A stretch of DNA of 64,000 nucleotides, from assembly GCA_963422735.1 (NCBI GenBank), contig OY730476.1, positions 4,192,001 through 4,256,000 of the forward strand. The letters run 5' to 3'. The translations under genes and the position numbers were made by a program. The notes under the pieces are model-generated. The model did no database searches. It had not been told where the DNA came from and saw nothing but the letters and a program-made list of their open reading frames with translations. Positions 1 to 64,000 of the stretch are shown piece after piece (position 1 is the stretch's first letter; the number at the start of each line of letters is the position of its first letter). The DNA comes from Candidatus Latescibacterota bacterium. Lineage in GTDB: Bacteria > Latescibacterota > UBA2968 > UBA8231.

Positions 1-256
1 GTCGCTCGCGATTTTGCCGTTGAAGAAGGAACCCCGGCCGACCGTGCCCTATGCGCTTTCGCCGAAAAATTGACCCAGCGACCACAGGAGTCAACCGCTG
101 AGGATATCGATCCATTGCGTCAGCACGGCTTTGTCCACGACGCCGTCCAGATCATCGGCTATTTCAACATATATTAATCGCGTGGCAGATGCCTTGGGCG
201 TCGAGCCTGAATCCTTTATCCGACCTTGGGAAAAATCCGCGACTACTCCCGACTAG
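1..256 (+). pseudogene. 3' part of AhpD-like/peroxidase-related protein, frameshifted (truncated by window start)
   Basis: Frame 1 reads ...ALCAFAEKLTQRP...HDAVQIIGYFN, then a 1-nt shift near 169 continues YINRVADALGVEPE...*, the typical AhpD-like C-terminus. Confidence 0.65.
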
Positions 257-278
257 TCCAAAAAAGAAGCAACCCACA

Positions 279-375
279 ATGGCTCCTGTTAAACTAGTAG
301 TCTTTATTCGTATTTTCCGGTGCTGATACCACGACTACCGGATCGACCTGTTGAACTAAGACGCCAAATACAGTT
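279..375 (+). pseudogene. Decayed 5' copy of the ThuA-domain gene at 4848
   Basis: atggctcctgttaaactagtagtc matches atggctcccgttaaactattagta at 4848; further patches taccacgac and gacctgttga. Confidence 0.6.
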
Positions 376-406
376 TGCGAAAAAACCGACATCCACGAGC
401 CGGTCC

Positions 407-1387
407 GTGCCCCAAATCGTCGTTGAAAATCTAGTCAAAACCTACCGCATTGCCGAGCGCCGCCCCGGTCTTTGGGGTGCCTTCCGGGGCATTGTGCAGC
501 GCTCGCACCGCACGATCCGGGCTTTGGACGGCATCTCTTTCTCGCTGGAAACCGGTGAACTGGTCGGCTATATCGGGCCAAACGGGGCGGGCAAGTCCAC
601 CACGGTCAAAATTCTCTCCGGCATTGTCGTGCCCGATTCCGGGCGCTGCGAGGTCCAAGGCCGCGTCCCTTGGCAGGACCGCATTGCCCACGTCAGCCGC
701 ATTGGCGTGGTCTTCGGCCAGCGCACCCAATTGTGGTGGGATTTGCCGGCCATTGAGTCCTTCGATCTGCTACGCGACATCTACAAAGTCCCCACCGCCG
801 CCTACCGCCGCCGCCGCGACGCGCTCATCGCCATGTTGGAACTTTCTTCCTTCCTCGACGTGCCTGTGCGCCAGCTCAGCTTGGGCCAGCGCATGCGCTG
901 CGATCTGGTGGCGGCCCTGCTCCACGGTCCGGGCTTGCTCTTTTTGGACGAGCCGACCATTGGCCTCGACGCCGTTTCCAAATTGGCGATGCGCGACTTC
1001 ATCAAAGAACTCAATCGCCAAGAGGATACCACCGTCATCCTGACCACCCACGACATGGACGATATCGAAGCCCTGTGCAACCGGGTCCTAGTCATCGGCG
1101 ACGGCACCATCCTCTCCGACGGCAGCCTCTCCGATTTGCGCGCCCGCGTCTCGTCCGAGCGCCGCCTCATCGTCGATCTGGTCGATGCCGCAGCGACCAT
1201 AGAAGACGAGGCCGCTCGCGTCGTGCAGCGCGACGGCCCCCGGGTGCATCTTAGCTTTGCCCCCGAATGCATTTCAGCCGCAGCCCTCATCAGTCGCATC
1301 ACCGCCCGCCACGAGGTGCGCGACCTCTTTGTGGAAAACCCGCCCATTGAGGAAGTGATCGCCCAACTCTACCGGGATCGCCCTTGA
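407..1387 (+). CDS. ABC transporter ATP-binding protein (ABC-2 exporter)
   Basis: Walker [10 protein letters not shown], signature LSLGQRMR, Walker B LFLDEPT; probable GTG start at 407. Confidence 0.93.
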
Positions 1388-2178
1388 TGCGGCCCTACCT
1401 GTCCGTCCTCAGCGCCCGCATCCGCATGTTGCTGCAGTACCGGGCTGCGGCCCTAGCCGGCATGAGTACGCAGCTATTTTGGGGACTCATTCGGGTGATG
1501 ATCTTCGAAGCGTTCTACCGCACTTCGACCCAAGCGCAGCCCATGACCTACGCCGAGGTGGTAAATTATGTCTGGCTTGGTCAGGCCCTGTTCGCCCTCT
1601 TGCCTTGGACTCCCGACAACGATGTGCGCACCATGGTACGCACAGGCACGGTGGCCTACGAGTTGGTGCGCCCCGTCGATTTGTACGCCTTTTGGTACAG
1701 CCGCGCCCTCGCCAACCGCATCGCCCCCACCCTGCTGCGTTCGGTGCCGCTGTTTTGTCTAGCCTTCCTCTTCTTCGGCCTGCAAGCTCCCGCCTCCCCG
1801 GCTGCGGCTGCGGCTTGGGCCTTGGCCACGGTGGGCGCTGTCCTGCTGGGCGGAGCTTTATCCAACTTGGTCAATGTCTCCTTGTTGTGGACCATTGCCG
1901 GAGAGGGTTCCATGCAAATACTGGCGGTGTGCATCTACGTCTTTTCGGGCATGGTGATCCCCTTGCCGCTGTTTCCCGACGCGTTCCAACCCATACTCGA
2001 CTTCATGCCTTTTCGCGGCTTGGCCGACACCCCTTTCCGCCTCTACATGGGGCACATTCCCGCGTCTCAAGTCTGGTCAGTGGTGGGGCATCAGCTTGCG
2101 TGGACGCTAGCACTTGTGGGGTTGGGCCGCTTCCTCCTCTATCACGGCACCCGCCGCTTGGTCGTCCAAGGAGGCTGA
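1384..2178 (+). CDS. ABC-2 family permease
   Basis: Multi-TM protein overlapping the ATPase stop; G.VAYELVRP motif and C-terminal VQGG. Confidence 0.88.
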
Positions 2179-2182
2179 AGTC

Positions 2183-2986
2183 GTGCTCGATGGACTGCGC
2201 CTGTACGGCCGCTATATCGGCATTTCCTTCCGCAGCCAAATGCAGTACCGGGCCTCTTTTGTCATGCTGTCGGTGGGCCACGGCGCGATGACCGGCTTGG
2301 AATTCTTGGGCATCTGGGTGCTCTTCGACCGCTTCGCCGCTCTCGACACTTGGAGTCTGCCCGAAGTGGCCTTTTTTTACGGCCTGATCAATATCGCCTT
2401 TGCCCTGTGCGACGCCTTCTCGCGCGGCTTTGACTTGTTCGCCTCCACGGTCAAAAGTGGCGACTTCGACCGCTTGCTGCTGCGCCCCCGCAGCACGGCC
2501 TTGCAATTGGCCGGCCAAGAATTGACCCTCAAGCGCATCGGCCGCCTCACCCAAGGCTTGGTCGTCCTGCTGTGGGCCTCACAGGCCCTAGAGCTAGCTT
2601 GGACGCCGGACAAGCTGCTCCTCGCCTTGCTCACCGTCCTCGGCGGCGCTTGCCTGTTTTACGGTCTCATAGTCCTGCAGGCGACGCTGGCTTTTTGGAC
2701 CACCGAGAGCTTGGAAATCGTCAATACCGTAACCTACGGCGGCGTGGAAACAGCGCAGTATCCATTGGCTATCTACCGCGCGTGGTTCCGCCGCTTTTTC
2801 ACGTACGTCATCCCCCTCGCCTGCGTAGGCTATTACCCGGCCTTGGGGATTCTGGAGCGCCCCGACCCTTTGGGTTCAGGCCCGTTATTCCAATGGCTGG
2901 CCCCGGTCGTGGGCCTGCTCTTTTTTGTAATCTGTCTGCGCGTCTGGCAAGTGGGCGTGCGGCACTACCGCTCTACGGGAAGCTAA
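2183..2986 (+). CDS. ABC-2 family permease (second subunit)
   Basis: SQMQYRASF, GDFDRLLLRP, C-terminal YRSTGS; probable GTG start at 2183. Confidence 0.88.
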   Translation: MLDGLRLYGRYIGISFRSQMQYRASFVMLSVGHGAMTGLEFLGIWVLFDRFAALDTWSLPEVAFFYGLINIAFALCDAFSRGFDLFASTVKSGDFDRLLLRPRSTALQLAGQELTLKRIGRLTQGLVVLLWASQALELAWTPDKLLLALLTVLGGACLFYGLIVLQATLAFWTTESLEIVNTVTYGGVETAQYPLAIYRAWFRRFFTYVIPLACVGYYPALGILERPDPLGSGPLFQWLAPVVGLLFFVICLRVWQVGVRHYRSTGS

Positions 2987-3050
2987 CGGAGTGCCCTATG
3001 GACATTGCCGCTAAGGCACTAACAGTCCGCCTTGCCCTTCGGCGTTTTAT

Positions 3051-3072
3051 GGGATATACTTTGGATATACAT
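3051..3072 (+). promoter_or_regulatory. Putative mazEF autoregulatory operator (two GGATATAC boxes)
   Basis: gggatatact-ttggatatacat directly upstream of the antitoxin. Confidence 0.4.
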
Positions 3073-3089
3073 CACATCTTATATAGAGG

Positions 3090-3344
3090 TTGGCCAAGTT
3101 GAGTACGATACAGAAGTGGGGAAATAGCCAAGGGCTTAGGTTGGCGAAGGCGATTCTCCAAGAAGCGCAGCTAAATGTGGGCGACGAAGTGGATATTTCC
3201 ATCGAAAACGGGCGAATTATAATTGAGCCTACGACTAAAGTTCGCGGGAGATATGATTTGCAGGAGTTGCTGTCAAAGATGCCCAAAGAGTACCGAGTTG
3301 AAGAACTGGATTGGGGCGGACCTATTGGGAAAGAAGTCTGGTAA
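3090..3344 (+). CDS. mazE: AbrB/MazE family antitoxin
   Basis: IQKWGNSQGLRL AbrB motif; C-terminal DWGGPIGKEVW. Confidence 0.92.
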   Translation: MAKLSTIQKWGNSQGLRLAKAILQEAQLNVGDEVDISIENGRIIIEPTTKVRGRYDLQELLSKMPKEYRVEELDWGGPIGKEVW

Positions 3345-3692
3345 ATGCCCCGTTATATTCCGCAGAAAGGGGACTTCGTGATTTTGACGTTTGATCCACA
3401 GGCGGGACACGAGCAAAAAGGGCGTCGCCCCGCATTGGTAATCAGCAACACGCTATTCAACAGGCACACCGGACTTGCTATGGTGTGCCCGATAACTAAG
3501 ACAAAAAGGAATATCCCCTTTCACGTGGAAGTTCCAAGCCAATCACCCCTTACAGGGTATATCATGGTCGAACAGATCAAATCCGTCGGTTACGCAAGCC
3601 GCAAAGTAAAGTTCGTTGGGAGAGCCTCTGGATCCATTCTCGACGAAGTTTTAAGCCTTCTAGACGCCTGCCTATACAATCCGGTCCAATAA
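3345..3692 (+). CDS. mazF: PemK/MazF family endoribonuclease toxin
   Basis: FDPQAGHEQKGRRPALVIS and CPIT motifs; abuts mazE. Confidence 0.93.
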   Translation: MPRYIPQKGDFVILTFDPQAGHEQKGRRPALVISNTLFNRHTGLAMVCPITKTKRNIPFHVEVPSQSPLTGYIMVEQIKSVGYASRKVKFVGRASGSILDEVLSLLDACLYNPVQ

Positions 3693-4738
3693 TGAGCCAG
3701 CCCAAACGCATCGCCCACGCCGATCTGGAACAATTCTTTCTCGACGCACTCGCAGCCGTAGAGGTGCCGCCGCACGTAGCTGCGGTCGAAGCCCAAGTCG
3801 GCGCTGAAGTGGACCTGCACGGCGGCCATACCCACGGCGTCGCCTTATTGCCCTCGGTGATCAATTATATCCGCCGGGGAGTTTTGACGCCCGATCCCCA
3901 CTTTGAAACCATTGTCGATTACCCAGCGTCCCGGCTGATCGACGCCGACGGCGGCATTGGCCGCTTCTCTTCGGCGCAGGGAATGGATTGGGCACTCGAA
4001 CGGGCACGGCAATACGGCGTGGGTACTTGCGTCGTCCGCAATGTCGGGCACTGGGGACGCGGGCATAGCTACGCTTTGCGGGCCGCCCGCGCCGGGCTAG
4101 TCGGCCTAGCCTTTACCAACGCGTTCGCCAACTTTCCTGCCTGGGGTACGCGCGTCCCTTCCCTAGGCAACAATCCCCTCGCCATTGGCATCCCCACAGC
4201 CGACAGCGAGCCTGTGGTCCTCGACTTGGCCATGACCCAATCCTCCATAAGCCGCGTGCGGCAGGCCGAAGCCGCCGGACGCAGCATTCCCGAAGGTTGG
4301 GGCCTAGACGAGCGCGGAAGGCCCACTACAGATCCGGGTGCTCTGCTGCAATCGTGGCGCTTTTTGCCCATGGGCCAGCACAAAGGCTCAGGACTAGCTT
4401 TTATGGTCGATCTGCTCACCGCTGGACTGGCCGGCAGCCTCCTCGCTTTTGAGCAGGGAACCGAGGGTCGGCCAACGGATTCGGCCGGCGGCTCCACCAA
4501 GTGCTTTATTGCCCTCAAGCCCTTTGGCGACTGGCTGCACGACCGCAACGCCGATCTAAAGGCCCATATTAAATCGGTGGAGGCAGCACCCGAGCAGGGC
4601 CTGGTGCAGTGGCCGGGCGAGGGCAGCTACCAGCGGCGCGCCGACTACCTAAAACACGGCATCGCCCTCGAAGCCACCTTGGCCGACCAAGTAGAAGAAC
4701 TGGCCCGCGATTTGGAGATACCAATCCGCTGGGCTTGA
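3692..4738 (+). CDS. Ldh_2 family (malate/L-lactate/ureidoglycolate-type) oxidoreductase
   Basis: HTHG, LGNNPLAI, LDLAM and HKGSGL motifs. Confidence 0.88.
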   Translation: MSQPKRIAHADLEQFFLDALAAVEVPPHVAAVEAQVGAEVDLHGGHTHGVALLPSVINYIRRGVLTPDPHFETIVDYPASRLIDADGGIGRFSSAQGMDWALERARQYGVGTCVVRNVGHWGRGHSYALRAARAGLVGLAFTNAFANFPAWGTRVPSLGNNPLAIGIPTADSEPVVLDLAMTQSSISRVRQAEAAGRSIPEGWGLDERGRPTTDPGALLQSWRFLPMGQHKGSGLAFMVDLLTAGLAGSLLAFEQGTEGRPTDSAGGSTKCFIALKPFGDWLHDRNADLKAHIKSVEAAPEQGLVQWPGEGSYQRRADYLKHGIALEATLADQVEELARDLEIPIRWA

Positions 4739-4739
4739 T

Positions 4740-4796
4740 ATGGGGCACATTCTCGCGTCCCGAGTCTGGTCATCAGTTCGCGTGGACTCTGGCACT
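4740..4796 (+). repeat. Diverged relic copy of ABC permease segment 2047-2114
   Basis: atggggcacattctcgcgtcccgagtctggtca...tcagttcgcgtggactctggcact versus atggggcacattcccgcgtctcaagtctggtca...tcagcttgcgtggacgctagcact. Confidence 0.7.
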
Positions 4797-4847
4797 CCCC
4801 CTTACCGCCGCTCCCAACTAACCCAATAGCAAAAGGAGAAACCCGCC

Positions 4848-5483
4848 ATGGCTCCCGTTAAACTATTAGTATTCGTCGGCACGGAAGGCATCTACCACGA
4901 CCACGAAGGCCAGGGCCGCTACCTGACCGACCTGCTGAGCCAAGACGACCAGATCGAGGCCGATTTCTCGCGCGACTACGAGATTATGGCCAACGGCCTC
5001 AACGCGTATGACGCCACGCTCTTCTTCACGGATGTCGGCCACTTCACCCAAGCTCAGGAACAGGGGCTTTTGCGCTTTATCGAACGCGGCGGCGGCTTCT
5101 TTGGCCTACACACTGCGGACGCCTCCTTCCGAGACAACGCCGGCTACCACCAGATGCTCAACGGCTTTTTCGACGGCCACAGCCCGTACATGGATTTCAC
5201 TGTCACCATCTCCGACTCCGACGATCCCATTGCCGCAGGCCTCGAAGACTTTGCCGTAACCGATGAGTTGCACTATCTCAAGCACGACCCAAGCCGATCG
5301 CATCACCTCATGCACGCCTATGACCCTAACCGCGGCGAGACCCACGTCATGGCCTATCATCACACCTATGGTCAGGGCCGGGTGTTTTTCTTTGCCTTGG
5401 GCCACGATAAGGCGGTGCTGGAAAATCCCTCTTTCCAAGAAGTTGTGCGCCGAGGTGTCCTGTGGGTGGGCAAGAGGTTGTAA
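4848..5483 (+). CDS. ThuA domain (class I glutamine amidotransferase-like) protein
   Basis: GGGFFGLH, DELHY, YGQGRVFFFALGHD; RBS aaggag. Confidence 0.88.
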   Translation: MAPVKLLVFVGTEGIYHDHEGQGRYLTDLLSQDDQIEADFSRDYEIMANGLNAYDATLFFTDVGHFTQAQEQGLLRFIERGGGFFGLHTADASFRDNAGYHQMLNGFFDGHSPYMDFTVTISDSDDPIAAGLEDFAVTDELHYLKHDPSRSHHLMHAYDPNRGETHVMAYHHTYGQGRVFFFALGHDKAVLENPSFQEVVRRGVLWVGKRL

Positions 5484-5570
5484 TTATGCCGCGCAGACAC
5501 TATCTAATTGCGGGAATGCAGAGGATGCAGACAAGCTCCCGTCCTGAGAGCCGAATTAGAAAGACAGTCA

Positions 5571-6278
5571 ATGACTGAAATACGAGGAGTTTTTTTCGAT
5601 CTATACGGCACGTTGTTGTGCTATGGCGATATGGAGGCCGCAGGAGAAAGTTGGTTCCATTCCATACGCCGCGAGCTGATCGTTTGCGGCCGTGCGTTTG
5701 ATGAAGAAACATTGATCCGGGTATGTAAGGAATTCTTGATCCAACCCGAGCCGTCAGTACAGGACGACGGACTAACCGTGTACGAGCGTCGCATCCGCGA
5801 GTTGGGCTTAGAGCTAGGCTTGGAGTTGGAGTTGGAGGAATTGCGGTGGATCAGCGCGGCGAGCGTGGCGGCGTGGCACGCACACACGCCGCTCGACCCA
5901 GAGGCCAAAAGCGTACTGGGCGAGCTGCAAGGCCGCTGCAAGCTGGCGCTGATCTCCAACTTCGATCATCCGCCGCACGTCCATCGGTTGCTGGACGAGC
6001 TGGCGTTGCGTCCCTTTTTCGACGCGGTGGTCATCTCCGGCGATGTCGGCGTCAAAAAGCCCGACCCGGCGATATTCGTCCCGGCGCTGGAGCAGACCGG
6101 GTTGGTGGCTGACGAGGTGCTCTTCATCGGCGATTCTCCGGAAGACGACGTAGCGGGAGCCAAGGCTGCGGGGCTGCGGCCGGTGTTGATTCGGCGGTCA
6201 CTCGGCGCGGATGAACGGACGGAGGACGGGGTGCGAGTGGTCGCGGGGTTAGGGGAAGTGGTCGGGTTAGTTGGTTGA
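5571..6278 (+). CDS. HAD family hydrolase
   Basis: FDLYGTL, ISNFD, KKPDPAIF, IGDSPEDDVAGA. Confidence 0.88.
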   Translation: MTEIRGVFFDLYGTLLCYGDMEAAGESWFHSIRRELIVCGRAFDEETLIRVCKEFLIQPEPSVQDDGLTVYERRIRELGLELGLELELEELRWISAASVAAWHAHTPLDPEAKSVLGELQGRCKLALISNFDHPPHVHRLLDELALRPFFDAVVISGDVGVKKPDPAIFVPALEQTGLVADEVLFIGDSPEDDVAGAKAAGLRPVLIRRSLGADERTEDGVRVVAGLGEVVGLVG

Positions 6279-6306
6279 GGAGCGCAGCAGTTGCGCTTTA
6301 TATCCT

Positions 6307-6437
6307 AAAAAGCTATCTGAAAATTCCGAGTGCGCCCCAGCGAGAGCGCATATACGCCGACTTTAGGCGGTGCAAACGTGGCGGCTCACCGCGCCTTTAG
6401 GCGCGACAGGCCGTTAGGGGTTTTCAGACAGCTTCTA
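6307..6437. mobile_element. MITE-like element with imperfect terminal inverted repeats (family also at 19909 and 48180)
   Basis: Left aagctatctgaaaa and right ttttcagacagctt; internal tcaccgcgcctttaggc shared with the other two copies. Confidence 0.6.
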
Positions 6438-6449
6438 AAGAAAGGGAGC

Positions 6450-7565
6450 ATGATGGCAACGGGTGGAACAGTTTTACAAACGGGCGACCCAGCAGCTGTC
6501 GGCATGTCGGCCGCACAACTCGAACGGGCCTTCGGCCTGCTCATGGCCGCTATCGAGGCGGGCCAGATCAGCGCGGCCTCGCTGACAGTAGCGCGGCACG
6601 GCCAAGAGGTCTTTGCACGCGGGGCCGGCCAGCGGAAACCTAACACGGGCCAGCTAGTCGATGCGGATTCGATCTTTCTCCTCGCGTCGATCACCAAGCC
6701 GGTCACAGCTTGCGCACTGATGATCCTCGTCGACCGCGGGCTGCTCTCGCTCGAAGACCCGGCCGCCTATTACCTGCCCGAGTTCACAGGCGGCGACCGG
6801 CCCGCGGTCAAGGTCCGCCACCTGCTGTCGCACATATCGGGTATGCCCGACATGCTGCCGGAGAACGTCAGCCTGCGGCGGGCGCACGAGCCGGTAGCGG
6901 TCTTTGTCGAGCGTACCATGCAGACGCCCCTGCTCTACAAACCGGCAACGGATTTCCGCTACCAAAGCAAGGGCATCCTGCTGGCGGCCGAGATCGTCGA
7001 GCGCGTCAGCGGCCAGCGGTTGCGCGATTTTGAACGCGAGGAAATTTTTGCGCCATTGGGCATGGAGCGCAGCGAGCTGGGCATAGGCGATTGGGCGATT
7101 GCAGATACCGTGTGGTGCGGGACAGACACCGAAGAGGACGAAGAGTTGCGGAGCTGGGGGTGGAATTCTCCGTACTGGCGCGATTTCGGAGCACCGTGGG
7201 GGGGGATGCATAGCACCGGACGCGATCTGGCGATCCTCTTGCAAACCATGCTCAACGGCGGCGCGTACGGCGATCGGCGCATCTTCAGCCCGGCTGCGGT
7301 CGCGGCAATGACGCGGGACCAAAACGGTGCGCTCGACGCGCCGTGGGGTCTTGGGTGGGGCGTGTGCGGAGCGCGGGTGTGGGCCTTTTGGGGCGATCTA
7401 GTGTCGCCGCACACGTTCGGCCACACCGGGGCGACCGGCACGGTGGCGTGGGCGGATGCAGAGCGCCAGCTAAGCTGCGTGGTGCTGACCAACCAGATGG
7501 TCGCCAATGGAAGCTTGTTGCGGCGAGTCTCCAACGCGGTATCAGCGGCCGTGGAGGAAAATTAG
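6450..7565 (+). CDS. Serine hydrolase, beta-lactamase class C-like family
   Basis: SxxK (ASITK), LLSHISG, FRYQS, FGHTG. Confidence 0.88.
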   Translation: MMATGGTVLQTGDPAAVGMSAAQLERAFGLLMAAIEAGQISAASLTVARHGQEVFARGAGQRKPNTGQLVDADSIFLLASITKPVTACALMILVDRGLLSLEDPAAYYLPEFTGGDRPAVKVRHLLSHISGMPDMLPENVSLRRAHEPVAVFVERTMQTPLLYKPATDFRYQSKGILLAAEIVERVSGQRLRDFEREEIFAPLGMERSELGIGDWAIADTVWCGTDTEEDEELRSWGWNSPYWRDFGAPWGGMHSTGRDLAILLQTMLNGGAYGDRRIFSPAAVAAMTRDQNGALDAPWGLGWGVCGARVWAFWGDLVSPHTFGHTGATGTVAWADAERQLSCVVLTNQMVANGSLLRRVSNAVSAAVEEN

Positions 7566-7589
7566 TATCCAAATCCCCTCCGAGTCCTG

Positions 7590-7651
7590 TCAATCTTAAA
7601 AATTTAATTTTTTAATTTTATTATTGATTTTTTAAATCATATAGCTATAAT
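7590..7651 (+). promoter_or_regulatory. AT-rich sigma70-type promoter with upstream palindrome
   Basis: TTGATT (7624)-16 nt-TATAAT (7646); ttaaaaa...tttttaa palindrome at 7596-7615. Confidence 0.55.
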
Positions 7652-7678
7652 TATGTCTAAATTTAACTCTTTGGAGGT

Positions 7679-8074
7679 ATGGTCATCAAAGACTGGAAAG
7701 AGCTGACCGATCTGACGAAAGGGGTGCGTATCGTGGTGGAGCGGGTTTCCCTGCCGGACAGCGACATCGCGATTGAAGGGCAGTTCGATCCGCCTGTTCT
7801 GGCGCGTCTTTCCGCCGAGGACCAAGTATTCGTAATGGCCTTCGTCCAGGTTCACGGCTCGATCAAGGAGATGGAGCGCGTATTTGGCATCAGCTATCCG
7901 ACGGTCAAGAACCGGCTGAATGCCATTGCCGCGCAGCTACAGTTCGTCGAGACGGTGCCTCGGACCACGGCATCGGCTAGCATCCCACGCTCAAATCCTC
8001 AATCGGCGGCAGTGCTCGACAGCCTACAGAGCGGCGAGATCGACGTCGAAGAGGCCGTGCGGAGGCTCTCCTAA
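7679..8074 (+). CDS. DUF2089 family HTH regulator with C-terminal SHOCT-like helix
   Basis: GSIKEMERVFGISYPTVKNRLN; C-terminal LDSLQSGEIDVEEAVRRL. Confidence 0.85.
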   Translation: MVIKDWKELTDLTKGVRIVVERVSLPDSDIAIEGQFDPPVLARLSAEDQVFVMAFVQVHGSIKEMERVFGISYPTVKNRLNAIAAQLQFVETVPRTTASASIPRSNPQSAAVLDSLQSGEIDVEEAVRRLS

Positions 8075-8349
8075 TGCTGCCGCCGATGTTCCTGAGAGTA
8101 CGGGTCCAGGATGACAAGCGCCGTATTCGGCTGTGGATTCCGCTCATAGTGCTATGGCCGGTCATTGCCGTCGTGGTGCTTTTGGGGACGCCTATAGCAG
8201 TACTAGTAGCGGCGCGCTCGGAGCACCGCGCTTGGGGCCGTTCTGTCCTGCTGGCCGGACCCTTGCTTTTGTACGTGCTTGCCTCGTTGCGCGGCCTACG
8301 CTTCAACGTAGCCTCCGGCGAGGATCGCGTGTTCATTTCAATCGACTAG
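8074..8349 (+). CDS. Small membrane protein
   Basis: Two hydrophobic segments; translationally coupled to the DUF2089 gene. Confidence 0.7.
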   Translation: MLPPMFLRVRVQDDKRRIRLWIPLIVLWPVIAVVVLLGTPIAVLVAARSEHRAWGRSVLLAGPLLLYVLASLRGLRFNVASGEDRVFISID

Positions 8350-8355
8350 GAGGCT

Positions 8356-9396
8356 GTGATGACTCAAGAGCGACGCAGAGTTCTCGACATGCTCTCGGAG
8401 GGGCAGATCACCGTAGAGGAAGCCGAGCGTCTCTTGAAGGCACTGCAAGGCACCCACCGCAAGACTCCCGAGGAGCGCGAAGCGTCTCGGGCCGGGTCAG
8501 CGAACGATAAAGGTGCCGACGGGAAGAGCTTTGAAGCCTTTGATGAGTCCTTCGCGGAAGGTTTTGAAGCCTTAGAGAAGTCTTCCGCGGAAGGCTTTGG
8601 AGAGCCCGAAGAGCAACCCAAGACGGCCATGCGCGACGACACTTTCGCAGTGGGGGCCAACCCACGCCTCGTGGTGTGCGGATTCAATGGCCGCATCCGA
8701 GTCCATGCTGGCGAACCCGGCTCGATTCGCGTGCGGACGAGGCTGAAAAAACCGCACGGAGTTAAGTATAGCGCTGTACAGGAAGGCGACCTCGTCAAGA
8801 TCGAGGCCAAGCCGGATCGGCAGCCCGAGGGATTCCTGCCCGGACTCTCCCGCCAATCCTCCGGAGCAAACATAGAGGTGGTTGTGCCCGTCGCAACTAG
8901 CGTTGACTTGACGACTAGCAACGGGCCAGTGGAACTCCAAGGGACGGAAAACAGTGGGGTGGTGCAGACCAAGAACGGGCCCATAAGGGTCGAACAATTC
9001 AAGGGCGACCTAAACGCGACGAGCAAGAACGCCCCAATCGCGGTCAAGACGTTCTCAGGCTCGGCAGTGCTCGCCACCTCAAACAGACGCGTGTCCATCG
9101 AGGACGCACACGGCCACTTCGATGCGCAGACGACCAACGGGACGATAAAATTTCAGGGCAGTCTTGAGGCTAAAAGCCACAACAGGCTATCCACCTCGAA
9201 CGGCAACATCAAAGTAGCCCTAGACGCCGATCCGAGCCTCAAGCTAACGGCTGCGACGGTCAACGGGCGAGTCCTCTGCGGGGTGCCGGGCTTTGTCGCA
9301 GCGGTCGAGAAGCGCCACAAGCTCAAGGGAACGGTGGGCGCAGGCGAGGCCGAGCTAATCGCCAAGACCGTAAATGGCTCCATTGCGATTCAGTAG
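8356..9396 (+). CDS. SHOCT-like + DUF4097 beta-strand repeat protein (YvlB/LiaX-like)
   Basis: N-terminal ERRRVLDMLSEGQITVEEAERLL; repeated TSNG/TKNG/TTNG/TVNG turns. Confidence 0.85.
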   Translation: MMTQERRRVLDMLSEGQITVEEAERLLKALQGTHRKTPEEREASRAGSANDKGADGKSFEAFDESFAEGFEALEKSSAEGFGEPEEQPKTAMRDDTFAVGANPRLVVCGFNGRIRVHAGEPGSIRVRTRLKKPHGVKYSAVQEGDLVKIEAKPDRQPEGFLPGLSRQSSGANIEVVVPVATSVDLTTSNGPVELQGTENSGVVQTKNGPIRVEQFKGDLNATSKNAPIAVKTFSGSAVLATSNRRVSIEDAHGHFDAQTTNGTIKFQGSLEAKSHNRLSTSNGNIKVALDADPSLKLTAATVNGRVLCGVPGFVAAVEKRHKLKGTVGAGEAELIAKTVNGSIAIQ

Positions 9397-9426
9397 CCAA
9401 ACGCAGCAACGAACAGGAGGCCAGCC

Positions 9427-9846
9427 ATGAACGAAAACAGCAGACGCGTACTTGAGATGCTAGCGGAGGGCAAGGTGTCGGTCGATGAAGCCGAGCGCTT
9501 GATCTGTCTCGTGGACGAGGAACCAGAGGCGACCGCAGCGGTGCAGCAGCTAGCGCCTCCCCGCCCGGGAACGGCCCGGTATCTAAGGGTTACCATCAGC
9601 TCAGACGGGGAGGAGCACGTCAATGTCCGAGTGCCACTGGCACTGATCAAGGCCGGAGTCAAGCTGCACACCCTACTCCCGGCGCAGGCAGCTACGGGGA
9701 TCAATACGGCTTTGCAGGACCACGGCATCGACGTTGACATTAACAGCCTACAAATCGAGGACCTCGATCCGCTCATAGACGCATTGAGCGAGATCGAGGT
9801 CAATATCCAAGACGGGGACGACAAGGTGCGGGTTTACTGTGAGTAG
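9427..9846 (+). CDS. SHOCT-like domain protein
   Basis: RRVLEMLAEGKVSVDEAERLI; VNVRVPLAL; RBS aggagg. Confidence 0.8.
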   Translation: MNENSRRVLEMLAEGKVSVDEAERLICLVDEEPEATAAVQQLAPPRPGTARYLRVTISSDGEEHVNVRVPLALIKAGVKLHTLLPAQAATGINTALQDHGIDVDINSLQIEDLDPLIDALSEIEVNIQDGDDKVRVYCE

Positions 9847-10035
9847 CGGATGCGCGCAGTTTCCAGCACATCTACCACTACAGCCTGTCCAGCCTGCCCG
9901 AGTCGGATTTTCGCCCGCGCTTGGCCGACGACCGGGTAGCACGGCTAGGAGGCAGCGGTCCTAGACTCGTATAGCCACGCCCATCTCGAAGAGACCAAGG
10001 CGCGGATTGAGGCCGGCTTGGAGCGGAGCCTGTAA
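9846..10035 (+). pseudogene. Relic of zinc-dependent metalloprotease (DUF5117/DUF4953, EcxA-like)
   Basis: DARSFQHIYHYSLSSLPESDFRPRLADDRV joined in another frame to C-terminal LDSYSHAHLEETKARIEAGL*. Confidence 0.55.
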
Positions 10036-10329
10036 GATGGGGGACCGTTCCGACGCTAATATGGGGATGCAGATGGGTGGATTGGGTGGATTGGGTGCGC
10101 TGCTATCGCCGCCGACAGGCGCTGAAGGCAGACGCCTTCTTGGTGCGGATGGATACAGACGCCGCGGTCCGACCGGCGCTAGAGACGATGGTGAGCCGGT
10201 TGTGCCTCCTGCTGGAAGGTGGAGTTGGCCTCGGGCCGGGCACGCGCTCAAGTTGCGCAGCACCTTGTACTGGTAAGCCGTCCTCCTCCAGCAGAAGCGA
10301 GTTTAGAAGAATGACCTAGAGGAAATAAC

Positions 10330-11172
10330 ATGTCCGAGACGCGCCTTAGCGAACAACAACTCAATTATTTCAATACCTTCGGCTATCTGTACTTCCCCGG
10401 TCTGATGGCCGATTGCATAGGCCGCATTACCGAGGAATTTGAGGCCGTGTGGGCCGCGCACGGCAGGGGGCACCACGGCAAACAACACGAAGGGCAAGCG
10501 CGTTCGTGCATTGTGCCCTTTCCCGACCAGAGCGAGTACTTGAGCAGCTTGCTCGACGATCCGCGTATCCACGATATTGCCGCCAGCATTTTGGGCGACG
10601 ATTTCAACTACACCAGCGGCGACGGCAATTTCTACGTCGGCGATACACGCTGGCATTCGGATGGGTACAACGGCGAGCGCATTCCCAGCATTAAGATTGC
10701 TTTTTACCTAGATCCGCTAACCAGAGACACGGGCGCGGTGCGCGTCATTCCGGGCAGTCACCGCTGCGGCGATGCCTATGCCGATAGCCTGCAAGAGGCT
10801 CTGCCCGATAGCGAAGCGGCTTGGGGTGTGGCACCCAACCAAGTGCCGTGCCAAGTAGTGGAGACTCAGCCGGGCGATATTGTGGTATTTTGGCACAATA
10901 CCAAACACGCCGCTTTCGGTGGCTCGCAGCGGCGACGCATGTACACGATGAATTTCTACGAACACGTGCCCGACGAGCGCCTAAAGGACTTTCAGAACGC
11001 GCTGGCCAACGAAGGGCGGTTCTGGATTGACCGCATCCACGGAGAGGCCATGTTGTGCACCGCAGGTCCAGAGCGCATAGTGCATTTGCAGCAGGTCATA
11101 GACAACGACTTCAAGGTCGCGGAGGTGCATCAGCGTCACCGCCGGGAAAACGCCGAACCATCGCGGGGGTGA
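10330..11172 (+). CDS. Phytanoyl-CoA dioxygenase (PhyH) family Fe(II)/2OG enzyme
   Basis: FNTFGYL, WHSD, VIPGSH, PGDIVVFWHNTKH. Confidence 0.9.
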   Translation: MSETRLSEQQLNYFNTFGYLYFPGLMADCIGRITEEFEAVWAAHGRGHHGKQHEGQARSCIVPFPDQSEYLSSLLDDPRIHDIAASILGDDFNYTSGDGNFYVGDTRWHSDGYNGERIPSIKIAFYLDPLTRDTGAVRVIPGSHRCGDAYADSLQEALPDSEAAWGVAPNQVPCQVVETQPGDIVVFWHNTKHAAFGGSQRRRMYTMNFYEHVPDERLKDFQNALANEGRFWIDRIHGEAMLCTAGPERIVHLQQVIDNDFKVAEVHQRHRRENAEPSRG

Positions 11173-11367
11173 TTCACCCGGCCTGTCGCATGGGCAGCGA
11201 CGCGAAACATGGTGCTCATACCTCCTTTCCCCGAAGCTGAGTAGACAGGTAGTGTATTCATTTGAAATTCAAACGGATATACTACCCAACAGACGGCCCG
11301 AACTCGTCCGACCGGACTCCTACACATTGGAATCTCATCGCTATGTCCAGTTCTCGTGCATTTGTGG

Positions 11368-12088
11368 TCAGAAGCCGTAGTCGGACTTCAGCATTGACTC
11401 GTCCCTCCACCTCGGACTGCTCTGCTCGGCCTGCCGGATCCGCTTCGCCAGGCAGGAACAATTCTGGGCGAGCACCTCGAAGATGCGGTTGGCGACGATT
11501 CGGTGGCCGAGGTCGTTTTGGTGCACGCCGTCGTAGTGGACCATCCAAGGTGCTTCACCGCTCGCGGCCAGCAGATCGACGTACAGACAGTCGATTTCCG
11601 CCGCCACTTCGGCCGTGGCAGTGCTGAAGTTCCTGAACAGGGGCAGATCGGCGTGGCTCCAAGTCTTCCCCCCAACGGTGAAGTCAGTCGTGAAGTAAGG
11701 CCCGATCAACAAGATGAGCGGGTTCCCGCGTTGGCGCACGCGCCCCACGAGCAGGGCGAGGTCCTCGCGGAACTGGGCCAATGGCGTACCGCCCCGGGCG
11801 TCGTTGAGGCCGTAGGAGACCGCGAGCAGGTCCGGGTCGTGGGAGAGGACGTGTCTGTCGAGGCACTCGTCGGCCGCCGGCTTTCCGCTCTCCTCGTACG
11901 CCGGGCTGCGCCTTGGCATCGATCCCAGAGTTTACGACCCGCATAGGCATGGTCTGGAAGCCGTTGATGAGTGTGCCGAGGAGAGGCACCCAGCAGCGAT
12001 CTGGAGCGGTGCTCCAGCCGCCAGCAGTGGTGCTCTCGCCGAGGGCGACCATGCAGCGAAACTCCTCGGCGCACCAGTCCTTCTTCAT
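11368..12088 (-). pseudogene. SGNH/GDSL hydrolase, frameshifted
   Basis: VALGESTTAG...VVNSGI in one frame; YGLND and DGVHQNDLGH in another; junction near 11920. Confidence 0.75.
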
Positions 12089-12263
12089 CGTCTTCGTCAA
12101 AGAACTTGCGGGTTGAGCCTAGTCAGACATTGCCGAGAGTCACGGCGCATGCCGGAGGGATGGGCTAGCGGTATGCGCGTTCTGCATAAAAGGATAACGC
12201 CGCGTTGCCAACGGGCAAGGAGGAGGAGACACCCAGCGACCATGAGAAGAGGAGGTCATTGCC

Positions 12264-13049
12264 TCACAGCAGCTCCGGCCGGAACTCCACGGCGTTGAAG
12301 GCCTTTTTCCGGTCGCCATCGTCTTCCACCTCAAACTCGATGATCGTGCCGCGCACCCTGAGATGGGCAAAGTCCGCGTTGGACATCACCCCGCCTCTCG
12401 CCGTGCGCAGGTCGGTAATGTGCAAAAAAATATCCTCGCGTATGGTGTCCAGCCCCAAGTCGATCTGCGCGGTCAAGAACCCGTAACCCTTCTCCTCGTT
12501 GACCGCGTGTAGGATGCCGCGCAGGCGCTGAGTTGTATCGCGCTCAGGGAACAGAATGCCGGGCACTAAGTACCCAGAAAAATGGTAATCTACCTCTTGG
12601 CGCAGTTGGGTGCTGGTGTTCATAAAAGATAGTAGGTCGACTCGCTTGCCCCGGTTTTGCAGGGCGCGCACCAAGCGCACGAAGTCGCCATCGCCAGTGC
12701 CCAATAGCACGTAGTCCAAATTCTCCGACTGCAATAGGGCATCAATTGCCAGCTCTAGGTCGGCGTCGGCCTTGACGATGGTCTCGCCTTCTGACGTGAG
12801 ATAGCGCCGCACTTCCTTGAGTATCAGGTGGTAGCCCTCCCGCCGCGCTCGATTGCGATACGTTTCCCTCTTTTGGCGGTACTCTGCGTCCATGTTTTCG
12901 CGCTCGCGGTCAACGGCCATATAGGCATTGGCCCGCACTACGACCGCCTGCTGAGCCTCCACTAGGGCCTTGACCTGGCGAAAGCGGATGGCGTAGCCGC
13001 CGCAGCGGTTGAGATTCTCCATATCGAGAAATATGCCTGCTTTTAGCAC
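12264..13049 (-). CDS. NYN (LabA/DUF88, PIN-like) domain protein with C-terminal cold-shock OB fold
   Basis: FLDMEN, DLELAID, TGDGDF; C-terminal KGYGFL and IFLHITDL (RNP1/RNP2-like). Confidence 0.85.
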   Translation of the reverse strand: MLKAGIFLDMENLNRCGGYAIRFRQVKALVEAQQAVVVRANAYMAVDRERENMDAEYRQKRETYRNRARREGYHLILKEVRRYLTSEGETIVKADADLELAIDALLQSENLDYVLLGTGDGDFVRLVRALQNRGKRVDLLSFMNTSTQLRQEVDYHFSGYLVPGILFPERDTTQRLRGILHAVNEEKGYGFLTAQIDLGLDTIREDIFLHITDLRTARGGVMSNADFAHLRVRGTIIEFEVEDDGDRKKAFNAVEFRPELL

Positions 13050-13087
13050 GTGTATCCTTAAAGTGATGAGAGGTAAGGAGCGACCCC

Positions 13088-13114
13088 GTAGGGCATCCCT
13101 CGTAGATGCCCTAG
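13088..13114 (+). repeat. GTAG-type REP-like palindrome
   Basis: GTAGGGCATC-cctcgta-GATGCCCTA; related inverted copy at 29719-29745. Confidence 0.55.
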
Positions 13115-13127
13115 AGGTGTCTCGTCT

Positions 13128-14204
13128 CTAGACGTGAAAAATGTACAAGTCGCGGGAAGGCAGCGGCAACTCTACCCAAGCGCCGCCTTGGCGGTGGCTT
13201 TCGGCTACGGCGATGGTGGCTTCTGTGATGTGGTGGGTCACGTCGATGTGGCCGCGCGTGGGTTGGCCGGATTCGCGCGCCGCTACCAAATCCTCCAAAC
13301 AGCACTGCGTCGTACTGCGCGGCGTCACCGGATCGACGGGCATTCCCTCCCACAAGGCGCTCCGTCCTTGCACGGCACCGGGCTGGCGCAGCAAAGCGTC
13401 GGCTCCGTTGTTGCACGAGCGGATCGCGCCCTCTGAGCCGATGACCTCGAATTCCCACGGGGCCGCTGGAATGGACCACGCCTCGACGCCGTTGGCAAAG
13501 CGCAATTGATAGGTGGCCAAGGGGTCGGCCGGAATGTGATTGCCCTCGACTTGCAAGCTGCGAGGCAACAGCTCGCCGCGCACAGCTTCAATCGCCGGGT
13601 CGCCGATGAGATAGGACACGGTGTCGATCGAATGGATGTGCCCGTGCATCAGGCTGGAGCTGGCGTAGTGAATCACGGTCCGGATTTCGCCGACCTGACC
13701 AGCGGCGACCGCGTCCTTGACCACCTCGTAGCGGTTGTCAAAGCGGCGCAGGACACCCGTGTTGAAAAGCGCGTTGTTGCGCTTTACGGCGTCGCGGATT
13801 TCGTCGGCGCGCTTCATGGAGCTAGCCATGGCCTTTTCGAGGTAGATCATCGGCACGCCCATATCGGCCACCGCCACCGCTAGATCGGCGTGCGAGTCGC
13901 CGCGGAAACTCGCGTCCGGGGCCTCTCTGGCGGGTTTGGGCAAACAGGCCGCTGTGCAGATGGCCACGAGCTCGGGCTCTTCGCGGCGGATCATGTCTCG
14001 GAAGTCCTCGTACACGGCGGCACCCCAGCGGCTTTGAAAGGCATCGCGCTTATCCGGCAAGATATCCGCTCCGGCCACAAGTTCCAGCCGCTCGCTTGCC
14101 TTGGTCGCGGCCGCTACCGAATAGGGCAAGTTGCCGTGCCCTTCGTCGTCGATGGTGCTGCCCATGCGCCCGAGGCCGATGATAGCTACGGTGTGCGCAT
14201 TCAT
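13128..14204 (-). CDS. Gfo/Idh/MocA family oxidoreductase
   Basis: IIGLGRMG Rossmann motif, LEKAM, LRRF. Confidence 0.85.
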   Translation of the reverse strand: MNAHTVAIIGLGRMGSTIDDEGHGNLPYSVAAATKASERLELVAGADILPDKRDAFQSRWGAAVYEDFRDMIRREEPELVAICTAACLPKPAREAPDASFRGDSHADLAVAVADMGVPMIYLEKAMASSMKRADEIRDAVKRNNALFNTGVLRRFDNRYEVVKDAVAAGQVGEIRTVIHYASSSLMHGHIHSIDTVSYLIGDPAIEAVRGELLPRSLQVEGNHIPADPLATYQLRFANGVEAWSIPAAPWEFEVIGSEGAIRSCNNGADALLRQPGAVQGRSALWEGMPVDPVTPRSTTQCCLEDLVAARESGQPTRGHIDVTHHITEATIAVAESHRQGGAWVELPLPSRDLYIFHV

Positions 14205-14414
14205 GGTGGTCCTCCTTTCTATACAGCAGACAACCTACTCATCCCACCAACACTTCGCCAGAGCCTCCCGCACAGCAACAAGTTTCGGCTCCTAGAACTG
14301 TAGCTTACCTTGACAGTCTATTAAGCTATCGACTCTTTTTACAGCCGCACGACGCCCAAGCGGTCAACTTGCATCCGCGTCGCCTTGGACGACGAGGACC
14401 AGACTGGAGACAGC

Positions 14415-15362
14415 ATGACACAAGCACACTTGCCCCGCCTAGGCCCGCGCAAGTTTCAAGACCCCGATGTCACCGCCAACGGAGAAGAGCGTGCTTGCGT
14501 AGCGTTGGCGCGGCTGGAGACTTTGTGGTTCAACACCGGTACTCTCTGCAACCTAGAGTGCGCCAGCTGCTACATGGAGTCGAGCCCGCGCAACGACCGC
14601 TTGGTGTACCTCACGGCCGCAGAGGTGGCGGCCTATCTCGACGAGATCGAGCGCGACCGGCTAGGTACGCACGAGATCGGCTTCACCGGCGGCGAGCCTT
14701 TTATGAATCCCGAGATGCTCGACATGCTCGAGGACGCACTGGAACGAGGCTTTGATAGCTTGGTGTTGACCAACGCCATGCGACCGATGATGAAGTGCGC
14801 CGACGGCCTGCTGCGGCTGCGCGAATCGCATGGCGTGCGGCTGACGATTCGCGTCTCCATCGACCACTACAAGCCAGAGCTACACGAGGAGGAGCGCGGC
14901 GGGCGCTCTTGGGCGCCGATGATCGAGGGCTTGCGCTGGCTTTCCGATTGTGGCTTCCGCTTAACAGCCGCTGGCCGCATGCTCTGGGGTGGCGAAGAAG
15001 GCGAGTTGCGCGCTGGCTTCGCCCGTCTTTTCGCCGACCTCGGCGTGTGCATTGACGCGGACGACCCCAGCCAACTCGTGCTCTTCCCAGAGATGGATCC
15101 CTCCGTTGACGTGCCCGAGATCACCACCGGCTGCTGGGACATCCTCAGCCAGTCGCCCGACGACATTATGTGTGCCTCATCGCGCATGGTCGTCAAGCGC
15201 AAGGGCGCGGATTCTCCGGTCGTACTCCCTTGCACGCTGCTGCCGTATGACGCGGCCTTTGAGATGGGCCGAACCCTAGCCGAATCTTGGGGTCTGGTAA
15301 AACTCAACCATCCGCACTGCGCTCAATTCTGCGTCCTCGGGGGCGCTAGCTGCTCAGCCTGA
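14415..15362 (+). CDS. Radical SAM protein
   Basis: CNLECASC (CxxxCxxC), FTGGEP, LTNA; Cys-rich C-terminus HPHCAQFCVLGGASCS. Confidence 0.9.
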   Translation: MTQAHLPRLGPRKFQDPDVTANGEERACVALARLETLWFNTGTLCNLECASCYMESSPRNDRLVYLTAAEVAAYLDEIERDRLGTHEIGFTGGEPFMNPEMLDMLEDALERGFDSLVLTNAMRPMMKCADGLLRLRESHGVRLTIRVSIDHYKPELHEEERGGRSWAPMIEGLRWLSDCGFRLTAAGRMLWGGEEGELRAGFARLFADLGVCIDADDPSQLVLFPEMDPSVDVPEITTGCWDILSQSPDDIMCASSRMVVKRKGADSPVVLPCTLLPYDAAFEMGRTLAESWGLVKLNHPHCAQFCVLGGASCSA

Positions 15363-16031
15363 TTAATCCAGCAACTCGATCTGCTGTTGTGCGCTCAGCC
15401 GCTGGGCACACAACAGCAGATCGCCGCGCTCTACCCTGATCTCGACCGGGTTGGCGACCACCTCGTTGGAGATGCCGTCGCGCACGCCCGGAATGAGGCT
15501 TTCGCACCGCAAGGGCCATTTTAATCCAAACGTCTCAATACCCTCGGCCGCGCCGTCGAGTGGGCACAGGGAAATTTTCTGGCCAAGGGCGGCGCGGAAG
15601 CGGATGCAGCGGTCGATGAGGCGGATGTCGCAGTAGTCGTCCACGAGGCGCAAGGCGAGGCGGTCGGCAAAAGTCTTGAGCAGACTCAAGTTGCCCAGCA
15701 GGTGATCGGTACGCCGTCCCGTAAAACCGAGAAGGATGGCTTGAGTAACGCCCAAGGCGGCAGCGTGGTTGAGGACCTTTTGACCATCCGTGCCCACATC
15801 GCCCTCGGGGTCAACGAGGATGACGCGGTCGGCGGCGAGGGCGGCCTTGCTTTGGCGGCTGACCGAGTCGAGGTCGCCGACGACGTAATCGGGCGCGTAC
15901 CCGTACGCCGAGGTGGTATTGGCTCCGCCATCGGCGCACAGAATCAGCTCGGCTTCCCGAGCGCAGGCGGCAAATAATGCTCGGGAAGGTGGCTCGCCGT
16001 TGCCGACGATCAGAGCAGACCGACCGCCCAC
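15363..16031 (-). CDS. thiN: Thiamine diphosphokinase
   Basis: CADGGAN, GDLDS, GRRTDHLLGN, GLKWPL, GISN. Confidence 0.9.
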   Translation of the reverse strand: MGGRSALIVGNGEPPSRALFAACAREAELILCADGGANTTSAYGYAPDYVVGDLDSVSRQSKAALAADRVILVDPEGDVGTDGQKVLNHAAALGVTQAILLGFTGRRTDHLLGNLSLLKTFADRLALRLVDDYCDIRLIDRCIRFRAALGQKISLCPLDGAAEGIETFGLKWPLRCESLIPGVRDGISNEVVANPVEIRVERGDLLLCAQRLSAQQQIELLD

Positions 16032-16035
16032 GGCT

Positions 16036-18390
16036 TCAGTTTCCCAAGGAAGAAAACCGCGTCGTCAGCCGCAGGCCAATCTGGCGCGGATCGCCGTAGC
16101 TTTTGTAGAGCTTCTTGTCGTAGTTGGGCGGCTCGAGGCGAAAAAAGAAGCCTCTCACCGCGTAGCGCTGATCGAGAAGGTTGCGGCTCCATAGCTGCAT
16201 GGACCATGTATCCCAGTGGTAGGAAATATGGCCATTGACCAATCGGTAAGGCTTTGAGACTTGGTCGTGGCTATCCGAAAAGAAGAACCGATCCATGCCT
16301 ACCACCTCCCAACGCCCTCCTATGCCCGACCGGTGGCGATACTCGCCCCCCAAGCTGAAGGTGTATTCTGGCGCGTGGGCCGCGGCCCGGTCTCCTCGCG
16401 TCTCAGGTCCTTTATCGGTCTCGAAGGTATAGGGATCCACATGGGTTTTCAGGTATCCCAGCGAGCCGAACAGATGCACTCCGGACAGCGGCCGGTAGCT
16501 CTGTTCTAGCTCAATACCGCTGCTTTGTCCCCTAGAGGCATTGTCTATGAAGAAAGAGAAACTATTGGGATCGTCGGGATTCTGCTGCCTAGACAGGCTG
16601 ACCTGCTGGTCGAAACGCAGGGTGTGGAAAAGCGTCAGCGCGGTCCCCCCCCCCCGAAAACCCATTTCGAGATTGGTGGTGTACTCTGGATCAAAGGGCC
16701 GGTCGCGATCGCTCAGACGCGGGTCCTGATTCACGCCGCCGGCTCGGTAGCCCCGCGAAACAGCACCATAGATGCTCCCGCTAGGAGCAAATCGGTAGGT
16801 CAGAGCGAGTTTGCCGCCTGCCAGCCACTGGGCTACATCGAATCCTACGCTATGTTCGTTCTCTGTGACACCTTGGTAAGAAGTTGAGTTGTGGTCCAGA
16901 CGAAGATTGAAAGCCAACTTCACAGCGTCGCCTAGATCCCGGCTGTACTGACCGTAGAATGCCAAGTTGTCCACCTCAAAAGTGCTGTTGTGATCAATGG
17001 GGATAGAGCTGTCAAACACCCAGCTAGTGGCATCGTCCGACTCTCTGAGGGCTTTGAAGTATGTCCCTACAATGGCCTTTCCATTGCCGCCCAGAGCACT
17101 CTTGAGCAGGCGCACCTCCTCGGTGAAGGTCGTGCGCTTTCTGAGGGTTCGGTCGAAGAAGTCATTGGTCCATCCATCCTGCTCGGGATCTAGGTTGTAG
17201 GGTTCCCGACGCCAGTACTCTTCGTCGTTGCCCCAATCGCCGTCAAAGCTATACTCCAAGTCGGTCTCCGAATAGGCCGTGGTCGAGACTAGGTCCAACC
17301 CCAAACCTTCAAGGGGGACCTCTCCCTTGAGAGAGAAGGCGGTGGTCTCTTGGTGATCCTTGCCTGGATTGTCGGAATGGGTGATCAGCTCCTCGTTGTT
17401 GTCGTGGGCCCAGGCATCGTAGCCATTGTTCAGGTTGGCGCGAAAAAAAGTGCCCAGTAGCTGCAGGCCGCTGTCGAGAGTGTAGCGCACTTTGGCACGG
17501 GCGAAGTTTTCCCACCGACGGTTAGAGTCGTCTCTATCCAGAAACATATTGCTTCTGAAGCCATTGGACCTAGCTTCGTGGTAGCCGGCGCGAATAGCCA
17601 GTTGCTCATTCAGCGGCACATTGACGGTAGCGGCGGCGTGCAATAGGTCGTCGCTACCCCGGGACACGGTGACCCCGTGGCTAGGGAGCGGAGATGGATC
17701 AGTCGACTGCAGGCTGATCAGGCCGGCCATGGCGTTGGGTCCGAAGATGGTCGATTGCGGCCCTTTGAAAACTTCGACCCGATCTAGGTCGAACAGTACC
17801 CCGGCCGTGCCCAAGCCGCTCAGATCCACGCCATCGAGGACAAAGCCGACCAAGAAATTGGGCGGCTTTTCGCCAGCGAAGTGGCTGTTTTCCCCCATGC
17901 CTCTGATCTGGAAATAGCGAGGCCGGGACGTGCCGCCAGACCAGTTGAGATTGGGCACGGCTGAGGTCAAGCTCTGAAAGTGGTGGCCGTTGGTCTCTTG
18001 CAGGCGGTTCCTGTCCAGCACGGTGATGCTAGCCGCTGCCTCGCTCAGGGTCTCTTCTACGAGCCCCCCCTCGACGATGATCTCTGGTGCTTTTAGGAGC
18101 TTGGGATGCAGGCGAATTACAAAGGATTCTGTTGTCGGCAACAGGCGCACCGTCTCGTACCCAACATGGGAAATAGTGAGCGAATCACCGAGAGACACCC
18201 TCGAGACAAAGCGGCCTTGGGCGTCCGTAGTGGTAACCCTATCCCCGGCCTGCACATTGGCCCCTTCCAAGGGGCGACCCGTAGCCGCATCCAACACTTG
18301 GCCGGGCACCTCCTCGGCCTGTGCCACAGACAGCACCGACAGCATCAATAAACCGGCCAGCAAGCTAGCCGACGGCAGTGAAATTTTCAT
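16036..18390 (-). CDS. TonB-dependent receptor, probably thiamine uptake
   Basis: Signal peptide, plug (SRPRYFQIRG, VEVFKGPQ), C-terminal NLLD..Y/GDPRQIG; downstream of a TPP riboswitch. Confidence 0.9.
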   Translation of the reverse strand: MKISLPSASLLAGLLMLSVLSVAQAEEVPGQVLDAATGRPLEGANVQAGDRVTTTDAQGRFVSRVSLGDSLTISHVGYETVRLLPTTESFVIRLHPKLLKAPEIIVEGGLVEETLSEAAASITVLDRNRLQETNGHHFQSLTSAVPNLNWSGGTSRPRYFQIRGMGENSHFAGEKPPNFLVGFVLDGVDLSGLGTAGVLFDLDRVEVFKGPQSTIFGPNAMAGLISLQSTDPSPLPSHGVTVSRGSDDLLHAAATVNVPLNEQLAIRAGYHEARSNGFRSNMFLDRDDSNRRWENFARAKVRYTLDSGLQLLGTFFRANLNNGYDAWAHDNNEELITHSDNPGKDHQETTAFSLKGEVPLEGLGLDLVSTTAYSETDLEYSFDGDWGNDEEYWRREPYNLDPEQDGWTNDFFDRTLRKRTTFTEEVRLLKSALGGNGKAIVGTYFKALRESDDATSWVFDSSIPIDHNSTFEVDNLAFYGQYSRDLGDAVKLAFNLRLDHNSTSYQGVTENEHSVGFDVAQWLAGGKLALTYRFAPSGSIYGAVSRGYRAGGVNQDPRLSDRDRPFDPEYTTNLEMGFRGGGTALTLFHTLRFDQQVSLSRQQNPDDPNSFSFFIDNASRGQSSGIELEQSYRPLSGVHLFGSLGYLKTHVDPYTFETDKGPETRGDRAAAHAPEYTFSLGGEYRHRSGIGGRWEVVGMDRFFFSDSHDQVSKPYRLVNGHISYHWDTWSMQLWSRNLLDQRYAVRGFFFRLEPPNYDKKLYKSYGDPRQIGLRLTTRFSSLGN

Positions 18391-18440
18391 AGATCTGCTC
18401 CTTTGTCTTGCATTTGCGGAGAAATTCCGTCGAGGGCGCA

Positions 18441-18476
18441 CAAAAAAACCGCTCGCCCCAGATGGGCCAGCGGTGC
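18441..18476 (-). terminator. Intrinsic terminator of the riboswitch expression platform
   Basis: Minus strand accgct-ggcccatctggggcg-agcggt followed by a T run. Confidence 0.65.
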
Positions 18477-18493
18477 GTACGCAGTGCGTACGA

Positions 18494-18580
18494 CATCCGT
18501 TTCCCTACGCTGGCACGATCCAGTTCAGGTTAGAAGGGTCTCAATTCTCAGGCCCGCTGCCGGGCCACCCCCAACGGAAG
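18494..18580 (-). promoter_or_regulatory. TPP riboswitch
   Basis: Minus strand GGGGTG...CTGAGA...ACCCTT.TAACCTGA.CTGGAT..TGCCAGCGTAGGGAA, matching the THI-box consensus. Confidence 0.93.
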
Positions 18581-18700
18581 CTATATTCTCAATGTCTCTA
18601 CAATATAGGCTAAACCCCACCCGGGTCAATGTACGCCCATCACCTCGCCCTGTAAGAAAAAGGCGGCGCGACTTTCGCTGGGAGCCGCCAAGGATTTAGG

Positions 18701-18921
18701 CTACCCCGTGCGGTCCGCCACCAGATCGGGGTGGTTTTCCGGTTTCGGCACGACAATGCCGTTGGCGCACGGACTCGACGCCGCGTCATCTTGGGCCGCC
18801 GGTGCCGCCTATATCACTAGCCCGGCGCCAACAGATAGGCCACCTTCCAGAGAGTACGCACCACAAGCCGCCGGCAATGGGCGTAGCCGCCCTGCTCAGT
18901 AGAGAGTCGTTTATAATCCAA
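18701..18921 (-). pseudogene. 5' relic of a secreted LRR-type protein
   Basis: RBS aaggag + TTG, broken signal peptide, then PCANGIVVPKPENHPDLVAD*, resembling the N-cap of symbiont LRR proteins. Confidence 0.4.
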
Positions 18922-19081
18922 AGAAATGCTCCTTCAAGGTGAGATTGCTTCACTTAAGGCACAATAAAGAACCGTCATCGATAATTCTGTCAAGCTGCTG
19001 AAATGCTGAGGTCGATGGGGATGAGATCGAGAATTACTTTGCCGGGAAACGCTTTTTGGCGCAGATGAGAGGAGCAAAAAC

Positions 19082-19438
19082 ATGAGCGAGTGCCTGCCGA
19101 TGTGCCGGGACCGCTGGCAACCCGGCTGGCACAAGGAGATACACGGAGAGCTTAAGGACGGTGCCATCGCGCATGTTTACGACGCGGATGGCAATCTAGT
19201 CGAAATCGAACGCTACGAATTCACCGGCGAGTTCTGCGGCGCAGAGCCGCTGGTCAACACGCGCACCGAAACGGCGAACGGGCAACTGATCTGCCGCGAG
19301 ATCGCGCACCGAGTATCGGACACTACCCTCGACCTTCACGTCATCGACGCGGAAGGGACCTTACGTCTAACCATCCACCATAGCGACATCGACCGCGGGG
19401 AGCCGTTCACCATTCGGGAGGAGTGGATCGACCGCTGA
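19082..19438 (+). CDS. Hypothetical protein (118 aa)
   Basis: RBS gaggag, ATG, acidic beta-rich ORF; no recognised family. Confidence 0.55.
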   Translation: MSECLPMCRDRWQPGWHKEIHGELKDGAIAHVYDADGNLVEIERYEFTGEFCGAEPLVNTRTETANGQLICREIAHRVSDTTLDLHVIDAEGTLRLTIHHSDIDRGEPFTIREEWIDR

Positions 19439-19442
19439 GTGC

Positions 19443-19806
19443 TTAAAACACGTACTTCAGGATGCCGCCCGCTAGGTGGGAATCGTTGTCTTTCCCCTCG
19501 ACGTACGTTCTGTAAAACTGCCATCCCAAGTCCAGGTCCATATAGTTGAAAGGCATGTTTACGCCCGCCCGCAGAGTCAACTGTAAATCCGTTCCTTTGT
19601 CGTCTATCTTTTTGGGAAGCAGTTCCGCAAAACCCAGCCCCTCCAAAGTCTCGATAAATGCCTGCGTCGGCAGCCAACTGCGGATCGCAGCGGGCGATGT
19701 GCAGAATCCGCTCGACGTCCTCCGGGGCTAGGAGGTTTTCGAGGATGAGGTAGCCATCCTCTGCAAACTGGCGCATCTGTTCGGCACTCAGGGTGAGATC
19801 AGTCAT
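19443..19806 (-). pseudogene. Fusion of a PhyH 5' fragment and an outer-membrane protein 3' fragment
   Basis: MTDLTLSAEQMRQFAEDGYLILENLL (PhyH start) abutting ...LDLGWQFYRTY...GGILKYVF* (beta-barrel end). Confidence 0.55.
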
Positions 19807-19908
19807 GGTTTTTTCCTCTACCTCTCCACAAGAGAAGCGCATCTTTGGTCCACCAGCTAACGCATAGGCATAATAGGGCATCTTTTTGGGACCTCTGTCA
19901 AGATGCTA

Positions 19909-19945
19909 AGAAGCTGTCTGCTTCACCGCGCCTTTAGGCGTGACA
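19909..19945 (+). repeat. Truncated copy of the MITE-like family
   Basis: agaagctgtctgcttcaccgcgcctttaggcg, nearly identical to 48180-48210. Confidence 0.6.
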
Positions 19946-20146
19946 AATCCCGGGTGCGCCCCGATCGAGACCGACATGATCCGAGGGGTGCCAAAGGACA
20001 AAGTCGAGCAACTCATCGACACCATGGCCGTCAGGCGGATGGGCACCTTCGCCGATGTCGCGAACGTGATGGACTTCTTCTTGCGGCGGGAGAGCGAAAA
20101 GGTGACCGGGCAGGTGGTTTACCTCGGTGGGATTCCCAACTTCTGA
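19946..20146 (+). pseudogene. C-terminal fragment of an SDR oxidoreductase
   Basis: PIETDMI...RMGTFADVANVMDF...VTGQVVYLGG; no Rossmann N-terminus. Confidence 0.65.
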
Positions 20147-20256
20147 GGCGCTGGCGGCCGGCAAGCGGGAGATCTGGCGCACCGTGGACTGGCGACCATC
20201 GATGTACAATCCGTATGGGTCGGTTTTTGAGCAACGGGGCTGACGATGCAATCCAT

Positions 20257-20940
20257 TCAAACAGCGATTTTCGACAGCGAAATATGACCCTTGAAACAGT
20301 AGTCTACATCGCTGCCGGGTTGTCGCCAGCGCTCCTGATAGATTCCGGTGTATAGAAAGCCGTCCCCGGTTCGCGAGAATGTGGTTTTGTGGGAGCTTGT
20401 ATCCACTGGGACATGTTTCGTTTCTAAGCGTACCCGGTTGTGGTCAGGATGGGGCAGATTCACGTTCAGAAAACATCCGGCTTCCAGTGTCTCGTTCAGC
20501 ACGTTATCCAAAACCGGCTGAAGCCGTTCGGCGGCCAGCGGCCAGTCGATCGGCCGGCCTTTTACGGTATAGTGGGACAGTGCGATGGCCTTACAACCGT
20601 GAATAGCAGCCTCCCTAGCAGCGGCTACCGTGCCGGATTCGTACACATCCACCCCAAGATTCCCTCCATGATTGATACCGGAGAGCACCCAATCTCCGTC
20701 GGATGCTAGACTGCTGAGCGCCAGACGGGTACAGTCGGCCGGTGTGCCCCATATCCTGTAGCGTTCTTCCGTCAGTTTGTCCACGCTAATGGGCCTATCG
20801 GTTGTCAACTGATGTCCAACACCGGACTGAGGCTCCGCTGGCGCGACAACGACGACCTCGCCGCGCCGCGCCGCCAGACGAACTAGGGTCTGTAGGCCTT
20901 CTGCTTCGATGCCGTCGTCGTTGGTAACGATCAGTTTCAC
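20257..20940 (-). CDS. surE: 5'/3'-nucleotidase SurE
   Basis: VTNDDGI, QSGVGH, GTPADC, SGINHGGN, SGTVAAA. Confidence 0.93.
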   Translation of the reverse strand: MKLIVTNDDGIEAEGLQTLVRLAARRGEVVVVAPAEPQSGVGHQLTTDRPISVDKLTEERYRIWGTPADCTRLALSSLASDGDWVLSGINHGGNLGVDVYESGTVAAAREAAIHGCKAIALSHYTVKGRPIDWPLAAERLQPVLDNVLNETLEAGCFLNVNLPHPDHNRVRLETKHVPVDTSSHKTTFSRTGDGFLYTGIYQERWRQPGSDVDYCFKGHISLSKIAV

Positions 20941-21461
20941 GGCAGTCGCTCTCTCACCCGCTCTACACCCAATTCCTCCAGCCGCGCCGCCATCTTCTCG
21001 CGCCCCGCACCCCCCTTTTTCATCATCTCCTTGCTATAAACGAACGACTGCTTCTCTCTCAAACTCATTTCAACTGTCATTCGGGGGTCCCTGACCGCAA
21101 GCAGGTCGTCCGGCATATAGCCAATGAATATCGTCCGTCGCGGATGACCATCGGTGTGCCGAGGGGTATCCTCTCGGTTCGCCCACATATCGTTACCCGC
21201 AATGTACAGGCACTCCGTCCCAGATCGCGCATGGTTTCCATCAAACAGGGATGCTCAATTAACTCCGCGAAGGTATCGTCCGCCTGAACGAAGGGGCTAA
21301 GCATCCGGGTGCCGTTCTCGGCGAAATGGTGGTACGCTGGTGCGTCTGCAATGACGCGGTTGTATGCCTCCTGTAGGTGCTCTATCTCATTCTCGCTCAG
21401 GCAACTCTCAAGACGATGAACCCGAATGTCCAAAACTGCCCGATTTCCAAACGGATAACAT
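20937..21461 (-). pseudogene. Degraded PhyH family dioxygenase
   Basis: RBS aaggagg; PhyH-like pieces spread over several frames (LIEHP, RHTDG). Confidence 0.6.
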
Positions 21462-21515
21462 CGAATATGTCCTCCTTCTTGCAACAATCAGTCAATGTAG
21501 GCTTAGGGAACACTC

Positions 21516-22664
21516 TCAATTCTCTGGAAACGCGTACGTCTCCAACGCCGCCTCATCCACCTCCACACCCAAACCCGGCCGATCCGTAACCTTATAGTAG
21601 CCATTTTCGGGTTCGTACGGCTCCTTGAGCATCCGACTCTTGACCGCGTTGGCGTGATGAGCGTGCTCCATGATCATGAAGTTTGGACACGACGCCGACC
21701 ACTCGACGGTCGCAGCAATCGAGAGGATCCCACCACCTCCGATATGCGGCGCAACTGGAATGTTATAGGTGTCGGCTAGCGTCGCAATCCGATGCCCCTC
21801 GGTAATCCCCGTCCGCGCGATGTCGTGCATCAAGATGTCATACGCCCTCCGCTCGAACTGCTCGCGCATCTCGTAACGAGTGCGCGTCCACTCTCCTATC
21901 GCCACCGCCATATCCAACGCCCGGGTTATCTCAGCTTGACCCGGGATATCCTCCGGCACCGTCGGCGACTCCAGCCAAGTGAAACCGAGCTTCTCGAGTT
22001 CACGACCCAGCAGTATCGAGCTCGAAACCGTCTGCCGCATGTGCGTATCGACCATCAGCATGATGCCCGGCCCGACGCGCTGCCGCACTGCGCGGCAAAT
22101 TTCCGCGACGCTCTCCACATCCAACAATAAGTGCAACTTCAGCGCCTTGTACCCGTAGCCCACATGCTCCTCAGCCGCATCCGCAACCTTCATTGGGTCC
22201 GCGCCGCCGATCCCTGCGTAGAGCAATATCTCCTCTCGATACCGTCCACCCGCAATCTTGTGTACCGGCTTCCCGATGGCCTTTCCCACGATATCCCACA
22301 ACGCGATGTCAGTCCCTCCGATAGCGTCGATGTAGAAACCTGTCGGATGGCCGCGCTCCCGCATCGCAGCATAGTTGCGCGTCCAAATTGCCTCAATGTC
22401 GAACGGATCGCACCCCATCACCAACGGCCTCACCAATTCGCGCACTATCGTCGCAGTGGTGTTGGGCGACACCGGCGACTGCGCCTCGCCCCATCCAACG
22501 ATTCCGTTGTCCGTCTCAACCCTGACAACTGTGGTCTCGTGATGATGTGAATAGAGCGTTGTGAATGCCGAACGATCCACATAATAATCGCCGAACCCTT
22601 CTGACTTCTCGTCGGCACGTTCACTGATCCGCAGCGGGAACGCCCTAACATCGGTTATCTTCAT
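21516..22664 (-). CDS. Mandelate racemase/muconate lactonizing enzyme family enolase
   Basis: GWGE, DIALWDIVGK, LMVD, WLESP, IGE, GITEG. Confidence 0.9.
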   Translation of the reverse strand: MKITDVRAFPLRISERADEKSEGFGDYYVDRSAFTTLYSHHHETTVVRVETDNGIVGWGEAQSPVSPNTTATIVRELVRPLVMGCDPFDIEAIWTRNYAAMRERGHPTGFYIDAIGGTDIALWDIVGKAIGKPVHKIAGGRYREEILLYAGIGGADPMKVADAAEEHVGYGYKALKLHLLLDVESVAEICRAVRQRVGPGIMLMVDTHMRQTVSSSILLGRELEKLGFTWLESPTVPEDIPGQAEITRALDMAVAIGEWTRTRYEMREQFERRAYDILMHDIARTGITEGHRIATLADTYNIPVAPHIGGGGILSIAATVEWSASCPNFMIMEHAHHANAVKSRMLKEPYEPENGYYKVTDRPGLGVEVDEAALETYAFPEN

Positions 22665-23069
22665 CGATCTGCTCCGCCATGTTTCGTCGATAAACCTGAA
22701 TGCATGGTAGCCTCCTTTTGGCGTTGTTGGATTTTGCCAGTAGAATTTTCGCTCATCGGTGACGCAGCCTCCCAAGAGCAAATCTCTGGTCCACGAAGAG
22801 GAATAGCAAACGGGGAAGTTACAGGCAGTTATCTCATAAATGGTTAAGAGGTGATACTTTAGCGGTATTCCCTTGGGGAGGTATATACATGACGCGATGT
22901 GTGAGGAAGCAGCCACTTTTGTGTCGCTCTCTATGCAGAATTAAAAACGCCGCGTCAGGTTGTGGCGTTAGACTGACTTGGGGCAGCATCGCTTGCAATC
23001 TGCGTGGCCAATTATCGTTATTCTTTAAACAGCGCATTGATCCCTTTCTACAGCAAAAAGGCCAGCCTC

Positions 23070-24401
23070 ATGCCCGCACCCATCCTCCTGACCGACGCCC
23101 AAGTCCAAGCCTATCTGACCAATGGCTATATCACCGTGCAGACCGCTCACCCGCCCGCAGTCCACCAAAATATTCACCGCCAAATCGAAACCCTCTTCGC
23201 CACTGAGGGCAATCCCGGCAACGATATCTTCCCCAAAATCCCAGACCTATACCAAATTCTCCGCGACCCCGCTGTTGACGGTGCCCTCCAGAGCCTCCTC
23301 GGCCCCTCCTACCTCATCCACCCGCACCGCCACTGCCACCACAACCCCAGTGGGTCCAAAGGCCAAGGTATGCACCAGGACAGCTATGAAAACGACCAGA
23401 ATGTCCGCCACCACCGCACGCGCTGGACGATGGCCTTCTACTATCCGCAAGACGTCAGCTTAGACATGGGGCCGACCGCGATTTTGCCAGCCACCCAGTA
23501 CTACAATTCGTCTAAACAAGCCTACGAGCGGGAAGAACAGCCCCTCTGCGGCCGGGCCGGAACGGTGACCATCGTTCACTACGACCTCTGGCACCGCGCC
23601 ATGCCCAACGCCAGCGACCGCGACCGCTTAATGGTCAAGTTCCTCTTCACCCGCATGGGCGAGCCGCGGGTGCCCTCGTGGGACCATCGCGACGGCACTT
23701 GGCAAACCGAAGGTACCGATTCACCCGCCGACCTGTGTCGCCGTGCCTACGACTGGATGCGCGGCACCGATGGCACCACAGCCTCTACGGCGGTTGCGCT
23801 CGACGAGTTGCGTCGGGCCTTAGACGCCGGTTCCGAAGCCGAGCGGCTGCACGCGGGATATGCCTTGGCCGCCCGCGGCGAGGAAGCAATGCCCGTCCTC
23901 CTAGACGCGCTGTACAGCGAAGCCGCTGCGCGTCTCGAAGCCAACCTAGCGACCGAACACACCAATCCCAGCCAGCTCGACGCGGTCTTCGCCCTTTCCG
24001 CCGTTGGCCGCCCCGCTGTGCCTTATATGGTGGAATTGCTCGACGAAAACGACTGGTGGCTCCGCGCCGCTGCCGCCGATGTGCTCGGCGACTTGGGCAC
24101 CACAGCATCCAAAACCGTGCCCCAACTCACCTGTGCCCTCGACGACGAGGCCGAGTGGGTCCGGCGCAACGCGGTCGAGGCACTGGGCAATATCGGTCCG
24201 GCCGCCGCCGAAGCGGTACCCGCACTGAGCCGTCGCCTGCAAGATTCCGAGAGCTGGATCCGCCACAACGCCGCACTCTCGCTGGCCAAGATCGGTCCAG
24301 CCGCCGTCGAGGCTGTGCCCGCCCTGTGCAAAAACATTGACGACGAGGACCGTTACGCCCGTGCCAACGCCGCCGTGGCTTTGGAGCGCATCGGCGCGTA
24401 G
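23070..24401 (+). CDS. PhyH family dioxygenase fused to HEAT repeats
   Basis: MHQDS and HYDLWH; C-terminal VRRNAVEALGNIGP-type repeats. Confidence 0.85.
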   Translation: MPAPILLTDAQVQAYLTNGYITVQTAHPPAVHQNIHRQIETLFATEGNPGNDIFPKIPDLYQILRDPAVDGALQSLLGPSYLIHPHRHCHHNPSGSKGQGMHQDSYENDQNVRHHRTRWTMAFYYPQDVSLDMGPTAILPATQYYNSSKQAYEREEQPLCGRAGTVTIVHYDLWHRAMPNASDRDRLMVKFLFTRMGEPRVPSWDHRDGTWQTEGTDSPADLCRRAYDWMRGTDGTTASTAVALDELRRALDAGSEAERLHAGYALAARGEEAMPVLLDALYSEAAARLEANLATEHTNPSQLDAVFALSAVGRPAVPYMVELLDENDWWLRAAAADVLGDLGTTASKTVPQLTCALDDEAEWVRRNAVEALGNIGPAAAEAVPALSRRLQDSESWIRHNAALSLAKIGPAAVEAVPALCKNIDDEDRYARANAAVALERIGA

Positions 24402-24530
24402 TGCCTTGCCGATGCTCCGGTAGCATTTACTTTCCACAAAATCACAACGGACGAGGCCGCTCCGAGATTTTCTCGTTGACATGATTGCGCTCTTTCCGCG
24501 CCTTTTAACTTTTTAGCCCTTCTCAGGAAA

Positions 24531-26063
24531 GTGTCCATGACGACTGCATCGGCCCGGCCAGCGTTTGACGACGCCCTCCGGCACTACGCCGCAACGCTCG
24601 GCTTCCCATCCCTTTCGAGCTATGTCATCTGGTGCCGCAAAAACGACCTAGCGGTCCAGCGCGGCAAAACCGAGAACCAGCTCGCAATCGAGCGTCAACT
24701 CGCCGCCGACACCTTGCGGCCGGCCGCGCCGCACCCCGGCCGCAGCCACACCCCGGGACGCGCCCGCCTCATTGACCGGGCCTTCCGCGGCGAGATCCCT
24801 CCAGATGAGAGGTATCCGTTCAGCCAGAAGCTGGTCGCGCTCTTCGCCGCGGCCGAAGAGCCCAAGCACCGTCAAGCTCTCTACCGCCTGCTCAAGCACA
24901 TAGAGCGACGCGCCGACCTTCTCGGCCTCAAAACGGGATTCCTCAATCGGCCGCGCGAAGAGGGCAACAACTACGAGGACGCCCTTGGTCAACTCGCCCG
25001 CCACTACGGCGACTGGCTCCGGCCCGTCGAGGAATGGCGCACCGACCTCCTCAGCCCTCGGGCGCAGTTCCGCAGCCTCACTCGGCATCTGCTGGCCCGC
25101 TACGAGGTGCCGCCTTTTATGGACACCGCCTTTCTCCAAGGAGACCTTTCGACGGCGCACCGCGAGCAGGAGTGGTTCAAGCACATCGGCATCGGCCAGA
25201 ACATCCGCAAGGCCGACCTGCCGCTGCGGCTGACCAAGCGCATGGCACACCTTTTTCCCACCGCCAATCGACACTGGCCGATTTCGCGCACCCTGCGCTG
25301 GGCGCAATTCGCCGGCATGGGTGGACGCGGACGCACTAGTTGGGCTGTTTTATCCACGCGGCTGAAGAACTACCAGCGAGACGAGCCGTTCTGGGAAACG
25401 GCGATGCTCTTTTTTGCCAACCAACCCATGCTGGAACCCACCTACATCGGCCCAATTGTCGATTATATCCACTACCAGAAATTCGTGCCCCAGCAATTGC
25501 CCGGCCCCAACGGCCAGTTCATTGAGGGGCCGCCGGCTCAGCCTAACTTCTCGATGAAAGGCCGCAGCATCACCAAGCTGCTGCGTTTAGTTGATGAGTG
25601 GCACGGCGACCTCAATGCCGACGACTACGCCCTCGGCGAGGAAGAGGCGTGGGCGGCGTCTGGCTTTCGCGGATTCGAGTGGGAGGAAGAAGACGCATTC
25701 TCGGGCGAGCGCGTGCTTTGGTCAATACGCGAGTTATGCTCCGCGCTCGACCTGCTAGCCGAGGGGCGCGTCATGCACCACTGCGCCGCCTCGTATGCCC
25801 GGCGCTGCTCGGAGGGCGAGCGGTCCGTGTGGTCGATGCAGATGACCTACCCGGCCAAGCTGCCGCAGCGGATCCTGACCATTGCCCTCGACAACCACAA
25901 GAAGACTGTCGTCGATTATCGGGGGAAGTACAACATGCACCCCCACGACAACAAGCGCACCGCCAAAAAGCATTGGCAGGATCGGCCCTATCTCTATTAT
26001 CTGCGGCAATCGCCGCGCGTCTTGCGCTTGTGGATGGAACGCGAGGATCTGCGGCACGACTAG
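24531..26063 (+). CDS. PcfJ domain-containing protein
   Basis: FSMKGRS...WH; EL.S..DL.AEG..MHHCAASY...C. Confidence 0.8.
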   Translation: MSMTTASARPAFDDALRHYAATLGFPSLSSYVIWCRKNDLAVQRGKTENQLAIERQLAADTLRPAAPHPGRSHTPGRARLIDRAFRGEIPPDERYPFSQKLVALFAAAEEPKHRQALYRLLKHIERRADLLGLKTGFLNRPREEGNNYEDALGQLARHYGDWLRPVEEWRTDLLSPRAQFRSLTRHLLARYEVPPFMDTAFLQGDLSTAHREQEWFKHIGIGQNIRKADLPLRLTKRMAHLFPTANRHWPISRTLRWAQFAGMGGRGRTSWAVLSTRLKNYQRDEPFWETAMLFFANQPMLEPTYIGPIVDYIHYQKFVPQQLPGPNGQFIEGPPAQPNFSMKGRSITKLLRLVDEWHGDLNADDYALGEEEAWAASGFRGFEWEEEDAFSGERVLWSIRELCSALDLLAEGRVMHHCAASYARRCSEGERSVWSMQMTYPAKLPQRILTIALDNHKKTVVDYRGKYNMHPHDNKRTAKKHWQDRPYLYYLRQSPRVLRLWMEREDLRHD

Positions 26064-26110
26064 CGAGGTGGTAGGCGCAGGTGATCGCAGGAGTTGGGAG
26101 GAAGGGTAGG

Positions 26111-26800
26111 CTACAAGGATCCTTTAAACAGGATTGTGCCCATGGTGGATAACCAGCTAACTAGTACGATGCCGATGGTCCAGCGGAAATAGACACCAAG
26201 CTTGTCGTGGAAGTCGCGCACGGTCGCGTCGTACTTATTTTGCAGATTGCGCTCTGACGCGTCGATTTTTTCGTGAAGCGTTTGAGCCGAGGTGTCAATC
26301 TTCCCATCGAGCGTTTGAAACGCCGCCTCCTGCTTCCCATCGAGCATTTGAAACGCCGCCTCCTGCTTCCCATCGAGCGTTTGAAACGAGGTGTCAATCT
26401 TCCCATCAAGCGTTTGAGCCGACGCGTCGATTTTTTCGTGAAGCGTCTGAGCCGAGGTGTCGATCTTCTCATGGAGAGCCTGAGCCGCCGCCTCCTGCTT
26501 TCCGTCGAGCGTTTGAAACGCCGCCTCCTGCTTCCCATCGAGCATTTGAAACGCCGCCTCCTGCTTCCCATCGAGCGTTTGAAACGAGGTGTCAATCTTC
26601 CCATCAAGCGTTTGAGCCGACGCGTCGATTTTTTCGTGAAGCGTCTGAGCCGAGGTGTCGATCTTCTCATGGAGAGCCTGGGCCGACACATCTAGCTTCT
26701 CACCGACGGCTCGCACGTCGCTCTCAATCAGCTCCAAGCGGCGGTTGATCTGCTGCAACACGTCGCGGGTGGTTATCTCAGATGTTTCAGGGGTCATCAC
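26111..26800 (-). CDS. Membrane-anchored coiled-coil protein with 11-aa repeats (DUF1640/CCDC90-like architecture)
   Basis: 11-residue repeats of type AQTLHEKIDAS/FQTLDGKQEAA; C-terminal TM FRWTIGIVLVSWL. Confidence 0.75.
   Translation of the reverse strand: MMTPETSEITTRDVLQQINRRLELIESDVRAVGEKLDVSAQALHEKIDTSAQTLHEKIDASAQTLDGKIDTSFQTLDGKQEAAFQMLDGKQEAAFQTLDGKQEAAAQALHEKIDTSAQTLHEKIDASAQTLDGKIDTSFQTLDGKQEAAFQMLDGKQEAAFQTLDGKIDTSAQTLHEKIDASERNLQNKYDATVRDFHDKLGVYFRWTIGIVLVSWLSTMGTILFKGSL
26260..26685. repeat. 33-bp tandem repeats with a 198-bp higher-order duplication inside the CDS
   Basis: Block AQALHEKIDTS...FQTLDGK occurs twice at 66-aa spacing with near-identical DNA. Confidence 0.85.
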
Positions 26801-26995
26801 ACTATTGCTCCTCGCTTGGGGTTAAATAGTAAACGATAGGAACAGATAAGCAAAATGCGAACCACCTTTTTTATCTGGAGGGGTCGCTGCTGCGTAGCCG
26901 CTTTCTGTATCTAATGGCAGACAATGTGATCCCTCCCTTATACAGCCGACTCTCCCCTTGATAGCTGCCCGTCAGACCGTATCTTGTTCGTCGCC

Positions 26996-28039
26996 ATGAC
27001 AACAACCTTTCGCATCGGCGTCACCCGCGACTTTCTCAAGGCCGACGGGACCCTCGGCTTCGGCGATATTGGTCTCGACCTGCTCGACGAGTTCCCAAAG
27101 GTAGAGTGGGGGTTTTTAGCGGAAAACACCACCGAACTGCGCCCCGACCAGATCCGCAGCTATGACGGCTTGTTGGTTCTCGCCTCGATAGTTAGTGCCG
27201 AGACCTTGCAGGGAGCGGACAAGCTAGCACTCGTCGCCCGCTTCGGCGTCGGCTACGACAGCGTTGACGTCGCAGCTTGCAATGAGCAGGGCGTGCTTTT
27301 GACGATTACTCCCGACGGTGTGCGCCGGCCAGTGGCGGTCATGGCTCTGACGTACCTCTTGGCTCTCAGTCACAAGATGCTGGCCAAGGACCGCTTGGTG
27401 CGCGAGGGTCGCTGGCATGAGCGCCTCGATTATATGGGCATGGGCGTCACTGGCCGCACACTGGGGCTGGTCGGCCTAGGCAACATCGGTCGCGAGATCT
27501 GCACCTTAGCCAAGCCCTTCGGCATTCGCTGCATTGCCGCCGATCCTTTCGTCGATGCTGCCGAGGCTCGCGCCGCTGGTGCCGAACTGGTTGAACTCGA
27601 CCAGTTGCTGCAACGCGCAGACTACGTCTGCATCTGCTGCGCGCTCACTGAGGAGACCCATCACTTCATCGGCGAGCGCGAGCTCTCACTGATGAAGGAA
27701 AGTGCCTACCTCATCAACACGGCCCGCGGCCCCATCGTCGATCAGCAGGCCCTTACCCGCGTCCTCCAACGGGGGCAGATCGCCGGTGCCGGCCTCGATG
27801 TCTTTGAAACAGAGCCTGTACCTCAGGACGAGCCTGTGCTGGCACTCGCCGACCAAACCATCGTCGCCCCGCACGGACTTTGCTGGACCGACGAATGCTT
27901 CCGCCTCATCGGCCGCAGTGCCTGCCGCAGCCTCATCGAGGTGGCCTCCGGTCGCCTGCCCCAGCACCTCGTCAACCCCCAGGCTGCTGAGCACCCCCGT
28001 CTCAAAGAAAAACTGAACCGCTATCGAGCTATCGGATGA
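26996..28039 (+). CDS. D-isomer-specific 2-hydroxyacid dehydrogenase
   Basis: GVGYD, GLGNIG, INTARG, GLDVFE.EP, APH. Confidence 0.9.
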   Translation: MTTTFRIGVTRDFLKADGTLGFGDIGLDLLDEFPKVEWGFLAENTTELRPDQIRSYDGLLVLASIVSAETLQGADKLALVARFGVGYDSVDVAACNEQGVLLTITPDGVRRPVAVMALTYLLALSHKMLAKDRLVREGRWHERLDYMGMGVTGRTLGLVGLGNIGREICTLAKPFGIRCIAADPFVDAAEARAAGAELVELDQLLQRADYVCICCALTEETHHFIGERELSLMKESAYLINTARGPIVDQQALTRVLQRGQIAGAGLDVFETEPVPQDEPVLALADQTIVAPHGLCWTDECFRLIGRSACRSLIEVASGRLPQHLVNPQAAEHPRLKEKLNRYRAIG

Positions 28040-28818
28040 AACCCAACAAAGTCAAGCGCACCCTCAAAGAGGGCGGCACTGTCATCGGCACCATGACCTT
28101 CGAGTTTTGCACCCCGGGCATTGCTCGCCTCTCTGCCGAGGCTGGTGCCGAATTCATTATGTACGACATGGAGCACACCGGCTGGAGCGTCGAGACGGTG
28201 CGCGACCTGATCGCCACCACCAACTCCGACCACATCGAGCCTTTTGTACGGGTGCCAGCGACCCAATACCACTTCATCGCCCGCGTCCTCGACGTCGGGG
28301 CCCGAGGCGTCATGGTGCCGATGGTTAGCGAGGCACAGCAGGCCGAGACCATCGTGCAGTCGGGCAAGTACCCGCCCATTGGCCAGCGCGGCGCAGCCTT
28401 TCAAATCGCTCACGACCACTTCGCTCAAGGCTCCATCGTCGGCAAGATCGACCACGCCAACACCGAGGGCCTGCTGATCGCCCAGATCGAAAACCGTCCC
28501 GGGCTCGAAAACGTTGACCGCATTGCCGCCGTAGAAGGGATTGATGTACTGTGGATAGGGGGGTTCGACTTAAGCAACTTCTTGGGGATTCCCGGACAGT
28601 TTGACCACCCCGAATTCACCGCCGCCCTCGCACGCGTCGTCGCGGCCTGCGAGCACCATGGCAAGGCCGCCGGCTACTTGGTCAATACCATTGAGGAGGG
28701 AACTGAGATGCTGCGCCAAGGTTTTCGCTGCATAGCGTATGGCGGCGACTTGTGGCTCTATCGCCGCGCCTTGGCCCAAGGCATTGAAGAGCTGCGGACG
28801 AGTGTATGGCGGCGGTAA
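28036..28818 (+). CDS. HpcH/HpaI aldolase family protein
   Basis: DMEH, VRVP, LDVGA.GVMVP, KYPPIGQRG, QIE. Confidence 0.9.
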   Translation: MKPNKVKRTLKEGGTVIGTMTFEFCTPGIARLSAEAGAEFIMYDMEHTGWSVETVRDLIATTNSDHIEPFVRVPATQYHFIARVLDVGARGVMVPMVSEAQQAETIVQSGKYPPIGQRGAAFQIAHDHFAQGSIVGKIDHANTEGLLIAQIENRPGLENVDRIAAVEGIDVLWIGGFDLSNFLGIPGQFDHPEFTAALARVVAACEHHGKAAGYLVNTIEEGTEMLRQGFRCIAYGGDLWLYRRALAQGIEELRTSVWRR

Positions 28819-28868
28819 TCGAAAGGGCCTGCCGGGTAGGGCAGGCTATCCAGCAAAAGGTATATAAA

Positions 28869-29452
28869 ATGGGCGCAAGTTCTATGTGCGACCTACGCCT
28901 TTTTATAAATAGCTTGTACCCCGGTATTAACTCGGTTGCGCTGAGTGCATCTCCCCCTCTAACAGGCCATTAAGTTCTTGGAAGAGACCGCTGCGAGATT
29001 CCTGCATATTTCTGAGTTTTTCGAGTTCCTCATTTATCTCCGCAATTTATCGCAATGGAGTCCAACTGCGTGGGCGGCTTCATCAAATCCCGCCCGCACA
29101 GCCACCCGGCTATCGCGTAAATCCTGTTCCAGCTTGGGCGCATCAGTCGAGGTACGTCGAAAGTTCGCCCAACATAGGAACCTCCTCTGCTTTACTGACG
29201 AGCAGGTCGTCCCCTGTCTCTTTGCCTATAGCTACAAGCGAGATCATAGGACAGTGCCCTTCGGCGAACGCTCTCATAGATCGCTAGGGCTAATTGAGTA
29301 CTAAGTGGAGTTCTTCGGGATCTCAGGTACTGCTGCCATGAAGCTCCTCAAGTGCTTGGCCAATGACACCGCTCCACCGCTCATGGCGTGTCCACGCGGA
29401 AAAGGGAATAAACTCAAGGATTGCCACGGTCCAAAGCTCGACGGACTCAGTT
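28869..29452 (+). pseudogene. Decayed prokaryotic E2-like protein with C-terminal SEC-C motif (CBASS type II-short E2-like)
   Basis: LYPG..., VVPCLFAYSYK...PFGERSH..LGLIEY* then CPRGKGNKLKDCHG; internal stops; lower GC. Confidence 0.5.
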
Positions 29453-29455
29453 TGA

Positions 29456-29624
29456 TCAGTGGCCAGGGGTCAGGGGTCAGGGGTCAGTCCCATCCGCCCC
29501 CTTGGCGGCGGGTCCCGGAACATCGACGCGGGGGACCGCGCTGGCCCGGACGAGGGCGACGGGCCAGCCGAGTGAGACCGCCTACATGAAACCGGAATCC
29601 CCAACCGCACACTAGGAAATTCCG
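29456..29624 (-). repeat. Dispersed structured non-coding element, copy A, with (T/C)CAG(G/T)GG heptamer array
   Basis: High identity to 61215-61404; heptamer units at 29456-29490. Confidence 0.8.
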
Positions 29625-29718
29625 AAAAATTCTACTAGGAGACGTGTCAAAAGACGGAAGAGAGACCGCCGCTAAACAACGTCATAAGAGCAATTCCGTT
29701 ACAGACTTTTGGGGGTTA

Positions 29719-29745
29719 TAGGGCGTCCACAAGGGGACGCCCTAC
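29719..29745 (-). repeat. GTAG-type REP-like palindrome
   Basis: Minus strand GTAGGGCGTCC-ccttgt-GGACGCCCTA. Confidence 0.55.
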
Positions 29746-29773
29746 GGAATGAGTGGCATCTGTGAGACAGTTT

Positions 29774-30781
29774 CTACCCGATCTTCACCGTCCGCTGCCC
29801 CTTCCCAGCCCTCAACACAGCCGTCGCAACCTCCAAGGCGGCGATCCCATCTTCTCCAGTAACCAGAGGCTGTTCGCCATTGGCGAAGCACTTGACCACG
29901 TGTTTGTCCTGTTCGGCGAACATGTCCTTGAGCGGATAGGAGTACACCCGCTCGTGGCCCTCGCCCGTTTTGAGCGTAAAGGCACCGCTTTTTTGCGGGT
30001 TGAAGCGCGCTGGGGCCTTTTGCGCGGTCATGCCGAATTGCAGGGAACCGGCCGGGCCAATCACGTCGTTGAGGCTCGCCACGGGTGCGCCGGCGGCCAC
30101 GCCCCAAGACCAGATTAAGGTGTGCTGATCGCCGCTGGCGAAGTTGATGATGACGCTCGCGGTGTCAGTGCCGACGCTGGTGGGGTCGAATTGCACGGAA
30201 GAGGCTTGAGCCGAAGCGGCCGGGCCGAAAATCTGCAAGGCGAAATCGTAGTTGTGTACTGCGCCGTCCATCAGCGGTCCTCCGCCTTTGTTCTCATCGC
30301 GGAACCACGGGCGGCCCGGGCGACCCCCCGCAGCAAAGCGCCAGATGACCGGCTCGCCGACAGCACCGGATTGGACGATCTCTTTGAGCTTGCCCCACTG
30401 AGCGTCAAAGCGGCGCACAAAGCCAATGGTCAGCCGCACATCTCCTTGGCTGCAAGCACGCGCCATGCGCCGCGCATCAGCCACCTTCAGCGCCATGGGC
30501 TTCTCGCAGAACACGTGCTTGCCGGCTTTGGCTGCGGCAACGACCGGCGCGGGGTGCTGGAAGGTGGGGGTACAGACCCACACCGCCTCTATGTCGGGCA
30601 GGTCGAGCACCGCTCGGAAGTCCGCGAAGTGGTGTTCGGCCCCGAAGTCGCGGGCAAACGCTGCGGCCGCGTCGGCGACGACATCCGCGGCCGCGAGAAT
30701 GCGCACACCTCGGATCTGGGATAAGCATTTGGCGTGATGGCGAGCAATACCGCCGCAGCCGATAAAACCGATATTCAGCAT
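29774..30781 (-). CDS. Gfo/Idh/MocA family oxidoreductase
   Basis: IGCGGIA, CTPT..H, CEKPM, GGGPLMD..VH. Confidence 0.9.
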   Translation of the reverse strand: MLNIGFIGCGGIARHHAKCLSQIRGVRILAAADVVADAAAAFARDFGAEHHFADFRAVLDLPDIEAVWVCTPTFQHPAPVVAAAKAGKHVFCEKPMALKVADARRMARACSQGDVRLTIGFVRRFDAQWGKLKEIVQSGAVGEPVIWRFAAGGRPGRPWFRDENKGGGPLMDGAVHNYDFALQIFGPAASAQASSVQFDPTSVGTDTASVIINFASGDQHTLIWSWGVAAGAPVASLNDVIGPAGSLQFGMTAQKAPARFNPQKSGAFTLKTGEGHERVYSYPLKDMFAEQDKHVVKCFANGEQPLVTGEDGIAALEVATAVLRAGKGQRTVKIG

Positions 30782-30996
30782 GATCTTCTCCTATTGGCAC
30801 GTAGGTGGTTGCGTAAGCAAAGTAATGGCGTCTAGCGCGGTGTTTGTCAAGGTATCGCTCGCAAACCCAGAAAAGGCAACTCATTGTCAAACAAAATGTT
30901 ACAACGCCTATAACCGCTCGGCTTACCTTGACTTTTCCCTAGCCCAAGTATAGCTTCTTTAATTCTTTTTTCTATGGGAAAGGCAAGAAAAAGGTC

Positions 30997-32739
30997 GTGC
31001 AGACTTCATTTCGCACACTCGTCGCGCTGGCGTCGTTGCTCTTGGCCGCTCCCGCGCTCCGCGCACAACCCGTCATGGCGTCAAGCGAGTTGCGCCGCGG
31101 CATGAGTGGCTTTGGGCTAACGACTTTCCAAGGCACTGAGATCGACACCTTCCAAGTCGAAATTTTGGGGGTACTAAAAGGGGCCTTGGGGCCGCGCATG
31201 GACATGATTCTCGCACGGCTCTCCGGCGGCCCATTGGAGCATACGGGTCTCATCAGGGGCATGAGCGGCAGCCCGGTGTACATCGACGGGCGGCTCATCG
31301 GCGCCATCTCCTACGGTTGGTTCTTTTCCAAGGACCCCATCGGCGGTATCACCCCCATCGCCCACATGCTCGAAGTCGCCACGCGCGAACATCCCACGCC
31401 AAGCCAGTACGGAAAAGCCTTAAAACTAGATGAAGAAACCTCTCGCCTGCTCGGCGGCGAGGGCGTCAGCACCCTAGCGCCGCTGGGGATGCCCATAGCG
31501 GTTGCTGGCTTCAGTCCTAAGGGACGGCAAGTGTTAAGCGACGCGCTCGACGCGCCGGGCCTCCAGCTTTTGGACAGCCCGGCAGGGCAGGTGCTGCCCG
31601 ACCAAGAGGTGCCCTTCGCGCCTGGGGCCTCGCTAGCCGTGCAGCTAATCCGCGGCGATTACAGCGCCGCGGCGATCGGCACCCTTACTTGGGTCGGCAA
31701 TGGGCGTTTTGTCGGCTTCGGCCATCCGCTGTTTTTGCTGGGGGCCACCAATCTGCCCGCTACTGGTGCCTATATCCACCAAGTCATTCCCCTCCAGACC
31801 GCCTCCTTCAAGCTGGGGACGCCGGCCGGCGCGATGGGGGTGGTGCATCAAGACCGCCTTCCCGCGATCGCCGGGACGCTGGGCGCGACGCCGGACATGC
31901 TGCCGGTACAGGTCGCCTTGCGGTCGGCGGCTGGCGACCACGACTTCCGCTGTGAGGTGCTGCGCCACCCCGAGCTTAGCGCGTCCTTCGTCCGCTCGGT
32001 CTTGTTCAACTCTCTCGAGGCGACTGAAAAGCTCTTTGGCGACGCCACGCTGCGGGTGCGCAGCCACATTGCGCTGGCCGATGGCCGCACGGTTGAACGC
32101 GAGCAAGTGTACAGCAGTGGAGTCGCAGTGCTCAGCGCCGTGATAGACGCCGTGCAGCCGGTCAATGTGCTGCTCAGCAATCCCTTTACGGGGCTGGCTT
32201 TAGACTCACTGCATTTTGAGTTAGAGATCGGCGAAACCCTAGCGCAAGCCCGCATCACGGGCCTGCGACTGTCGCCGCCGGATCCCAAGGTTGGGCAGCG
32301 GGTTTCGCTGCAAGCGACATTGCAACCGTATCGCGCCGCGCCGGTTACAGAGCACATAGAGCTGGATTTGCCTGTGCATCTCGAACCAGGCCCCTTTGTC
32401 GTACGCATTGGTAGCGGCGTGGCGAGCAGGAGTTGGGAAGCGGCGCGGCGGCCCGATGCGTTCGTGCCGCGCAATGCCTCCGACTTGCTCGTATTGCTTG
32501 AGCGCACGGGTGCCTCCGACGAGTTGGTCGTGGAGGTCTTTCGCGCTGGTCTTGGCTTCACGGTGGAGGGGCGCGAGCTGCCCGGGTTGCCTCCCTCGGC
32601 GTTGGCCGTGCTGAGCGCGGATCGCTCGGCTGGGCATCTGGGGCCGGTGCAAGGCGAGGTCGTCCTCCGCCAGATCTTAACTACCGACTACGTTCTCTCC
32701 GGCGAGCAAAGCCTCGACATGACATTGAGAAAGCCCTGA
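30997..32739 (+). CDS. Secreted SpoIVB peptidase (S55) domain protein
   Basis: Signal peptide; GMSGSPVYIDGRLIGA, GITPI, GFGHP. Confidence 0.85.
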   Translation: MQTSFRTLVALASLLLAAPALRAQPVMASSELRRGMSGFGLTTFQGTEIDTFQVEILGVLKGALGPRMDMILARLSGGPLEHTGLIRGMSGSPVYIDGRLIGAISYGWFFSKDPIGGITPIAHMLEVATREHPTPSQYGKALKLDEETSRLLGGEGVSTLAPLGMPIAVAGFSPKGRQVLSDALDAPGLQLLDSPAGQVLPDQEVPFAPGASLAVQLIRGDYSAAAIGTLTWVGNGRFVGFGHPLFLLGATNLPATGAYIHQVIPLQTASFKLGTPAGAMGVVHQDRLPAIAGTLGATPDMLPVQVALRSAAGDHDFRCEVLRHPELSASFVRSVLFNSLEATEKLFGDATLRVRSHIALADGRTVEREQVYSSGVAVLSAVIDAVQPVNVLLSNPFTGLALDSLHFELEIGETLAQARITGLRLSPPDPKVGQRVSLQATLQPYRAAPVTEHIELDLPVHLEPGPFVVRIGSGVASRSWEAARRPDAFVPRNASDLLVLLERTGASDELVVEVFRAGLGFTVEGRELPGLPPSALAVLSADRSAGHLGPVQGEVVLRQILTTDYVLSGEQSLDMTLRKP

Positions 32740-32743
32740 TCTA

Positions 32744-34774
32744 ATGATACGCACTACAACCCGCGCCCTGTTTTCGTGTCTCTTGGTACTGTCGGCGGCT
32801 AGCGCGACCAAAGCTGGGCACGCCAAGGCTTGGCAGCAGCACGCGTACGACGATTTCGCCAAAGGCGAGAGCGAAGGCATCTCCATTGCCGCGGACGGTG
32901 CGCTGGAGCTAGCGCCCGCGCTGGTCGAGCTAGCATCCTTAGAGGCCGAGCGCGTCTGGTCCATGGCACCCAACCCCAAGGGGGGCCTCTACGTGGGCAC
33001 CGGCGACTCGGGCCGGCTCTTTGCCGTCGATGACAAGGGGCAAGCCGAGTTGTTGTTCGACTCGCCCGAACTCGTCCTCCACGCCCTGCTCACCGGCCCC
33101 GATGGGCGGCTCTATGCTGGCTCGGCCCCCGACGGCCTAATCTACGCGCTCGACGCCAAGGGGCAGGCGGAAACCCTGCTCCAGACCGGCAGCCACTACG
33201 TGTGGGATTTCGCCCTAGTCGACGGCCAGCTCTACGCAGCCACGGGCGAACCCGGCCAAGTACTCAAAATCGCCAAAGATGGGTCGCACGAAGTCTTCTT
33301 TGCACCAGAAGATCGCCACGTTATAACCCTGCTCGCCCACGGCGACCGCTTGTACGCCGGCACGGCCAGCAAGGGCCGCATCTACGAGATTGACGGCGAG
33401 GGGCGCGGGCGTTTGCTCTTTGAAAGCGAGCAAGAAGAAATTCACAACCTAGTGGCAGGCCCCAACGGGGAAATTTTCGCCAGTGCGATTCCCGCGCCGA
33501 GCAAGAACGAAAATTCCCACAAGATCCCGGCGGCCGTGTACCGAATCGGAGTGGAGGGAGCGGTTTATCCCATCTGGGAGGATACCGAAACCCAGTTCGT
33601 CAATCTCGTTGCGGCCGGCGAACGCCTGATGCTTAGCACCTCTAACCCGGCGCGGCTTTTGCGCCTCAGTGCCGATGGCCGCCGTGCGTTGGTTGTGCAA
33701 TTTGAGAGCTTCGTTCCAAGCCACCTCTTCTTCGGGCCAAGCGGTGCGCTTCACTTGGGCGGGTCGCAAAAGGCCGCTGTCTCCATCCTGCCCGGGAAGG
33801 GTCGCCGCAAGGGGCACTTTGAATCAGCGGTCGAGGACTTTGCCATCCACGCGCGGTGGGGTGCGCTCGAATGGCGCGGTATCCAACCGGCAGACACCCG
33901 CCTAGCCGTGCAGACGCGCACCGGCAACAGCGAGGAGCCAGACAAAACTTGGAGCGCGTGGTCCGAGCCGTTGACCGAGAGCGGCCAAACCATCGCCAGC
34001 CCCCCCGCCCGCTTTATCCAGTACCGGGTCGAGATGGAATCCACGCACGAGGGGACCACGCCCCGGCTCAGCTCGATCGAAATCCGCGGCGTCCAAGTCA
34101 ACCTCAAACCCCGCATTACCGAGTTGCAAACCTTTCCCTTCCGGCCGCAACAATCCGGCAACGGCGGCCAACCCCAAGGCGCACCTCAAGCTGGCCAAGG
34201 ACGGCTCAACAATCGCCCACCTCATGCCAAGAGCCTGCGCCTAGTGCGCTGGCAAGCTCAAGACCCCAACGAGGACGGGCTGGTTTACGACCTCTATCTC
34301 AAGGGCGAGGATCAGCGAGCGTGGAAGCTGGTTGAAGAAAACATCGCGCAAACCTCGATCGTCTGGGATACCGAATCCATGCCCGAAGGTCAGACCCAGC
34401 TCAAACTGGTGGCCTCCGATCGCATGGATAATCCAGCGGCCGAACGCCTGCGCGACGAGCGCGAAAGCGCGCCTTTCGCCATCGATAACAGCCCGCCAGC
34501 CATTGAACTCAACGCGCAGACCAGTGCCGATGGTGCCGTCGTCGAAGTGGCGATTAGCGACCGCATCTCAGCGGTGCAAAAAGCCTATTACACCATAGAT
34601 TACGACGAGCAACAATATCCCATTGCGCCGTTGGACGGCGTCTTTGACAGCCGCGGCGAAAAGGCGCGCTTTGCCATCGAAGGGCTGGAGTCGGGCGAGC
34701 ACGTCATTGTCGTGCGGGCCATCGACGCCCTCGACAACATCGGCGTGCGGCAAATCGTCATCCAAGTCAAGTGA
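32744..34774 (+). CDS. Secreted beta-propeller + Ig/FN3-like protein
   Basis: Signal peptide; repeated LYVGTG/LYAGS/LYAAT/LYAGT blades; TRTGN...WSAWS; W.A.DPN.D.L.Y; DGVFDS. Confidence 0.8.
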   Translation: MIRTTTRALFSCLLVLSAASATKAGHAKAWQQHAYDDFAKGESEGISIAADGALELAPALVELASLEAERVWSMAPNPKGGLYVGTGDSGRLFAVDDKGQAELLFDSPELVLHALLTGPDGRLYAGSAPDGLIYALDAKGQAETLLQTGSHYVWDFALVDGQLYAATGEPGQVLKIAKDGSHEVFFAPEDRHVITLLAHGDRLYAGTASKGRIYEIDGEGRGRLLFESEQEEIHNLVAGPNGEIFASAIPAPSKNENSHKIPAAVYRIGVEGAVYPIWEDTETQFVNLVAAGERLMLSTSNPARLLRLSADGRRALVVQFESFVPSHLFFGPSGALHLGGSQKAAVSILPGKGRRKGHFESAVEDFAIHARWGALEWRGIQPADTRLAVQTRTGNSEEPDKTWSAWSEPLTESGQTIASPPARFIQYRVEMESTHEGTTPRLSSIEIRGVQVNLKPRITELQTFPFRPQQSGNGGQPQGAPQAGQGRLNNRPPHAKSLRLVRWQAQDPNEDGLVYDLYLKGEDQRAWKLVEENIAQTSIVWDTESMPEGQTQLKLVASDRMDNPAAERLRDERESAPFAIDNSPPAIELNAQTSADGAVVEVAISDRISAVQKAYYTIDYDEQQYPIAPLDGVFDSRGEKARFAIEGLESGEHVIVVRAIDALDNIGVRQIVIQVK

Positions 34775-35868
34775 ATAAGCCCGCGCAATACATGCGCCGC
34801 GCCCTGCGGTTAGCGCAGCGAGGGCGCGGTAAGGTCAGCCCCAATCCCATGGTCGGCGCGGTTGTGGTGCGCGGGGGCTGTATCGTCGGCGAAGGGGCTC
34901 ACCTGAAGGTTGGCGGCCTCCACGCCGAGGTCCACGCCCTGCACCGAGCCGGCGACGCGGCGCAGGGGGCCGATCTCTATGTCACGCTGGAGCCTTGCTC
35001 CTTCTTTGGTCGCACCCCGCCCTGTACTGAATCCCTGCTTCGCGCCGGCATTAAAAGGCTCTACTGCGCGATGGAAGATCCCGACGAGCGCGTGGCTGGG
35101 CGGGGGATCGCCGCGCTGCGGGAAAAAGGCGTCGCCATTGACGTCGGGCTTTGCGCTGAAGAGGCGCGCCGCCTCAACGCGGCCTACATCAAACACCGTA
35201 CCCAAAACCTGCCCCTAGTCCTGCTCAAGCTGGCGCAGACCCTCGACGGTCGCATTGCGGCGCGCAGCGGCGATGCGCGTTGGATTACCGGTGCCCAAGC
35301 GCGGCGCCACGTTCATCGCTGGCGCTCTTGGGTCGATGCCGTGGCCGTAGGCGCGGGCACAGTGCAAGCCGACGATCCCCTCCTGACGGTGCGCCACGTG
35401 CCCGGGCGCGATCCGCGGCCCATCGTCATAGACGGGCGCTTGCGCACTTCGCCCGAGGCTCGCGTCTATCAGCGGTCCGGTGCCGTGCTCGTCACTGCAG
35501 AGGACGCGTCCGCCGACAAGTGCCGAGCCTACGAGGCCAAAGGTGCCGAGGTTTGGACTTTTCCGGCGTCTGCCGGGCGCATCGACTTGCGCCAGCCCCT
35601 TGGGCGGATGGCGCGAGAGGGCATGACTAGCGTCCTCATCGAAGGCGGTGGCCAGTTGGCCGCTGCCGCACTCGGTGACCGCGTCGTTGACCAAGTCCTG
35701 CTCTACCTCGCACCGCGGCTGATGGGCGAGGGAGTCGCTGCCATTGGCGACCTAGGAGTCGAACGCGCGGCCGAGGCCATTCACCTCGCGTCCAGCCGCA
35801 CCCAGCGGCTAGGTCCCGATCTGCTCTATACGGCTGAGGTACAATACACTTGTTCACCGGACTCATAG
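34771..35868 (+). CDS. ribD: Bifunctional pyrimidine deaminase/reductase
   Basis: PNPMVG, HAE, TLEPC...TPPC, TLDG, EGG. Confidence 0.95.
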   Translation: MNKPAQYMRRALRLAQRGRGKVSPNPMVGAVVVRGGCIVGEGAHLKVGGLHAEVHALHRAGDAAQGADLYVTLEPCSFFGRTPPCTESLLRAGIKRLYCAMEDPDERVAGRGIAALREKGVAIDVGLCAEEARRLNAAYIKHRTQNLPLVLLKLAQTLDGRIAARSGDARWITGAQARRHVHRWRSWVDAVAVGAGTVQADDPLLTVRHVPGRDPRPIVIDGRLRTSPEARVYQRSGAVLVTAEDASADKCRAYEAKGAEVWTFPASAGRIDLRQPLGRMAREGMTSVLIEGGGQLAAAALGDRVVDQVLLYLAPRLMGEGVAAIGDLGVERAAEAIHLASSRTQRLGPDLLYTAEVQYTCSPDS

Positions 35869-36479
35869 AAGAGCTCGGGAGCGTGCGCGGCCGCGTGCGC
35901 CGGGGTGCGTTTCAGCAGTTAGAGATCGAGGCCGAGCGCGTTCTCGCCGGCTTGCAGGTGGGGGACAGCATCAATATCAACGGAGTTTGCCAGACCGCCG
36001 TGGCCATAGGAGCGAGCGGCTTTGTGGTCGAGACGGTCGCCGAAACGCTCGCCCGCACGACCTTGGGCACCCTCGGCATCGGGCAAGCGGTCAACCTAGA
36101 GTGCGCCCTTCGCGCCGACCAGAGGCTCGGTGGCCACCTCGTCTTGGGGCACGTCGATGGCGTCGCCCACATTTGCCGGCGCACTGAGCGCGACGGGGAG
36201 CATCGCTTCGAAATCGAGCCGCCGCCCGCGCTCGCCCGCTACATCGCCGTCAAAGGCTCGGTGGCTCTCGACGGCATCAGCCTGACGGTGGCCGAGATAA
36301 GCGGCGATGCCTTTACGATTGCGGCCATACCACATACATTTGACAACACAACGCTTAGCCATCGGCGCGCCGGTGATTCTGTCAACCTCGAAGTCGATGT
36401 GATCGCCCGTTATGTCGAGCGTTTGCTCGGCGAGGAACCCCAGCTCAGCTTCGAGGATTTGCGCGATATGGGATACTGA
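35850..36479 (+). CDS. ribE: Riboflavin synthase (alpha chain)
   Basis: MFTGLIEE, GGHLVLGHVDG, KGSVALDGISLT. Confidence 0.95.
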   Translation: MFTGLIEELGSVRGRVRRGAFQQLEIEAERVLAGLQVGDSININGVCQTAVAIGASGFVVETVAETLARTTLGTLGIGQAVNLECALRADQRLGGHLVLGHVDGVAHICRRTERDGEHRFEIEPPPALARYIAVKGSVALDGISLTVAEISGDAFTIAAIPHTFDNTTLSHRRAGDSVNLEVDVIARYVERLLGEEPQLSFEDLRDMGY

Positions 36480-36482
36480 GCA

Positions 36483-37730
36483 ATGCTCGATTTCAATACC
36501 ATTGAAGAAGTCGTCGAGGACCTGCAAAACGGCCGAATGATCGTGCTCGTTGACGAGTGCGAAGCCGTGGGCGAGGGCATGCTGGTAATGCTCGCCGAGC
36601 GGGCCACTGCCGCCTCGGTCAACTTCATGACGCGCTGTGCCAGCAGTCCGCCCGTGGTCGCCGCCGCCAGGAAGCACCTCAAAGCCCTCGAACTACATAT
36701 GCAGGTCTCCAAGGCCCACGAGCCGATGGACGCCTCAATCATGGTCTCGGTCAATGCCCGCGCCATTGAGGGCACCGGCGTTTCGGCTCAGGATCGCGCC
36801 GCGACTATCTGCAAACTAACCGACCCTGACAGCGTACCAGAAGACTTCGTCCAGCCCGGGCACGTCACGCCGCTCCAAGCCCAACCGGGCGGAGTGTTGC
36901 GCCGCGCCGGCCACACCGAAGCCTCGGTCGATTTGGCGCAGATGGCCGTTTGCCAGCCCGTGGCCTTGATCGCCGCCATCCTCGACGAAGCGGGCGCGCT
37001 GGCCGACGCATCCTACTTGCTCAATTTCGCACGCGAACACGACTTCAAGATTACCACCATCCACGACCTGATTGCCCATCGCCGACGCACCGAGAAATTG
37101 ATTCATCTGGAGGCTCAGTCGCCCATGCCAACCCGCTACGGCGAATTCACGGCCTATGCGTACCGCAGCTTGGTTGACGACAACCCATACCTCGCCCTCG
37201 TGTACGGCGAGGTCTCCGACGGCCGCGACACCTTGGTGCGCATGCACTCGGGTTGTCTGACCGGCGACGCGCTTGGCTCGCTGCTGTGCGACTGCGGCGA
37301 ACAGCTAGCACAATCCATGCAGCTCATTGCCGCAGAGGGACGCGGCGTTATCGTCTATATTCAGCACCACGAAGGGCGCGGTATCGGCATCTTGCACAAG
37401 CTCAAGGCATACGAACTGCAACAGCAGCAGGGCCTCGACACCATTGAGGCCAACCACGCCCTCGGCCACCCCATGGATTCGCGCGACTACGGCATCGGTG
37501 CTCAAGTGCTCTACGATCTAGGGTTGCGCCGAGTGCGTTTTTTGACCAACAATCCCCAAAAGCGGGTCGGCTTGGAGGCCTACGGCCTGACCGTCGTCGA
37601 GCAAGTGCCCATTGAGGCCGCTCCCAACCCGCACAATATCCGCTATCTGACAACCAAGCGCGACAAGATGGGCCACGCCCTTTTGCTCAAACGCGCAGCC
37701 GAGGACGAAAACCATGCCAAGAGTGCATGA
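36483..37730 (+). CDS. ribBA: RibBA-type fusion: degenerate DHBP synthase domain + GTP cyclohydrolase II
   Basis: RAGHTEA; HSGCLTGD...CDC, EGRGIG, RDYGIGAQ, LTNNP. Confidence 0.9.
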   Translation: MLDFNTIEEVVEDLQNGRMIVLVDECEAVGEGMLVMLAERATAASVNFMTRCASSPPVVAAARKHLKALELHMQVSKAHEPMDASIMVSVNARAIEGTGVSAQDRAATICKLTDPDSVPEDFVQPGHVTPLQAQPGGVLRRAGHTEASVDLAQMAVCQPVALIAAILDEAGALADASYLLNFAREHDFKITTIHDLIAHRRRTEKLIHLEAQSPMPTRYGEFTAYAYRSLVDDNPYLALVYGEVSDGRDTLVRMHSGCLTGDALGSLLCDCGEQLAQSMQLIAAEGRGVIVYIQHHEGRGIGILHKLKAYELQQQQGLDTIEANHALGHPMDSRDYGIGAQVLYDLGLRRVRFLTNNPQKRVGLEAYGLTVVEQVPIEAAPNPHNIRYLTTKRDKMGHALLLKRAAEDENHAKSA

Positions 37731-38181
37731 AGGACAGCTCGACGCCCGAGGCCGCAAGTTTGGCATTGCGGTCAGCCGCTTCAACGACTTGGTGACCACC
37801 CGGCTCCTAGACGGCGCGTTGGACTGCATCCAGCGACACGGCGGCGACGATAGTAACATAGAGATTGCTTGGGTCCCCGGAGCCTTTGAACTGCCCATTG
37901 TCGCCAAGAAGCTAGCGAGCACGAGTCGCTTTGACGTCGTCATTTGCCTAGGGGCTATCGTCCGCAGCGACACCCCCCACTTCGATTACGTGGCCGCTGA
38001 GTCGGCCAAGGGTATTGCCCGCGTTGGTCTCGACAGCGGCATCCCGGTGATCTTTGGCGTCATCACCGCCGACACGGTCGAGCAAGCCGTGCAGCGCGCG
38101 GGCGTTAAGGCCGGCAATCGCGGCTGGGACGCCGCCCTTAACGCGGTTGAAATGGCCAGCTTGATGGCCGAGTTAGGATGA
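37714..38181 (+). CDS. ribH: 6,7-dimethyl-8-ribityllumazine synthase
   Basis: VSRFN, VPGAFELP, TPHFDYV. Confidence 0.96.
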   Translation: MPRVHEGQLDARGRKFGIAVSRFNDLVTTRLLDGALDCIQRHGGDDSNIEIAWVPGAFELPIVAKKLASTSRFDVVICLGAIVRSDTPHFDYVAAESAKGIARVGLDSGIPVIFGVITADTVEQAVQRAGVKAGNRGWDAALNAVEMASLMAELG

Positions 38182-38645
38182 GCGGCGAGGACGATTTTTT
38201 TGGCGATGAGACCTCGGCCGACGAGGCACCTCCCAACAACCGCCACGGTGCCCGCCAAGTGGCCTTGCAGGCCCTGTACTGGGAGCAGAGTGCGGCGACC
38301 GACTCACTCTGCGCTTTGGATCAGCTCTGTGCGCGCTTTGGCTTGGCACAAGAGGTGCAATCCTTTGCGACCGAACTCTTGCATTGTGCAGGTGAGCATG
38401 CGGACGAATTGGACGCGCTGGCCGCGGCCCGGGTCCAACACTGGCGCTGGGAGCGCATCGCCCGCATCGATCGCTTAATCCTGCGCTTGGCCTTGGCCGA
38501 GATGCTCTTTATTGAGGAAATTCCAGTCCGGGTCTCCATCTTTGAAGCCGTCGAATTGGCCAAATCCTACAGCACCGACAAGTCCTATGCCTTTGTCAAT
38601 GGTGTCCTCGACGGCATTGTGCACCAGAAGGGGCTCGGCGTCTGA
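38178..38645 (+). CDS. nusB: Transcription antitermination factor NusB
   Basis: ARQVALQALY, IDRLILRLA, EAVELAK, FVNGVLD. Confidence 0.93.
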   Translation: MSGEDDFFGDETSADEAPPNNRHGARQVALQALYWEQSAATDSLCALDQLCARFGLAQEVQSFATELLHCAGEHADELDALAAARVQHWRWERIARIDRLILRLALAEMLFIEEIPVRVSIFEAVELAKSYSTDKSYAFVNGVLDGIVHQKGLGV

Positions 38646-38746
38646 GTTAAACATGCGTAGAGGGCCCGGCGTCAGTCCGCACGCATGCTTACAAACCAAT
38701 ATCGCAGCCGATCTATCTTTATGGTACTAGTGTAAGAGGATTTAGT

Positions 38747-42007
<3,261 letters not shown>

Positions 42008-42021
42008 GCTTGGAAAGCGAC

Positions 42022-43488
42022 ATGACCTTCTGGGAAGTACTCTGTCTGGTGGTGTACGGCATCATCATCGCCGTTTTAGGCGTTTACGGCTTTCACCGCT
42101 ACCAGCTACTGCGCCTGTTCTATCGGCATTACCCAACCCCGGTTCCCCAGCCCGACCGCTTTGCCGAGCTGCCCTCCGTCACGATCCAGCTACCTCTCTA
42201 CAACGAATATCACGTGGTTGAGCGCCTGCTAGAGGCCGTGAGCCGGATCGATTATCCCCGCGACCGTCTGCAAATCCAGATCCTCGACGATTCGCAGGAC
42301 GAGACCCGCGACAAGGCGCGGGAAGGGGCTGCGCGGCTGGCGGCCCAGAAGCTAGATGTCGAGTACATGGGTCGGACCCAGCGCCACGGCTTTAAGGCCG
42401 GGGCGCTGGCGGCTGGGCTAGAGCGTGCCCAAGGCGAATTCGCGCTGGTCCTCGACGCTGATTTCGTGCCCCCTCCCGACATCTTACAACGGGCTATTCA
42501 CTACTTTACCGACGATGCCATCGGCATGGTGCAGATGCGTTGGGGGCACCTCAACCGCTCCTATTCGCTCCTGACGCGCATCCAGTCGATCTTTCTCGAC
42601 GGTCACTTCGTCGTCGAGCACACGGCCCGCAATCGTTCGGGCCGCTTCTTCAACTTCAACGGCACCGCGGGGATCTGGCGCAAAAAGGCCATCTACGACG
42701 CCGGTGGCTGGCAGCACGACACGCTCACCGAAGACCTCGACTTGAGCTACCGCGCTCAATTAGCGGGCTGGCAGTTTCTCTATCTGCCCGAAATTGAAGT
42801 GCCCGGCGAGATACCGGTCGAGATCAATGCCTTCAAGTTGCAACAACATCGCTGGACCAAGGGCGCGGTGCAGACGGCGAAAAAAGTGCTGCCGCGGATC
42901 TGGCGCTCTGCGCTACCAGCCAAGGTCAAGGTCGAGGCCACCTTCCATCTGACGGCCAACCTCTGCTACATTATGATGTTCTTGATGGCCCTGTTGACCG
43001 TTCCGGTGCTTTCTATTCGCTCTCAACTCGGCTGGGAGCGACTCTTTATCATTGACCTGCCGCTGTTTTCTTTTGCCACCATGGCCATTTCCGGCTTCTA
43101 CATTACCTCCCAGCGCGTGCTCTACCCGGATTGGCGGCGGCAGATCAAGTATTTGCCCGTGCTGATGGCCGTTGGTATGAGCCTCTGCATCAACAATACC
43201 CGGGCGGTGATCGAGGGCCTCGTCGGGTACCAAACCGATTTTCTTCGGACCCCCAAATACGGGTTTACCGGACGCCGAGACCAAGGCCAGCGGCGCAAGT
43301 ACCTAAGCCGCTGGCCTTTGCTGTCCTTGGGCGAACTGGGCATGGCTCTCTACTTCGTCGTCGCTCTCTACCACGCCTATGCGACCGGCCTCTACTTGGG
43401 GATGCCCTTCCTGCTGCTCTTCCACGCCGGCTTTCTCTACACCGGCTTGCTCTCTAGCAGCCAGCACTGGTTGCACCGAGTGCTTTAG
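42022..43488 (+). CDS. Glycosyltransferase family 2, cellulose-synthase-like membrane enzyme
   Basis: QLPLYNE, KAGAL, DADF, TEDLDL, QQHRW. Confidence 0.9.
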   Translation: MTFWEVLCLVVYGIIIAVLGVYGFHRYQLLRLFYRHYPTPVPQPDRFAELPSVTIQLPLYNEYHVVERLLEAVSRIDYPRDRLQIQILDDSQDETRDKAREGAARLAAQKLDVEYMGRTQRHGFKAGALAAGLERAQGEFALVLDADFVPPPDILQRAIHYFTDDAIGMVQMRWGHLNRSYSLLTRIQSIFLDGHFVVEHTARNRSGRFFNFNGTAGIWRKKAIYDAGGWQHDTLTEDLDLSYRAQLAGWQFLYLPEIEVPGEIPVEINAFKLQQHRWTKGAVQTAKKVLPRIWRSALPAKVKVEATFHLTANLCYIMMFLMALLTVPVLSIRSQLGWERLFIIDLPLFSFATMAISGFYITSQRVLYPDWRRQIKYLPVLMAVGMSLCINNTRAVIEGLVGYQTDFLRTPKYGFTGRRDQGQRRKYLSRWPLLSLGELGMALYFVVALYHAYATGLYLGMPFLLLFHAGFLYTGLLSSSQHWLHRVL

Positions 43489-43491
43489 AAC

Positions 43492-43530
43492 GCCAAAAAG
43501 CCCCCGGCCGCTCGGGCCGGGGGCTTGGCT
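43492..43530. terminator. Hairpin terminator between convergent genes
   Basis: aagcccccggcc-gctcg-ggccgggggctt preceded by an A run. Confidence 0.7.
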
Positions 43531-43552
43531 CGCTTGAATCTCGTCTGGATTA

Positions 43553-44023
43553 CTAGGGCCACTCCAGCGGAAAATCCGGCAATTTATGGCGAGACCACAA
43601 GACGTTCATGCCATTGTGGTGCCGCTTGGTGAATTTCTCGATGTGGCGCACACCGATGTCCACGTTGCTCTTTTCGCGCCGCATTTCGCGCCCCTTGTCT
43701 CCTGACAACTCAATAGCCTGTGCAACCTTGTCGACATAGAGGTTGTGGGTCACGCGCAGTTCGCGGTATGTGAGGTCTCGGGGAAAGGCCTGCAGTTGCG
43801 CCACATAGTCGTTGATGAGCTGACGCGCCTTGGCTAGATCCTCCTTGGAGATCTCGCTGATCGGCTTTCTCAGATGCTCAATAGTATCGACAATCTGTCG
43901 GTTTTTGTCGTCCAGCTCCTTCAACTTCATCACATACTCGACGAGCATTTGCTTGTCTTCCTCCTCGGTCCCACACCCGACTAGGCCAAGCGCCAGCACC
44001 AACACAGCCAGTTTCCTCGACAT
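43553..44023 (-). CDS. Putative lipoprotein (helical)
   Basis: MSRKLAVLVLALGLVGC lipobox; RBS ggagg. Confidence 0.75.
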   Translation of the reverse strand: MSRKLAVLVLALGLVGCGTEEEDKQMLVEYVMKLKELDDKNRQIVDTIEHLRKPISEISKEDLAKARQLINDYVAQLQAFPRDLTYRELRVTHNLYVDKVAQAIELSGDKGREMRREKSNVDIGVRHIEKFTKRHHNGMNVLWSRHKLPDFPLEWP

Positions 44024-44190
44024 ATAGACCTCCCTTATAGGGGTAAGATTGTCTGTTTCGTCGGCCTCAAAATACACCGCAGAGAGACGAAAATCAAGCA
44101 CTCTCTACGCCGAACCTATTGACGGGGCTTATGTGCGCTCATAATATCAATTTTTCGCATCTTACGCTCTTACTTGAGGACATCTATTCC

Positions 44191-45159
44191 ATGGTAACTC
44201 GCGAACAGATCCAATCCCAGCTCGACAACTGCCTGCTAGAGGCCAAATTCCCCCAGTGGGAGTCGCGCTATAAGCGCGGCAAGGTGCGCGATATGTACTT
44301 GCTCGAAAACCATCGCGTGCTGATCACTACGGATCGTCAGAGCGCGTTTGACCACGTGCTCGGCACCATTCCCCTCAAGGGCCAAGTACTCAACCGCATC
44401 GCCCAGTACTGGTTTGAGCAGACCCAAGACATCGCCCCCAATCAAGTCATCTCGGTGCCCGACGCCAATGTCACCGTCGCCCGAGAGCTGGGCATACTGC
44501 CCATCGAGGTAGTGGTGCGCAAGTATCTGACCGGTAGTTCAGACACCGCCATCTGGACCCATTACAACAGAGGTGTGCGCCACTATTGCGGCCACACGTT
44601 GCCCGACGGCATGGTCAAAAACCAGCCCTTCAACGAGGCGATCATTACGCCGACGACCAAGGACGAAGTCCACGACGAGCTGATTTCGTGCAACGAGATC
44701 ATCGCCCAAGGCCTGGTGCCAGAAGACATCTGGACCCAAGTCGAAGAGATCGCCCTCGCGCTCTTTGCTCGCGGCGAGGAGTTAGCGGCCAAGCAAGGAT
44801 TAATCCTAGTGGATACCAAATATGAGATGGGGCTAGACGCGGACGGGCGCATCACACTCGCCGACGAGATCCACACGCCCGACTCGTCGCGTTTCTGGAT
44901 CAGAGATACCTACGCGGAACGCCATGCTCGCGGCGCAGAGCCCGAAAGCCTCGACAAGGAATTTTTGCGCCTTTGGCTCCGCGACAAGGGCATTTCCGAC
45001 GACAATGTCCCCGCACTTGACGACGAAATTCGCATCCAAGTTGCCGAGCGCTATATCGACCTTTTCCAACGGGTTACAGGTACTGGCTTCGAAGCCGAAC
45101 TCGGCGCAACGCCCGTCTTGCAGCGCATCGAGGAGCGGATTTCGGAGTACCTCGACTAA
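44191..45159 (+). CDS. purC: SAICAR synthetase
   Basis: GKVRD, TDRQSAFD, TPTTK, DTKYE, DEIHTPDSSR. Confidence 0.96.
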   Translation: MVTREQIQSQLDNCLLEAKFPQWESRYKRGKVRDMYLLENHRVLITTDRQSAFDHVLGTIPLKGQVLNRIAQYWFEQTQDIAPNQVISVPDANVTVARELGILPIEVVVRKYLTGSSDTAIWTHYNRGVRHYCGHTLPDGMVKNQPFNEAIITPTTKDEVHDELISCNEIIAQGLVPEDIWTQVEEIALALFARGEELAAKQGLILVDTKYEMGLDADGRITLADEIHTPDSSRFWIRDTYAERHARGAEPESLDKEFLRLWLRDKGISDDNVPALDDEIRIQVAERYIDLFQRVTGTGFEAELGATPVLQRIEERISEYLD

Positions 45160-45417
45160 GGTGCGGAATTTGCGCTGGTGATCTTTAGGAGTTTCGCCCC
45201 TCTTCCGGGAATGAAGCAACGATTAGAGAGTTATGGTCAAAAACTTGCTCCGCGCCTTTTTGGTCTTTCGCCTAGAGTTTCACCAGCCCCCCCTCAATTT
45301 AGAGGCCATGTTGAGCTATTGGCGGCGCGCGCCCATCGTCCAGTACGTGGTTGAAAACGACGGCGAACAGCGCAGCATTGTGCTTAAGCGCAGGCTCGAC
45401 GAGGTCTATCCCTTCTA

Positions 45418-45696
45418 ATGCTGCATCGCCAGCTCAGGAACGCCTTGGAGGAAATTTTCGGCGCATCCTTTGTCGCCGAAGCGCTTGCCAACGCGCCCAT
45501 TGCCCAAGTTGTCCTCTACGAGCGGCGCGAGGAGTTCAAAAAGGCCATCCTCGGCTTCCAGCGGATCAATTTTCGCGACGAACACACCGCTTATGCCGCG
45601 GCCTTGGAGCGCGAGTTGGGCATCGCCTTGATCTGCGCCCTCCTCGACAACGACACGCGTACGCTGGTTTCCGACCTCGGTCTCAACTACCTATGA
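45418..45696 (+). CDS. Hypothetical protein (92 aa)
   Basis: Host-like codon usage; stop overlaps the rhamnulokinase start. Confidence 0.55.
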   Translation: MLHRQLRNALEEIFGASFVAEALANAPIAQVVLYERREEFKKAILGFQRINFRDEHTAYAAALERELGIALICALLDNDTRTLVSDLGLNYL

Positions 45697-47156
45697 GCAA
45701 GCTCCTCGCCTTTGACTTAGGGGCCGAGAGTGGCCGCGCGATCATCGGACATTTCGACGGCGAGCGTCTAACACTAGAAAAGCTGCACCGCTTTGCAAAC
45801 GGTCCGGTCCCAGTCTTCGACCGTCTCTACTGGGACCCTTTGCGCCTCTTCGCCGAGATGAAACAGGCCCTCGGCCTGTTTGCCCGCGCACACGGCAAGG
45901 CACTCGATGCGATTGGCGTCGATACCTGGGGAGTCGATTTCGCCCTCCTCGGGCCTGGGGACGTACTCTTAGACAATCCGCGCAACTACCGCGATCCGCG
46001 CACTGACGGCATGTTAGAGGAAGCCTTTGCACGGGTGCCGCGCGAGGAAATTTTTGCGCGCACCGGCGTACAGTTTTTGAAGCTCAACACCTTGTATCAA
46101 CTGCTTTCGCTACGCGACTCGCCCTTGCTGGAATGGGCGCAGACCTTCCTGATGATGGCCGACCTTTTCAATTTTTATTTTACGGGCACCAAGACCTGCG
46201 AATTTTCCAACGCCACTACCACCCAGTTCTACGACCCGCGCCAAGGCACTTGGTCGGTCGAACTCCTAGAAGGACTAGGGCTGCCGACCCATTTTCTTCC
46301 CCAGATCGTCCAGCCCGGAACCCGCCTAGGCTCGCTCCTGCCTTCTCTTGCTGCTGAAGTAGGGCTCCATTCGGTCCCGGTCATCGCTCCAGCTACCCAT
46401 GATACGGGCGCGGCCGTGGCTGCCGTGCCCGCCGAAGTCCGCGACTACGCCTATATCAGCTCGGGAACTTGGTCGCTGATGGGCGTTGAGCTAGACCAAC
46501 CGCTCATCAGCGATCAGGCATTCCAGTACAATTTCACCAACGAAGGGGGCGTCGGGCCGACCTACCGCTTCCTCAAAAACATCATGGGGCTGTGGCTGAT
46601 ACAGGAATGCCGGCGCGCTTGGCAGCGCGAGGGACGCACCTTTTCCTACGACGAACTGACGGCCATGGCCCAAAGCGCGGCACCCTTTACCGCTTTCGTC
46701 GAGCCGGACGCCGAGTGCTTTCTCGCGCCGGGCGACATGCCCGCCAGAATCCGCGCCTATTGCCAAGAGACGGGCCAAGCCATTCCAACCGACGAGAGTC
46801 ATGTCGTGCGCGTGGCCCTCGAAAGTCTAGCCTTTAAGTACCGCTACGTGCTCGACGCGCTAGAGACCATTCTCGATCGCCGCCTCGAATGCATCCACAT
46901 AGTCGGCGGCGGGATCCAAAACCTCCTGCTCTGCCAGTTTACCGCCTCGGCTACCGGTCGTCCGGTCATCGCCGGGCCACTCGAAGCTACGGCCATCGGC
47001 AATTTAATGCTCCAGCTTGTCGGCCTAGGCCAGATGTCCTCGTTGGCCGAAATCCGCCAAGTCGTGCGCCACTCCTTCGCGCCCGTTATGTACGAGCCGG
47101 AACAAGCCGCCGCTTGGGACGCGGCCTACGACCGCTTCCGCCCGCTGCTCCCCTAG
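45693..47156 (+). CDS. rhaB: Rhamnulokinase (FGGY family sugar kinase)
   Basis: AFDLGAESGR, DTWGVD, HDT, SSGTWSL, TNEGG, KNIMGLW. Confidence 0.85.
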   Translation: MSKLLAFDLGAESGRAIIGHFDGERLTLEKLHRFANGPVPVFDRLYWDPLRLFAEMKQALGLFARAHGKALDAIGVDTWGVDFALLGPGDVLLDNPRNYRDPRTDGMLEEAFARVPREEIFARTGVQFLKLNTLYQLLSLRDSPLLEWAQTFLMMADLFNFYFTGTKTCEFSNATTTQFYDPRQGTWSVELLEGLGLPTHFLPQIVQPGTRLGSLLPSLAAEVGLHSVPVIAPATHDTGAAVAAVPAEVRDYAYISSGTWSLMGVELDQPLISDQAFQYNFTNEGGVGPTYRFLKNIMGLWLIQECRRAWQREGRTFSYDELTAMAQSAAPFTAFVEPDAECFLAPGDMPARIRAYCQETGQAIPTDESHVVRVALESLAFKYRYVLDALETILDRRLECIHIVGGGIQNLLLCQFTASATGRPVIAGPLEATAIGNLMLQLVGLGQMSSLAEIRQVVRHSFAPVMYEPEQAAAWDAAYDRFRPLLP

Positions 47157-47242
47157 CCTAATCCCGGGCTGGAACCGCACGCTCCCTCCGCCGTTCTACT
47201 TTAAGAACCTGTATTTCCATTTTTTGATCGTTTGGGCTACTT

Positions 47243-48091
47243 ATGGGAAAAAGCAGCCTCGATTCGCTAGGTCTGGCCGAGTCCTATTGGCGCGACATTC
47301 AGCACTTTCAGCCGCTGAGCCGCCAACGAGAGATCGAACTGGTGCATAGAGCGCACGCTGGAGACGAGCGCGCCATGCACCAGATGGTCGAAGCCAACTT
47401 GCGCTTTGTCGTCCGCATCGCGAGGGGATACCACGGGCGTGGGCTTTCCTTTATGGAGCTGATTTCCGAGGGCAACCTCGGGCTGCTCGAAGCCGTCCAG
47501 CGCTTCGACGAGACCCGCGGCTTTAAGTTCATCACCTATGCGGTGTGGTGGATTCGCCAAGCCATCCTCCGAGCCTTAGCCGAACACAGCAAAATTGCCC
47601 GCCCGCCGCTGAGCCGGGTCAATGATCTGCAAAAGGTTGAGCGGTGGACGGGTATTCTAGCCCAAAGACTAGGGCGCAATCCTACCCCCGAGGAAATCGC
47701 TAACAGTGCCGAATTATCGCTGGAGAGGACGCACAATGCCCTTTACATGGCCCAGCCCGATGTTTCTATGGACGTGCCGACCGTGCCCGATGAAAGGGCG
47801 CCGCTGATGGCCACCTTCGCGGCTTGCACTCCCGATCCGGCCGATTGCTATGAGCGCGCCGCGCTTTCTCATACTTTGCATGCGTGCCTCGACTTGCTCG
47901 ACCGACGCGAGCGCCTAGTCGTCCGCGCCTACTTCGGCCTCGACGACCAAGATCCCCAGACTCTGGAACAAATCGGTGTGCAATTGGGCCTCACGCGCGA
48001 GCGAGTGCGCCAGCTCAGGGACGAGGCCCTCGATAAAATGCGAATTCACGCTGGCGATCTACTACTCGAGCTTTCCAACAATTCCGTGTAA
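47243..48091 (+). CDS. Sigma-70 factor, RpoD/RpoS-like group without region 1.1
   Basis: ANLRFVV, EGNLGL, KFITYAVWWIRQ, TLEQIG..LGLTRERVRQ. Confidence 0.92.
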   Translation: MGKSSLDSLGLAESYWRDIQHFQPLSRQREIELVHRAHAGDERAMHQMVEANLRFVVRIARGYHGRGLSFMELISEGNLGLLEAVQRFDETRGFKFITYAVWWIRQAILRALAEHSKIARPPLSRVNDLQKVERWTGILAQRLGRNPTPEEIANSAELSLERTHNALYMAQPDVSMDVPTVPDERAPLMATFAACTPDPADCYERAALSHTLHACLDLLDRRERLVVRAYFGLDDQDPQTLEQIGVQLGLTRERVRQLRDEALDKMRIHAGDLLLELSNNSV

Positions 48092-48179
48092 CAAGACGAC
48101 CCGCTCTCGCAGTACGAGACGGATCGCGATACGCGACAAAGGGCTTGATTGAGCGCGGCAAAAGGCTTTCTTTCATCTC

Positions 48180-48397
48180 AGAAGCTGTCTGTTTCACCGC
48201 GCCTTTAGGCAGGACCGGCGAGGTGAAGTGCGCGGTGGCCGGCGGTGGGCGAACCCACCCCTATTTCCGTTGATAGAGGAGGCTTCGCCGGCTGGGTGCG
48301 CCCCGTTGGCACCGCCTGAAGTCGGCGTATAGGTGCTCGCGCTCGGGGCACCCCCGCTTCTTTTCTTATTACTAACAGGACTTTACAACAGCCTTCT
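48180..48397. mobile_element. MITE-like element (longest copy of the 6307/19909 family)
   Basis: Ends agaagctgt...acagccttct; contains the reverse complement of the 6330-6373 segment. Confidence 0.55.
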
Positions 48398-48417
48398 CGC
48401 AGGATAAAAAGACCCTT

Positions 48418-49245
48418 ATGTCTTACAACTTAGCCGATCTCCACACGCATTCCCTGTGCTCTGACGGGTTGCGGACCCCGACCGAAGCGGTCCGAGAAGC
48501 CTGCGAAGCGGGCTTGCAAGCGATGAGTTTGACCGATCACGACACAGTCAAGGGCGTCCCCGAGGCGACTGCGGCCGGCGATCGTATGCATATGGAAGTG
48601 GTGCCCGGTACCGAATTGAGCGCCCACATCCGGGACCGCGAAGTACACATTCTCGCCTACTGCATCGACTACCAAGACGACCAACTCGGTACGACCCTCG
48701 TCAAGTCTTTTCAAGCCCGCTACCAGCGGGGGATTGCCATCGTCAAAGCGCTCAACGCCATGGGGCTGACCGTTAGCCTCGACGACGTGCTCTCCCAAGC
48801 CAACGGCAGCCCCCTCGGGCGGCCGCACATCGCTGCGGCCATGGTGCAAAACGGCCTAGTGGCCGACAAGGACGAAGCCTTCATCCGCTACATAGGCGAC
48901 CACGGGCCAGCCTTTCAGCCTAAGCCCTACGCCGCGGCCCAAGACCTCATCGCCCTCATCCATCGCACGGGGGGCGTGGCCGTGCTCGCCCACCCCAGCA
49001 TCAGTCTCCCCGAGTCCATCATCGAGCAGTTAGTCGCCTACGGGCTCGACGGCATTGAGGTCTTCCATCCATCCCACCAGCCGACGCAAATGGAATTCTA
49101 CGACCAACTCGCCGACCGCTATGGCCTGATCAAGTCGGGAGGATCCGACAGCCACGGCGATAGTCACGGCACCCGCATCGGCGACTACGGAGTCGGCTAC
49201 GAAGTGATCGAGGCCATGCGCGAGCGGGCCGCTACCTATGCTTGA
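48418..49245 (+). CDS. PHP domain phosphoesterase
   Basis: DLHTHS..SDG, TDHD, HILAY, GRPH, AHP, GGSDSHG. Confidence 0.92.
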   Translation: MSYNLADLHTHSLCSDGLRTPTEAVREACEAGLQAMSLTDHDTVKGVPEATAAGDRMHMEVVPGTELSAHIRDREVHILAYCIDYQDDQLGTTLVKSFQARYQRGIAIVKALNAMGLTVSLDDVLSQANGSPLGRPHIAAAMVQNGLVADKDEAFIRYIGDHGPAFQPKPYAAAQDLIALIHRTGGVAVLAHPSISLPESIIEQLVAYGLDGIEVFHPSHQPTQMEFYDQLADRYGLIKSGGSDSHGDSHGTRIGDYGVGYEVIEAMRERAATYA

Positions 49246-49284
49246 GTGGCCCAATCGCTGGTCCGCAGTGAAAGTGCTCGCTTG

Positions 49285-50949
49285 ATGACCTATTTCTTTT
49301 TTCGGCAAGCCGTCCTCTTTTCTTTATCGCTGCTAGTCCTCGCGCTGCATCTATCGCCCGGCCATGCACTCCGGCCTCAGCGCTTCCACCAAGCATCCGA
49401 GCCTATTCGCGGGCTCTTCGGCACTTCAATAGGCGACATCGTCTGGAGCGGGCGCTATCTATGGGTCGGCACCGAGAGTGGGGTGGCGCGGCTCGATCCG
49501 GCGCAAAGCACCGGTCTCAACTCTACGGACTGGGTCACCTTTACCGAACTCAACGGCCTCGGCCGTGGCGCGGTCAGCGCCCTCGACGCGGTCGGAGATA
49601 CCGTGTGGGTAGCGACCTTGGTCGATTCGGTCACCGCCGGACAGGGCGTGAACCAAGCAAGCACTGGATTGAGTCTTTCCCACGACGGCGGCGACTCCTG
49701 GCACCACATTCCCAACGAATTCATTTTCGACCCCACCAAGGCCGGCTTTGAGCGCGGCCCCGGCACGACCATCCTCAATGCTTGTTTTGATATCTCCATC
49801 GACGGGGAGGCCGTGTACGCTGCCTTCTTCGCTGGCTCTACCGTGCGTTCGCTCGACCAAGGCCACACGTGGGAACCCTTCTTGCCCGGCGGTGCAGACG
49901 AAATCGTCTTTTTCGCCAGCGAAACGGCTGCCGACAGCTTGCAAATTGTGGCCGACAGTCTCGCACGTGAAAACGCCGATCCGGGCAACATCGCCCAGTT
50001 GCGCGCTGCCGCCGACAGCTTGGCTAGCCAGGCATTCCTGCACCGCACTTTTGCGGTTATAGCTTACGAGGATACGGTGTGGATCGGCACTTCGAGTGGG
50101 ATCGCCTTCACCTTTGATGGAGGCCAGCATTGGCAAAACGCCAAAGTGCGCCTCGGCGAAGAGGGCACTCCCCTCCGAGGCCACCCGGCCGGCAACTGGG
50201 TCGTTGCACTCAAACGCCAAGTACTGCCAGATGGTACTACTGCCATTTGGGCGGGAACCAGTACCACCACATCGCCCGGCCAAACCCAAGCCATCAGCGT
50301 CAGCCGCGATCTCGGCCAGACTTGGGGCCACACTGGGCCAACTTTTGCCTGGGACTTTGCTTTTACTCCCAATTTTGCTTGGGCCGGCACCGACCAAGGG
50401 CTGCTAGCCAGCCCAGACCCAACCCTGCCGATCGACTCAGAACGCATCTGGGACGCCATAAAAGTCGTTGATGGACAGCCCCTGACCGGCACCTTCGTCG
50501 GGCTTTCAAGGGTGGGCGATGTGTTCTGGGCGGGGGCCGAGCATGGCCTCGGGCGCTCCGAGGACGAGGGGAGCACTTGGCGCGTCATCCGCGACCTGAT
50601 CCGCACGCGCACGCTCGACAAAGGTACTTTCGTCAGCGCCGGAGGCGTACCCGACAGCACGGCCCTCGCGTACTCAGCACCCAATCCTTTCGCTCCCTCG
50701 CGCGAGACGACGACCATCGTCTTTAGCCTGTCACGCGATGCAGAGGTCTCTGTTGCGATCTACGACTTTGCTAGCAGCCTAGTCCGCAACCTCGCGGCGG
50801 ACGCGCCTTTTGCCGGCGGCGTCGATCACCGCATCCTTTGGGATGGCCTCGACCAAGACGGCCAATTGGTAGCCAATGGCACGTACTTTTACCGCATTGC
50901 CCTAAACACCGGTCAACAGGCCTTTGGCAGAGTAGTGGTGCTCGATTGA
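49285..50949 (+). CDS. Secreted BNR/beta-propeller protein with C-terminal FlgD-Ig sorting domain
   Basis: S.DGG..W Asp-boxes; PNPF...IYD...LVR...WDG.DQDG..VANGTYFYRI. Confidence 0.82.
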   Translation: MTYFFFRQAVLFSLSLLVLALHLSPGHALRPQRFHQASEPIRGLFGTSIGDIVWSGRYLWVGTESGVARLDPAQSTGLNSTDWVTFTELNGLGRGAVSALDAVGDTVWVATLVDSVTAGQGVNQASTGLSLSHDGGDSWHHIPNEFIFDPTKAGFERGPGTTILNACFDISIDGEAVYAAFFAGSTVRSLDQGHTWEPFLPGGADEIVFFASETAADSLQIVADSLARENADPGNIAQLRAAADSLASQAFLHRTFAVIAYEDTVWIGTSSGIAFTFDGGQHWQNAKVRLGEEGTPLRGHPAGNWVVALKRQVLPDGTTAIWAGTSTTTSPGQTQAISVSRDLGQTWGHTGPTFAWDFAFTPNFAWAGTDQGLLASPDPTLPIDSERIWDAIKVVDGQPLTGTFVGLSRVGDVFWAGAEHGLGRSEDEGSTWRVIRDLIRTRTLDKGTFVSAGGVPDSTALAYSAPNPFAPSRETTTIVFSLSRDAEVSVAIYDFASSLVRNLAADAPFAGGVDHRILWDGLDQDGQLVANGTYFYRIALNTGQQAFGRVVVLD

Positions 50950-51860
50950 AAACGCTCTTCGCGCTATTACTCGCTGCCTCCACTGCGCACGGAGCCGATT
51001 TTGCCGCCGCCTTTCTCAAAGCGGGGCTGGGCACCCGCGGCCTAGGCCTGGGAGCCTTTGTCGCCGCGGCCGACGATGCGTCGTCCTCCTACTGGAATCC
51101 GGCCGGCCTCGCCCGCCTGCGCGGCAAGTCCATAGAAACCTCCATGCAGTCGCTATCGCTGGGGCGGCGGCAAAGCAGTGCCGCTATCGCGCTCAACGTT
51201 CGCGGTGACATGGGCTTTGGCTTTGCTTGGTCGCATGCCACAGTAGGTGGGATCAAGGGCCGCACGGCTAGTGGCCAGTACACTGGGCCAATCGAGGACC
51301 GAGCCAATGCTTTTATCTTTGGAATAGGTCGCTCCTTTGGGCCGCGCCTTGCAGTTGGTTTAGCCGTTAAAGTTCTCAAACAGAGCATCGATGTTCACTC
51401 AGTTCCCAAGGCCACCGCCACCGGCAACGGCTTCGACTTGGGGGTGCAGTTCCGCGCGGCCGAGCATACTTGGCTCGGGGCCGGCGTATCCAATCTCGGC
51501 ACCGACCTTGCTTGGAAGGTGCGGCGCGCCGACCAGCAGTCGAGTACCTCCGAGAATTCCCTGCCGCGCACTCTCGTCTTTGGTGCGTCGCAGCGGCTTT
51601 TAGACGCCCTGCTGTTGGCCGCCGAGTTCCGCGCCGACGGGGAACAGAGCGTCAACCTCGGGGTTGAGTGGCCGCTAAATGCGCTGCTCGTAATACGCGG
51701 CGGCCTACACCGCCTCGGCACCGAAGACGGTAGCCAACTCTCGGCCGGACTGACCTTGCACCCGATGCACCGCGAAACCTTGCAGTTTCAATACGCTTAC
51801 TTAACCGATCCCCTTGGCACTGGGGGCCGCACGATTGTGGGTCTGGCGTTGGCGTTCTGA
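50946..51860 (+). CDS. PorV/PorQ-like outer membrane beta-barrel
   Basis: FL..G.G.R..GLG, ADDASSSYWNPAGL, GFDLG, C-terminal F. Confidence 0.78.
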   Translation: MKTLFALLLAASTAHGADFAAAFLKAGLGTRGLGLGAFVAAADDASSSYWNPAGLARLRGKSIETSMQSLSLGRRQSSAAIALNVRGDMGFGFAWSHATVGGIKGRTASGQYTGPIEDRANAFIFGIGRSFGPRLAVGLAVKVLKQSIDVHSVPKATATGNGFDLGVQFRAAEHTWLGAGVSNLGTDLAWKVRRADQQSSTSENSLPRTLVFGASQRLLDALLLAAEFRADGEQSVNLGVEWPLNALLVIRGGLHRLGTEDGSQLSAGLTLHPMHRETLQFQYAYLTDPLGTGGRTIVGLALAF

Positions 51861-51863
51861 TAG

Positions 51864-52721
51864 GTGATGGCTCTTTTATTGATTGCGCTCTTGACTCTGC
51901 CGACGGCACTCGCCGCCGTCGGCCTACCCTCGCTGCTCCAAGGCGGCCAGGCCCGCGCCGCGGGCCTGGCCGGCGCGGAGACTGCCCTGTTCGCCGCTCA
52001 AGCCCTCAACCCGGCAGCCCGACAATCGCGTGGGCGCAGCGTCGCCTTTAACCACCAAGCCTCGATCCAGAATATCCGCCAGAACTACTTGCACCTGACG
52101 CAGGGCCGCGGCCGCGGCACTTGGGGGCTTTCCGCCCAACTGTGGCAGGCCGACGGCCTAGAGCGCCGCACCGGGCCCTCGGCTGAGCCGCTGGGGCACT
52201 TCGGCGTGTACGAGGGCGCGGCTGGCCTAAGCTACGCCCGCCAGATGGAGCGGACGCGCCTCGGCTTGCAGCTAAAATTCATCCGCCAATCCATTTTTAC
52301 CCAAAACGCCAGCGGCCTAGCCGCTGATCTCGGGCTGATGTGCGATGTCTCAGCCAGCTTGCGCTTGGGGGCCACGGTGCGCAACTTGGGCCGCATGAAC
52401 CGCCTCGACCGACGGGAGACGGACCTGCCTTTAGAAGCTCGTTTAGGCACCGCTTATGTAGGCCGCGCAGACATGCTCGTGGCCATCGAAGCGCAAAAGG
52501 CTCGCGGCGGCGACCTCACGCTGCATCTGGGCGGTGAGTACCAGGCCGGCGATCATCTGCGCCTGCGCGCGGGCTACCAGAGCACTGAAAACCGCAGCCT
52601 CTCGGCCGGGCTGGGCCTCGTGGCTAAGCACTGGGTCATCGACTACGCCTATGTGCCTTTTGGATCGGGCTTGGGCGATGCGCACTGGCTCAGTCTCCAA
52701 CTAGAAAGCGCAACCCCTTGA
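51864..52721 (+). CDS. PorV/PorQ-like outer membrane beta-barrel (second)
   Basis: ARAAGLAGA, NPA, AADLG, NLG, LRAGY, IDYAYVPF..LG..H. Confidence 0.78.
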   Translation: MMALLLIALLTLPTALAAVGLPSLLQGGQARAAGLAGAETALFAAQALNPAARQSRGRSVAFNHQASIQNIRQNYLHLTQGRGRGTWGLSAQLWQADGLERRTGPSAEPLGHFGVYEGAAGLSYARQMERTRLGLQLKFIRQSIFTQNASGLAADLGLMCDVSASLRLGATVRNLGRMNRLDRRETDLPLEARLGTAYVGRADMLVAIEAQKARGGDLTLHLGGEYQAGDHLRLRAGYQSTENRSLSAGLGLVAKHWVIDYAYVPFGSGLGDAHWLSLQLESATP

Positions 52722-53680
52722 ATTTCTGGCGCAAAACAGTGCCGCCGACCCCGCCGACCCCGCCAACTTCGACCTTACTCCCGGCCCAGCACACCAACTC
52801 CTCGCGTTTATGGGTCCACCTGCTGCTGTTTTTCTGTACCATTGCTTCGACTGCGACTGCTGGTGCCATGCAGCAAGGGGTTGACCCGCTAACCAGCATC
52901 GCGGCCTTGGTTCACCTCGTCGAGGGCATCCCTTTTGCCGCGACCTTGCTCTTTATTCTTACAGTCCACGAATTCGGCCATTATTTTGCCGCACGCCGTT
53001 GGGGAGTCAGCGCTTCGCTGCCCTATTTTCTTCCCCTGCCCTATGTTTCTTTCCTCGGCACTTTGGGTGCCGTCATCAAGATTCGCTCCCCCATCCCCAA
53101 CAAGCGCGCCCTCCTCGATATTGGTGCCGCCGGCCCCTTAGCGGGCTTTGTCGTCGCCCTCGCGGCCTGCTTCGCCGGGCTTTCGCGCTCGGCCGTGGTC
53201 TCAGCCGATTATTTTCACGCTTCCCCCATCGAATTAGGGGCACCTTTGCTCTTTTCCGGTATCGCCGCTCTCGTCTTGCCCGCCATCGGGCCGGACCAAA
53301 TGGTCCTCTTAGACCCGGTGGCTTTTGCCGGTTGGGTCGGGCTGTTTATTACGGCCTTCAACCTCTTTCCCATTGGCCAACTCGACGGCGGCCATATCGC
53401 GTACGCGCTCTTTGGCCCCCGGCACCGGCAGATCGCCCGCACGGCCTATGTCGCTTTGCTGGCCTTGGGGCTTTATGGGGTCCTATCGCTTATGTGGGGG
53501 TGGCCCCAAGGGTGGCCGGGGTGGCTCGCGCTGGCCTTTTTCCTCGCGCTTTTTGGCAAGGATCACCCGGCCCCCTACGACCCCTTTATCGCGCTGGACC
53601 GCGGCCGGTATTTCGTCGGCTACCTCTGCCTGCTGGTCTTTGTCGTCTGTTTCGCTCCCGTGCCTTTTGTCACCTACTGA
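52718..53680 (+). CDS. Site-2 protease (M50) family intramembrane metalloprotease
   Basis: HEFGH, AGPLAG, NLFPIGQLDGGH. Confidence 0.92.
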   Translation: MNFWRKTVPPTPPTPPTSTLLPAQHTNSSRLWVHLLLFFCTIASTATAGAMQQGVDPLTSIAALVHLVEGIPFAATLLFILTVHEFGHYFAARRWGVSASLPYFLPLPYVSFLGTLGAVIKIRSPIPNKRALLDIGAAGPLAGFVVALAACFAGLSRSAVVSADYFHASPIELGAPLLFSGIAALVLPAIGPDQMVLLDPVAFAGWVGLFITAFNLFPIGQLDGGHIAYALFGPRHRQIARTAYVALLALGLYGVLSLMWGWPQGWPGWLALAFFLALFGKDHPAPYDPFIALDRGRYFVGYLCLLVFVVCFAPVPFVTY

Positions 53681-53688
53681 GCCGTGCC

Positions 53689-54435
53689 ATGCTCTCGTCC
53701 TTGCCCTTTCTGCTCGCGGTGCTGTTGGCTGGCTGCGCCATAGGCGACAGCGAACAAGTGGATTGTCGCTGTGCGCCCGACACGAGTGTCCAGCTTTTCC
53801 CCCGTTGCGACGGCATGGCCGAGGAGCGCCCGGATCCTAAAACCCCGCTATCGACCCAGATTCCCGACTGCCCCAGCGGACCACAACTCTTGCTGCTCGA
53901 TCCCACGCGCCCCGAATACGTGCTGTCCAATCTCGCTTCTATTTTTCAAGCCCAACCCGAGAAGCGCAGCCCTCAACAGTACATGGAGCAGTTTACCGAC
54001 GACTTTGTCTTCATCCCCGATCCCGAGGATGTGCAGCTAAACCCGCAGATATACGACGCCGACCGAGATACGCTTTGGGGGGCGGCTGAGGAGCGCAATT
54101 TCGCCCGCATCATTCTCTCACCGGAGCGGATCCATAGCGTGCGCTTTGTGCGCTGGTTCAAATCGTCGGACGAGAGCATCTTCTCCGACGACGGGCTGCG
54201 CGAGACCTTTATCTTCCCTTACGAAGCCGAGTTCTTCGAGATAATCAGCGCGACCGGGACAGACTCCAAAGAAACGAAGTTTGAAACGATCGGCGTTAAG
54301 GGGCTTGCGGAAATCGAATTGGTGACGCCAACGGTGGAAAATCCCGTGTGGTCGATCGCGATTTGGAAAGACCAGCGCGATCTGGCTTCGGCCAAGTTCT
54401 CTTGGGGGGAGCTGCAGGCGCGCTTCTCGCAGTAA
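53689..54435 (+). CDS. Putative lipoprotein (NTF2-like fold suspected)
   Basis: LLAGC lipobox; P..VL.NL...DFVF...W.I..W.D pattern shared with 55322. Confidence 0.7.
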   Translation: MLSSLPFLLAVLLAGCAIGDSEQVDCRCAPDTSVQLFPRCDGMAEERPDPKTPLSTQIPDCPSGPQLLLLDPTRPEYVLSNLASIFQAQPEKRSPQQYMEQFTDDFVFIPDPEDVQLNPQIYDADRDTLWGAAEERNFARIILSPERIHSVRFVRWFKSSDESIFSDDGLRETFIFPYEAEFFEIISATGTDSKETKFETIGVKGLAEIELVTPTVENPVWSIAIWKDQRDLASAKFSWGELQARFSQ

Positions 54436-54486
54436 CTGCGCGGCGCGTTTCTTTGATAATCGTCTCTCTGAATAGAGGAGAATGCT

Positions 54487-54599
54487 ATGAACCTATCTCA
54501 AGATCGCCGCTACCCAGAGCAAGACGCCCTTTTGTAGCCGATTTTAAGGCTATTTTAATCCCGCATCGGCTAGCGCGACTAGCTTTGAGATAGGTTCAT
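54487..54599. mobile_element. 113-bp MITE with perfect 15-bp terminal inverted repeats
   Basis: ATGAACCTATCTCAA ... TTGAGATAGGTTCAT. Confidence 0.7.
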
Positions 54600-54707
54600 C
54601 TCAAAGCCTCACATCGTCGTAGGGCGGGTACGCCAGATGCTTATACCAGACGGAAAGGACATGCCGGGATTAGTCGGGCTGATAAGAGCAGTCCTTGTGA
54701 TTGGATG

Positions 54708-55153
54708 TCATGCCCCATATACCCACTCTTCAGCGTCGGGATAATTGTCTTTCATCTGCTCTCGACATTCTTTCTCTGCCTCTTTGCCTTCCTCGTCGTT
54801 GTCATTTGCCTTGTCGCAGGATCCCCAATTAATGTCCGTGGTTGTGCGTAGCTTGCGCATTACATCGCAAGAAGATGAATAGCCCGCGCACCCTGGCCCC
54901 ACGCATTTGGTCGTCTCAGAATCCCGATGGTAGTGCAAGCCAACCAACTGCCACTCGCCGTTTATTTTTTAGGATTTCGACCCTATCGAAGACGAGCAGC
55001 AGCCGAGAAATTGAGAATAATCTCGGATACTCGTCCCGCAGCGAGCCGATGCCAACTGAGGTTGTCCGGGTTGGAACCAGCCTCAAGCAAAGATGGCCAA
55101 GCAACTACTAGGGAACAAAATCCCCATATGAAATATCGGACTATATACGGCAT
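54708..55153 (-). pseudogene. Decayed low-GC secreted Cys-rich protein
   Basis: RBS aaggagg + MPYIVRYFIWGFCSLVVAWP signal peptide, internal stops, Cys-rich tail in another frame. Confidence 0.4.
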
Positions 55154-55321
55154 AATAGCCTCCTTGGCATGAGTGAAAAATGATAGGTATCAAGTACTTT
55201 TTGCGATTTTTTTCAAAAAAAATGCGGCCGAGAGAATCAGCCCCTCGCCCGCGTTGGGTTTAGCCGTTGTTAATCGCTATATTTTTAAGTGGCACAACTA
55301 ACCTTGAAATAAAGACGGAGT

Positions 55322-55936
55322 ATGACCGTGAAATCATTCGCCCTCTTGAGCTTCTGCGGCCTCCTCACCTTGAGTGCTTGCAGTGCTTGCAGCAACCCCT
55401 TTGCACCCAACACACAAAAACCCACCGACATAGAGCCGCCGGCCCCACCCGCTCCCGACGCCACGACTCCTGAGCAGCTTATGGACAACCTCGCCCATGC
55501 CATGCACACCCGAGACGAAGAGCTCTACGAGAGTTTGCTCGACAAAGACTTCTTGTTTACCGAGTTCAATTGTCTCGGCGAAGTGGAGTTCCACTACGGC
55601 TTAGAAAAAGAACTGGAGATCATGGCCGGCAGCCGCGATGGTTCACAGCCGGGCATCTTCGACGAGTTCCGCCATCATTTCACCTTCAATTTTACGTCCA
55701 CTCACCGCATAAAAGAACTCGGTTCCGACCATCCGGAAGCTTTTCCCGAGGATCCCAATGGCCACCCGGACGAAGACTGGGAGGTCTTCTACGGGCGGGT
55801 CCAAATGGAGTTGCTTCGCTCGGAGGGCGAAGGCTTTCGCGTAGATCAGTTTATGACCTTCAAACTCCGCCTCGATCCAGACGACGACCTGTGGAAAATC
55901 GTCCGTTGGGAAGACAAATGCTTAGGCAGCACTTAA
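55322..55936 (+). CDS. Putative lipoprotein, paralogue of 53689
   Basis: LSAC lipobox, NPFAP, TTPEQLMDNL...DFLF...WKIVRWED. Confidence 0.75.
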   Translation: MTVKSFALLSFCGLLTLSACSACSNPFAPNTQKPTDIEPPAPPAPDATTPEQLMDNLAHAMHTRDEELYESLLDKDFLFTEFNCLGEVEFHYGLEKELEIMAGSRDGSQPGIFDEFRHHFTFNFTSTHRIKELGSDHPEAFPEDPNGHPDEDWEVFYGRVQMELLRSEGEGFRVDQFMTFKLRLDPDDDLWKIVRWEDKCLGST

Positions 55937-55948
55937 AGCATTGAGCCA

Positions 55949-58212
<2,264 letters not shown>

Positions 58213-58222
58213 AAGGATCGGT

Positions 58223-58792
58223 TCAGGCCGCTTGGTCGCAAGGCGCGCAGACTAGGGCGAACCGCCTCGCACCCCCCACGTCGAGTTCGGTCGCAAAATC
58301 CCTCTTGACCGGCACGGACTGCTCGCCACAAAAATCGCATTTGCCGCGCTCTGAGTATTCGGGAATCGCCCCTATTTCGAACTCGACCTGTTTGCGCTTT
58401 TCGCGCCCTTGGGAAAACAGCCGCGCAAAATTGAGCACTTGCTTGTCGGTCTCGCGCTCCAAGGTCCGCTCTATGATCTCGTCGAGCGCTGGGTCGTCGG
58501 GTTTGCCGCCGTCTTCGAGCGTGTGCCAAGCAGCTCGGCGCACCCGCGCATCTTGGTCTTCGAGCATCCGATAGAGCGCCTTCCAGACCTCGTCTATGCT
58601 CTGACGCACGTGGCAGGGGCACAAAAAAGACGCCGCCTGTAAGCGATCTGCTGGATCGGCGCTATGCGACATTTGCAACAGTTCCTGAATCTCCTCGCGC
58701 CCCACGCGCAGTTCGCCTTGGCGGAAAGCTGCTCGCTGATACTTGTTCAGTCCCTTGGGCCTCGACTTGCTGCTCCGTCCTTTTCTGCTCAT
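58223..58792 (-). CDS. HEAT-repeat protein with Cys motifs
   Basis: LCPCH, LEDQDARVRRAAWHTL, C-terminal CDFC...CAPC. Confidence 0.7.
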   Translation of the reverse strand: MSRKGRSSKSRPKGLNKYQRAAFRQGELRVGREEIQELLQMSHSADPADRLQAASFLCPCHVRQSIDEVWKALYRMLEDQDARVRRAAWHTLEDGGKPDDPALDEIIERTLERETDKQVLNFARLFSQGREKRKQVEFEIGAIPEYSERGKCDFCGEQSVPVKRDFATELDVGGARRFALVCAPCDQAA

Positions 58793-58977
58793 GTCCAATT
58801 CTCCTGTCTCAACCTTGTCATCATCTTAATGGCGAGAGTGCTGCAATGTCAAAGAGTTCGCCCATTGCCTTTGCGGTATGAAGCGGCCGCGGCATACCAT
58901 CTTATGCCGGTATTACTCAACACGGGAATTTTTATTAGATTTCCTAGAGATTTTACTCTACTGAAAGGAATTTGCCC

Positions 58978-59325
58978 GTGTTCGATCTTATTTCCACTGC
59001 CTACGCCTTGGGCGGTGCGCCCGCCGATGGCGGCGAACAGCCCAACCCCATCGCCTCGCTCCTGCCTTTTGCGCTGATGTTCTTGGTTCTCTACCTCTTG
59101 CTATTGAGGCCGCAGATGAAGAAGCAGAAGAATCAACAGCGGATGATCGACGAACTCGAAAAAAACGATGAAATCGTCACCAGTGGCGGGATCCACGGCA
59201 CCATCCTCAACATCAAAGACGATATCCTCGTGGTCAAAATCGCCGACAACGTCAAGATCGAGGTCTCGCGTGCGGCCGTTTCGCGGGTAAAAAACAAAGA
59301 AGACGCCGACGGCAAGAGGAAGTAG
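58978..59325 (+). CDS. yajC: Preprotein translocase subunit YajC
   Basis: LLRPQ.KKQK, TSGGIHG. Confidence 0.93.
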   Translation: MFDLISTAYALGGAPADGGEQPNPIASLLPFALMFLVLYLLLLRPQMKKQKNQQRMIDELEKNDEIVTSGGIHGTILNIKDDILVVKIADNVKIEVSRAAVSRVKNKEDADGKRK

Positions 59326-60248
59326 TGAGGCTCGCGTTTATGGGAACCCCTCGCTTTGCGGTTCCTTCCTTAAAAGCCCTCGCCCAGAGCCGCCACCAGA
59401 TCGTCGCCGTCGTCACCAATCCCAACCGACCCCAAGGGCGGGGCCGCCAGCTCGCAAGCCCACCCGTCAAAGAGCAAGCCCTAAAGCTCGGCTTAGAAGT
59501 GCTGCAACCGGCCGCGGTCAAAGACCCAGCGCTAGCCGCGACGCTAGCTGCGCGTACGCCCGACCTCTTTGTCGTCGTCGCCTTCTCCATCCTGCCCCGT
59601 CTCTTACTCGCCATTCCCCGCCTCGGCTCAATCAACCTGCATCCCTCGCTCTTGCCAGCCTATCGCGGCGCGGCCCCTATTATCTGGGCGGTAGCCAACG
59701 GCGAGAAGGAGACGGGCATCACCACCTTCCAACTCAGCCCGCGCATTGACGCGGGTCACATCCTACTCCAGCGCCGCTTTGCCATTGACTGCGACGAGAC
59801 GGCCGGCGAGCTGGAGGCCCGCTTGTGCATGGAGGGTGCCAAAATGGTCGTGGAGACCGTTGATGGGCTGGAAGATGGCCGCCTCACCGGACGGCCTCAA
59901 GGTACGGACGGCGTCAGTCGGGCACCCAAGCTGACCAAAGAGGACGGCCAGATTGACTGGCACCAACCAGCCGAGCGGGTACGCAACCTCGTCCGCGGCA
60001 TGAATCCCGCGCCTGGTGCCCATACCCAATGGCAGGACAAAACGCTCAAAGTACACCGGACTCAGCACACTGCGGGCTGCGGCGCACCCGGCACCGTACT
60101 CTGCGCCGATGGCCGCCGAGGTTTAATAGTGGCATGCGGCGAGGGTGCCCTGCAACTGACCCAAGTACAACCGGCGGGCAAAGCCGCCATGGAGGGAACG
60201 GCCTTTGTGCGGGGCTACCCGATTGCGGCTGGCATGCGGCTGGGCTAA
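59325..60248 (+). CDS. fmt: Methionyl-tRNA formyltransferase
   Basis: FMGTP.FA, NLHPSLLP.YRGAAPI, DAG. Confidence 0.96.
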   Translation: MRLAFMGTPRFAVPSLKALAQSRHQIVAVVTNPNRPQGRGRQLASPPVKEQALKLGLEVLQPAAVKDPALAATLAARTPDLFVVVAFSILPRLLLAIPRLGSINLHPSLLPAYRGAAPIIWAVANGEKETGITTFQLSPRIDAGHILLQRRFAIDCDETAGELEARLCMEGAKMVVETVDGLEDGRLTGRPQGTDGVSRAPKLTKEDGQIDWHQPAERVRNLVRGMNPAPGAHTQWQDKTLKVHRTQHTAGCGAPGTVLCADGRRGLIVACGEGALQLTQVQPAGKAAMEGTAFVRGYPIAAGMRLG

Positions 60249-60696
60249 CCTACTCTTCGCCCTGCTCGCGGGGCGACCGGCCTATGCCACAGAGGTAGAG
60301 ACCGATTCGACTCGCACCGACACCCTGCCTTCGGCGCATGGTGCGCTCCTGCGCTCGGCCGTGCTGCCCGGCTGGGGCCAGTACTACAATGGCCGCCCCG
60401 TCAAGGGGCTGTTCTTAGGTGCAGCAAGCGCAACAGCCCTCACCGCAGTCGTGGTCGAGCATCGCCGCATCCGTTCCGCGCCCACGCCCGAGGAACACCA
60501 AGACCGCACCGCCCGCCGCAACAGTCGCCTGCTGTGCTTCGCGTTCTCGGTCGCCTTGGCCGCGATCGACGCCTATGTCGATGCCCACCTCGCGGACTTT
60601 GGTGCCGTGCTGCCCGGCCTCAGTATTGGGGCCGAGATGCAAGTGGAGATGCAGCGCGGCAAAGCGTGGCTTTGGTTGAAAGCAACCGTGCCTTAG
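60205..60696 (+). CDS. DUF5683-like membrane protein (start uncertain)
   Basis: SAVLPGWGQYYN and IDAYVDAHL.DF. Confidence 0.75.
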   Translation: MCGATRLRLACGWANLLFALLAGRPAYATEVETDSTRTDTLPSAHGALLRSAVLPGWGQYYNGRPVKGLFLGAASATALTAVVVEHRRIRSAPTPEEHQDRTARRNSRLLCFAFSVALAAIDAYVDAHLADFGAVLPGLSIGAEMQVEMQRGKAWLWLKATVP

Positions 60697-61046
60697 ATGC
60701 TCTGCTCAATTCGCTCAACGCGGCGTCTTAGCAACTTGAGGCGGTCGAATGCGAACGGCATACATTGCCGCGAGTAGTAAGGGGTTGGGATGCGGCGGCG
60801 ACGTTCCAAGTGAACGAGCTCGCGCTCGAGCTCGACGGAGAGTCGGTCGGAAAAAAACAACACGAGCGGGTGGGCATTGAGCAGGCTGCCGAGTCGTGAG
60901 GTGCGGCCGTGGGCCAACATCTGCACTCGGAAGGCGAGCTGTCGCAGGCCGCGCAAGGCTACTAGCCGCCCCAAGATCACATAGGCCGCATAGGCTAGGC
61001 AAATTAGGAAGACCCCGCAGGCCACATATATGAAGTAGTAGAACAT
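60693..61046 (-). CDS. Hypothetical membrane-anchored protein
   Basis: N-terminal TM MFYYFIYVACGVFLICLAYAAY. Confidence 0.5.
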   Translation of the reverse strand: MFYYFIYVACGVFLICLAYAAYVILGRLVALRGLRQLAFRVQMLAHGRTSRLGSLLNAHPLVLFFSDRLSVELERELVHLERRRRIPTPYYSRQCMPFAFDRLKLLRRRVERIEQSI

Positions 61047-61214
61047 ATCACTCTCGGCCTCACGCCTAAATATCTGATACGCGGCCCGTTGGCTCAAGCT
61101 CATTTCCCAACTGCTAACAGGAATGAGATGCTTGCTTAATTGGCCCAAAAAATCTATTTGAAGTGAACGCAGCCTCTTTGAAGGACGGACTTTCCTAGAA
61201 TAAGGACTGTTTAA

Positions 61215-61404
61215 TTAGTGGTTAGTGGTTAGTGGTTAGTGGTTAGTGGTCCGTCCTATCCGGCCCCTTGGCGGCGGGTACCCGGCGACTGGCCTCGGAA
61301 CATCGACGCGGGGAACCACGCTGGTCCGGACGAGGGCTACGGGCAGGCCGAGTGAAACCGCCTACATGAAACCGGAATGCCCAACCGTAAACTAGGAAAT
61401 TCCG
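61215..61404 (-). repeat. Dispersed structured non-coding element, copy B, with (TTAGTGG)5 array
   Basis: Five perfect TTAGTGG units at 61215-61249, then a body matching 29484-29624. Confidence 0.8.
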
Positions 61405-61416
61405 TTGAAGGATACC

Positions 61417-61968
61417 ATGAAAAATCGCCCTTGTACTGTACTTCTCCTCGCCGCGTTGTTTGCTTCCTGTGGCACCGATTCAACCAAAAGCCCTAACGCG
61501 AATCCACCGATACTCTCAGCCCAGCTCGACGGCCGCTACGCGCAAAATATTCGCATTGAGGAGGACCAATTCACGGCTACTGGCCCCGGTCAAGAGGTCG
61601 TCCTCACCTTTGCGGCCCAGGGTATGGTAAACGTCAAACAGTTTGAGTTGCACTTAGAGATCGAGCCGGCCAGTGCCTTGGCTTTTGAAGGTTCTTCTTT
61701 CGCCGCGACCGAGCCCTTTCTCACCCCGCCCCTCAGCATTGAGCTGATGGGAGCGGGGCTGTGGCGCACCGGCGGCGCGAGCATCAGCCAAACCAAAAAG
61801 GGCGACGATATCCTAGGGACGCTCACGTTGAGGACCGGCGACGACTTCGCCGCGGGAATGCAAGTGCAAGTGCGCGTGGCCTTCTTTTCGCTAGGACCCA
61901 GTTTTTCCGACCGCGACGACTACGCGGCCGCCGACCTCAACATGGGGGTGGTGATTAACGGCAGCTAA
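61417..61968 (+). CDS. Putative lipoprotein (beta-sandwich, cohesin-like suspected)
   Basis: LFASC lipobox; beta-rich sequence. Confidence 0.65.
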   Translation: MKNRPCTVLLLAALFASCGTDSTKSPNANPPILSAQLDGRYAQNIRIEEDQFTATGPGQEVVLTFAAQGMVNVKQFELHLEIEPASALAFEGSSFAATEPFLTPPLSIELMGAGLWRTGGASISQTKKGDDILGTLTLRTGDDFAAGMQVQVRVAFFSLGPSFSDRDDYAAADLNMGVVINGS

Positions 61969-62020
61969 ACTCGACTCCTTGACGATGTAGAGGGGGATTG
62001 CTTATCTTTTTTACTCTTGT

Positions 62021-62096
62021 GGGGCTGTAGCTCAGTTGGGAGAGCGCCTGAATGGCATTCAGGAGGTCAGGGGTTCGATTCCCCTCAGCTCCACCA
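62021..62096 (+). tRNA. tRNA-Ala (GGC)
   Basis: GGGGCTGTAGCTCAGTTGGGAGAGC...anticodon GGC...GGTTCGATTCC...CCA. Confidence 0.97.
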
Positions 62097-62116
62097 TGAT
62101 AAGGCTATCAGGTAGT

Positions 62117-62153
62117 AAAGGGTTTACGACATGCCGTCGCAGACCCTTTTTTT
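62117..62153 (+). terminator. Intrinsic terminator after the tRNA
   Basis: aaagggtttacgac-atgcc-gtcgcagacccttt followed by a T run. Confidence 0.6.
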
Positions 62154-62228
62154 CGGATTTCTCGACCGCATGCCCTGCTCCGACTGTTTTCGCCGCACAC
62201 AACTCTCTAATAGCACGTTGAGAACGGA

Positions 62229-64000
62229 ATGGATTCAGCCCATTCACTCGACCACATCGTTCGCCTGACCTCCCAGACGGACAGTTTCAGACAGGTCGCC
62301 GCCCGGCTTGCGAATGGACAGCAACGCATCCTGTTCCACGGGCTGCCTACGACCCTAGCCGCGTTTCTGGCCAGTCACCTCCGCACGGCCCTAGAACGCC
62401 CCGTCCTCATCGTCGCGGCCGACGAAGACCGCGCCGAGCAGTGGCGCGACGACCTCCAAGTCATCGCCGGCGAGCAGATGGTCTATTACTTCCCCGCTTG
62501 GGACGTTGGAATCTACGACCGGCAGTCCCCGGACCTCGAAATTACCAGCTTGCGCGTGGCCACCGCCGCGCGGCTCATGCGCGGCGAACCGGCCATCGTC
62601 GTCGCCCCGGCTTCGGCCTTGCTCGATCCGCTAATCCCGCCCCATGCGCTCGAATTGGGCACGGAGATTCTCGAGGTAGGCGAGGAACGAGACCTCGACG
62701 CGCTCTGCTCGCATTGGGTCGCCTGCGGCTTTGATCGCGTGGCGTCCATCGACGGTATCGGGCAGTTTAGCCTGCGCGGCGGCATCCTCGACATATACCC
62801 TTTCGGCGTTGAGCATCCCTATCGCTGCGAGTTCTTCGGCGATGAAATCGAATCCATCCGCCACTTTGACGTCAGCACCCAGCGCTCGCTGAGTGCCTGT
62901 GAAGAGGCTTGGGTGCTGCCGGCACGCGAGGTGCTACTCGATTCCCCTTTTTACGAAGATTACCTCCAGCGGATTGAGGCCGCTGGCGCGGCAGAAGCTC
63001 TCACTCCGCTGAAAGACCAACTAGAACTAGGCGAGTCGCTTGATGGCATTGAGTGCTACACTTCTCTGCTCTACGGTCGCGACGACGGGCTTTTCGAGTA
63101 CCTCAAAGATCCGGTGCTCTTTTTGGAGGAACGCGAAGACATCGCCGCGGCCCTCGACAAGACCTTAGCGAAGCCGCGCCAAGAGTACGATCGGTCGCGG
63201 CAAAGAGAATCGCGGCTGCCTCCATCGGCCCTCCTGCGCGACGGAGATTGGCTCATCGCGCAGCTAGACGAACGCACCCGGCTCGAGCCAGTGCCCTTGG
63301 GCCAGCTTGATAACGCCGTCCGCTTCGAAGCTACAAAGCCGCGCATCTTTGCCGGCGAGCGAGCGCTCCTACAGCAGGAAATTGACCGGCTCGCAACCGA
63401 GTCCTATTCCATCCACATCCGCTGCGAGACCAAGGGACAGGCGAGCCGCTTACAAGAAATTTTCGCCGACTGCCCCGAGATCCACTTCGGGCTTGGCTCG
63501 CTGCACCAGGGTTTCACCTTTCCGCAAGCCCAGCTAGCCCTGTTTAACGACCACGAGATCTTCAGCCGCCAAAAGCGCCGCTACCGCTACCGCAGGTTCC
63601 GCTCAGCCAAGTCCATCGCCAACTACGGAGCCTTGCAGCGCGGTGATTTCGTCGTCCACATCGACCACGGCATTGGCCGCTACTTGGGCATCCGCCGCCT
63701 GCGGATCGGCGGACGCGAACACGATTGCCTCGTCGTGGTCTATCAGGGCCAAGACCGCGTCTTCGTCCCCGTCGAACAACTCGACCGCCTGCGCAAGTAT
63801 TCCAGTGCCGAAGGCGAGACGCCCCTACTCAGCAAGCTGGGCAGTGCCGCTTGGGAGAAACTCAAGGAGCGCACGCGCGAAGAGATATTCAAAATGGCCA
63901 GCGAGCTGGTACACCTCTACGCCGAGCGCAAGGCAAGGCCCGGATTCGTGTTCTCGGCCGATGGCCCATTGCACCGAGAGCTAGAGGTGGCCTTCCCCTT
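62229..64000 (+). CDS. mfd: Transcription-repair coupling factor (5' part, runs off window; not in the ORF track)
   Basis: GQFSLRGGILDIYP...EFFGDEIESIR.FD..TQRS; GDFVVHIDHGIGRY CarD-like RID. Confidence 0.95.
   Translation, partial: MDSAHSLDHIVRLTSQTDSFRQVAARLANGQQRILFHGLPTTLAAFLASHLRTALERPVLIVAADEDRAEQWRDDLQVIAGEQMVYYFPAWDVGIYDRQSPDLEITSLRVATAARLMRGEPAIVVAPASALLDPLIPPHALELGTEILEVGEERDLDALCSHWVACGFDRVASIDGIGQFSLRGGILDIYPFGVEHPYRCEFFGDEIESIRHFDVSTQRSLSACEEAWVLPAREVLLDSPFYEDYLQRIEAAGAAEALTPLKDQLELGESLDGIECYTSLLYGRDDGLFEYLKDPVLFLEEREDIAAALDKTLAKPRQEYDRSRQRESRLPPSALLRDGDWLIAQLDERTRLEPVPLGQLDNAVRFEATKPRIFAGERALLQQEIDRLATESYSIHIRCETKGQASRLQEIFADCPEIHFGLGSLHQGFTFPQAQLALFNDHEIFSRQKRRYRYRRFRSAKSIANYGALQRGDFVVHIDHGIGRYLGIRRLRIGGREHDCLVVVYQGQDRVFVPVEQLDRLRKYSSAEGETPLLSKLGSAAWEKLKERTREEIFKMASELVHLYAERKARPGFVFSADGPLHRELEVAFP

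Follow-up and report, generated by a model that had tools for sequence, protein, structure and literature searches.

The MITEs of bacteria are defined, in the review by Delihas (2011, PMC3184786), as elements shorter than about 400 bp which possess TIRs, are bounded by target duplications, carry no transposase and often adopt a stem-loop. According to a second article, MITEs are typically described as AT-rich (PMC4596501). That article deals with BrickBuilt of Porphyromonas gingivalis (Klein et al. 2015, PMC4596501), a MITE in which an internal tandem array is placed between a leader and a tail with inverted-repeat ends. As described there, its 23-nt unit is present in 1 to 22.8 copies, the repeat number and the imperfections of the repeats vary from copy to copy, 8 of the 19 copies lack the leader, the tail or both, and the TIRs resemble those of the IS5-family ISPg elements (PMC4596501). 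The BOX elements of Streptococcus pneumoniae are also named in the review (Delihas 2011, PMC3184786).

The present analysis concerns two similar sequences, hereafter referred to as copy A and copy B, which lie in the same orientation and 32 kb apart within the window, i.e. the whole stretch of 64 kb of DNA that was analysed. The pair is very probably a MITE with an internal heptamer microsatellite, of which B is an intact and A a decayed copy. The preliminary description of this DNA had put the pair forward as a candidate new system; its anatomy fits the published definition of MITEs, and a MITE with an internal microsatellite is an ordinary kind of mobile DNA and not a new system.

With MITE families such as Correia of Neisseria and RUP of Streptococcus pneumoniae (PMC3184786), the element shares its small size, TIRs, a target-site duplication flanking copy B, the lack of a transposase gene, an intergenic location and a fold in which the ends pair. 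It is GC-rich, in contrast to the typical AT-rich MITEs, and is likened to the MITE families by its anatomy alone. The likeness to BrickBuilt, which is a comparison of architecture alone, lies in an array enclosed in a MITE, in the variation of the unit between copies and in a one-sided truncation (copy A); the two hosts probably belong to the same broad group. The present element differs from BrickBuilt in its 7-nt unit, in the presence of 4.6-5.1 copies of this unit, in a non-repetitive body much larger than the array and in ends for which no matching IS is known. With BrickBuilt as a precedent, a microsatellite-bearing bacterial MITE thus already has a published parallel.

BOX elements resemble the present element in being non-autonomous dispersed repeats with an internal module in variable number. 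The boxB module is about 45 nt long, whereas the internal unit here is a heptamer, and the ends of the two are different. REP/RAYT elements and the IS200/IS605-derived PATEs are likewise short, non-coding, dispersed and potentially hairpin-forming; these families are not known to possess TIRs or target-site duplications, unlike copy B, in which both are present.

The shared body and the ends of copy B

Alignment of the two bodies yields a block of 109 nt with 90.8% identity (E 7e-35) and a second block of 32 nt with 90.6% identity, between which 14 nt are missing from copy A. The preliminary description had recognised the two same-orientation copies, the shorter body of copy A (by about 14 nt) and the abutment of both bodies on a 7-nt tandem array at the same position; the alignment bears out the first two of these observations and Tandem Repeats Finder the third. 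The body is GC-rich, and a 22-mer and an 18-mer taken from it match the 64-kb window at copies A and B only, with up to 3 mismatches permitted. The similarity between the copies stops at the right edge (ATTCCG) and the flanks of the two are unrelated. Therefore, a segmental duplication was rejected as the origin of the pair.

Copy B (61186-61404, plus strand, 219 bp) is composed of a left TIR, a short spacer, the heptamer array, the GC-rich body and a right TIR. Its boundaries were set by the inverted repeat together with a flanking 8-bp direct repeat, and the homology between A and B, an independent criterion, stops at the same right boundary. The left TIR occupies 61186-61205 (plus strand), with the core CGGACTTTCCTAG at 61186-61198, and the right TIR occupies 61385-61404 (minus strand), with the core CGGAATTTCCTAG at 61392-61404 as read on the minus strand. 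The two cores match at 12 of 13 positions, while the complete inverted-repeat arms (61185-61205 and 61385-61405) are 21 nt long and 81% complementary (17/21). The target-site duplication TTGAAGGA, identical at 8/8 positions, is found on the left at 61178-61185, where it abuts the left arm, and on the right at 61405-61412, where it ends 4 nt before the ATG at 61417. Inverted repeats and a target duplication had not been evident in the preliminary description; copy B carries the former as 21-nt arms and the latter as a perfect 8-bp repeat. The earlier view of a dispersed, mobile and non-coding element is upheld.

The whole window was scanned for elements of 60-3000 bp with an 8/8 flanking repeat and termini that match in inverted orientation at 12/13 positions or more, and exactly one site, namely copy B, was obtained. 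The same configuration was found in 2 of 367 windows simulated with a first-order Markov model. With a looser threshold of 11/13, a site was present in 19 of 200 simulated windows; an extra site in the actual window at this threshold (59029/60794) spans housekeeping genes and was rejected as a chance occurrence. These figures bear on the possibility that A and B are the leftover ends of a larger IS, transposon or prophage, or products of recombination, with the TIR and the 8-mer of copy B being coincidental. Such an origin could draw on the fact that only two copies are known, one of which (A) has neither a TIR pair nor a duplication, and that the parent element is not found in the window. It would, however, leave to coincidence a joint occurrence of TIR and duplication that simulated windows seldom produce and that falls exactly on the boundary of homology, and the homology does not reach into either flank; such a fragment is very unlikely. 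The interpretation as a MITE has limits of its own in that the TIR pair and the duplication are both present in one of the two copies (B only), and the length of the duplication, 8 bp, is likewise known from one intact copy only (B).

At 219 bp for copy B and about 176 bp for copy A, the element falls within the size range of MITEs (about 50-400 bp, up to 1000 bp), with a copy number of two in the 64-kb window. All six frames of the element carry stops, in keeping with the lack of a transposase, and the 14-nt indel between A and B shifts the reading frame. A 51-aa plus-frame peptide, when compared by HMMER with 1.84 billion representatives, gave 2 matches, both of which are translated tandem repeats, and a 53-aa minus-strand open frame had no match among the proteins of 29-93 aa that were searched; peptides from three of the six frames yielded no true relatives. 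Stops in all the frames, the frame-shifting indel and the lack of true relatives of the peptides together indicate that the element is non-coding. The body was also considered as the remnant of a transposase C-terminus, since the high-GC3 plus frame, which encodes the 51-aa peptide, stops inside the right TIR; this was rejected because the peptide has no supporting relatives.

The TIRs and the 8-bp duplication of copy B point to transposition of the DDE-transposase cut-and-paste type. Duplications of 8 bp are made by several IS families, and the sequence of the TIRs did not point to a particular one of them. The element would be a non-coding IS derivative of about 219 bp which keeps only the two ends recognised by a DDE-type transposase. 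Judging from the anatomy, a transposase encoded elsewhere in the genome would bind the TIRs of 13-21 nt and excise or copy the element, and insertion would take place at staggered cuts 8 bp apart, the repair of which would give rise to the flanking 8-bp duplication. Copy B would then represent an insertion between divergent genes that has stayed intact, and copy A an older one, within a small SEC-C-motif gene and near the 3' end of that gene.

Copy B is located in a divergent intergenic region, separated by the duplicated 8-mer and 4 nt from the ATG at 61417. The ORF starting there is lipoprotein-like, with a signal/lipobox-like N-terminus, and copy B now constitutes most of the leader/promoter region of this gene. 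Just to the left of copy B, at 61154-61183, is a pair of 10-mers, CTATTTGAAG and CTCTTTGAAG, which are 20 nt apart and the second of which extends into the left target duplication; these motifs may have belonged originally to the promoter region of the divergent genes. About 600 nt downstream of copy B, a tRNA-Ala (GGC) gene (62021-62096, plus strand) separates the lipoprotein-like gene from an Mfd-like ORF, with no sign of a link to the element.

Copy A and the broken SEC-C-motif gene

Copy A (29449-29624, plus strand, about 176 bp) was delimited by local alignment to copy B; the region is a convergent one, and the gene within which the copy lies is broken. At its left end, 18-24 nt of outer sequence are gone, including the whole 13-nt core of the left TIR; in the local alignment, the outer 18 nt of copy B (61186-61203) have no counterpart in copy A, and the breakpoint is placed somewhere in 29443-29451. 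On the right, the TIR at 29612-29624 is preserved without a mismatch. The 8-mers which flank copy A, AAGCTCGA and AAAAATTC, match at 2 of 8 positions, without duplication. An alternative alignment that keeps CGGACT as the terminus of copy A needs two deletions and is less parsimonious, and the left TIR is not intact under either alignment. A distant candidate for the left TIR at 27874-27886 (2 mismatches) lies inside a dehydrogenase gene, has a mismatched flank and was rejected as a chance match.

A small SEC-C-motif gene is cut short at the left edge of copy A, and its 5' part (48 codons; 29305-29448, plus strand) is left. The open frame from 29305 reads through the element to 29589 (94 aa), and a search of 5.8 billion protein clusters with this ORF identified two relatives, P0001 (100 aa) and P0002 (104 aa), which have an overall identity of 84% to each other. 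Residues 1-48 of the ORF are 73% identical to P0001 and 70% identical to P0002 (tblastn E 2.7e-19), and the left edge of copy A, at 29448, is where the homology ends; the remaining 52 conserved residues of the relatives are encoded nowhere in the window. Since residues 1-48 are homologous to these proteins and the rest comes from the element, the ORF at 29305-29589 is a chimeric pseudogene, in which a truncated SEC-C-motif gene is joined to transposon sequence. The uninterrupted gene is known from the protein level only, through the relatives of 100-104 aa. Both relatives contain a SEC-C-like motif, CPCGGGRKLRDCHG, at sub-threshold values (Pfam E 0.0045 and 0.019), and a Pfam scan of the 94-aa ORF gave no family. 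The gene in the window reads CPRG where the relatives have CPCG, with one SEC-C cysteine thus lost.

On the other side of copy A, a candidate 3' remnant of the SEC-C-motif gene is found at 29625-29675 (plus strand), with a K/R-rich tail, KNSTRRRVKRRKRDRR, followed by a stop. The right flank of copy A and the basic tail of the relatives are similar in composition, and the match is not significant (E 1.5; E 6.9); these letters are suggestive only of what may be the 3' remnant. In the simplest model, a single later deletion would have removed the left end of copy A (18-24 nt) together with the left duplication and some 35 codons of the SEC-C-motif gene; a deletion of 14 nt is present within the element as well.

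The region upstream of the truncated gene (28822-29304, about 480 nt) has a lower GC content (0.48-0.55) and looks decayed. It holds a 108-aa frame without a family match; the stop of this frame and the GVG... start at 29305 are directly in frame.

The heptamer arrays and the proposed RNA fold

Tandem Repeats Finder reported three rows of period 7 in the 64 kb, of which the arrays of copies A and B, with scores of 50 and 72, are the only ones to score at least 50, the third being a trifle of 2.1 copies. The array of copy B (61215-61250, plus strand) has five TTAGTGG units (5.1 copies, 100% matches), while that of copy A (29456-29487, plus strand) reads TCAGTGG, CCAGGGG, TCAGGGG, TCAGGGG, TCAG (4.6 copies of TCAGGGG, 88% matches). 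Between the two arrays, positions 2 and 5 of the unit have changed in concert, and the first unit of copy A is intermediate between the two unit types. The arrays have near-equal unit numbers. They occupy the same internal position, which implies that the ancestral element already carried an array; as judged from A and B, they turn over faster than the body.

The repeats had been regarded in the preliminary description as a 3' tail. The array of copy B begins 29 nt inside the left end of the element and is bounded by the TIR, and the sequence that precedes the array is common to both copies (GTTTGA in A, GTTTAA in B). The shared pre-array sequence and the TIR outside the array thus make the array internal and not a terminal tail. 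This position bears directly on the earlier proposal that the element is retro-mobilised (SINE-like) or HUH/ssDNA-mobilised (IS200/IS605-PATE or REP/RAYT-like), with a tail made at each insertion. An array unit that differs between the copies and is homogeneous within each would agree with such a mechanism, and target duplications are also left by retroposition, but the array of A and that of B are both enclosed in the element, with TIR or spacer sequence between them and the left end. Moreover, a 12/13 TIR with an 8-bp duplication is not known as a product of IS200/IS605 or REP elements and would not be expected of a SINE-like retroelement, and RT, HUH/Y1 and RAYT domains are absent from the 65 ORFs scanned. 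Mobilisation of this kind is largely refuted and retains hardly any probability. The accompanying claim that the tail is generated or homogenised per copy survives in so far as the array of each copy is homogeneous in its unit; it fails in that the array, being internal in both copies, was not added at insertion.

The homogeneity of the array in each copy is adequately explained by microsatellite slippage or by different source copies. Under the interpretation as a MITE, the 7-nt array would be an internal microsatellite of the ancestral element, the unit of which would have drifted in concert in each lineage, either through slippage and unit turnover or through descent from different source copies.

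A comparison of copy B with plasmids and phages (blastn, distant mode) matched the heptamer array only. Arrays of TTAGTGG were found at 24 places in the Pseudoalteromonas donghaensis plasmid NZ_CP032091.1 and also in the Fischerella plasmid AP018300.1, in each case without the body or the TIRs. Since the matches are confined to the array (query positions 18-65), they constitute a simple-repeat resemblance and not homology. The plasmid arrays are like those of A and B in consisting of 7-nt units in tandem in intergenic DNA, and filamentous cyanobacteria carry heptanucleotide STRR arrays, which are also 7-nt tandem units in intergenic DNA. In NZ_CP032091.1, a perfect intergenic array of about 27 TTAGTGG units is followed by a motif of about 40 nt repeated twice, and the arrays of this plasmid may be a repeat family of their own, unrelated to the body studied here.

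Another reading takes A and B for paralogous structured non-coding RNA genes (a minus-strand sRNA or a plus-strand cis-acting leader), with the array as a module for protein binding or as a tail. The conservation of the body at about 91% and the position of copy B, which is immediately followed by a plus-strand gene start, are compatible with such genes. The contexts of the two copies are, however, inconsistent, A being in a broken gene and a convergent region and B in a divergent one, and scans for promoters and terminators in the surroundings of A and B did not exceed the expectation from shuffles, with no promoter-like or terminator-like site bracketing the copies consistently. The element had not been recognised earlier as an Rfam family, and indeed no family matched it at the gathering threshold when the whole window was searched; with E up to 10 at both loci, a single snoRNA hit at the level of noise (E=8.4) was obtained.

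The folding results are of the same tenor. The preliminary description had proposed a strand-specific fold, and most of the pairs in its helices 1 and 2 can form in A as well as in B (97% of cells); the fold energies, however, are no better than those of dinucleotide shuffles. The z-scores of the body on the two strands are +0.63 and +0.38 for copy B and +0.23 and -1.01 for copy A, and those of the whole copy B, in which the TIRs pair, are -0.81 and -1.38. Folds of the whole element do close in a terminal stem, but this stem is simply the TIR. Among the proposed helices, ACUCGGC/GCCGGGU is lost in copy A, where its 3' arm is missing and 7/7 pairs are gapped, and CCGGUUUC/GGGGCCGG has one uncompensated mismatch in the same copy. 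Covariation, which had been suggested as a check, was assessed with RNAalifold on A and B only, and compensatory pairs numbered 0/41 on the minus strand and 0/31 on the plus strand, two sequences having little power in this respect; the structures obtained differ from those proposed earlier. When the three long-stem helices of the preliminary description were counted on the alignment of A and B, 0/20 pairs were compensated, again from two sequences. Given this little power, the results fail to support a conserved RNA structure but do not disprove one. Taken with the inconsistent contexts, they leave a pair of structured RNA genes most improbable.

Search for relatives, neighbourhood and significance

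A Pfam search of the 65 window ORFs of at least 80 aa revealed no transposase, reverse-transcriptase, HUH/Y1 or RAYT domains; a linked RT or HUH/RAYT gene, as suggested in the preliminary description, is thus not among these ORFs. That description had also named the combination of TIRs with a DDE transposase as a finding that would speak against its proposal, and one half of this combination has come to light, the TIRs having been found and the transposase not having been found in the window. The window is otherwise ordinary chromosome, with SecA, a riboflavin operon, TGT, YajC and Mfd-like domains. It contains no third TIR core beyond one match with 2 mismatches, against 2.34 expected by chance.

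Beyond the window, the GTDB representative genomes were scanned with one exact 19-mer, a scan which misses copies with one mismatch in the 19-mer, and the 5 loci obtained are all chance matches that share only 19-32 nt. Searches of the literature with the array and TIR strings returned only unrelated primer or vertebrate sequences. The element family looks rare in public data.

Several other features of the window were observed. A TPP riboswitch (18485-18582, minus strand, 67.5 bits) is located upstream of a TonB-dependent receptor ORF (16036-18441, minus strand), after which comes a thiamine pyrophosphokinase gene (15363-16031, minus strand), and 15363-18582 looks like a riboswitch-controlled unit for thiamine uptake and salvage. 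An ORF at 26111-26800 (minus strand), which matches CTD11 of ABC-3C systems and an apolipoprotein-like repeat, contains an in-frame tandem repeat at 26256-26686 with a 33-nt period and a 198-nt higher-order unit (98% matches); it adjoins a PcfJ-like ORF (24531-26063, plus strand), and the region 24531-26800 may constitute a small island of accessory or defence genes. An adjacent pair of a MazE-like antitoxin and a PemK/MazF-like toxin is encoded at 3090-3692 (plus strand), and ORFs of the PorV/PorQ family (type IX secretion, T9SS) and with DUF5683 are found at 51864-52721 and 60205-60696 (both plus strand). These two ORFs point to a host in the Bacteroidota/FCB group; the GC content is 0.60.

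Copy B ends 12 nt upstream of the start codon of the lipoprotein-like gene, and a function for the element could be envisaged in this setting. The MITE might serve as a portable hypermutable cassette, the array of which changes its length by slippage near the start of the lipoprotein gene and thereby tunes or switches the expression of this surface-protein gene, or else the body might be a functional RNA; both are improbable. If the former were true, the element would spread ready-made contingency loci around the genome.

The finding matters little beyond annotation, where it removes a false lead for a new system, marks a pseudogene at 29305-29589 and draws attention to the leader/promoter of the lipoprotein-like gene at 61417, which an insertion has remodelled. 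An element of this kind, a bacterial MITE with a microsatellite, is a minor curiosity and would become interesting only if the length of the array were to control the neighbouring genes.
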